DNA of 64,000 nucleotides from contig OZ287749.1 of the NCBI GenBank assembly GCA_965649765.1, positions 66,526,001-66,590,000 of the forward strand, read 5' to 3'. The translations under genes and the position numbers were made by a program. The stretch comes from Bispira polyomma (taxonomy: Eukaryota). The notes beneath the pieces are model-generated. The model was not told where the DNA came from and ran no database searches. It saw only the letters and a list, made by a program, of their open reading frames with translations. Of this stretch, positions 1 through 64,000 are shown one piece after another. Positions within the stretch are counted from its first letter, which is position 1. Each line of letters starts with the position of its first letter.

Positions 1-246
1 CATATCAACCACTTCAAAATGAAGGCATTTAACCTTGTGAATTAGGACCGGGTGGTCAAACCACAACCAGTGCCACAGTCCCAGCAGCATTAGCAGTACC
101 AGCCACAACCCCAGACGCAATACCAGATGAACCCACCCACCTTTGTACCTCAACAGCAACAGCAACAACCGCAGTACATCTACCAGCAACCCCAGGAACC
201 CCAGCAAAGAGTGCCACGACCTAGTCAGCCTTCACCTGTCACGTGA
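1..246 (+). pseudogene. Decayed Q/P-rich coding remnant entering from the window edge
   Basis: Frame +1 reads HINHFKMKAFNLVN*DRVVKPQPVPQSQQH*QYQPQPQ...PSPVT*. Both internal stops are TAG, one change from CAG. Confidence 0.35.
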
Positions 247-521
247 GAAGATGCGTCACACCCCTTATGACAAGAAGCATACTGCCCTCCCCCCACCCAC
301 AAATATTTTAACACACATACAAAGGACAAAGAAAAAAATACCCCCGCCCCCCAACACACACACATAAAGAAGAAATAAATTGTAAAACTTTTAAACTTAA
401 TCCCCTAAGTAGTAATTTTGCCCAACATACACTTCAGAAGGAAAATACTTAACTTCCAAACAAATATTTTAATAAAAAATGGCAATACTAGAAACCAAAG
501 CAGAAAAGTGACAAGTTCACT

Positions 522-690
522 CCCCCTTTATAAATATGTGGAAACCCCCTAAGTAGAGCTCTTTTAAGTCAGGCCCCCTTTATCTGAAAACCCCCCTAAG
601 CAGAACTCTGTTGAGTCACGTACCCTTTATGTGAAATCCTGTTAAGTAGAACTCTGTTGAGTCAAGACCCCTTTATGTGGAACCCAGTAA
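522..690. repeat. ~45-bp degenerate tandem repeat (~3.5 copies)
   Basis: ccctttatgtg.aa.cc..taagtagaactctgttgagtca recurs. Confidence 0.75.
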
Positions 691-1019
691 GCTTTAAATT
701 TGAAATATACTTAAGTGGGGCATGTTTAAATAGAAGATTTTTTTAAGGTACCCTGGGGTTGGACTTTAAAATTATGTAGTTGAAAAAAGCAATTAAAAGC
801 AATTCACGGGGTTGTCATTATATACATATTATGTTAAGTAAGTAAGTGCTTGATTGCTTGAAGTACATAAATTAGTGATAATAGAAGAAATGAAAAGAAA
901 TCCATGAGATTGCAAAACCTCGCAAATTTACACCAATCAGCTCACGGAAAGTTTTCACTGTACAGAAAGTGTCCTCCTTTCCACCAGTGATGTCATAAGC
1001 CTTGCCTTGGAATATAATA

Positions 1020-1366
1020 AAACTATAGCCCTCACCCTGCTAGATATCTACACAAATCCCCTCTGTACATCAAATAATAACAATGTTAAACACCTTATGT
1101 ATGCTGACGACACTGAAATCAGTTTTCCTCTGAATGGTCACAAAAATCTTGGATTACTTTCTTACTGTCTCTCCTGAGTTCACATTTGAATAAATTACAC
1201 CAAATTGAAATTATATCCCAACAAATGTGAAATGGCTATGGGTTTTTTACTTCTGTTTTCGTTAATTGATTCTGTTGTTGCACTTTACAAGATGTCCTGC
1301 ATCAATAAGGCACGTTAAAATGAAAAATACAATACATATAAGACATAACAATACAATACAACAATA
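1020..1366 (+). mobile_element. Internally deleted L2-clade LINE fragment
   Basis: YTNPL...HLMYADDTEI and KLKLYPNKCE remnants, followed by the L2 3' tail with (TACAA)n. Confidence 0.75.
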
Positions 1367-2366
1367 CGTCTTATGCAAATGAGTAAGTGTTTGATTGCAA
1401 TTAGGAAAGCACATGGATTAGTGATAATAGAAAAACTTAAGATAAATCCATGTATACATCTTATTTGTTTTAACAAGCAAATGTTTTGATGGCTTGATTC
1501 AACTGCCCCTCCTCATCCGATCAGACAAAAAAAAGATAAATATCTATTTTAGAAATTTTTGTTGTGAAGGGCGCCTGGATATGTAATACATTTTTAGTGT
1601 TTGTAAAATTTCACCGGGTTGGATCGTACTGTACCAGAGCCAGTTAGCAAAGCCATTAACTCTCTGTAACCATAATACGATGATTTATTTTTATGACCAG
1701 TTTAAAGTTCTCATAAATCATTTGGTGATTGCGATTGGTTTTCTTGTTGGTTGTTTTAAGTAACTGTTATTGGTAACACTTAAATTTAGAAGCAGTGATT
1801 AAAAATAACTTAAATTTAGAAGCAGTGATTGGTAAAACATAAGGAAACTTTGAATAATGCAAATTGTATTGGTTATTATGTCTGCTTTACAACTAACAAC
1901 ACATTGAGGTCAACGTGACTAATGACACAATTGGTGATATAAAGTGAACTAAATAGACCAACTTTAATACATAAACAAACCCCACTGCACGCGTCACTTG
2001 TTGTAATTGTAACAAGGGTTATAATGACATCGGTATTAAAATAGACAGCTGTTCAGTGGTAAACAACAGCTGCTGCTTGGACAAAATAAAGTTAAGGTTC
2101 ATTGATGCTTAACTAGTCTCTCTGGATTAGAAATAGACAGATTTTTCTGTCTTTGACAATGCTTTAATTTTTACTGAGGTTACGCATAGCGAGGATAGAT
2201 TTGTTTACTATACCATATCATTGTAAATGTGAAACAGCACCTATAACAGTAAAACTATCAGTTACCCCGAGGAGCAGGCCATGATATTTACTAAATAATG
2301 AATTAATTTCAACAAATACAGCGAGATTGCGGTAAATAATTTTATTAGTTTCTAAGTTAAAATTGG

Positions 2367-2550
2367 GGACATAAGGTCACCTTAGCCCAAGGCCTGTACT
2401 TTATATTTGACAATTTGGACTTTAAGTCTAAACTTAAAAGGTAAGGTAAATAATTTTGACTATAAGTTGAAACTTATTTTTTCAACTATAAGTTGAAACT
2501 TAAAGGTTGAGTACATCATGTGCTCTGTATTATAAGGTGACCTTAGGCAC
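2367..2550. mobile_element. Short inverted-repeat MITE-like element
   Basis: Ends taaggtcacctta / taaggtgacctta with internal aagttgaaactta repeats. Confidence 0.45.
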
Positions 2551-2584
2551 AGTAATGATTTTGGTTTTGGTTTTAGTAGCCCAA

Positions 2585-3963
2585 AGCCCCATTCACACAA
2601 CCCAAACGACCCTTTAAAGAGCTGCATGCTGCGAGCTGGAAATCAAAGAAAAACGGCCGATCACTGGCGACTACCTAGGATATTTTTAAGATTTTTTGTA
2701 GCTGTCACACCTAAATTTAGTCTTTTGGGATTGGCCACTGGTCGCCTACCACTCTGGCGATGACCAGCATTTGATCCACGGCAGCTCTCCAGAGCTTGTA
2801 GCAATCATCTGAGATCTGCAGAGACGGTTGTGCAATGGTCGGCGACTTGCGAAGACCTCAGTGCGATTGTCGGCGTCTAGTCTGAGATCGTCTTGCGAAT
2901 AACAGAGACTAGTCCCCATTTGCCGCATAATGGTGGCAGTCCATCGTAGACCCCTCAAGGAGCATATTGATCTGGATATAAATACTGGTACCAATGTTAC
3001 AGCCATCAGTATGAAATGAGTTATTGAGCAGTAAACATAGTGGTTAAATAGTAGTTAGACAGTAGTTAAAATGTAGTTGCATAGAATATAATTGGCTTCA
3101 GGAATTTTTAACACAACCCCAGCCAACTCTGTTTCTTCCTGAAACATGGGTTCCTAAAACAGAAGTAGTTCCTCAGTGTTTCCCTTCTTCTTCCCCTTGC
3201 CCTTCTTTCTAATAACTTTAGGAGGCATTATTATATATTAATTAAAGTTTTAAACACTTGAAAAATCCAGTAGTAGAAATGTCCACGTACACTAAAGACT
3301 TTACTGAAATTGATTGCCAAATAGCAAAGATCACCTATTTATACCCTGTAGCACCTAACGCAGACCAGTCTTTTTTTGCTCTTTAGTAGGTCTGCGAGAG
3401 GTTTCTGATTGGTCGCTGTCCTGTAGGGGGGATTTTGAAATAATAGAAGAGCGTTCTCCAATAATTTGATTGGTCGGCGATAGGTGGTGATATGTGGTGA
3501 GACCACTCGGGGATTAGTTGCAGACCGGTTAGAGACTAAACAGAGATCAATAAATAACTTCTCGGAGATTGTTTGCACAACAGATTAGAGATTAGTCGCC
3601 ATTTGGCTGAGATCACCAATAAGACCAATAAGACCAGTTAAAGACAAACAAAAACCTGTAAAGAGTTGTGGTACGGAGGTGGCACGTTCTAAGGAACCTA
3701 CCTACCTACCTCAGATTAGTTGGAGCTAAAATAAAAACCTGCAGCAACCATCTGGATCGTAGAGAAGAATCACTTGTAATCCAGGTAACCTCTCTACAAG
3801 CGGAACCTATTCAGGATCAACAATGATCTAGCAGAACCCCCAGCAACCTTCATGGATCAAACGCAAGAAAGTTTAAAGATTACAAAAGACTTCCAGCAAC
3901 CTATCTTATTTTTCTGCTCGCAGCAGCTCTTTAAAGGGTCAGGAGGGCTGTGTGACTGGGGTT
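2585..3963. mobile_element. Non-autonomous PIF/Harbinger-like element
   Basis: ~55-bp imperfect TIRs (cccca.tcacaca.cc...gaccctttaaagagctgc). Contains a short minus-strand remnant MPPKVIRKKGKGKKKG at 3154-3228. TSD not clean. Confidence 0.7.
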
Positions 3964-4699
3964 TTACATGGCCTAGCAATACGGCCCCTTAATCTTAACA
4001 TTTACACATTATAAAGGAAGGACAATTGTGTTAACTACCTTTATGACAATCATAATACATTTTGAAACATTGATTAAGCCAGTCTCTATTGCAATATCCA
4101 TTGGTAGTTCATATATACTGATGAACCAGCCACAAGGGCTGCATGTACATTTTGATAATCCAGATATAAAAATCACGTAATCTTGTAAGGCAACACAGTC
4201 GAGCTGGTCGTGGCCCAAGCGGTTTAATGTTTGTCATCGCTGTTAACCCACCAGCCTAGAATCATAAACAACTGTCGTAAATAATGTATACAACTGACCT
4301 GGACCAAGGTGTCCAGTTCTTAATGAACTTACCTGAACGCGAACGCCCCGTAACCATGTATGGGTGTTGCCAACTTTCTGCTGCTTTAGTCCAGAAGTTG
4401 TATGTCACTGCACAAAGCCATTACTCATATTATCTAGCCAATACCTCTGAAACTATAGAAAACAACTTGAATATGGGAAGAGGAGGGCGGGTTTTTCAGT
4501 TCCCCAAGATATTTACTAAATATTGAATCAATTTTATCAATCAAATAGGATTCAAACCCACATTGGTGAGAGTAAGTGATTATGAAGCAGGCACTTTTAC
4601 CAAATGGACAACCACTGCTCGGAGAATACCTAGCAGGTGTGTCTTTAGGTTGATTTGCCCTATATCAACATTAGTTTCCCTCAGGGGCACACACTTTAT

Positions 4700-5724
4700 A
4701 CCCCTGTTCCACAATGCTGATAATAGCCCTTAAGCGTTACGATCATGCAATTGGGGCATACTCTGGGACATAATTAGAAAGGCCATAAGACTTATCTTTG
4801 ACATTCAGGCCAATCGAGGTTCTTTGGCAAGGTTTTTAAACATTTTCGCTTCACTATCCCAGCAGTGTCTTGCGTTTCCTGTGTCTCAACCTGGGTCTCC
4901 ACATCCTGCTACAGCAAACCCATCTGTGACAACTGTGTCCCTGGCATGCTTTCTTACCTAAATGTCTCCCCCAAGATGAAACTCCCTGTACCCCTCTTTC
5001 TCCAGTGTCTATATTGTGGCATTATAATATTTTATTTAATCACTCAAAGAAATAGATAAATGGATAAATGCCAATAGATGTGTACTCTCTGGAAGGTGGA
5101 ACTAAATGTGATTAAAACGACTGTCACAGCCCTTTTTATATCTTCTGGCAATTCCCCCGAAGACTCGTTGGCCAATAAGATTTTTTGCCCGAGTTATCGC
5201 TGTCACCCCTGAGTTATCTTTTGTCTCCCCTGAGCTATCTTTTCACTTGGGGCTTTTTAATGACCTATCTTTTGTCTCCCCGATTTATCTTTTTAATCAG
5301 GGCCTTTCCAATAGCCTATCTTTTAGAAAGCCCGAGTTATCCTTTCACTTGGGCCATTTCTAACTACCTATCATTGGCACATGAGTCGATAACTCGGGGA
5401 TGCGCGATGATAAGTCGGTAGGATCCCGACCAATTGTTAGAGATAAAAAAATAAGCCAGGATGAGGATATATGAATTTTCTAGCGATTTGGGTCTGATAA
5501 GGTGCCGATAGAAAAAATAAGTTGTTGGATGGAAAAATAACTCATTGGAAGGTTATGAGTGGCCCCATGTGACCATGACTTATCGGCCGATGTTTGAAAA
5601 CTTTGCTGAAGGACCCTGACTGTCCCAAATACCAAAGCTAAGTCTTACAACCTCAATGCCCTCCGTGATTATGTCCCCAAGACCCTGATCGCATAATCGT
5701 AACAGTTAGGGCTATGATCAGCAG
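4700..5724. mobile_element. MITE-like element with ~130-bp imperfect TIRs
   Basis: 4715-4843 is an inverted match to 5590-5724. Internal arrays of (cc)gagttatc and gataa motifs. Confidence 0.65.
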
Positions 5725-5761
5725 AGGCGATGAAATAGATTGTCTGTTTCTTCTGTAAAAC

Positions 5762-6045
5762 CCATCAAAAAAGCTGAATCTAGAGCATTCTCATAAGCTG
5801 TCCCTATGTTATGGAATAGCTTCCCAGCTGAGCTAAGATCACTAGAAACATTTTATGGGTTTAGGAGAAAACATAAAATCTATCTCTTTGAACTTGCTTA
5901 CCCCTGGTAATTCCCTCCATTTTCACCCCAACATCCTTTCTTACGACCTCGCTATATTTTTTGACTACAGGACTGGTTTACTGATTACGGGTGGGGCAAT
6001 TTCGAAGATGCCTTACATCAATAAAGCATGTAAAATATATAAAAA
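5762..6045 (+). mobile_element. L2-clade LINE 3' fragment
   Basis: SRAFS...PMLWNSFPAELR...FRRK remnant plus a 3' UTR matching 10630-10925. Confidence 0.8.
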
Positions 6046-6708
6046 TGCACACACAAAAGGTCACCTTAAATTATGGTAAACTGATAGCCAGCAGGCACAA
6101 TTTACATAAGGCAACCTTTAATGCCAGTATAAGGTAATTTTAGTAAGCAGATTTAGTAGAGATAGGATGTAATATGTAGTTTGGATTTTGGTCTACCTAT
6201 GTAAATCAGCTAATATTCACCAATCTTCTTCTCGCATATTCATTGTTTACTGGGTTCCTAACTTGTATATCACACAAACATTTTACTGCATCTAGGGTAC
6301 TGTCTTTCACAACAAAACTCTGTTGACTCAGATTATTGCTCTCTTCACATAGAAGTTGTTTTATGTAAAACCCCTAGTCCTCAATAAAAGTCATTACATT
6401 AAAGTAACTGAAGCAGACGAGTTGATTAAGGCTTGACATTATCTCAAACCCCCACTCATTTTTTACATTTTTGACTTGGCTTTGGGCATTTATCAACTTT
6501 GCAAATTCATGGTAAATGCAGCTATGGGTACTTAAGGTACGTTCACATGCATCCATACACCAACACAGCACACCAGTTCCGATCACCAATACCTAAACAT
6601 TATGGCTTCGGATATATTTCTTTGGAGTATTCATATGTGTACAGTATCGTAATATCTGTGTATATCAGCGCATTAAACACTCTGGCTTTCAAGTTTTCTA
6701 TTTTAGCT

Positions 6709-7040
6709 CAACTGTTAGTGTAGTGGATTATTAATCTCAGGATCCTTGACAACCCAGGATCGAATCCCAGCAGTAGCAAGCCTCCCTATAAGTTTACAGC
6801 AGAGCGAAGATATTTTTGTTGTTTACATGGTGGAGATCAATGTAAAGATCCCCCTTTCATAAACTAAGTTAGTTAGTAGAATTAATATGGTAGTAGTATA
6901 AGACCTGAGGTCAGGTCTTCTACTGTTGGTGTAGTAGAATATTAATCTCAAGATCCATGACAACCAAGAATCGAATCACAGCAGTAGGAAGCCTAATTAT
7001 AAGTTTACAGCAGAGCCAAGATATTTCTTTTGTTTACATT
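6709..7040 (+). repeat. Two tandem tRNA-like units (tRNA pseudogene or SINE heads), period ~211 bp
   Basis: A-box-like t(a/g)gtgtagt(g/a)g and B-box-like g(g/a)atcgaatc, with acceptor-like ctactg/cagtag. Two ~120-bp copies at 6709-6830 and 6920-7040. Confidence 0.6.
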
Positions 7041-7929
7041 ATGTATACCAGTACAGATTGGATATATATCAAAATCGTGCAGTGAGGACTTTTGATGGAA
7101 TGTCTGTAGGGAATTTAAATGGGCTTTCGCAAAAAATCAAGAATAACTTCAAAACCTATCTCTATTAACTGTTTTTTTTTCATAACATACATCTGCCAGT
7201 TGTGATTGGATTCTCTGATCACAAACCTTTTGCTACAATTAAACTACTCTTACTGGATCTCGATTAGTATGTACACGACATAGGATACTTGAACTCTGAT
7301 TGTGGCATTATAGAAGTTTGACAAAAACAAAACATACAAAGTACACATGTAACTTCTGGTTTGTTTTGGCTTGGCTTCTTGTTTTAATACGGAGAACAAA
7401 GGTGAAAAAACCATCAAAATTCGTTCAATACACCACAATTTCAATCCTTCACGGTTTACTTTTGTAATTGCATACTCCAGGTGCTGCTCTGCTATAAAAA
7501 GAAAGCCATAGTTTTAACGCCAAAAATAAGCCATTTAATATCTGACATACTGGTGATCAGTTATGGTACGTCGTTGTGGTGTGACGCATCCGTGTGCATG
7601 TGAACATGTCTTTAATTACGATCTTAGTTCATCAAATAACTACCTGCTACACATTACCTGATTCTGGCCATCTTGTAATCGTATACAATTACCTTTACTC
7701 ACGTTTTTTTGCATGTGTTTAGCTAATAGCTGTAATGAAACACCAAAAGATGGGTAGCATGTGTTATACCACCTTATTGGTTTCTCCTTCTAGAAAAGTG
7801 AAAAGAGTAAGTTCAGGAAATGATTCTCTACCCTTAAGTAGTGAAAATGAACAGAAGCACCTGGTTAAGTATTGTATTTGTAAATGTATTTTGGAATTTT
7901 AATGTGTCTCATCTAAAAGTGCAACAACC

Positions 7930-8100
7930 GAATCAGTTTACCAATAGAGAAGTCCCAGAACATAGCCAAGGCAGTAAGGAAGGATGTGGGGGTGTATACA
8001 GGGGGAACTAAGGGAGGTAGGCGAGTTTGAGGAGGTACGTGTTAAGCTATTTCCTCAAACTAGAAAGTGTTGAAATGCTTAATAATACTTTTAGAACCCT
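7930..8100 (-). mobile_element. Degenerate L2 3' fragment
   Basis: Reverse complement resembles the ORF end and 3' UTR at 10720-10860; also aligns with 39020-39125. Confidence 0.55.
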
Positions 8101-8740
8101 TTCACAGTAATATTATTAATGACACCTGACACTATAATCAATACAAATACAAACACAGCAAAAAACAACTATGCAATCATAATTATATAAACACTGTACT
8201 AAACTTAAGAGTTTTATATCAGTTTTGCAACTACAGAATTGTATATCAGTTTTTAAGTGATACATGATGTAGTGGCCTACATGACTTTAAACATGGCTAC
8301 TTAGAACTAATAGGGTCAATTGGAAAACCTTAAAAAACACCAAAAGGGCCTGGAAGTTTACATCATATTTTTATTTTTATTTCAACAACAGTTTGCTCTA
8401 CCCACCTGTTCGGATTTACTTTATACGCAATAAACCATAAATAAACATGAAGCTGTGTTACGTAAAACCTCACATCTGTCCGTCCAACCACAAAAGGGGA
8501 GATAAGCACCCTAAAAGACTCATATGTCCTATGGAGTTTGTTTCACAACATTCGATATTTTATGTAGTCTCTCTATACAGTTATGAACATTTTACATATT
8601 TATATTAAACACACTCGTGGACATTCCACAAAAATATCGGCTTTCCACAAATTTGTGGAATCTTGTGGAAACACACCTATACATGTTTGCATAAACATCT
8701 GGACATTCTGTGACCATGAAACAGGAAAAATATATTGACT

Positions 8741-8955
8741 TGTGACCTTGAAGATATTTACCAAATATTGACCTGTGACCTTAGAGACATCAAACACATA
8801 TTGACCTATTACCTTAAAACAGGTAACACACATTGCTCTGTGACCTTCGTGACCTTGAAGATATTTACCAGATATTGACCTGTGCTCTTAGAGACATCAA
8901 ACACATATTGACCTATTACCTTAAAACAGGTAACACACATTGCTCTGTGACCTTC
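8741..8955. repeat. ~109-bp tandem duplication, TGACCT-rich
   Basis: gtgaccttgaagatatttacca...cacattgctctgtgaccttc occurs twice. Confidence 0.85.
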
Positions 8956-10483
8956 AAGTCAAAGACCTGTGACAAATCGTAGCATTAAATGTTGTGTAAT
9001 AGCAAAACTGTTCCAATTCTGTGCCATGACAATTCTTTACAGGGACAATGTGAAAACAGTCACTTTATTTATTTTATCTTTGTCTTTGAAGTCACTGCCC
9101 TGTTGCTTTGATGGGGTGCCAATGTCTTCATAGTCTTCTATTGTCGCCAAACTAATTGAAGTAGGTGTCAGTGAGGAGACAAGCAGGAGTCATGAAAAAA
9201 GTGACAATGTCATACAAAAATTGTATTAATGTCTCACAGTAGTCTTATCACTGTCGTGAGACAATCACAAATTGCTGTTGCCATTTGTTGTACTGTTGTC
9301 CTATCATTGTCTCAATACTGGCTCACTGTGGCCTCATGTCTGTTGTATCTATATGTCCTTGGTGTCATCATACTGCCTGAACAAGGTCGCTTTTGTGGGG
9401 TCAGATTTTTTTACATAAACAATGGATGCAATCCTCGACAATGCAACACTGGCTTAAGTTAGTAAATAATTCTGTGTATCTCTAAAATAGTGTTATTACA
9501 TTTGTATTCATAGCACACTCCATGTTCAGTTGAAACTTTAGCTAATCAAATACAATAATAGACTACAATAGACATACAAAGACTCGCAAATTAGCTTAAA
9601 TTTCAATGTTGTTGTTGAGTTTTCCTTATTAATATATCATGATCTGTTTTATGGTATTAGCATGTCTGATATATTAGACACTTCCTGTTGACTAAGAAGC
9701 ATACAGTGAAAATACTAGCATGTAACAATATTAGCTACTGACATTGTCTAATATATTCTATGCGGGTGATTTTTGTTTTTGTTTTGTTATTTTCTTTTAA
9801 CAACACTTCCAACAGTTTGATATTGTAGGTGAGGACAGTTAACTGGTGGAAGAAGTTGTCAGTAGACTTGCTGAAGTTTGGTGGTTTGAAATGCAGAAAA
9901 TTACCCTGTGTTCCTTCATCCACAAAGTGCCCATAACACGTGTTATAATTGTAAAAGCTGTTGTTAAACTAAAGATAAATCTAAATAAAACCAACATCAC
10001 CATTAAAGCTGGCGATAAATGTCCTCTGAAAAAACAGTTGACATGTTGTACTGTTCTTTAGTACAGAGTTTATGAAATATAAAATAATAAATGACTATTT
10101 TAAAATACACATTATTGTTGTACACTATTTGAAATTTAGATTACAAATATTTGATTTGGATTTGTACTGATCAGATTTATTGAGATGGTACTTACATCCT
10201 ACCAATAAAGAAAGTATGATCTGATGCTAATACAGACCCAGCATAATAATTTGATTTAATACCTAGTTATCGTTTACATGAATTGCCACTATGAATGGAT
10301 CACATATTTCTGCGTGATGGTTGGTTGCGCTACTTGATGATTATTCTTGAAATGTTTCAGAAATGTGAAGATAAAAAAATGTTGTTCCATGTTATTGACA
10401 TTTTACTGTCAGAATGTAACAATATAACATCTCTCGTATGTTTATCAAATAGGTATATTTAGATAAATAATCAGTATGACTTT

Positions 10484-10925
10484 ACTGGCTTCCTATTCAA
10501 TATCAATCCTGTTTAAAATGAATGTAACCATCTTTAAAGCTGTCGTCTCTCAACAGCCTCACTATCTCGCTACTAAGCTCTCCTTCAGCAGCCTTAAAAG
10601 GGCAAAAAGACTCTCTGTTTCCTCTAAAAACCCACCAAGAAGGTTGGATCTAGAGCCTTCTCGGTCGCCACCCCTATGTTATGGAACAGTCTTCCAGTTG
10701 AACTCAGACTGCTTGATACACTTTCTGGTTTTAGGAAAAGGCTTAAAACCTATCTCTTCAGACTCGCCTATCCGCTGTAGTCCTTCTCCTGGGCGCTGAT
10801 GCATCCATCCTTACGACCTGGCTATGTTTTTTCATTTTTCTATTGGCAGATTGATTCTGATGTTGCGCCTTAGAAGATGCCTAGCATCAATAAGGGGCGT
10901 TAAAAATGTACAATACAATACAATT
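10484..10925 (+). mobile_element. L2-clade LINE 3' end
   Basis: KKVGSRAFSVATPMLWNSLPVELRLLDTLSGFRKRLKTYLFRLAYPL*, then a stem-loop tail and (TACAA)n. Confidence 0.9.
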
Positions 10926-11887
10926 AAATCTATAATGCATATATTATCAGAATAATAGATCATTCTGATCACTCTTTCATCTGTAATGCATCTTATTTTA
11001 CTGCGAATATGCCTTCTGTTATCATACTCTTTTAGTGCATGTATATGTTTTACCGTAAGATGTAATTGAATTATGGTCGTCTTAGTAAAGACATAGTGGT
11101 ATAGTAACCTTAACTTACGTGGCATAAATTGTATGTTAAATTAATAAACTTCTACTTACCTCAACTGGAGGTTAGCTTGGTTATACTGCTACACTGGTAA
11201 CCTTAACTTTATTATAGATTTTTTTCCCAAACTGTCTTATATGTCTTGAGGGCACCTTAACTTACCTATGTTGATTTCTCACTTGTACCCATTAATTGTG
11301 CACTTTGTGGGTATCAGCACAACAGACTTTGTTTGGTTGGATCTGTGGGGCTCTTTGCAGTTCATTTCTTTAGAGACTTCTCTGATATCTACTTAGAACT
11401 TCTTTGAAGACTCACCACTTTACCTTGATAATAATTGGGACAATAACCTACTCTCTCTATATATATGTATACATATAGAAATCTTCAGATGTGTTTCCAA
11501 GGTGTCATAGATTTAATGAGCTACATCTTTACCTTGAATCTTAAAATACACATAATTGGTATTCATTGCTGTATAAAAAGCCACTTTTGCAAAAGCTAAT
11601 TGTGCCTGGAGCAGAAAATACTTCTAATAAACTTAATGAAGTGATTGGGGCAGAAAAAAAACACAAGTCATAAAAAAATGAGTTACTATTTTCTTAGTAG
11701 TCACTAGCCAACAAAAGATACGCACTATTTTATCATGGACTGGGTAAACTAACATTTTATGGTAAAACAAGTGATAACTTGAGTCAAGATAAGTGATAAC
11801 TTCTTCTACGTTAAATACATTTTTTACACCTAACTTTATTGTTCTTTCACCTTTAATTTGAATGTGTAACTCCTATAAGAGCCTTAA

Positions 11888-12505
11888 TACCTAGGTCTCA
11901 TTTACACGAATGACCGTTACGAACAAACCTCGAATGTCTTCATATCGATCAGTGACTATACATTTCAACTTTGTTTGTGTATTAGAAGTTCTACATTGAA
12001 ATCCGTGAACATTAGTCGCGCCATCACAAAAATTTGAAATGTTCAAAACTTTCGTGGGCAAATGCTCATTTGTGAGTGTTTTGTGGGGGGGAGGGGGAGT
12101 GGGGGGGGGGGCGATGTAGAGAGGATGGATGGGTATATGTCTTGATTAGTTTTGGAACGTTTCTCGTCAGTAGCAGGTTGTGTTGGCTTATTTTGGCTCG
12201 TTTTGCATTAGTATAAGTAGCAGTCAATGACCATTTGTTTGTATCAGTGATGTATTATTGAGTATTTGTTATTGTTCGTTATGTCTTTGTTTCTCATTAG
12301 TGACTGTAAGTGGAGGTACATGTCACTTTGCTGCAGGTCCATCACAGTTTTGTTTTACATTGTTTCAAAAACACACTTAAACTTAATTGCCGATTGGGGG
12401 GCTCGAGAGTATTTTGGGTGATCTATTCGTAGACAAAAGTCCACAACCAGGATTTGCTAGATGCAACGAATACTAATAAAGGTCCTTCTGAATGAGACCG
12501 AGCCT
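11888..12505. mobile_element. Harbinger-like MITE, degenerate
   Basis: Ends ggtctcatt / aatgagacc; internal aaaatttgaaatgttcaaaa palindrome-like motif. Confidence 0.5.
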
Positions 12506-13979
12506 TTATTATAAGGACTAATTCTTTAAATAATGATGAGGGTGGCAATAATACCCTTTTATGGTAAAATAGGTGACAACTTCTTTAATATCAACTGCAT
12601 TTTTGACGCCGCTTGATTGTTCTTTCACCTTAAAGTTTATCTTAAATGTAACTCCTATACGGGTCTTAACATGAGCAGTAAGAAAACAATGAGAAAGAAA
12701 ATTAATACATATTTACCAATATTAAAATGACAAAAAAACGTTGCAAATTTTCTTACTGCATCTAATGCTCACTGAATGAAACAGTAGTTGCAACTCGCTC
12801 TGCTATTCAAATGAATTAATAAAGTGAGAAACAAAATCAGTTTTAAAAATGAAGTGACCAAAAACTGTGACTTACTCCATTCACGACAATTACAGGAAGT
12901 TAGGGTTATGGTCAACAAATACACTTTTATTGAACCTACCTATATCTTCCTGGTGCAAAGGACATTAAATCAGCTGCCATGCTTATTATCAAGAAAAAGG
13001 TTAACTACAAACCGGATGGTGTGTGTTTTTTATTTGTTTGTGTGTTTTCTTTCCAGGGTCAAGCATGGCTCACATTAAACGAGTCACTGAAGTGCAGAGC
13101 AATCCTTAACATTCATCAATATTAATATAGATGAGAATATGGCGTGCGGGTTTGCTCAACCCAAGGGACAGAATGTAACCAGAAGTTTTTGGCTTGGCCT
13201 TGATTTTGAATATTGAGTTTAAGTCACAACTTTCCATATGCCACAATTTATTGAATTAGTTCTACATCATCTCGAAGTTGAAGACAATCTGTATAATTTT
13301 CAAAATTGTAAGTCTGAACAAAATTAAAGTTAATTCTGTACCTCATGCCAATCTCAATGTTCGCTCATGCAAAGTTCAGACTTAAGTCTATAGAAAAACC
13401 TTCTTAAACTAAAGTTAAGTTTTCGTTTAATTTCTTTTATGTGACACTGATCTCTTGAGATTCAATATAATGTAAAAACAGATTGCTGACTGTAATATGT
13501 TGGTATTTTATACAGGCATACCTCCGCAAAGATGCCACAGTGTCCAAAATGGAATGTGCAATAATGTGAGAGAAAATAAATCATACAACAACCTTTCTAC
13601 CCTGATCCATTCCAGAATGTCATGGATTACTCCTTGGTTCATGTTCCATCTAGTCACCAACAATTTCTATTTTGTGTGAATTGGTCCAGTGTAATCCTGG
13701 TTAAAATAGAGAAACCATTCCAGGCAAAAAACATCAACCTTATTCTAGTTACAAGTGAACTAAATGAACTATCAAGGGTTGTATTCACAAACATTCTTAG
13801 AATACAATTTTTAGCATTTTCTTAGTTTCAGCCAATCGGACTCTTTGAAACTATCGTTTCAGCCAATAAAATTGGTTGAGATAAAAATTAGAATATCAGC
13901 CTTGGTTATGTCACTTTGTCAACTAGCACTACATCTTAAATGCCAAGAACTAATTTTACAATGAAGACTTGGCAAATGG

Positions 13980-14167
13980 CTTTGAAACTAGATTTTATGG
14001 TTCTATTTTTCAATTTTTTTGTGACACTATGATGAATATTAAAGTTATTACTGCTGAAACCAAAAAATAACACTTTGAAACTAGATTTTATGGTTCTATT
14101 TTTCAATTTTTTTGTGACACTATGATGAATATTAAAGTTATTACTGCTGAAACCAAAAAATAACACT
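13980..14167. repeat. 93-bp perfect tandem duplication
   Basis: Two identical copies, visible as a 31-aa repeat in ORF 13936-14166. Confidence 0.92.
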
Positions 14168-15259
14168 TTCTCAGTTTAGGAAGAAATACATTTGATAATA
14201 AAACCCAAGCCGTATGCATTGCTATTGAACTGTCACTACATTATTTTCTAATAATTTAGGATTAGAAAATAATGTAGTTGTAGCATATTTTTTACAATTT
14301 AATAAAGTAAATATTTAAAGATACATTCTTAATTTAATTTCAATTTTCATTCGAAAATGTTGTTTCAGTTAGGTTGGGTTTTATAATAAAGACTTAAAGG
14401 CCCTCGTAATCGTTTAAGTTTACATAATGTAGTGCCACTTGGTGTTTATCTACATACTAATACTATTTAGATACTCAATCAACAAAAAACAAAATAATTC
14501 TCCCATGGCCATATTTGCAAAAGGGCTGAGAAGTGATTATGTCTCAAATCTAGCACAAAAATATCCCCGGATGTACCTGATATAAATAGCTTTTACATTA
14601 GCCTGCTCAAAGTGGTTTATTTAAGATACACAGAAACTATACAAAACCACTGAACCAATTTATGGAGGGATAGACCAACTGCATGTTGAACCTGGTTCCA
14701 GTAGAAGGACATGATTTTTACCTTCTGCCACTGTTGCACTCTGGCGGAGGTATGCTCTCTGCTGAGTATTATGCCTGCCATCTTCAATGAATGAAAATGT
14801 TCTTTTCCAAATTTAAATTATTCTTTAAATAATATTAAGATAGATCTATTGAAAGAAAGAATATGTGAAGACATTTGAATCTATTGTGTTGAAGACTAGG
14901 TATTGATAGGAGTGACATATTTAAAGGCTTTATAAAGCGAGCAATCCGAATTGTCTTTAAAGTCAGTGTAGCTACACAACAGAAGTATTTATATTTTGAA
15001 ATAAGTTGGAGTTTATGTTGCTTTAAAGGCTTTACAGACCGCTAATGACATGACACTAGAATTTAATAGAAATAAGAGCACATATAGTGTTTATTCAGAC
15101 TGCCCCCAGCACGACTCTACACTACACTGCACAGCATGACACTATAATTTAACTTGCAGAAAACGTTGTGTCGTTGCATTGTCCTATATGTATTATGTAG
15201 TAAACGTATTGTGGGGGCTTTTCATCATAACGTGGTTTCCAAGGCACTGTCTTGATATG

Positions 15260-15895
15260 GTTTACTTCATATCTCCCGGACTGATTCCCAGCAATTGAAA
15301 TAGGTTCTGCTCTGTTAGGCTTACTTGTGTTGGAGTTCGGTGTATATCAGGGCTCAGTTTTCGGTTCAATTATATTTTCTTTATATGCAGCACCCTGAAT
15401 CGTACAAATCAATCAAGTATCAATTTTATGGTGATGATCCACAACTTTATGTTTATCTATCAAATAGAAATGCAACTTCTGTATTTAATAGCTTTGAAAA
15501 CTGCCTCAATGATGTTTACAAGTGGATGTTTGACAGTAAGTTGAAACTTAACCCGGATAAAACAGAATTCTTTCATTTTGGATCCAGGTCACAATGTGAG
15601 GGTTTGGCTGATAATTTCCCAGCCAATATTCTGGAAAACATGTTGCGCCCTGCTGATACTGCCAGAAACCTGGGTGTCACCTTTGACTCTGATTTCTCAT
15701 TTACTAAACATGTTTAATCTGTTTGTAGGGTTTGTTTTTCTAGTTGAGAGATCTAAGACAAGTTAGACGGTACATGTCTACCTGCACTGCAATCATGGTG
15801 ACAAATGCCATGGTTAGCAGTCGCCTTGATTTTTGTAACTATCTTTTCAGAGGTCTCACTGAGACTGACCTGTGCAAGTTGCAGTGTGTGCAATA
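15260..15895 (+). mobile_element. L2-clade LINE RT fragment
   Basis: YGDDPQLY, KLKLNPDKTEF, RNLGVTFDSDFSF and AMVSSRLDFCN, broken by stops and frameshifts. Confidence 0.9.
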
Positions 15896-16450
15896 CAGTT
15901 CAGTTATACAGTTTTGGCACGGTTAGTAATTAAAAACATGTTTGTAACTTAATTTTCCAAGCTTTCAGATAAATGTAAATTTTTTGAGGGGTTGTCTACC
16001 TGCTAAGTTAAAAATTAGCCTTATCAAAGAAGTCAAAATATATAATGAGCTTCTGTCATAATATTGGACCATGTTGACCTAGTGTTTAGAATCATTGCTC
16101 CACAAATCAATGGCTCTCTCATCTAAAGACATTGGTTTGAATGTAACTGGTTCCTAAGTATGTCTGGTTCTAACATGTCCATTATTACATGCAGATTACT
16201 CCCCGATATTACTGTAACATAAAAGTTCTATCCCGGAAATACCAAGTACGAAAACTGTAAGCCACAGTATGAAGGTTCACAATAACTACATAGATAAATA
16301 GGTTCAGAAAATGCAGCATACAATATGTTACTAATAATGCCAGCTCATGACAAAGTTAATTAGTTACTATTGAGCACAAGAGACATAAAATACACTCATT
16401 CTGCAGAGATTATATAGATAAGTTGTTTGTTGTTTGACAAATCGAAAAAG

Positions 16451-16905
16451 CAGGAAATTGATGGCATCTGTTCTGCACAAAGAGATAGCTTGCCTGTTAT
16501 GTGTATTTGTAGCATGATGTTGAGTTTTAGTTTTCTATTTCTGATGTCAGCCAATAGTTTATTCTTAATTACCAATGTTTTTCTATTATATTTTTTATTC
16601 AATAACCACATATCAAATGTATTTCTTTGATATTATTACTGGGAAATATAAAAACTACTACTACTTAATTTAAACTGCAGGAAATGAATGTCATCTGTTC
16701 TGCACAAAGACAAGGCTTGCCTAATATATATGTACTTGTAGCATGATGTTGATTTCTAGTTTCTTTTTCTGATGTCAGTCAATAGTTTATTCTCAAGTAA
16801 CAATGTTTTCCTATATTATTTTAAATGCAGTAACCAGATAGCAACTGTATTTCTTTGATACTATCACAGGGTAAAGTAAAAACTACTACTACTAGATTTA
16901 AACAA
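16451..16905. repeat. ~227-bp diverged tandem duplication
   Basis: caggaaat...catctgttctgcacaaaga...aaaactactactact occurs twice. Confidence 0.85.
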
Positions 16906-19099
16906 CTAGATAATTTTTGCAGTCATCACTCATCAAAGCAACTCTCGTCTGTTTGGGCCAAAAATAATACCTGTTTCCAAAGCTTTCTGTGTCACAGACA
17001 TCTATCTATTCAGGTCATGGATGTGATATGGAACAACAAATACCAGCAAGTACTCTGTTACCAATAATTCATAGCCACATATCATGGCTTGCATCCATAT
17101 TGCTTCATCATTTGTACTAAGTACAGATTATTAGTTTCCTTGACTTCTATTATTTTGCCAAACTACTTTAGTGTCTCAGTAAGTCACTATTTAACATATA
17201 CTCCCTTTTTTTGTTCTATTGAAAATAAACGAAATATTAACTTCGGAAAGGACACTGGTACACTTAAATTTAAAACTTATAGATACAATGTTGTTATGCC
17301 ACACCTCATTCATATCAGAACTATTTCTGCAGTGAACTAAATAGACCAACCCATTGGAGAAAAAATTTGGTGTTAATTTGTCTTCCTTCCTGGCCCAGGG
17401 GTCAAATACAAGATGAATACCAGTAACACTTGCACTGTGATAAGCAACATGTTTCAACCGCAACACTTTTATTTAGAAGCTTTTGAACATTATTACTTAA
17501 TATAGAGTATCCACTACCAAGTACGAGGTTTTTTGTAATTCTTAGACTGAAAACGAATTCAGCTAAACAAGTTTGCATTTCATAGCCAATTCTAATATAA
17601 GTGGATGTGTGACATTTGAATGGTGGTAAATAAGATGATATTAACATATAGACCACCTCTAAAATTAATAAATGAGCAAATATTGAAAAAGCTTACAGAG
17701 AATAGTTCCATATCTTTTACTATCCAAGGGTTTTTACTAATTGGCCATTAATGGCTGTGAGGACATGGTCATATCTCTTTGTTAGGCTGAGTGCAGATGT
17801 ACTGACAAATGTTGTCCTTAACTCAACTAAAAGCGTACATAGTTCATCGGTTGTCGAAATATTCGTTCATGAGTACAGTTGTGCAACATTATGATCTGAT
17901 CTCACTTCTACCTCACTTTGACTTTGCACTTATGACCCGTAGATTACCTATGGGAAGCTATACTTCACAAACAGTGGGAGTATTCTTAAAAAGTGGAAAT
18001 TCATGATGGCATTTGACCTCAGGGAAATGCCTTTGACCAAGAAGTCCTTATTTGAACAAAATTTCAGAAAGAGCATATCACAGAAAGATTGTATGCAGCA
18101 AAATTTATGACCTTAGCATCAAAGTCATGCGTGCACTATATCTCAGTCACTACTTATGTTGCTACATATTCTCATCAGAGTGCAGCTGTACAATCTTTGG
18201 TCTGACCTCTAATTTGACCTTTGACATTGGGTTTTTATTTTTAGCCTAAAATTTAATCCGACTATTGTTCAGTAAGTCATCACAAGAAGTTTATATTTGC
18301 TCAAAATATTCATTCTAGCTACAGTTGTCCAATGTGGTCTGGCCTTACCTTGACCTTGTGTTGATGAATTTGACCTAAAAATCTTTGTTTGAATCATATA
18401 TCAGCAACTATTCATGTGTTTGAATCATATATCAGCAACTATTCATGTGTAAACTGTACATGTACAAACTGACGGCCTAGCCTTTTGCCACATTACCATG
18501 TTTACCACCACACTAATACCGTTCACACAACTATACAATCATACGCCAATCTCCAGAGTATCCATTCAGTTATTCCACGTGTGCTTTTATTGCTCAATAA
18601 TATACACAAAATGTGGGTCAAATGGTCTATTAGTCTCCGTAGACTCGTTACAGATAATACAAAGTCAGACAATGTTGTATGAAGATATTTCCTGGCTGCT
18701 TTGCTCCTCAGGGACTTGTAAAAAAACTGGAATGGTCTTATTGAAAAAATAAATCTTGCAGTTGTTGGAGCCTATCTTAGGATTTAGCCCATCTTAAGAT
18801 GAACTATTCAATTTGTTTTACACTTAAGCCCATCTTAAGATGGTCTAAGTGAAAGAGTGATAACTACTTCATTTTGAATCTTTATTTGAAACATTGTCTA
18901 TTAAGGTATTAACATTTGAAACATAAAATGAAACATATGACTATTCAAGGTCATACTTCCACTGTTACACAGTGGAGTGTATTACTCATAAGAGCCTTTT
19001 TCTGCATCAATTGTTTGGCTAGATTTTAGGAGTGCTTTATCATAAAATATGTTCTGATACTCTCACCTAGCTAGGGTTTTTACAGCATGGCCTTTTACG

Positions 19100-19270
19100 T
19101 TTTAGTCTTGGTGGTATTATACTCGCCCTCCACCTTTGCCATCATGGGTTTTAATCTTGACCCTGGCGTGTATGTGGAAAAGTTGACAGTACACCTGTCG
19201 AAGGCCGGTGGACCCTATTCTAATTTTCTTCACAAATTGGCTGTTGAACGTACCATTTAAACCCAAACTA
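19100..19270 (+). mobile_element. Degenerate SINE of the same superfamily
   Basis: tatgtggaaaagttgacagt...ggccggtgg followed by tail ttaaacccaaactaaa. Confidence 0.5.
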
Positions 19271-19680
19271 AATACTTATAACTTTCAGAAGAACTTGACA
19301 TATTTAGGCACATTTATTTAGGTTACATTTACAAATGTCCCCATTTCTAGAATTCTGTCTGAACATTGCAGCAAAACTAATTTGCATTATTTTCATATTT
19401 GTATCAGACAATGCTTTTTAAAAAGAGAAAAAAAGCCCACATTTCTAGGTTTATAGGTCAACAGAGGACAGAGTCCCTATAAACGAACTAGGAGAATCTG
19501 TGGGTTTTTTTACTGCACAAGTCATTCAGAATTTGTATGCTCTGTTTAGAGTCTTTAGAGAGATAGAGAAGATTGGCTAACAATGGTAATGTTTTATTGA
19601 GTAACAGGGTACACACACAGAATAAGTAAATGTTTCCTCTGGGATTTACTGAAAAAGATGAACCAGTGTGTGGCCTTTAA

Positions 19681-20355
19681 TGCCTCAGTCCCACCAGATT
19701 TATGTTAGCCTATGTTAACCATGCAAGGCTGTTGCAAATATTTAATGCAAAAGTACATGCAGAAGTCGATTTATATTTTATTATTAAGTCAGGGGCATTA
19801 AATTACGCAGAGATCCACGTATTTGTACGTCAATACCTGTTGAGATTCGCAGCTGATGCAACAATTAACGTAAAATTAGGTATTAGGTGGCACTCATCTG
19901 TACGCAAAGACACGCAAATACACGTTGAAGGCCATAATATTACCTTTAAGTTAAGCCACGTAATTCATAACATTATTTGTAGGTTCGTCCATGTAATCTT
20001 ATGTAAGGCGGTGTTTTTAATGTTGATATAGGTAACACTACGTCAATTTCTATGTATTCTTATGTTGTATTACGTGTATTATGTTAACATTTGTTTGGCT
20101 ACATCAAACCATGTTATACTATGCCACCTCTCGCAAAGCTCTCGCAAATATTACATTAAACCCCATATCAATCTTATGTGGTTTGTGTGTCCAAATTTCA
20201 AATGGTTCGAAATTATAAATTTCTTGCATGTCATCTCTCACGTTAGGTTATGTATGTTCATTTATATTTCGTCAGCTCCGGCAAGCACCACGCAAACCCC
20301 ATGCAAATTGATTTTTGTAACGACTGCTTACGTGAAGGCCGATGGGACTGGGGCA
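19681..20355. mobile_element. Harbinger-like MITE, copy A
   Basis: TIR tgcc.cagtccca; flanks TAA/TTA. Confidence 0.75.
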
Positions 20356-20552
20356 TTAGGCAGACATTTGTTGTTCCTTTGTGCATGTGTAAAACACGAT
20401 CATGGTAAAGAAATGTACTCTACTTCTAGTTGAACTATTTTACAAAAACAATTTTTCTGTTGAGAAAAAAACAATTAAATATACAACAAGTATCATCAAA
20501 TCTCATCTGATGTTAATGCGACAGACTTATTAATTGCTTAATGAAACCTTTA

Positions 20553-21218
20553 TGTCCTGGTCCCACCAGCCGTCACGTTTGTTGTCGTTAGAAAATTAAT
20601 TTGTGTAGTTTTTGCGTGGTATTTGCGGGAGCTGATGTGATATACATAAGCATACATAACCTGGTGTGAGAGATGTCACGCAAGGAATTTATAATTTCAA
20701 ACCGTTTGAAATTTGGACACGCAAAGGCTGCCAAAAGGTAACGTACCTAAACTTGCATTTTTGCATGAGTATTGCGACAGTTCGCGTAGTGTAATGGCTA
20801 TATACGTCACAATGGGTGAATGTGCGTCACTATGATGCAAAACTTGCAAGTTGACAGGAGAATATGTACATAAACGTGTATTGACGTACTTCTGTGACAG
20901 ATCAAGTAGAACTACTTGGATAAAATGTAGTAAATGACGAGGTTTAACATAAATTAATGCCCTTCAAAAAATTACGTCCTCTTACGTGTATTGGTGTACA
21001 TATACGTGCTATATGAGTGATAAAATACGTACTTTGACGTGCACTTAAGCATCCCCTGCTAGATCTTACAGGTTTTGACATACAAATACGTAAATTACTG
21101 ACTCCTTTCACGTGAAAAAAACGCAATATTTGGGTTTTGCATCAACTTTTGCAGCAACTATTTACACGGCCCTTGCGTGAAATACATAAAATAACGTACA
21201 TCCGGTGGGACCAGGCCA
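20553..21218. mobile_element. Harbinger-like MITE, copy B (inverted relative to A)
   Basis: TIR tg.cctggtcccacc with a TTA/TTA TSD. Its reverse complement aligns with copy A. Confidence 0.8.
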
Positions 21219-21394
21219 TTAAGTATGGCCATAAAACTGATTTAGGCCTAACAAGATTACATATTCTTAAAGTTCATGCTGGAAAGAAATTGTGTATCAA
21301 TCATTATGAAATATAGCTTAATTAATTAAATAGTGGAGAAATTCAGACCGCTGCATAAATGGCCCCTGGTTGTGAAATCATGGCATACCCATTG

Positions 21395-21630
21395 TGTAGA
21401 CTTAAAACCTAACACACTCACCTCCTGGCTTAATGGTCCTGGTTCAAATTTTGGCCAGCGTTTATGTGGAAAAATTAGCAGTTACATGCCAAAGGTTGAT
21501 GGTTTCCAGTGTATTATCTTGCCCATCTACTATAAACTGGTTTCCTCCAGCACAGAAATTGCAGGTTGCCACATGATCAGTACAATGTGTTGTTAAAAGC
21601 AGCGTTAAAACCAAAATCAAATCAAAATTA
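21395..21630 (+). mobile_element. Degenerate SINE of the same superfamily
   Basis: B-box-like ggttcaaatt, then tatgtggaaaa...ggtttcc...ggtttcctccagc and tail gcgttaaaaccaaaatcaaatcaaa. Confidence 0.65.
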
Positions 21631-24497
21631 AAACCTTCTCAAGTTTAGATTTATGTGTAGTTTAATTCCACTTTTTAGACAGATTATTTTGTGAAAGAAA
21701 TCCAAACCACCAGCCTTCACCAAAAAGCAAGAGCAGAACACAGGCTGCAGAGGTGGGAAGTAAGAGTGCTAGCTGTGTACACCAGCGAGCTCCTTGAAAA
21801 CCCTCTCAGGTAAGCTGGTCCTAGAAATCTGTAAAAATATAGCAACTAATCCTAAAAAAGGAAATAAAGAAATTGTATTATTATGGTGTAATATACAGTA
21901 TTTTTTATTGTGAATTCAACCTGGATGGTAAAGCTACAATTAGACCCTTAAAACATTATCATTCAAATGACATCCCTAGCACAATAAGCATTTCGAAGAA
22001 ACCTGCAAAGGCAAACGAAATTGTATTTGGTATAACAAAAAGTATATACCATGAAATAGTCGGCCACATTAATATAACTGACAATTTATCTTTTCAAAGT
22101 AATAAGAAACGAAACACTTTTTAAGCATCTGCAAGGCATGTATATATATTTTTTTTTCAACAAAACATTTCCATAGGTTTACAAGTCACTGTCTGACTTT
22201 GTATTATCTGTGGCTTGTGTACAGACTGCTGGGTGATTTGGACAAGATTTTAGACTAAGTGAATGGATACATAGGGATTTAGATACATAGGGATTTAGCT
22301 ACATAGGGATTTTCAGCTAGATGTGTCAAACCATAAAAACTACAGCCCTTAAGTAATATGAACAGGAAATGTGGAAAACTAAAAGTTCTTAGGACACTGA
22401 TTTGAGTAATTGGTTGAAATATTGAACTGATACAATATGTCCACATAATTAATACAAGCAAATAAGTAGGATCTGTATACATGTATGTATGTATTAGAGA
22501 AAAACAACAACAGGATCTATAATTATATATAAAAATATTAACAAATTATAGTCAGAAATATATTTAGAACAGAAAATCAATTATCTTTATATGGCTACAT
22601 TTTAAGCATCAGTAATAATTAAAACAGGAAATGAATGAGAATGAAAACATATTTTTTGAAACTTTAATAATGGTGTATTGGCATGAAACAGTTAATAATT
22701 GATATATTAAATTAATATTATTAAGAAGTAATTGTTACTGGTGATAGCAACCATTATCTACAATTATTTTACAGATTCCTCTCATTAAAATACTCAATTG
22801 AACCAATAACTGTATATCTCCAAACACTTGCGACAGCAGTTGGCATGATTAGCTTCTTCTTTTATGTGTGGGAGTTACTCCTGAACATTACCTTACTCCT
22901 AGAAGTTTCAGATCAACATAAAAAATGAGAGCTATTAACACAATACCATAATAGTAAGGCATCAATTTAGGGGTGGCAATGTGCTCAGTTATAATATTAA
23001 TAATAAGATTCTGGCAATTTGATATTGCAGAAGATTAAAAGAACTCATCCTGTCCAAGGTAAAATTTCTTAAGTGTGAATGTATTACATGTACATGAATG
23101 AATTTGATCTATTTCTTATCCTGTTTTAAATCTAACTCTGCAATATCAAGACATTTTGGACCAAATCACCAACAACAAACATTTCAGAAGATAAGTAACA
23201 TTTAGACAGAAGGTATTAAATATGAAATATAACATGAAATATATCAAAAAATAGCGCCCCAAGAAACATTAGACCTCATCAACTTTTCTTAAAATACATT
23301 CCTCATCAGTTAAAAAGGCATCTGTTAAGTATTGCAATGTTTATAGTATAATTATAGTTTTAAGTCATACTACAGTTAAATTATTTGTTGACAGAGTAAC
23401 AAACATTCCAAAATGCTATGTGGTTTAATTTATAAGCTCTATCATATGATAATGTACTTAAAATAATTATATGCTTGTCATAATGTGTATTTATGATTGT
23501 TTGATCAAGTAATATACTATAAAACAAAAATTCAAAAAAAATTCAAATAGTATTCTGGAATAAAGAAATAACTGTACCCAATTTTCTTTATTAACTGGAT
23601 ACACAGTAAATATATATTTATGCACACTTTTAGATAACATATCCGAAGACCCCAAAATATTACTCCATTATATCTTTCCCTGACCTATTTTGTAACAGAG
23701 CTGTTTTTCATTGTTATTGAATCTTGAGAATGGTAATGGGGAAAATGATAAGAAAAATGTACAATTTTTATTTTGAACAAACCCCTTTAAAACTGGTGCA
23801 TAGACAAGGCCACTAAAAGCCCACCCACCCCCCCCCCCCCCACCCCCTTGTTAACAGTGTGGATAAAGTAGAAAGTTTACTACATCAGTGAAATAAGGTA
23901 AAACGAGTGCAGCAGAAAAAAGTTTGTTCTAGCCTTCCTGAGTAAATCAGTTATTTATGGTTGAAATAAAACATGGAGTTAGGTTTAAGGTGTTCAACAA
24001 TCCTATAAATCTAATGAGTTTTTTGGAGGTGGTTTTTTGTTGTTGAGAAACTGCAACGGTTTTATAAGCTCATAGAATAGTGAAACTACACGAGCAACTA
24101 ATTTATAGAACCGAAGAAGACAAAACATTACAAAACTAGAAATGTGTCCCTCGACACTGCAGATGTCCCCACAGGCCAGACATCAGTCAATGCAATTTAT
24201 GCTTACAAGATACATATCTTTCTATAGGGGCTTTACCAAAAAGGCTTTTGATGTATGGATATGAAAATGGCAGATTGTCAGACATAATAAATTCAAAGAA
24301 GTGGCTACAGATTTTTTTTTATAATTGTCAAGTCGATATATATTAGTAATATTAACCACATATGAACAACAAAGGTCAAGGCTCTAAAATGAAATGGTAA
24401 AGTAGATATCGAGCAAAAAAATAGAAATTAGAACCTTGAAACATATCTGGTACATGGTGTATAACCTTAGTAGTAAGCACTATTATCGATTTTCTAA

Positions 24498-25144
24498 TGG
24501 CCTAGTCACACCTACACGTGTTAACGTCCCCCAACGTACCTAAGCAATATACACTGAAAACGTGGTAGTTTGTGTCAAAGTGACGTCATTCTATCAAAGG
24601 GGGAGTCGATTGTGACGTATTTGTGACGTTTTGTGACGATGGTGGTACTTATACACACGAAGCGGGGGCAAAAATGAAACACTTTACTGGTAGGATATCA
24701 CTACCTATTAGTACCTACTACTACGTAGATGTACTATACTGCTACTTACTGGTGTGTTCTGTTGTCTTCTGCTACTTTGTGAAACATTTTTGACTAACCG
24801 AGACAAATTTGAATTGGGATATTTAACGTCCACTCTAGGGACGGGTAGTTGGAAATGCTGGAGGAAACACTGCATACAGTTGATTAAGGTTCTGCACTGA
24901 AACCAGCGGCCCACAGTAAGGAACTACCACCTTTCCCACATAGGCATGGTAAAGCTATATATATATATATTAGCATAGGCGAAGACGTTTCAGGAACGAT
25001 ATAATCCGTTAAGCAACGTCCGGGAACGAACGCATCAGGGATCCTCACTTTTGCATTACCTTCTACTCCGTCTGAACTACGTTTTTTAACAATTGAAAAC
25101 GTCACACACACGTAGCTCCAGCACGTATAGGTATGACCAGGCTT
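24498..25144. mobile_element. Harbinger-like MITE carrying a nested SINE
   Basis: TIR gcct.gtca.accta.acgtg with a TAA TSD at 24495-24497 and 25145-25147. Confidence 0.8.
24806..24950 (-). mobile_element. 5'-truncated copy of the 31963 SINE, nested in a MITE
   Basis: Close reverse complement of ~32055-32213 with a ~20-bp deletion. Confidence 0.88.
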
Positions 25145-25921
25145 TAACAAGTTTAATGATACACCTAGGAATATGTGTTAAAGATATTCAAAATGGTTGT
25201 TATTGAAAAACACCTTTCAGTTGGCCAGTTTAATTAGAAAAGATATTCGATTCTAGACATTAGAGCTATTTATCTGCCTGAAAAAATTTCATTCCATTTG
25301 GTGCAGTAGTTTCTGCGAAAACTAAGTGAAAAACAGATGTAGCCAAATTTCTTTTGTTTTTGGTTATGTTACCTTGAGAAAGATTAAAATTAGGCTAATG
25401 AACAAGTTTACTCAGGTGTGATGTAAAGGTATGACAATAATAAAAAAAGAATTGTTATTTGAGGAAAAGATAAGCCGAGACATAGGAGCTCACTGCAAAG
25501 AAACCCTGTCTGAAAAATATTAGCGCCAGAAGGCATACTAACGCTCCCCTTAAAGAGTGCACTAAAGGGCACTATCTTATAAAGAGTAGAGAACTGTGAA
25601 GTAGTAAAAATGCTGTTTTTCTCTACTTTTTGCCAAAGACCCTAAACAAGATTAACAAGAGAAACACATGCCCTGTAGAAAACACAATGGCTGTTTTATA
25701 TTCTAACGAGGACCTAGAAAATGTATTTGTCAACCAGATTCATTAGTAAATAAATGTAGGCAAAAAAGAGAAAGGCCATATAAATAATAATACTGTAACA
25801 ATATGTGACACTTTGACACAGTTATTACATTGCCTACAGTAACATTATTTTCCACATTTATGAGTCCAATAACGTGCAGAGTTGAATTTTGTTGTGTCTT
25901 AAGTCGTTTTTAACAGTTTAA

Positions 25922-26502
25922 GGCCTGGTCTTATTCAGATATGTTTCCATGACCCTTCGTAGCAGCCGGTTATGCCCCATATCTAGCGTTACGCAACAAA
26001 CGCATACCCCCTCACCTTCCAAAAATCCCCCCAAAGCCGAAGGTCAGGCAAGTTTAAAACTGAAACTGTGACGGCCTAACTGTTATGTGAGGAATTATTT
26101 ACAATATAAGGAGGAAGTTAAGTGGGGTACCCATCTATTAACTTAAATATCAAAGCCGTTTCTTGACGGATTTTGGTGGGAACAAAAGGCACAGTAATCA
26201 CGATAAAATAACCTTTCTGGTGCCATTTTCAACGTCAATATCCGATGAATATTGAGTATATATAGTATGAAAACTATACCTATTACAGTGTTTTCTGCCC
26301 ATTTTTGTTACAAAATCGAACAGTCCTCCCATTTTTCCCTCCCTGGGAGATAAAATGTGTTGGCCAAACAGACGTCGGCCAACGTCTGATCGGATCTGAT
26401 GCAAATATGCTGAAAGGAAGCACTTGCATGGTTGCATTATATAGGTAGCAATAAAATCGGCCGACCTCGGCCGAGAAAAACAAGCTGAAAAGAAGCGTAG
26501 CC
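25922..26502. mobile_element. Harbinger-like MITE related to 43515-43849
   Basis: 26350-26502 aligns with 43700-43849. Left boundary uncertain. Confidence 0.6.
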
Positions 26503-27279
26503 TAACTTGCAGAGAAGAGTCACACATATACACGTACTGTCTCTATAGGTGACTTAACATTTTGCCATTTACATCGCCCATAGAAGAGACAGACAATCTA
26601 TAAAATAAAAATCACAACACTGTTTTTTTTTGGGCAGTGGGGAAGGGTTGTTTTAAAAACCTGTTGGTAGTCCCCGGAAACAAAAACAAGGGACATCTCT
26701 TTTATAGTACTGGTGACGTTTTTATGAAGCCATTTAATCTGCGGGGGATAATTAAATTAAACCCTTTGGGGTACAACGAAAAAGCCACCTTTGCAATGGT
26801 TTAATGGATTGTGTAGCGTGTATTTGTTTGCCATAAAAATTTTATTTTCAGGGTTAAAATACTTCAATATTAGTATAGAATTTGAGAATCTTCAATATAT
26901 AAACTACAACTTCATCTCATTGTGTATATATTATCAACATAGCATTCCAAAATATCTAAATTTGAATTTCAAGTTGGGCTTATTGTGTACATGATATCAA
27001 TCTACCATTTCAGAATCTCCAATGTAAGCTACATTGTAAGTTTTCCAATTGAAAAAGTATGGACCAGTCCCCAACCCCAGCTTTGTCTCTAAACTGATTG
27101 ATAAAGCTGTCACCAAACAAAACTCCCACCACTTGATAACACAAAATTTTGCACAGTTATCTTCAGTGTGACCTAGATTATTTGTATCTATCTTCATCTA
27201 GTATTCAGAGTGCTAATTAACCATTTCCTGACTGCGACAGTCAACTGCCTCAGTTACTGTCATTCCCCTAAGTGAAGAG

Positions 27280-27445
27280 AGAGGCTTGAGGATGACCATT
27301 TATCAACGTCCCCAATGATCTTTAGCCTGCCACTGGGGAGAGGACCTAGTGACAGAGGACCGCCATTTAAAGTGATCATCCGTGCCACTAGGCAAATATG
27401 TGTATACACATCTTGCCCAAGGATGTTATCCAATCAATGAAACAA
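27280..27445 (-). mobile_element. SINE fragment with a Meta/MESC-like core
   Basis: Reverse complement tagtggcacggatgatcactttaaatggcggtcc...ggcaggctaaagatc. Related copies at 40865-40978 and 44533-44620. Confidence 0.65.
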
Positions 27446-37740: not shown

Positions 37741-37927
37741 CAGTAGAACCTTTATTATCTGAACTTCTATTATCCAAAAATTAAATTTTATGAACTCATT
37801 TCAACTCTCTAAAACGTTTGTTTTTCCTATTGTTTTATATATAAATGCCTGTGCTATTTTATGAACTTTTTATTATCTAAACAAAGTCCTGCTCTCCAAA
37901 CATGTTTAGATCATAGAGGTTATACTG
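37741..37927. mobile_element. pogo/Tigger-like MITE
   Basis: TA-cagtagaacct...aggttatactg-TA. Confidence 0.8.
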
Positions 37928-38094
37928 TAAAGATATATAGGACGATGAAATGATAAAAAGTTAATTGTTAAATTGACGTGTGTTGAGTGAAGATGCATAT
38001 AGCATGATAAAACTAAAAGCTACTGTTTAACACCAACCCCATATAGTACACAAAGTAGCAGTTGCCAAATTTGGTTTAGATTTAGTGCTTCAAC

Positions 38095-38320
38095 TCCTGG
38101 TTAGGGGAGTTCGTCTGGCCATCAGAAGGTTCCTGGTTCAACTCCTGCTAATGCCGCTAAGTTCAGTGGTGGGACAACATCCTTGGGAAAGAGGTGTATA
38201 TGCCATTGCCTACTGATGACAATCCAGGCTATACTATAGAACACATAATTTGTTGATTGATTCAAATGTTGCGCTTTAAAAGATACCTTGCATTAAAAAA
38301 GTGTGTTAAAAGTATTTATA
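38095..38320 (+). mobile_element. tRNA-head SINE ending in an L2-like tail
   Basis: B box ggttcaactcc, then catccttgggaaag, then gattc..atgttgcgctttaaaagata...cattaa, the L2 tail seen elsewhere in the window. Confidence 0.6.
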
Positions 38321-38482
38321 CATAAAATACAGTACATTCAAATTTTTTGGCTTTTTATAACTATATTAACAAACTGATTTTAACTGAAACTGAATTTAAT
38401 TTTGCTTGCTTATTTTTGTCAACCTAATACGAGACAGGAAATGATATTTCGTCCTTAAAATAATATTTTATACTTTAATATG

Positions 38483-38580
38483 GGTCCCCCCGTGGCCTAG
38501 TGGTTAGAGAGTTGGTCTGATGATCGGAAGGTTTTTGGTTCTACTCCCAGTAGCAGGCGCTAGTTCATTGGTGGGATAAC
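38483..38580 (+). mobile_element. tRNA-derived SINE head
   Basis: A box tggcctagtgg and B-box-like ggttctactcc. Aligns with 38095-38180. Confidence 0.7.
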
Positions 38581-38924
38581 CATATATACTAGATGAAAGT
38601 AGATATATGCGATGGGTATAAATCTGAATACGAACATGGAAGGGGTGAAAGACATCGTAAAATAATTTAAATTAAAGAAGTGAATTGTTATATACAAACT
38701 ACTTACAGGCAACTATAAGTATAATAACAAGGATTAAAGCAATGGTGGGACTTTAGATATACAACACACCATGTTTCCTGGTGCAGAAACATCTGATGTA
38801 GCAATAATTTGATCATATTTCATCACCATTGTTCTGGTTCTGTTTAGAGACATATTAAAACCAAATGACATGGTAAGTCAACTTTAAATTATTTCTGTTG
38901 TAACTATATTTATCACATTATAAT

Positions 38925-39170
38925 TATATTGCATTGTATTTTGCATTTTCAACGGCCTTATTGATGCAAGGCATATTTTAAAACAGAATCAATCAACCAA
39001 TGGGGATATGTAAAAAACATAGCCAGGTCGTAAGCAAGGTTGTGTGGGTGTACAAGGAGGGAACTAAGGATGGTAAGTGAGTTTAAAGAGATAGGTTTCA
39101 AGTTTTCTCTTAAAACCAGAAAAATGTTTCTAGTAATCTAAGCTCAACTGGGAGACTTTTCCATAACATG
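38925..39170 (-). mobile_element. L2-clade LINE 3' fragment
   Basis: Reverse complement gives LWKSLPVELR...GFKRKLETYLFKL and the shared tail. Confidence 0.8.
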
Positions 39171-40582
39171 TATTTGCAACAATAGCTAAACCATTGCTGC
39201 TGAATACAAAATTTATATCTCATGAAACCTGTACGTGATCAACAGACACAATATGTTTGTTTTTATACTTTTCTTTGAAGCAGCTTAAGTGGTGTAAATG
39301 AGGAATAGAGCTACTTTTAAAGTCCAAAGTGTCAAGAACATGCTTTCCTTTGTTTCAAAACAATGAATTATTTACTTATTCCGGTCTGTAAAGGTTAGTG
39401 TGACAACTGAGATAAACTTTACAGATGTCATTTTGCAATTCCATAAAATTTCAGCGTTTTTCTGTCCTTTGTGTACTAATCTAACCCCAACCGCTCATTT
39501 CTTTGAAATGGGTTTCTCCAGCCTAAAGGTGCCAGAATGTATATACACACACACACAAAGAGAGAAAACAAAGGTCCTGGGTGTTGCTTAGTACCTGTTT
39601 GCCAGGAACTCATTTAGTGGTTACTTTGTTCTGAAGAGCTTTGGGGAATTGGATTTTTATTGTGAACTGCCACGTCTGCAGTGTGAAAAGACTGCTCAGT
39701 GAACAGCACCCCAAATAACATTGTCTTTTTTCTTCTGGATTTTGAACAAAGTATTTATATAAAGTTATAGAAAAGAATATGTAAGTAAATACATTGTAAG
39801 AGACCGGATAGATTATTATTATTAAGTCAATGAAAATCAACCACTACTGAACCAAGATTACGAATTCTAACATTCGTCGTAGTATATATTGATTTCCATT
39901 CAACATTTAATCAGATAAGATTATGAATTCCATGATTAAAATGTAAATATATTGTCATACTAAAAACATAAATCAATAATCATAAAAAAATTTGTTTTAT
40001 TAAAAAATCTAAAATATATCACAATATTCCACAATGCGCCATTATTTGCAAATATAATAGGCAGGGATAACACACAAAACTCTTTTTATGTTCAAGACTC
40101 ATTGGCCACCTGGTCAGATTGTAAACTAGAATACCAAGCCATTGTTTGCCCCTTGATAATTAGGCTTACAGGAGGCAAATAAGGTTTTCTGAACAATAGG
40201 GTAAGACAGTATGAAAGTAAAGACAGGAAGGACGCGTTATTGCTAAGTGAGTAACTAAGTAACTAGTAAATGAGCGACTATCGTGGCGAGTCAAGTGTAT
40301 TAGAATGAATTCTGGGAGTCTTAAATACACTGTTGTCTTTACAATGAGGGTCACCTTGCTGAAGTCTGACTGCACTTTTTTGGCCCCGTTAAAAACCGTT
40401 TATTTCCCCTATTAATTAATTTTTCAGGCACCCTGTGCAGCGGGAAGTGGTTACAAACTGCTCACAGATACTTTCTATATTCTGCAATTAGAAAATATAT
40501 GATGTAGGGTAGACGGTTATAGAAGTAGAAAGATCAAAGAGAGTTTTGTTACTTAAAGGTAATCAAATCTCATATCTTTTCA

Positions 40583-40786
40583 TGTGGAAAAATATCTGTA
40601 TTTCTATTATTTAAGAATTTTTTTTTCCGCCGCAAGTTGATTTATCCTTTATAACAGCATTATGTATTTAAAATATCTATACATATGGAAAAAATATCTG
40701 TATTTCTATCATTTAAGAATTTTTTTTTCCGCTGCAAGTTGATATATCCTTTTTAACAGTATTATGTGTTTAAAATATCTATACAT
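40583..40786. repeat. ~103-bp tandem duplication
   Basis: ggaaaaatatctgtatttctat...aaaatatctatacat occurs twice. Confidence 0.88.
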
Positions 40787-40864
40787 TTGTTGTACTTGAG
40801 AAACACACTTGAATAACATGAAGCGCTCTTATAATCCTTGTATTCTTGTTGTTGTCCTAACAGA

Positions 40865-40978
40865 GGAGCGGGGCTTGAGGATGACCATTTATCAACATCC
40901 TCCAAAGTTCTTTAGCCTGCCACTGGCGGTAGGACCAAAGAACAGAAGATCGCCTTTTTAAGTGATCATCTAAGCCAC
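40865..40978 (-). mobile_element. SINE fragment with a Meta/MESC-like core
   Basis: ggcttgaggatgaccatttatcaac...tttagcctgccactgg...aagtgatcatc is shared with 27283-27390. Confidence 0.65.
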
Positions 40979-42327
40979 AATATGTCTGTCTGTATCAGTC
41001 TAATCTAATCAAGTCCACAATGGTGCTGAATCTTTGTACTAGCGGATTCAAAGGTGCAACAACCAAATTCATTGTTCAGTAGTGCAAGGACTACTGGTCG
41101 CCCCAGAGTCCTGACCTAGCCCAGTTTGTTTTTTATTTTGTTCATTGTTTATTTTTTGTACACTTATATACTAAAGAGGAAATAAAATGAAATTTTCAGA
41201 AAAAAACCCTCTGGTCCCTAATGTTCAAAAGTGAATAGGTTGCTCACTAGGCCACAGTAGCAGAAAAAGTACAGGCAAGGAAAGCTCATTACTTGGAAAC
41301 TACTTCCTAATTAAAATGTGTGAATATTTAAATTTGTTTGAAATCAAGTGAGATGTGCTGAGAAACTTGAGCTTTAAGCAAGTCTATCATGTTGGCAGAC
41401 AGAAAACAAAGAGAGATTATCTGTAGTAACAACCAATGTGGCCAAGGTAACTGATTCTAAACCACAGGGGACCAGGGTTCAAACCTAGTTTGAGATTTCC
41501 AGCCAGAGTGGCTTGGAAGACCAGTTAAATTGATATTTAGAATACCAATAATAAAAAAATTTGTTTATAATTTTTAAAATTGTAAGTAAAATTCCTTTAA
41601 AAGCAAAATTTATTGAGCAAGACTATTATGTGAAGCAATCTGATTGGCTAAAACTTCTGATAATGGCTGGACGAATGATGTTTGTGACTACGACTTCCGA
41701 GTGTGTCTCGTTGAATTACAAGTAGTGTTCTGCTAGGAAAAAAACTAATAAATTTGTTATTTTAAAATCGAATTTTTATAAGATGCACTACTCGCCTTTA
41801 AAACCATTTGCTTACTGTTGGCCTTGAACCCAGTAATCGCTGCCAGGCTAAGAAACAAGCATCCAGGGACCGATAAAATTGGTCACATCTACTGATCAGT
41901 CAGTGAATTTCGCCAGCCAGTTAATTTTGCCAGTTGACCATTTTGACAATATACAAGATTAATTCTGTGCAGCTGAAAAGCCATAAAGCAATAATTTGTG
42001 CATGTTACAATATTTTACATTTTTTAATTTAATTAATTTCAATAAAATCGTTTATGTTTTTAATACATTTCTCTGAATATTATTGTAAATATGTTGCAAT
42101 TTTCCATACACGACTTCTGAAGTGAATATTGATCACGATTCTTGAGTCTGGACACGCCCAACCAATACATTTAAAGCCTTTCAGAAATAAACAACAAATA
42201 CAGTGTGTATGTTTATTGTCCTTTACACTTCCTGAATACAAAAATACATAAACACAGCAGCAAAAAAAAATGAGGCAATTTTACAAGTTAGTCTGGGCAT
42301 ACAGTCTGGGCATACAGTCTGGGCATA

Positions 42328-42501
42328 CAGTAGAACCTCTATTATCCAAATATTCATTTTTATGAACATACTTTTATTCTCCCAAACTTATATTTTCCTA
42401 TAGTTTTGAACTTAAAATGTCTCCACTAATTTATTAACACTCTATTATCTGAACCCAAAAAGTTGCTCACCCAACATGTTCGGATAACAGAGGTTCTACT
42501 G
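42328..42501. mobile_element. pogo/Tigger-like MITE, same family
   Basis: TA-cagtagaacctctattatcc...ggataacagaggttctactg-TA. Preceded by three copies of agtctgggcatac. Confidence 0.85.
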
Positions 42502-43514
42502 TATTGACAAACAACAATAAAATATCACTTGAAAACCAAAACTCTTATATATTCTTACTTTTTTTCGCTAACATTCACTAATTCTGAACAAATGACAAGT
42601 CTAAATACAAGTGTACCAATTAGTGGCTGGATGATTAGACGTCTAGTCGATTAATCATCGGTTGACTCTCCCACATCCTAGTCACTCGGTCTTAATTTTT
42701 TTAATCGATTATTCAACAAGTACCTTTCCTAAATACAAATATGATGGTAATTTGATTTGTCATTTGATATAGTTTTATTGCTCACCAAAGCAAATTGTTA
42801 CACTTTGTGCAGTAACTTATAGAAAGATAACTATTTTTTTTTTTTTCAAAAATAAATTTAAAGCGATTTATTATGAACAAATTACACTACTCAAATTGAA
42901 GGATCCAGAAGTAAAATTTGTTAAATACTGGGAGACATGGGGGCCTTTATTTAGGGACATCTGACGTGTTAAAGAAGACATTGAAAATGATCGGTATCTT
43001 AATATTTCAAACAATAAGATTAGGTGAATAATCGATTACAGGTCAAACATCAGTCAGAAAATTAGGCAATTAATCTACCTTGAAAAAAATTCCCAACACT
43101 ATCACCAATAGCATATGATATGTTAAAAAAAACAGCAGTGATGTATGCAATAAACTTAACATTGAGACTGAGAAAATTGTCAATAATTATTCTAAATTGT
43201 CTATTATCCTATTGCAGTTTCAAGGATATATATCGTTGACTTTAGAGAAAGGCATTTGTACAGAACATGCAAGTGTAAAACATAACAATATCGTTAATTT
43301 TACCAGCAAACATATCAGATTTATTTATGTAACCTTTTTTACTGTTATAAGTAAAAAAAAATTCAGTGTGCTAATAACCAAAGAGAAAAGTAAGTAATAC
43401 AGTCCTTACAGTCCAGATGTAACATTCCCAAAAAACCCAGTCAAATCTGTCTATAAAGTCCTCTGTTGGAAGATAAAAATGTGGTCTGTATATACACGTA
43501 AAAAAATAAAGTAA

Positions 43515-43849
43515 GCTTGGGCTTACTTTCAGCAGTCACCGACATCGGCCTATTTATTTGAATTCAAGCTGACATCAGCCGATGTAGGGCTTACTTTCAT
43601 CCAATATCTACTATGTAAAATGGTGTGAGAATTTCTTCTCTTTTTTCAAATTTTTGTTCAAAATTCAGACCGAGCTCCTGATTTTTTTGCTCTCTGACTG
43701 ATAAATTATGATGGGGGAACAGACGTTGGCTGACGTCTGACCTGATATGCAGTAAATATGCTGAATGGAAGTACTTGGTAATATTCAGTAATTCCTGATG
43801 AAATCGGCCAATATTGGCCGAGAAAAACATGCTGAAAGAAAGTCCGGGC
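43515..43849. mobile_element. Harbinger-like MITE
   Basis: TIR gc..gg.ctt.ctttcagca with TAA on both sides. Confidence 0.72.
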
Positions 43850-44532
43850 TAAGCAACAGTAACAGATATTGTAAATAAGGGTCTTCATAGGCAGGCAACA
43901 GCTTAATAAAGGTGGTCTCTCAGACAAATCGCATCATACCAAAAACTAAGTGGTTTATTTACGTTATAAACATTGGACTAAAATAATATAATATGGATGT
44001 ATTAAACAAGGGAAAGTAGTTTTTATTAGGCAATTAATTTATATATCACGTCTGTTACGTATATTTGTGTGTAAAATTGGGTGTTTAGCAGCTTTTTATC
44101 ACATTAATCGCGATAATCGGTACTAAATGGAACCCTAAATTTTGGTAACTTTGTATATTAATGAAACTACAGCGAAGAAAATTATGACAAAAAATCAAAA
44201 AGTTAAAGAGTTCAAATTGATACATCATTGATTTCACTATAAACTGGTGCATCATAATTACTCAGACAGGAGACATTATAGACAGTAAGAAAAACACAAA
44301 CTTTAACCACTGAAGCATGTGGTAGTACATTTGTCACAATATATACACTGGCCTTCAGGCCAGTTAGACATGGTATCACAACTCACTACGTCCCATTTAT
44401 GTCCTTAGGCAAATGACACAGGACTAAACTCCCCGACTCCTAATGTACCACTGTGGTTAAGTACATAACACACTCATGTGGGAACACAGAGTTCTATCTC
44501 AGCTTGGGGCAACCAATTAAATGCTGACATAT

Positions 44533-44620
44533 AGTGGCTTCAACGACCACTTAAAGTGGCAGTCCCCGGTCATTGGGTCCTATGGCCAGTGGCCGGCTAG
44601 AGATCCTTGGGAAAGTTGAT
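44533..44620 (+). mobile_element. SINE fragment with a Meta/MESC-like core
   Basis: tagtggc...cacttaaagtggcagtcc...ccagtggccggctagagatccttggg is the inverse of the 27.3-kb copy. Confidence 0.55.
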
Positions 44621-44938
44621 GCTGATTGACCGTACTAACATCCATATATAGCCTTCGAATGATTTGAGTCTTATTAGTGTGAGCTTGAGTTTCTTCAAAG
44701 ATATTTGCCCAAGATTTTCTACAAACTATTTTAAGACTTTTTCCACAAAGGTGTTACCCCAACAAACACATATTAGGTAATTTGATTGAAGACTTCTCTA
44801 AAATAGATATTTTGATGGAATTAAGTCAAAAACACTTTAAGCAAAATGGCTCAGATAGTTCTTTTTAGAACGAAGCCAATATACACCTACTCATCCCTCC
44901 CCAAGCATGCTACTGTTACAGTGAACTGGTGAAATCTG

Positions 44939-45167
44939 GGCTGGTAATTTTTGAAAGTTAACTCAGCTCAAACTCATACTCAAATCAAATTTGTGTTGTT
45001 TTTTTTTAACTCTGAATACAGTAAACATATCCCAAATCCGACTTCATATTAGAATTCAGTGTTGAAAACTCTATTACAATGAATGGTTACAAGTATTGGT
45101 TATGTCCATGTGCAAGCCTATATTTGAGTATGAGTATAAGCATGAGTTTATATCTATTATACCAGCC
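44939..45167. mobile_element. Palindromic MITE
   Basis: ggctggta...actcatactcaaat at the left and atttgagtatgagt...taccagcc at the right. Confidence 0.6.
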
Positions 45168-45719
45168 TTGGCGTACTTTTGTCCTTAGAACTTTTTGTAG
45201 TCATTGGTGGCAACCAATCCAAAATATCCACCACATATTATCTACTGGATAAGAAGAACACAACTGAACTATAATTTAGCCAGGCACTTTAAGTACATTT
45301 TCAACCAGGACACTAACTGTTAAACTTATATATACACTTAAAAACTTCATATTGAAACAATGTTCGTTTTTATAAACAGATGCTCCAATATATCATGGGG
45401 GACTTTTGCTTTGCTTTCCTGGATAAAGAATCGTCTCCTTACTTCTAGAATCCTACAAAAAATAAAAAAATTATTATCAATAATAGTATCATCCAACAAC
45501 TGGGATCCCAGAATTCTATCTCCATAAGAAGTGTACCAGTAAAAATTAATGATAGCCTTATAAATTGACACCTCACATGTAAAACTTTACAAAATTTGTC
45601 CTCTAAAATAATGTTCTCGTGACATAACACAGTTAAAGTAATAGTTCTAATGTTTTGACGATTACTCACCAGTGCTTTATCAGTCATGAATTACTGATGC
45701 ATTATAAATGTGTAAAAGG

Positions 45720-46645
45720 GCTACCTTTTGTTCCCTGTAATTGTAATTAGACTTTTATAGCACTTAATCTCCCCTTAACGAAGGGGACTCTGAGGTGCAA
45801 CAGCACAAAAGACAGTAATCCAATTTCCAATATCAAGGGACAGAAAAGGGTCGAGCACCACAGAGCACGCCGGGGGATGATTGAGACTAAGGTGGGTATG
45901 CCTTAGTGTACAAGTGGGTTTTAAGCTGCTTTCTAAAACAGGCCAGTGAGGGGAAGCACGAATCACATCAGAAAGAGCATTCCAAACAATGGGAGCAGCA
46001 AAAGCAAAGCTGTGACCAAACTACTTAACTGACTTTTCAGTAGACGGGTGGAACTTTGGAACGACAAGGAAATTTCTACCACTCTGACTGCGTCTGGTAT
46101 TATAGGAACTACTGTAAGAGGAAAGATATAGGGCAAAATATCTTGGAAACCCAGTGTGAAGAAACTTATAAACAAGTGTAACTGTTTTAAACACTGAACG
46201 CTGTTCAACAGGGAGCCAATGCAATTTTTTAAGAACAGGAGTTATACTGGTGTATTGACTAGTATTTGACACAATTCTAGCTGCACTATTTTGAATGTAT
46301 TGTAATTTACGTAAATTAAACTTTGAGAGACTCCAGTAAAGTAAATTGCAGTAATCTAGTCTACTACTGACAAAGGCATTTGCCACAAGTATCGAAGCAT
46401 TATAAGTGAGAAACCGTCTGACAAAGTCTCGGAGTTGCACAAAATAACTTTTACAGACACTCTGAACATGTTTAGAGAAGGAAAAGTCAGAGTCAAACCA
46501 TACACCCAGGTTCTTAACAGAATCAGCTGGGCTGAAAGGACTACCCAAGATGTCAACTGTAAACCATGCTTTCAACTTATCCCTCTGTCGTTTTGAGCCA
46601 AAGATTATAAACTCAGTCTTGTCGGGATTAAGTTTGAGTTTACCA
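45720..46645 (-). mobile_element. L2-clade LINE 3' portion (second family, different 3' UTR)
   Basis: KLKLNPDKTEF, VKNLGVWFDSDFSF, SSRLDYCN, LQYIQNSAAR, ITPVLKKLHWLPV and WNAL. Confidence 0.92.
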
Positions 46646-47471
46646 GTTTAATTTCTAAGCAAGCAAAAAAAAAAATTACATCAAATCATTTTTGCAAAAA
46701 GTGCTGTGTAGCAACTACTACTGTGTAACAACATCTGGATTTACTTACAAAGGTAACACAAATATACAGTTCGTGATTAATCGATTCTCGATCGATTATG
46801 GATCCTGGATAATTGATTATTGTTTAGGTAAGTGACTTCCAGGTCTACAATTTACTGATTCAAACAAGCTCTACAACAACCATAACAGCATACTTTGCAC
46901 TGATTGGCTCGTTTCTGTCAGCTTTCCAGTAAAAGGTCTTGTATCATAAAAAAATAGAGTACTATTTCAAGCCTGGGAGATTTCCTGTTGTGGAGGAAAT
47001 TAGTGTTTAACCTGTTTCCTCATGGATTGACCTATAACATTAATGCTACTACTTTTTAATACCCAACAAATATAAGAAAAAGATTACCCAAACGGATACA
47101 TCCGCATGGAAATGACTGGACATAAAAGCTAACTTAATGCCCGGCTTCTAAGAAATTCGAACAACACAAATATCCTGCCTCGTTTTTGCAAATACATAAG
47201 CAATATAATAAAAACTGCTCATAAAAACCCCATAACCATAATGCTTCTTTAAAGATTTACACATCTAATATAATGCCACAATTAAACACAAGCCATGCTG
47301 GTATAAGATTCTTTAATAATATGTGAATACTATATAAGGGGAAGGATATTTCAACAGTTAAAATTATATTTATTAACTCACTAATGCTGTCCTTTAGTGC
47401 TGATTGGTCATCAGATCATAAGTGCAAATTTGGTTAATTTTATTGTAATTAGAATTTTTATAAATAAAAAT

Positions 47472-47641
47472 ACTTACCTCATCCTAACAAATGCTATAGT
47501 TGATGGCCGTCAACTAAACCACGGTCAAATAGCCGAAAAAAGCTATCATCCTACCTTAACCTGTGGTTCAGTGGTGTACTTGATAAGTCAATATCGACAT
47601 GGTCACATGGTATCGTTTGAATCCTCACAATGTTCTTTGAC
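47472..47641. repeat. Element 2 3' ITR (inverted copy of 51953-52121)
   Basis: 5 substitutions and 1 indel over ~170 bp. This repeat explains the near-identical spurious ORFs 47397-47696(+) and 51954-52154(-). Confidence 0.95.
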
Positions 47642-47690
47642 ATACTCCCCAGAAGATTCCAGAAGCGGGGAGGTGGGATGGGAGTCTTCC

Positions 47691-47826
47691 TGTTAGGACG
47701 AGGTAAGTATTTCTATTTATAAAAATTCTTATTACAATATTAATAATTTCTATTTATAAAAATTCTTATTACATAATTAACCAATTTTATTGCATAAAAT
47801 ACACTTACCTCGTCCCAACAAATGCT
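47691..47826. repeat. Element 2 ICR, with an internal ~37-bp-period duplication
   Basis: Complementary to both termini, with junction CAA at 47782-47784. The string atttctatttataaaaattcttattaca occurs twice. Confidence 0.9.
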
Positions 47827-50177
47827 GAATCCAACCGTATAGCTGGCTGGCTAAGAATCTTCTGAACCACTGAAGCACAGTAAGGTACAGGAAAATAAGA
47901 GGAAAATATCATCTATGAATAAATAGACAATGGAACCTATAAGCACATAGCTAATACCCATATGAATGACATGTATAAACATATATGAACATTTTCAGCA
48001 TAACATGACATAAGACAAAACTACTGAAAAGTTAGTATGAAAAATGCCAACATTTAACTTACCAAACAAAAATGAAGTTTTGATGGTATAAATGATAATA
48101 GTTCCAAACAATACCATCACCAAATAACAATAGAAACTAACTTAAAAATGTCCTGGAACTCCCGAGGAACAAGTTTAAGATAAAATGAGAGTAAAAGTCA
48201 AGAAACAAGCTCCCAAGGCTTGATAAAGAGGCATAACCCTTGAAAGACTAAACAAAAGTCCATAATCCTCACACCATGGGACTTCCCTTAAGAGATTTCC
48301 TGATCAAAAATCTGTAAGCATACAAATAGACTGATTCAAGAGCCTAAGAAACATCATTTGAATGATCCTGTTTCATAGAAGGCAAGAAAAAGATTTAAGA
48401 AACTGCTGTTAAGTCCTTAGTTGACTAGGCAAAACATAAGGATGCTCAAATCCTCAACTAAGGCATCCCTACAGGAGATATCCAAAAAGTTGGGAAGACC
48501 ACCTGTCAAAGAGAATCAGATCAAACAGAACGGAACTGAATGTCAGACAGAAAAAGAAGGTGAACAGTAACCCGAGACCAGTAAGATTGAGACTTGGGGA
48601 AAGAAGGAGTCCATGCCTGAATGTCATTCCTACTTTAGACCTAGTCATGAAGAAGGAAAAACGCTATGTAGGCTTATATCTGTGAAAACTACAAACATAA
48701 GCCCTAAACTTCCAAACTACTATCACCTTGAAAGCAGCTTTAAATCATTGTGTGAAACAAAATCTAAAATTTAGTCACACAGAAAATGCTAGGAAATCCA
48801 CCTCGTGAAATATTTCCAGAACATTTAAAATTGTGGTCTGAACTGGAACTACAACCCAAGGCTCATGTATTCCAGACAATTGTGGAATGTGTTGTTGAAT
48901 GACTAGTTCAACAAGCTGAGTAACCATGACAGTACTAGTGGAGACTTGAAGGAAAGATCTACTAAAACCCAGAATCATGGAATCCCTGGTCACCCTGAAG
49001 CCATGAAGAGCATGTGGCAAATGTGACAAGCTTGACTGAAAAGTACAGAGGAAGCTTGATCAGCTTGTTTGTGAATGTGCAGCCTATGGCCCCATTTGCA
49101 GGATGCAGTGAACACCTCTTAGTGGAGTGAACACTCTATGTGAACATTCTTGTACCTCCTGAAAGTGAGTGAACAAGAAAATCAGAATACTAGTAAGCTA
49201 GGAATGAGTGTGGCCGTATGTGGACCAAACCTTGGTGTTTTTACATGCCCTTACCCCAGTAGGGGCACATATTCCTAGAAAATCTGTGACTCCTATCCTG
49301 ATCTTGATCAGATATGACACTGTTGTGGTATTATCCGTATCAATAAAAACTAGCTTATTCTAAGCTTGTTCTTAAAAGACATCTCAGAGTCGAGAAACAG
49401 CTTCATTTCCAATAATGAAAATGTGCTTATGAGGAAATCCACAGAACACTTACACCAAGACTGTCCCTGTGGTTTCCCTAAAACCCCTCTGGGAAATCTT
49501 GGATCGCACATTGCGTTCTTCCTGGTAGAGTAGAAGCCGCAAAGATACTGGAAATTGTTTCACCATTCCAAAAGAAAGAACAAGATAGAATCAGAACGAA
49601 TCCCCGAATGAAGGGAAAAATGAGAATTCCATAACCATCAGAGATACCATTTGAAGGGCCTAAAGAGACTCCTTCACAAAGGTAATTCTCTCTTTATGGA
49701 AACCCAAATCAAAACTACTGATTCCATGGAATATGTTCTCACTTGTTTTATGCGGTATTGTCTGATGCCAGTAAAACCACTTTGTTCTGAACCTGAAGCT
49801 GGAAAATCTTCAGGTCCAGAACTCTCTAACAAATATATATGGAGATGAACCTCTTAGGGCTCCATAGACCACTTGTACTCAGGCCTTCTATGCGAGCTCC
49901 CCAATCCAGAATTCCCAGATTCCATTGGAAAAGGACCATATGAAAACCTTTCCATGAAACTGCTTCTGGACTGAAGTTGACGTCCCTGAAAGAAACACAA
50001 ACTTCTGTAACCTTTGACTGTAGGGGATGTAAACCTTCTGTACATGGCATTTTACTTTGGTTGGGTATACCAATCTGCTTAAGACGTAAAAATGGTAACC
50101 TGAAAATTAACAAAGAATGAAGATATTTTTAAAAATATCAACCATTCACCTTTGACAAGAGACTTTCAGATATGCTG

Positions 50178-50338
50178 TACTGTGCTGAAACCATTGAAGC
50201 TCGGGAAATTCCGAAAATTCCGAACTATGATTTATCACTGAACTGCCTAATACACTGATGTACTGTGCTTAGCTGAAACCATTGAAACTCGGGAAATTCC
50301 GAACTATGATCGATCACTGAACTGCCTAATACACTGAA
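50178..50338. repeat. ~80-bp tandem duplication inside element 2
   Basis: tgtactgtgct...gaaaccattgaa.ctcgggaaattccgaa...tcactgaactgcctaatacactga occurs twice. Confidence 0.85.
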
Positions 50339-51102
50339 ACTGGCGATATGTGGATTTACAGGGACGGCAGTTCCCATCAAAATACTAGAAAACGTTGAAT
50401 AAACACGAATGTCTAGGCAATAGATGTGTAGAAGAAGGAAAACTACTCTGAGATGAACTTAAGATGTTTTCCATACATGAAGAAATCGTCATCTAGTTGT
50501 ATAAACTTTCTTGTCCATCTTTTACAAAGTTCCGCATGAAGTGGAAACCCAGGAACCGAAACTCGACTGTCTGTCCTCCGCTTCCGCAAATTAAGTCGAA
50601 ACTAATCAACAACTTCCGCAAGAAGCAAGAACCAAAATGCAGTGCACTTCCGGAAGGAAGCAGCTATTCGTTTGGCACGTTCTACTCTGTAAATTGTCAA
50701 AAAGCTACAAAACCCCGAAAAATCGCGGAATCGGAAAGGCTGTAAAAGAACAACACAGGGTCTTTCCTGAAGGCAGCATGGTGTGGAACTGTGGATGCCT
50801 GTCTGTAAAAGGACAAGACAGGATCATTCCTCAAAACAGCATGATGTGGCACTGAAGAAGCTGTGGACCTGCAGTGGTATCCATGGAGTCATTGGCCTAT
50901 CATGGACTTCATGGACACTTCATGTAGTTGTGGCCCTTCCATGGACTCCATAGAGTTGTGAATCTGTTCTGTCCACCATGGAGTTATGGGCTGTCCTGGC
51001 GACTAAGGAGTGGTAGACCTGTTTAACCCTTGATAGCCCAAATTTCTGACCCACCATGGCCTCCTGCAACCTCATGGCTTCCAGCAAAACATGGCCTATG
51101 AT

Positions 51103-51460
51103 ATGTAGATTTAGCTTTGCTAGTTGGTTTTGAATGAGTGCCAGGCATATGAGCCTGCAAAACATCTCCACCACTAAATAAGCCATATGTAGCCTCTGCA
51201 GGACGTTTAGCCTTCCAGGGTGTTTAGCCTTGTGACATATAGATTTAGCATAGTTAGTTGGTTTTAAATGAGTGCCAGGCATATGAGCCTGCAAAACATC
51301 TTCACCACTAAACAAGCCATATGTAGACTCTACAGGACGTTTAGCCTTCCAGGGTGTTTAGCCTTGTGATATGTAGATTTAGCATTGTTAGCTGGCTTTG
51401 AATGAGTGCCAGGGATATGACCCTGCAAAATATCCCCACCATTAAACAAGCTATATGAGT
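51103..51460. repeat. 134-bp tandem repeat (~2.7 copies) inside element 2
   Basis: gagtgccagg recurs at 51136, 51270 and 51404 with conserved flanks. Confidence 0.9.
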
Positions 51461-51952
51461 AGTTTGCATGTAATTTCTGATTTTATATTCTGCAGCTTCA
51501 ACAAAAAAACAGGGACTAGGCCCAAAAATAGAAGATTTACCCTCTGCAAGGCGACTAGCCGAGTCCGCTTTCGACTCCGTTTGAAGGCGAAAAAACGCAA
51601 ACTTACTCTCTGTGATGAAGTGCTAGTGCTGTAGCGATTTATGAAGAAGACCTTAATCCGGGGCGTCCACAAAAACTCTACGTTAAGCCCAACCGAACGC
51701 TCCCGTCGTCGTTGCTAGGAAACACAGTAAATGTTAAAAAATGTCTATCGGCAGATACGAGATTGACTGGCCCCTCCGTTTTTGTTCACAAAAAAGCAAG
51801 TTATAAATTGAAAATTGCCCAAAATACTGCAAAACAGCTCTAAACAGCAATACTAGCACCTGTATAAAGCCATTATAACTTGCAAAGTAAAAACTTCGCA
51901 AAAAGAAAAAATAAATTGAAAACTTCAAAATGGCTGTGTACACACCTTGACG

Positions 51953-52121
51953 GTCAAAAACATTGTGAGGATTCAAATGATACCACGTGACCATGTTGAT
52001 ATTGACTTATCAAGTACACCACTGAACCACAGGTTAAGGTAGGATGATAGCTTTTTTCGGCTATTTGACCCTGGTTTAGTTGACGGCCATCAACTATAGC
52101 ATTTGTTAGGACGAGGTAAGT
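51953..52121. repeat. Element 2 5' ITR
   Basis: Reverse complement of 47472-47641, followed by the extension gttttttatgcaataaaaattg. Confidence 0.95.
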
Positions 52122-54154
52122 GTTTTTTATGCAATAAAAATTGAGGTGAAACAAGATGACAATGACGTACTCTATGTGTCTTAAAACCTGGGGCCATAAT
52201 TATCAAACATCTTTTAACTCATTGTCAATCTTATAGACTTAAATACGACATAGTACATTGTACATAGAATTTCTAGTAAATGGATAGAATCTCAACATGT
52301 CATTAATCATTTTATTAGCACTTTCTGCAGGGGAAATGAAAAAAATGGTTTAGTTTTTTTCAAAGATATTTTAATTTTTGTGGTAGGCAAAAATACACTG
52401 GGTCCTATTATTGTGAGTTTTTAGTTTAAGACCTTTAATAAATACAGCCTCTGGGTATTTTTTCAATACATTAGGTTAAATTAAATCTAAAAATTGGTCA
52501 GCCAATCCTATTTCAGTTTCAATTGGGTCAAGGTATGTAGAGATATTATAATTAATAATATACTCTATTTTGTGCTAATTTGGTAAAAGTCTGTACAGGT
52601 AGTAGTATACAGATAGGTAAAAAACCTAAATTAGGTTCTCTATTAGAGTTTAGTCAATTAACTGACAACACCAAAGTTTTTAGATGTTACAAATATCTGT
52701 CCACTATTTTTGGAATCTATACATTGTGTTACACTACACACTGAGTGCTCTAAGTGGTCGTTTCCTTCCACAGGAAGCAGAATCCATCCTGTCAAGTCAT
52801 GAGTTACTCTACTGGGCCAAATGCAAGTCAATCCAATCACGACAAGTATATTTGATAGTTTGTTGCAAAGGACTTTTTCTTGTTGATTACTGTCTGTTAA
52901 TACTGAACTAAAAGCAAAAGGCTGTACCATCCCTTTGATGACATCATATAGTAATCTGATTTTTACAAGTTTCAGGCTCTTTTATGGCTTTGTTCACATT
53001 GCACACGGTAAGCTGTGTTTGTGGGAAAGATTATCACATAATGTGCCTAATTTTTGAAAACAATCTGCAACAGATGTGTATTTTGATTTGAATCAAAATT
53101 TGGCTGAATAATCTTTGATCAAATGGAAAGTTTACATGATGCAAGATGTGATTATTGGACAACACCCAATGCTGTTTGAAAAGAACAATCCAGGAGCACT
53201 ACTTCTCTAAACTTCCTGTCAACACTCAAAGGGATGTACGATCGTGTCAAAAATACTTTCAAGAGCATGACATTATGTAGTCAATATTGCTAAATCTAGT
53301 CCTTTCCAATTTCCAGTCGAAGGGTTACAATGCTTTTACACATGCAAATCCCAATACAAACTTTAAAATAGGAATATTAGTTAATATGCAGTTCTGGTCT
53401 TTATAATAGATAATAGATGCTATACAGCCTTTAAAATCTTACACAAACGTGAATCTAAGCTTTAAACCATGTTTCTTTTTGAAAATCTGGGCACAGGTGT
53501 TAGGTTTATAAATGGGTTAAACATGAAAGAGCATTCAGTGGTCTCTGGCAGAAAAACCTGAACAGTGGAAACAGCAAATTGCAGCGATTCAAAGCATCCT
53601 ATTACAACAATCCAACAGTAAAACTCCATCTTCTTTTTTAAAGGATGGAACCCGATGAGATACAAAACAAAATTCTAGCATTATTTGTTGTTTAATGCAA
53701 AGTTTCATTTGATTTAGTAAATTGGACATTACTGCTGAGAAAACTTAGATTTAACGTAGGCTACAAAAGAAAACACATAGTAAGTAATCCCGACTGAACC
53801 AGCTGTCTGACCACAATCTTTAAGTACAGTTTAAAAATTCATTAGATTACGTCACCTAGCAATTATTGCACTGATGGATTAACACGGTAGACCAACACTG
53901 ATTGCTTTCGTTGCTCTGCCTTATTCAAAGACAGAGGCTCTATGGTGTGTGTTTTGTTAAGGGTTTATTTGCTTTGTCTTGCAAGTCTTTATTTCACAAA
54001 AAAAGGCAAAAAGACAATGACTTTATAACCTCAAAGTTCAACAGAATAACATGAGAGTACGCTAAAGTTGATCCTTAATGCCAACATTGAGTCAACAAAT
54101 TTATTTGGCATTATACTAAGGGCTTGACTTTGCCTTGCAGGTTTTGAAATAATA

Positions 54155-54397
54155 GGGGGCCGTATTCACAAAAAGGTGTTAGTCTTAACTTAGTCATAAA
54201 GTTTTTAACATCTATGTCCTAAATATTTAAAGACTGCCTAATGTTAATCTCAGTGTTAAGAGCAAAGTTAACACTAATCTTCTCTTACTGTCACTGGACT
54301 GTAACCAAAATCTTAACCCTTTCCACCAAAAAGCAAAGCCCATAATTTTAGGCTGAAGACTAAGTTAAGACTGACACTTTTTGTGAATACAGCCCCC
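54155..54397. mobile_element. Palindromic MITE
   Basis: ~41-bp TIR gggggc.gtattcacaaaaa.gtgt.agtcttaacttagtc. Confidence 0.8.
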
Positions 54398-55417
54398 AAA
54401 AATAGGAGATTGATTATGCCACAAGTTGTAGTGGAACCATTTATTATGTTAATGCTTTAAGGTACGAAATTCTTTTGGCAGTAGTATGTTGATTTTACCA
54501 CCATATCAATACTTAGATCTAAAAAGTTAAATAACTAGAAATTTTCTAGAATTGTTTGTATTTACAAAGTCTATAGGCCTGTCTATGATGCACTGTATGT
54601 ATGTGTTACAGGCAATTCTCTCACTTTAGCCCATGCTTTTGTAACAGCTCGCCCACAATTTTCTGGAAAAACAGTTCAAATTTTTAAACTTAAAACCATA
54701 TTGTCTTATAAGCCCCTTCCCTTACTATTTCTTCAGCCTTAGTTTAAAGCCTATGGGCTTTACAGAAAGAGAGAGTTCTAGATGTCAGCGAATGTATGAC
54801 AAGAAAATCAGTTTAGCCCACCCACAATGCTCTAGAAAACCAGAAAAAAAACAGTGTCAGTTTAAAGCTCGTTGGCCTATAAAATGAGTTTTGGCTATCA
54901 ATGTAGTGTCACTAGACTGTGGAGTTTGTTGATTACATATCATCTTTGGAGTAATATTTGGGAGATAATAACTGCATATATTTCAGTTTTTTTATCAAAT
55001 ATCCACTGTGGCTGTCACTTTTCTCAATCTGTGCTTGATTAGATGCTGGTTTTTTGTCCACAAAGACTCACACTAACAAAGCTGTACTCACAATAGGTGT
55101 TTCTATCTTTAAATAAGGCTAACTTGTATTTCAACTTGAGTAGAAATAATGCTAAGGTCATGCCAAATCACTGCCTTGCCATTGTTAATGATTAGGCTCA
55201 CATAAGCAACCGTATTTCATGTGTCAGATTAATCGCTTAATCAAACTTAAACTGAGTGGTCTATTGTATACAACAATTGACCTGCTTAGTGGCCTCTACA
55301 CATAGTATACCTTAAAGTACCAATTTAGGGCTTGCCTTAACACTATTACTGGTTTGAGGTATTTTTTTGTACTGAGAAGGCTGCTAATGGCTGTGTAGTA
55401 CATGAACTGCTTGCTAC

Positions 55418-55514
55418 CTATGTATAGGAGAACTCCATGGCATTCTCTATTGCTTTCTTGTATGCAGCCTGCTGTGTGTCCACTGAAGAATCCCCTGAAA
55501 TTCCATGTTCATAT
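55418..55514 (-). CDS. Candidate terminal coding exon (YEHGISGDSSVDTQQAAYKKAIENAMEFSYT*)
   Basis: Acceptor ctctatttttag, open phase-2 frame with protein-like composition, phase-compatible with the 57.2-kb exon. Confidence 0.45.
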
Positions 55515-55620
55515 CTAAAAATAGAGTACACAACATTCAGACTGATGTGAATAATATTTACCACTTATTCATTCTTTATTCACACTATTCTGTTCTCTCT
55601 ATATAAAAAAGTATATACCA

Positions 55621-55800
55621 TATATATCACACTGGATACTCTGATCCAGGAAAATCTCTGATTACCCTTGGGGGGAACTCCGATCAGAATTTCCACTAGA
55701 GTAACTCTGCTCAGAGTTGAAACTCTCAGAGTAGACTTACAGTTTCCTTACTAGAGTTGAAGTTTCACTCTGGATCAGAGTTTCCCAAATGACATATATA
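55621..55800. mobile_element. Palindromic MITE
   Basis: actctgatccag / ctggatcagagt arms in TA-rich flanks. Confidence 0.65.
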
Positions 55801-56229
55801 GTTTACTTCTAGCAGTATCCCTGTAAAATGGACTTCTGAAAATTAATGTTATAGAATATAACGGAGCACTACCCGATTTAACGATAATGACAACGACACT
55901 GTTCAACCTAAAACTTGCAGATATCTTGATGGTACATTTACCCATGCCCCAAAATCAAAACCTACACAGGTATAGATGATTTAGCAAGTCTCTTGCATGC
56001 TTGGAAGGTGGAACCTGAGTGGTTCTGATTGGGAGGCATAGAGCAGTGAAGGTAAGGTCCCAAAGGCAATCTATGCCTTCAAAAGTAGTTCTCCTGAATA
56101 TCCATATAGCTTGCAAAGGACCATTCTAATTCTAACATGACAAATTATTTTAATGTTTTTACTTCCATTGCATCACAATCGATGACCAGACATCCCCTGT
56201 GGTGCGCATCCAAATCAGTATGCAAAAGA

Positions 56230-56430
56230 ACAGTCTGATAAGGAGGAAAGGATGGTGATCAGAGTTTAGTCATGACCAGGAGACCAATGTTATGGCAGAA
56301 AAGCGAGTTGATATAGATGCGTTTTGAGCTTTTTCTTGAAGCCTGTAATCCTTGACTCAGTGTGAAGACTAGTAGGGAGACTATTTCACTCAGCAGGCGC
56401 TGCAACTTTGAATGCTTTTGAACTAGCCAG
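56230..56430 (-). mobile_element. Degenerate L2 3' fragment
   Basis: Reverse complement SSKAFKVAAPAE*NSLP...GFKKKLKTHLYQLAF. Confidence 0.7.
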
Positions 56431-57167
56431 TTTTTTTCAAAATTAAATATATTATCATGACATTTGTGTAGAATTCTTGCTGTATTTACAATTAAATCGT
56501 GTTATCAGAAGAACTATCTACTTGGCTAAAAAGAACGTTTTGTAGGGGAAACGTTTTGAGCATATTTTTTTTACCATGCTTTTGAACCAATCAGAATTAA
56601 GAAATAAGCTTGACATGTTGTGTGCCATTTGTAAAAGTATGGACCCAACAAGGAAATGATAAAGTGTATTATCGAAGCTGTTTGTCATGTTGAATGTCAA
56701 ACCTTCATTACAAGCAAACTTTAACCTTCTGTTGGGAGATAAGAGCTAAATGAGGGTAACGACAGCTAGTATTAAGAGATATCGGGACACTCATGACAAA
56801 AAACCCACTCACAAATTTATCTGCTCTAAATACTTAAAAGCATGTGTGTTTATCAACATCTAACTTACCAAAAAAGAAAACTTCTAACATCACACAAAAT
56901 TGGAGAACAAATTTAAAGGTATAACAACTACTATGTGTTCGCCTTAAAAATCAATATAAGTTTTTTATTGTCAATTTAGAACTTGAGATCTACCGAAACT
57001 GAAAGCGGAAATAACAGCTGTACAAAAGGTAGGGTATTAGCACACTGTTTAAAAGTCAAGTCCTTAAGAGCCCATTTCCAGCACTGTCTATCCTTTCTAC
57101 TTATTTCTGTGCCGTCCCTGGTGACTTGTAACAATTTGTCAATTGTTGAGCTGACAGTTTTGGAGTA

Positions 57168-57276
57168 TTACTGTGGGGGTCCAAGGCCTGGGACTGAGAA
57201 GAGAGGCTTTTCTAGGGGATTTTTAACAAAAGTCTCTTTCTCTGTTTTTATCTTTTTCTTGGGTGTTACTTCCTGT
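57168..57276 (-). CDS. Candidate coding exon of an unidentified host gene (QEVTPKKKIKTEKETFVKNPLEKPLFSVPGLGPPQ)
   Basis: Acceptor ttttgtttataatag, open phase-2 frame with NLS-like PKKKIK. It either ends at TAA (AATAAA at 56964-56969) or splices at CA|GTAATA in frame to 55514. Confidence 0.45.
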
Positions 57277-57734
57277 CTATTATAAACAAAAGCTTATTAG
57301 GTGGGTTTGGTATTTGTTTTTGTCCTGTGCTGCACTAATTTGGGTTGGATAGTCCACACTTTTTTCTTACCAATTCATTTTGATTTACTGAAACTTTACA
57401 GTTATATTAAAAACCTTATACCATTTCAAATGAATCCTAAAAAAATAACAAGGTACTTGATTCTCCAAAGTAGAAAGAAATATTTTCCATTGAAATAGTA
57501 CAACTTTGACACACTTTTAACATTTAAAGAATTGACCAGTTTTGGTTTATTTGTTTGTTTTTCCATATCCTACACTTGACACAGATTCAAGCAATATGAA
57601 ACTTACGTTAAATATTGCACTGTCACAATTCTTTCACAATTTATAAGAATTATGGCAACTTTAGAACTAAATTTCCAAATACAAGATAGTTACACTGCTT
57701 TTAAAATTTCCAGTCGATATACTGGGTGGAAAGA

Positions 57735-57932
57735 AAGGGCAGGAGAATTCATCTGGTGATCTGAAGATTCCCAGTTTGACTCCTGGTAATAACTTGATTA
57801 TGGTCATTATGCCTAACAATGTCTACCAAATTAGGTACGTATTTTGGATTCTGATTAATGGTTTATGGATGTAGATTATGGTCTTTAGAAGATGCATAGC
57901 ATCAATAAGGCATATTGAAACACAATGCAATG
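57735..57932 (+). mobile_element. Degenerate tRNA-head SINE with an L2-like tail
   Basis: Head aligns with 38110-38150. Ends ttagaagatgcatagcatcaataagg...caatgcaatg. Confidence 0.55.
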
Positions 57933-58839
57933 CTATCGTTGGCCTTCAGTTATGATAATTACTGTAGATAGTTGGCTGTACTTGGGCTATCAAGATAAGG
58001 CTAATTAACCCTTAGAATACAAGCGGTGGCTAAGTGTGTTGAGTATAAAATATGAATACAAATACAAACTATTATCTCTGAGTGAGTTGTCCCACAAACC
58101 TAATTAGAGTTATCATGTTACATATTGCAACTATTGGTCAAGGTTGCTGCATTATTGAACTACAAGATAAAGTTTTTCCCCTATTTAATTTCACAGAAAA
58201 CTAAGTGAAAGACAAAATAAAAGTCAAAAAATTATAACTGGCTTGTCACGGATACTTTGTGTCTATATATATCCAGCACATTATGCAGAAAAAGGTATAA
58301 CAATTTATTCTTTTATAAACAAATAATATTTTTCAAGTCAATAGAGAATGAATAGCATTTTTAAAATTTATTTATGCCAAGGAATTAATATCGCTCAATG
58401 TATTAAACTGAATGACAAACAAACCTTTGTTAGGAAATAGTAGGTATACATTCCTTAGAAACAAATAACATTTGTCACTTCATTGAAAAATATGCTGAAT
58501 CCTTTATCCAGATGCAGGAATTAATTGCACAGTAGGATAAACTGTGCTAGACAATCAAATGAAAATTTTGTAAATCTGTACAGATAATAAGGTTGTTAAA
58601 TACCAGTAACAATATTCACATAATGTTAGTGTTGTGTCATATTATAAAGACCGGAAGTGCGCATAAAACACAAAAGCCGTCAGTGCGCAATTCGTAACCG
58701 TACTTTATCTGGGAGAATAGATCACAGATAAATAGTTCCGTCAGAAGCTACAAAAATAGTTCACAGTAAGTTGTAAAATATCTATTATTTGCTTTAAAAT
58801 ATACTGTTGTCAGTCTTTATAATAAAAATAAAGTACACA

Positions 58840-58958
58840 GGCGTGTACTTTATTGGCGAATCAAGGACAGCCTTCCGGCATAATGGACTCGGGCCTACCG
58901 GTCCTCATCCGTTATTCCGCTGTAAGTCAGTCTTTGATTCGCCAATAAAGTACTCGCC
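58840..58958. repeat. Hairpin (foldback) element
   Basis: 29-bp arms ggcg.gtactttattggcgaatcaa.gac around a GC-rich apical hairpin ggactcgggcctaccggtcctcatcc. Confidence 0.85.
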
Positions 58959-59339
58959 CTTAAATTTTATTTCTACATTGAAGGTTTCACCTGTTCATCT
59001 CCAGGTTCCTTTAAGCTAATTGTTCTGTTTCAACAACATATTTATTATGCAGTTGTTTAGACAGGCAACAAAGCAATTGGGTATTTGATGTATAACAAGG
59101 TGGAGTTTCTCCAAAACTCAAAAGTGTCTCATTATTTATGAACAAAAAGAAATCAAACAAAGAGTTTCCATCGGTTTAAAATACAGAATAACTGACCTTG
59201 GGACCTATCTGTGGGATGACATAAGAGAATAACATCATCAAAGAAGTGCCATAAAGTGTTTACTGAGCACTTTAAAAGATCCAGGGGTTGTACCTACTAC
59301 CCATACATAGAATAAAAGGGGAATGTAGAGTTCAGAAAT

Positions 59340-59540
59340 ATTTCTCCAAATCATTCTAGCACACAGCACCAGCTCTGTGGAATTCCCTTTCTCAAAATAT
59401 CAGAACCAGTTCATCCATCTCAGTTTTCCAGACAAGACTTAACTCATTCTCATTCATCCAAACTTTCACTTAACATTGATGCCCAGTTTAGCATGCTATT
59501 TACTGATGACTCTCGCTTTGTCCATGGACTATGATTCTGA
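59340..59540 (+). mobile_element. Degenerate L2 3' fragment
   Basis: APALWNS remnant followed by a degenerate 3' UTR. Confidence 0.55.
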
Positions 59541-60145
59541 ACAGAAATGAGCAAAATTGCTTTGACTCCCACAATTTAAGGGAGACATAGCCAAGAAGAA
59601 TAGCATAGCATATTAGGGTGAAAAAGTGGCAGTATACTAAGCACAAACAATCTGTGAGTCAAAAATTAGCTTGAAATCACTCTATCTCACATTGTGTTGG
59701 GAGAGAACAGACATTTGTGAAAAAAAAAAATGCAGAAATCGGAAAAAAAAACAACCTGGCAACAGTATCTTTCAACATTTTAGAGTGTTTATGTCTTCCT
59801 AGATTTTGGGGTCAATATAATATTTTAATCTCCTTGCTTCCTCAGATTTACAGGACTAATTTTCCTTTTCATGAAGCACACATACATTCTCCACAATCCC
59901 CAGTAACTGTTATTTCCTTATAAATATCGTAGAAAGTGAAAAAACATCGCCGAAAAGCGGGCATTCCAAAAAATTCCAATCAACTCACAATAATGGATTC
60001 ATTCAGCAAGCACCAATTACTTGACCACAGACCTAGTTCATGTGACAGAAAATAAAAGTACCCAAAAGTACCCAAGTACCCAAAAGATGATAAATTCTGA
60101 CTATACACAGTCTGACCTGTAAGAAGGCAAGATAAATATGTCTAG

Positions 60146-60360
60146 TTTGGTTTGGGTTTAAAAGTTACTTTCAACACATTTATTGTAACATCACGACAGG
60201 CAGTTCACTGGTTAGAGGAAATCAGAACAGGGTAACTGGTCAAGATTCTCTGTTCTGAAAACAACTAGCCTTTAGCAAGTCTATTGGCAACTGTCCCACA
60301 CGCACACCAGGGCCGAGATTCAAATCAATGATAGCAGAGGTAGGAAGTGAAGGCAAGATG
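60146..60360 (-). mobile_element. Degenerate SINE of the same superfamily
   Basis: Reverse complement shows the same order: head, tgtgggacagttgcc, tttcctct, then tail taaacccaaaccaaa. Confidence 0.55.
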
Positions 60361-61449
60361 AAACCAGATATATTGCAATAGATGTTTTACAGTGAACACC
60401 CTAGTTAAGGTGATTTAATTTTTTCGATATTTTAACTGAAGAAAATGGAAATACAAACTAATTTTGTTCCCCCCCCCCCCACCTCCCCCCTCATCCATGT
60501 CACAAAAGGTATTCTAGGGAGGGGGGGGGGGGGGGGTGGCATAAAAAAAGGTAAATTCTAAAGCACCATGAGATTTAATAAAAGCTTCATCTTTCGATAT
60601 CTCACAGATGAAAAGCGTACATATCTATATATATATATATATATATAGTATATATCAGTATGCTTTGGTTTAGGTTTAGCAGTATTATCATACAAATCCT
60701 AGAACTAACGCTTTTGTCACTGAAAAAAAGACACCTCACATCTCAAAATAGGTCACTTGAGACAGTACACTGACGTGGGAATTTTTAACCAGCACAGACC
60801 CAGGTGGTTTCCTAACCACAAAAACCCACTTGAAAATAATTTGTTTACTGTTTAGTCTTTTTTTATCGATGATTTTCAGTTACTACGCACCCTGAATCTT
60901 TATTTAGAACCACATTTTTTATCTAACTGCGTTACTTGATTTAAATAATACATTTTACGGATGAATCAATAGTAAAAGCTTAATTTAGGTTTCGTATTTC
61001 AGTTTGTTTTTGAAACTTGAAGTAAAAAGTTACAAATCTGTATGAAGAGACATGGAAATGTGTTATACCTTGTGCTATTTAATTTCAAATAATTTAAACC
61101 TTTTTCTAAGTTTTTTTGGTTTTTGTGGTTTTTTTCTTAAATTTTTACAAAATAACCCAAAGCAGTAAAATAAACTTAAACAATTTAATTGAATTTTTTT
61201 CTATCCCTCGCATCATTTTACCCAATATCTGTGAGAATCCCAAGATGTGAAATTACCACAACAAGGCGATCCCTTTATATTTTTTTTGTAGAATGCACAC
61301 TTGACTGTTGAGTGTCATTAGTAAAAGTCATTCTAGAAAAATAATCTCAATAAAAACTAAAACATTCCTAATTTCATCAAAGTTTACAGACAGACGTCCT
61401 TCCAGTTTATTGCCAACAAAAATAATGAAGTAAACAACTACAAGGTAGG

Positions 61450-61613
61450 TCCTGTGACCTTAGTGGTGTGAGGACAAACTAGTGTACTCATTATTTTAGT
61501 TAAGGTAGTGATATACCTCAAAAATCGCATCTCTGCATTGGCCAATAAGTTGGATGGCTCCAACATATAGTTAGTGTTGTCAGGAAATGGTAATAGTATT
61601 TAGCTATAAATTT
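61450..61613 (-). mobile_element. Orphan degenerate DIRS 5' terminus related to element 1
   Basis: ttggccaataagttggatggctccaaca...tgtcaggaaatggtaa...gctataaatt aligns with 37627-37702 (ttggccagtgaattggacggctccaaca...tgttaggaaatagtaa...gctataaaatt). Confidence 0.7.
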
Positions 61614-62461
61614 TTGTAGTATTTTCAAATGAAAGCAATAAGCTGCCGTACTTAAAGTATAGACACAATGACCTTATAAAAATAGTCATTTAGTGTTTTC
61701 TAGCCGAATACCTTCTGACAATTTTTCAAATTACTGCATATCCAGTGATGGTTATCAGGTCCCACTGCTTGGCCATTGTTAAAAAGCTGAACATCAAAAT
61801 TTTATTTAAGTCCTTCGTCTTCAGAGTTTATTAGACAATTCAACCTCTAAACATCAAACATAAAGGGACCAAAATAAATACCTCTACTACTTAAGCAGGA
61901 TTTCAACTTAACAGGGTTGACTTGAAAGGAAAAGGATTTTTCTTCACATGAAAGGAAATTGACTTAACAGAGTTCTACTTAATAAGAGGGTTTGACTGCA
62001 TATTGCTTCTACTTTATTTACAATTTCAAACATATTCTCAGTGTACAATTTTATCGGAATCTCCAAGCCCTAATATCAATAGCTTTTAGTTTGTAAATAT
62101 ATTCTAACTGAGGTAACTGATCTTGACTTCCTTTCTAGCTACTGCAGTAGTTTCTAATTTAGTCATCTTGTAATGGAATATATCTTAGCTTCAGAACAGA
62201 AAAGGTTACCTCACCTTTATGCACCTTACCTTATGAATTTACCATAAAAAGCAATAACAGCTTTCATCATATTTGAAAGCCAACTAGTAAAATAGTCCTA
62301 AAATGTATTTCTATACATTGCAATTTTAAAAAACTCATGTAAGCACTCAAGCATTCACATTAAATAATTTGACTTACACAAAGAAGAATCGTGTGCAGAC
62401 ATGGTCTGGTTCTTGCATCACCCAAATGTCTGAAGTTTTCTTTTCTAAGGACTGACTTGTG

Positions 62462-62925
62462 ACAACTGTAACAGAAAAACAGGTAAAATGTCGGGTGTTA
62501 CAGGTGATAACTGGAACAGTAAAAACAGGTGAAATGTCAGATGTTACAGGATATAACTGGAACAAAAAAAAAAAAGTGAAATGTCAGGTGTTACAGGTGA
62601 TAACTGGAACAGAAAAAAACAGGTCAAATGTCAGGTGTTACAGGTGATAACTGGAACAGAAAAACAGGTGAAATGTCAGGTGTTACAGGTGATAACTGGA
62701 ACAAAAAAACTGGTGAAATGTCAGGTGATAATTGGAACAAAACAACAGGTAAAATGTCAGGTCATAATTGGAACAGAAAAACAGGTGAAATGTCAGGCGT
62801 TACAGGTGAAAACTAGAACAGAAAAACAGGTGAAATGTCAGGTGTTACAGATGATAACTAGGCTAAGCACAGAAAACAGGCGAAACATCAGGTGTAACTA
62901 GTGATGGAACAGAAAAACAGGTGAA
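62462..62925. repeat. 45-bp minisatellite (~10 units, some 36-bp variants)
   Basis: Unit aaaaacaggtgaaatgtcaggtgttacaggtgataactggaacag. Confidence 0.93.
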
Positions 62926-62959
62926 GTAAATGTAATGGTAAAAGATTATTCAGGTCAAA

Positions 62960-63555
62960 GCATGACGTTGCACATCCACAACCCTTAAAAATTATCTGTA
63001 CTCAATAAGAACATCTGGTGACAAGTACAATGTAGTTACAAACATATAGATTTCCAGGTCAAGGTCATTACTCCAATATCAAATGTCAAAAATACGTCGG
63101 CCCAGGACGTTGCATATATGGGCATAGACTGAAAAACAATTTCAGGTCAGTGTCACTAAACCAAGGTTAAAGCTGTAACTTGTTGCCAATAAAATATAGC
63201 ACAAACAAGATTTCATTTCTCCAAGTTCAAATGTCAGGATGAGGTCAGACTGTAATGTTGCACATTTATAAGCCTGAACACACATTTGTACTTCTTTTAA
63301 ACTTTTTGTGAAAAGATTTTCAAGTTTGGTCACATAACCGTGATAGGTGACAGGTCAAAGTATGATCAAATCAGAAAGCTGCACAAATGTACACCTAAAT
63401 ATTTTGGTGCCAAAATATATGAACTGAGTTAATGGCTCCTGAGACTTGTCCAGATAACGTAGATGACCATACAAATGCAACACACAACAAAGACAACAAA
63501 AACAACAAAACAAAACAAAACCCTGACAGCCATATATGGCGATGGCATCAAAAAA
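62960..63555. mobile_element. Helentron-like (HINE) repeat
   Basis: AGGTCA-rich body, (CAA/CAAAA)n microsatellite and a terminal hairpin gccatatatggc before an A-run. Confidence 0.45.
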
Positions 63556-64000
63556 GTTGAAATGTTAACATATTTCAAGCAGTTGTAAGTCAGATTTGGT
63601 CCTTTTAGTTAATTTTGCCCCACTCACTGTAAGAGATATATTCTGGTCCTCTTTTATAAGAACTCTACATTACACTACACACTTTTCAACACCTTGACTA
63701 ATGTTCCAGACAGATTTCTGGATTACTGTCCATCAACCAAAATTACATTAAGAAAATTACCATGCACTAAATTTGCCTTATTTTCACTCGTATTTATTAT
63801 TACCTACTGCTCATTTTGACATAACACTCAAAAACAACCTTTTTTTTGACGAAATTACCTCAAACACAAAAAGGTCAACATCACTCAACAAACACCTTCA
63901 TCCATCCCAACACTAACAAATATTTGCATAGAAAAAAATTACTTTTTTTTTCTCTACTGAAAACTACCTTTTTATCTGATCGGTATGCAAGCGCTGACAA

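What the first reader, a model, noticed from the sequence alone, without database searches (positions are those of the whole stretch)
47430..52143. 'Ghost' DIRS: young terminal architecture around a long-dead coding interior (candidate non-autonomous YR retrotransposon)
Seen: the ITRs differ by only 5 substitutions (4 are CpG transitions) and 1 indel in ~170 bp, and the ICR still matches both ends. The 4.1-kb interior has no recognisable ORF. Only scraps survive, in the right order: FRPFKWYL vs MRPFQWFL, LVFIDTDNTTTVSYLIK vs LVLISSDNSTVVSYLNK, and IECSLH*EVF vs TEWSLHPQVF. There are about 3 stops and 2 frameshifts in ~50 RNase H codons. Inference: that decay far exceeds the ITR divergence, so the element kept transposing in trans after losing its genes. 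It would be a DIRS analogue of the LARDs seen among LTR elements. The ORF track misses it entirely.
Basis: partly seen in the sequence, partly recalled or inferred. Interest (0 to 1): 0.8.

Follow-up and report, generated by a model that had tools for sequence, protein, structure and literature searches.

The report
Non-autonomous DIRS retrotransposon family copy
This 4.7-kb stretch is one ordinary, slightly damaged copy of a family of at least about 350 jumping elements that lost their own genes before they spread, so they were probably copied by enzymes borrowed from intact relatives, a lifestyle rarely documented for this class of element.

Summary
Window 47430-52139 is a DIRS1-type element on the minus strand. 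It has 172-nt inverted terminal repeats (ITRs, 96% complementary), an internal complementary region (ICR) matching both ends, and no real ORF. RT-RH-MT-YR scraps lie in the expected order.

The core interpretation also holds, though not because the ends are "young".
- 20 other full-length copies sit at unrelated loci, with sharp ends and no target duplication.
- 8 of the ghost's 9 in-frame stops are shared by 15-20 of those 20 copies.
- No copy has a detectable gag or RT core. All carry a duplicated RT-tail/RNase H module and tandem arrays.
- The copies form nested, well-supported subfamilies, and shared substitutions show no codon-position bias.
- ICR and right-terminus variants co-vary (16 concordant, 0 discordant), so ICR-templated replication went on after the genes were dead.

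This copy is not special. Its ITR divergence (3.1%) is about the family mean (2.8%) and matches its private interior divergence (2.0%). Its two large deletions and its ICR duplication are private.

No helper was identified. The genome holds many open DIRS pol frames, and a neighbouring family shares the junction core ATAAAA|TTG.

An earlier scan note (s1-585878) flagged a non-autonomous DIRS elsewhere in this genome.

The parts
47430..47465 (-). Outer terminal extension. This is the element's 3' end in sense orientation and starts TTGGTTAATT. It is not part of the ITR core and is templated by ICR part A.
   Evidence: Homology among 21 copies begins exactly here. It pairs with 47691-47746 (repeat I2).
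47466..47637 (-). ITR arm (3' ITR in sense orientation)
   Evidence: 172 nt, 96% complementary to 51956-52127. 2 private changes in 158 scored columns.
47638..47690 (-). Spacer between ITR and ICR. It carries the motif GGGAGTCTTCCTGTTAGGA, which also occurs next to the ICR of the neighbouring DIRS family.
   Evidence: Sequences printed.
47691..47826 (-). Internal complementary region: reverse complement of the left end followed by reverse complement of the right end. This copy has a private 37-bp tandem duplication at 47704-47777.
   Evidence: (I2, I3, D2). The junction motif occurs 355 times in the genome against 3 for the control.
48126..48332 (-). Tyrosine recombinase remnant. It is shortened by a private deletion of about 390 bp after 48200, between direct repeats.
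   Evidence: tblastn YR residues 151-226; YR 40-233 in L041, E 2e-6. Deletion.
48858..49019 (-). Methyltransferase-region remnant, the best-preserved scrap. It has 3 in-frame stops, 2 of them shared by 20 of 20 copies and 1 private.
   Evidence: 44% identity to residues 212-265 of the neighbour's RH/MT ORF. Stops.
49258..49425 (-). RNase H remnant, copy B (LVFIDTDNTTTVSYLIK). Its 3 in-frame stops are shared by 18-20 of 20 copies.
49599..49721 (-). RT C-terminal remnant (FRPFKWYL). Its 2 in-frame stops are shared by 15 and 19 of 20 copies.
49704..49903 (-). RNase H remnant, copy A. It is the upstream half of a duplicated RT-tail/RNase H module found in all copies.
   Evidence: RH residues 20-100 are covered in 20-21 copies and hit twice per copy.
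49909..50106 (-). Second, weaker RT C-terminal-like remnant upstream of RNase H copy A
   Evidence: E 0.07; the same place in L041 and L047.
50169..50337 (.). Internal direct repeats with 79-88 bp spacing
   Evidence: D4, D5.
50363..50485 (-). Very weak remnant of the pol N-terminus. The RT catalytic core that should follow it is not detectable.
   Evidence: consistent collinear weak hits across copies. RT residues 1-220 are covered in 0 of 21 copies and 221-260 in at most 3.
50740..50861 (.). Last two units of a 62-63-bp tandem array. About 9-10 units are present in full members. This copy lacks about 880 bp just before it (after 50730-50735), a private deletion.
   Evidence: (D3).
51099..51500 (.). 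134-bp tandem array (2.7-3 units) in the stretch where gag would be expected
   Evidence: (D1).
51501..51955 (-). 5' leader-like non-coding region
   Evidence: Conserved across copies at 90-96% identity. No Pfam match for its ORFs.
51956..52127 (-). ITR arm (5' ITR in sense orientation)
   Evidence: 3 private changes in 158 scored columns.
52128..52139 (-). Outer terminal extension, the element's 5' end, ending ...GCAATAAAA. It is templated by ICR part B.
   Evidence: Family-wide boundary. It pairs with 47785-47826 (repeat I3). It co-varies with the ICR across copies.

Best explanation
Window 47430-52139 is one insertion of a non-autonomous DIRS1-type retrotransposon family. Full members are about 6 kb long.

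The family's founder had already lost coding capacity. Its gag region was replaced or overwritten by 63-bp and 134-bp tandem arrays. Its RT core was lost. An RT-tail/RNase H module was duplicated, and many stops were fixed. The cis-acting parts stayed intact: ITR arms that are identical in the family-wide state, and an ICR exactly complementary to both outer ends.

Inferred mechanism: its transcripts were reverse-transcribed, their ends rebuilt on the ICR template, and the product integrated by a tyrosine recombinase. All of these proteins were supplied in trans by autonomous DIRS elements of the same genome.

The family diversified into nested subfamilies while non-coding. After insertion, this copy decayed neutrally by about 2%, mostly at CpGs. 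It also suffered two private deletions and a private ICR duplication, so it is a dead copy of a gene-less family.

Shown here: multi-copy dispersal, shared lesions, absence of coding constraint, and ICR/terminus co-variation. Inferred: supply of proteins in trans, and the identity of the helper.
For: - **Independent insertions.** The flanks of the 21 copies are unrelated. Homology starts and stops at the same bases, and there is no target duplication.
- **Copy number.** The 22-nt ICR junction motif occurs 355 times against 3 for the reversed control. Two short interior queries gave 520 and 534 first-look candidates.
- **Shared lesions.** 197 stop triplets on the coding strand are shared by at least 80% of copies. 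Outside the tandem arrays, no stretch longer than 387 nt is open family-wide. 8 of the ghost's 9 in-frame stops are present in 15-20 of 20 copies. gag and the RT core are detected in 0 of 21 copies, while RH, MT and YR are detected in most. The duplicated RTc-RH module is present in all copies examined.
- **Uniform age within this copy.** Private divergence is 5/316 (1.6%) in the ITR arms and 45/2232 (2.0%) in the pol remnant. The terminal branch length is 0.0245.
- **Diversification while dead.** There are nested clades with 100% support and internal branches up to 2.2%. Some stops arose on internal branches, for example the stop aligned to RT residue 293, which is absent from the L045/L047/L048/L049 group. 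Informative substitutions fall 37/43/35 over codon positions, p = 0.66.
- **Constraint on cis parts only.** Informative sites are about half as frequent in ITR+ICR as in the interior (odds ratio 0.54, p = 0.0025). Singleton sites are equally frequent.
- **ICR templating after gene loss.** The two right-terminus types differ by an indel plus substitutions. Each is matched by the same type in that copy's ICR: 13 + 3 copies concordant, 0 discordant. Both types carry the shared stops.
- **Related lineages are also closed.** The 150 best relatives of an RH-region piece, down to 60% identity, all have open frames of at most 273 aa. Many share one stop pattern.
- **Possible helpers exist.** There are 15,187 first-look candidates for a DIRS RT, with open frames up to 1166 aa. 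The neighbouring family shares the junction core ATAAAA|TTG. Its ITR aligns to the ghost family's ITR with score 155, against 78 +/- 9 for shuffles.
- **Published support.** The ICR is essential for DIRS-1 retrotransposition, and the DIRS-1 RT acts in trans (PMC7192593).
Against: - No autonomous partner with the same ITR/ICR was found.
- Only 21 full copies were read. They were chosen as the best matches to the ghost, so an intact member could exist among the unsampled copies.
- The sampled copies are 1-6% from their nodes, so the family may no longer be active.
- The codon-position test rests on 115 informative sites.
- The ICR/terminus co-variation rests on three type-2 copies that are partly related.
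Confidence: 0.8

Rival explanations
1. This is an ordinary old autonomous DIRS family. Each copy was intact on insertion and decayed on its own. The ITR similarity of this copy reflects local gene conversion.
For: Every copy is 1-6% from its nearest node. That is enough to break a 4-kb ORF by private mutation alone.
Against: 8 of 9 stops are shared, and 197 stop triplets are shared family-wide. The RT core and gag are missing in all 21 copies. All five ITR L/R differences in this copy are private, and ITR divergence equals interior private divergence. So no conversion is needed to explain the ITR similarity.
Confidence: 0.03
2. The copies spread by DNA-level duplication (segmental duplication or recombination), not by retrotransposition.
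For: None specific. The same genome does contain a tandem array with a period of about 36 kb that carries another DIRS copy.
Against: The flanks are unrelated and the termini are base-exact on eleven different chromosomes. 39 of 51 ITR L/R differences are private to one copy, so each copy began with matching arms. The ICR and the right terminus co-vary.
Confidence: 0.02
3. The family is semi-autonomous. It still makes a short product from a retained frame, for example the 148-154-aa frame over RNase H copy A that is open in dozens of copies. It needs a helper only for RT.
For:: many loci keep a 148-aa or 154-aa frame with no stop.
Against: At about 2-3% private divergence, most copies would keep a 150-codon frame open by chance. 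The frame runs out of the RNase H reading into an off-frame reading of the RT tail. It has no Pfam match. There is no codon-position bias.
Confidence: 0.05
4. An intact sibling with the same ITR/ICR exists but was not sampled. It is both the source of the proteins and the recurrent parent of the dead lineages.
For: Sampling was limited to the best-scoring candidates.
Against: None of the 150 best RH-region relatives has an open frame above 273 aa. The lesions are ancestral to all 21 sampled copies.
Confidence: 0.1

Closest known systems
DIRS1-like retrotransposons (DIRS order), as outlined by Piednoel et al. 2011 (PMC3266345). The replication model is from Cappello et al. 1985, tested by Malicki et al. 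2020 (PMC7192593).
   Same: ITRs, an ICR made of the complements of both outer ends, and gene-remnant order RT-RH-MT-YR followed by ICR and ITR. There is no target-site duplication, and the ITR arms are identical in the family-wide state.
   Different: No gag and no RT core in any copy read. The RTc/RNase H module is duplicated. Tandem arrays sit in the 5' third. Stops are fixed in all frames.
TOC1 of Chlamydomonas, called a non-autonomous DIRS retrotransposon (PMC9940879)
   Same: A DIRS-order element without its own coding capacity that has nevertheless been mobile.
   Different: From my own knowledge, TOC1 belongs to the PAT-like group with split direct repeats, not ITR plus ICR, and it is from a green alga. 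It was not compared here at sequence level.
SIRE, the truncated non-autonomous derivative of VIPER in Trypanosoma cruzi (PMC6681497)
   Same: A gene-less derivative of a tyrosine-recombinase retroelement that keeps the parent's terminal parts.
   Different: SIRE is a short element of about 435 bp made of end pieces, and whether it is mobile is itself debated. The family here keeps a near full-length, decayed interior.
LARD and TRIM derivatives of LTR retrotransposons, such as the Dasheng/RIRE2 pair
   Same: A large non-coding interior between functional terminal repeats, amplified by a partner's proteins.
   Different: Those have direct LTRs and integrase-made target duplications. This family has ITR/ICR and recombinase-type insertion without duplication.
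The neighbouring DIRS element at window 32337-37706
   Same: Same architecture and orientation. Same circle-junction core ATAAAA|TTG. The ITRs are alignable (score 155 against 78 +/- 9 for shuffles). A shared motif lies beside the ICR.
   Different: It has recognisable gag, RT (RVT_1, E 4e-21), RH and YR ORFs and 99% identical ITRs. Proteins are only 30-45% identical to the ghost family's scraps. There is no nucleotide match.

Membership tests
DIRS1-like retrotransposon (structure) | Inverted terminal repeats | tested here: met
   172 nt, 96% complementary. The arms are identical in the family-wide state.
DIRS1-like retrotransposon (structure) | Internal complementary region matching both outer ends, placed just inside the 3' ITR | tested here: met
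   (I2, I3); one search shows the same in 18 or more copies.
DIRS1-like retrotransposon (structure) | Tyrosine recombinase, RT, RNase H and methyltransferase coding regions | tested here: inconclusive
   YR, MT, RH and RT-tail remnants are collinear and detected only on the sense strand: 141 hits on the minus strand against 0 on the plus strand. The RT core and gag are not detectable, and nothing is intact.
DIRS1-like retrotransposon (structure) | Insertion without target-site duplication | tested here: met
   18 left and 18 right flanks show no duplication. The left flank has A at -2 in 17 of 18 copies and A at -3 in 15 of 18.
DIRS1-like retrotransposon (structure) | A 3-bp circular-junction overlap that flanks the element on both sides | tested here: inconclusive
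   The junction ATAAAA|TTGG is defined by the ICR. TTG directly follows the right end in only 1 of 18 copies, and in the ghost only after an extra A.
Non-autonomous retrotransposon mobilised in trans | Many dispersed copies with unrelated flanks | tested here: met
Non-autonomous retrotransposon mobilised in trans | Disabling lesions ancestral to the copies | tested here: met
Non-autonomous retrotransposon mobilised in trans | Continued replication after loss of coding capacity | tested here: met
   Nested subfamilies. No codon-position bias. ICR/terminus co-variation.
Non-autonomous retrotransposon mobilised in trans | An identified autonomous partner with matching cis sequences | tested here: not met
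   None found among 21 copies and the 150 best RH-region relatives. There is only a family with the same 9-nt junction core and a distantly similar ITR.
Non-autonomous retrotransposon mobilised in trans | Transcripts, or new or polymorphic insertions | not testable with these tools
LARD (large retrotransposon derivative) | Direct long terminal repeats with a primer-binding site and polypurine tract | tested here: not met
   The terminal repeats are inverted and an ICR is present. This is an analogue, not a member.
TOC1 / PAT-like non-autonomous DIRS | Split direct repeats | tested here: not met
   No split direct repeats were found. The architecture is ITR plus ICR.

The most novel reading that the evidence does not exclude
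This would be a large family (at least about 350 ICR-bearing copies, several subfamilies) of gene-less ITR/ICR-type DIRS elements in an animal genome that replicated for a long period purely as a parasite of autonomous DIRS elements.

Its conserved parts (ITR arms, outer extensions, ICR and an ICR-adjacent motif) would then be a natural map of the minimal cis requirements for DIRS retrotransposition.

The ICR/terminus co-variation would be natural-history evidence for the Cappello end-templating model.
Probability: 0.6. Interest if true: 0.55.

Novelty: new variant of a known kind. Interest (0 to 1): 0.45.

Why it matters
Non-autonomous derivatives are textbook for LTR, LINE and DNA transposons. 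For tyrosine-recombinase retrotransposons they are barely documented. In the open-access library searched, the phrase "non-autonomous DIRS" (with its spelling variants) appears only for TOC1 of Chlamydomonas, and the mobility of SIRE is still debated.

A well-supported gene-less ITR/ICR family has three uses.
- Annotation pipelines that require RT, MT and YR domains, such as the screen in PMC3266345, miss part of the DIRS load of a genome.
- It supports trans-action of the whole DIRS protein set, not only the RT, which is what has been tested in Dictyostelium.
- It points to which non-coding sequences the machinery needs.

This single copy has no special significance.

Tried and rejected
- **Ghost sub-lineage moving after its deletions: rejected.** No other copy spans the 50735 junction. 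L033's deletion at the 48200 site has a different breakpoint inside the same direct repeat, and no other copy matches the ghost junction above 89%. Both deletions are private.
- **"Young" ITRs or ITR gene conversion: rejected**.
- **TTG as a flanking crossover trinucleotide: not general**. Only the junction core is shared between the two families.
- **Hidden domains or RNAs:** no Pfam match for eight ghost ORFs or for the 184-aa ORF at 46021-46575. No Rfam family and no tRNA.
- **Helper search:**
  - The DNA search returned only gene-less members.
  - The RH-piece protein search returned only closed frames. The two stop-free hits, C1:82630401-82630859 and C14:17917292-17917750, have the same 154-aa frame limits, so they are not intact.
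  - None of the C1 places listed in the top RT hits lies inside an element with the ghost-type ICR (compared by eye).
- **One Pfam call failed on a mistyped frame** and was repeated without that entry.
- **The large protein searches were not used.** No claim here rests on absence from protein databases.
Full report
**What is in the window**

Window 47430-52139 has two inverted arms, 47466-47637 and 51956-52127 (172 nt, 96% complementary). A 136-nt block at 47691-47826 pairs in its first part with the left outer end and in its second part with the right outer end. Read as its reverse complement, that block gives right end ...ATGCAATAAAA joined to left end TTGGTTAATT... It is the ITR/ICR layout of DIRS1-type retrotransposons as described in PMC3266345. 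The ICR lies at the window-left side, so the element's sense strand is the minus strand.

No ORF exceeds 145 aa, and the longest lie in a tandem array. A second DIRS element at 32337-37706 has the same orientation, 99% identical ITRs, and recognisable gag, RT, RH/MT and YR ORFs.

tblastn with that element's proteins finds weak, collinear remnants on the minus strand only. In order they are: pol N-terminus, RT tail, RNase H copy A, RT tail, RNase H copy B, methyltransferase region, tyrosine recombinase. The three quoted scraps are present.

**Is it single-copy?**

It is not. A search of the window's own genome (1.035 Gb, a eukaryote; the window is C2:66526001-66590000) gave 1344 first-look candidates. 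The 25 candidates scored gave about two dozen full-length copies on many chromosomes, 86-93% identical to the ghost.

I fetched 20 of them and aligned them with the ghost.
- The flanks are unrelated (about 36-44% identity in a forced alignment).
- Homology begins at TTGGTTAATT and ends at GCAATAAAA in every copy with intact ends.
- There is no target duplication.
- The left flank has A at -2 in 17 of 18 copies and at -3 in 15 of 18.

The 22-nt ICR junction motif occurs 355 times in the genome, against 3 for the reversed control. Full members are about 6 kb long.

The ghost is shorter because of two deletions: about 390 bp after 48200, between direct repeats, and about 880 bp after 50730-50735, inside a 63-bp array. 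Both are private to this copy. So is a 37-bp tandem duplication inside its ICR.

**Are the lesions shared or private?**

They are mostly shared.
- None of the 20 copies has a pol-sized ORF. The longer open stretches lie in the 62-63-bp and 134-bp tandem arrays and are open in several frames.
- On the sense strand, 197 stop triplets are present in at least 80% of copies. Outside the arrays, the longest family-wide open stretch is 387 nt.
- In the frames defined by homology, 8 of the ghost's 9 in-frame stops are present in 15-20 of the 20 other copies. Only the stop at 48975-48977 is private.
- Across all 21 copies, the RT tail, RNase H, methyltransferase region and recombinase are detected. gag and the RT core (the part that matches Pfam RVT_1 in the neighbour) are detected in none.
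- The strand control gave 141 hits on the minus strand and 0 on the plus strand.
- Looser settings add only a faint, consistently placed pol N-terminal trace. The space left for the RT core is too short: about 270 bp against about 570 bp in the neighbour.
- The RT-tail/RNase H module is present twice in every copy examined.

The common ancestor of these copies therefore could not encode its own proteins.

**Are the termini younger than the interior?**

They are not. All five ITR left/right differences in the ghost are private to it, because the other copies have the same base on both arms at those columns. Four are CpG transitions.

The ghost's private divergence is 5/316 (1.6%) in the ITR arms and 45/2232 (2.0%) in the pol remnant. 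Its terminal branch in a maximum-likelihood tree of the interior is 0.0245.

ITR left/right divergence across 15 copies ranges from 1.2% to 7.5%, with a mean of 2.8%. The ghost, at 3.1%, is ordinary. 39 of 51 such differences are private to one copy. So each copy started with matching arms, as expected if one arm is rebuilt from the other in each cycle (model summarised in PMC7192593).

The ends and interior of this copy are the same age, and the ruin was inherited.

**Did the family go on replicating while gene-less?**

Four results say yes.
- The tree has nested clades with 100% support and internal branches up to 2.2%. Some stops map to internal branches. For example, the stop aligned to RT residue 293 is missing from a four-copy group.
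- Substitutions shared by two or more copies fall evenly over codon positions (37/43/35, p = 0.66). This shows no protein-level constraint during diversification.
- Shared substitutions are about half as frequent in the ITRs and ICR as in the interior (odds ratio 0.54, p = 0.0025). Singletons are equally frequent. Only the cis parts were constrained in the source lineages.
- The right outer end exists in two types that differ by an indel and substitutions. Each copy's ICR carries the same type as its right end: 13 type-1 and 3 type-2 copies, none discordant. Both types carry the shared stops. So at least one ICR-templated replication cycle happened after the genes were dead.

A protein search with an RH-region piece gave 4311 candidates. 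All 150 scored matches, down to 60% identity, have open frames of at most 273 aa. Dozens share one stop pattern, which suggests further gene-less subfamilies.

**Mechanism and helper**

The inferred steps are:
1. Transcription from the 5' ITR.
2. Reverse transcription by a foreign DIRS RT.
3. End repair on the element's own ICR.
4. Integration by a foreign tyrosine recombinase.

This is inferred, not shown. It is plausible for two reasons. The ICR is experimentally essential for DIRS-1, and the DIRS-1 RT acts in trans, probably along with the other DIRS-1 proteins (PMC7192593). The genome also holds very many DIRS RT loci (15,187 candidates), with open frames up to 1166 aa.

I could not identify the helper. 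The neighbouring family shares the 9-nt junction core ATAAAA|TTG, a motif beside the ICR, and a distantly alignable ITR (score 155 against 78 +/- 9 for shuffles). That makes it, or a relative, a candidate only.

There is therefore no evidence on expression, circles or insertion polymorphism.

**Comparison with known elements and novelty**

Structurally this is a DIRS1-type element. It fails membership as an autonomous one because it has no RT core, no gag and no intact ORF.

It works like a LARD but is not one, because it has inverted repeats, an ICR and no target duplication. Gene-less relatives in the DIRS order are known:
- TOC1 of Chlamydomonas (PMC9940879).
- SIRE, derived from VIPER, whose mobility is still discussed (PMC6681497).

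Many Xenopus DIRS family consensus sequences in Repbase are reported as degenerate (PMC9210276). Surveys that demand RT, MT and YR domains skip such elements by design (PMC3266345).

I found no description of a large gene-less ITR/ICR family with evidence of replication after gene loss. I therefore rate this a new variant of a known kind, of moderate interest to transposon specialists.

I could not check whether it is the same family.

**Method limits**

Majority states were used only column by column, to count private differences.

Noticed in passing
window 32337-37706: A near-intact DIRS element with 186-nt ITRs at 99% identity. Its pol is broken in this copy: there is a frameshift between the 148-aa and 318-aa RT ORFs and an in-frame stop before RH. 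A 595-aa ORF (34086-35873) runs in a third frame over RT/RH and ends with the recombinase N-terminal W..F..WC motif.
   Followed up: partly
genome C4:65376892-65620111 (outside the window): Eight or more near-identical DIRS RT matches lie about 26-41 kb apart (mostly about 36 kb), with the same stop. This looks like a tandem segmental array carrying one DIRS copy.
   Followed up: no
left flanks of L031-L050 and window 47427-47429: There is a strong base bias just outside the left end: A at -2 in 17 of 18 copies and A at -3 in 15 of 18. The neighbouring DIRS family also has AAC there. This may be a target preference or part of the crossover site.
   Followed up: partly
L035 (C4:7842016-7848829): In this copy the left outer end carries right-end-type extension sequence, and the ICR lacks the left-end complement. 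It is a rearranged terminal variant.
   Followed up: no
L034 (C9:8987497-8993586): The interior groups with type-1 copies, but the ICR and right end are type 2. This may be a recombinant between subfamilies, for example by template switching.
   Followed up: no
window 47638-47700 and 32600-32630: A G-rich motif, GGGAG(GGAC)TCTTCCT(T)GTTAGGA, lies just before the ICR in both DIRS families of the window.
   Followed up: no
genome C2:66606658 (16.7 kb beyond the window end): Another ICR junction of the same family lies close to the window.
   Followed up: no
window 46021-46575 (minus strand): A 184-aa ORF just upstream of the element has no Pfam match.
   Followed up: partly
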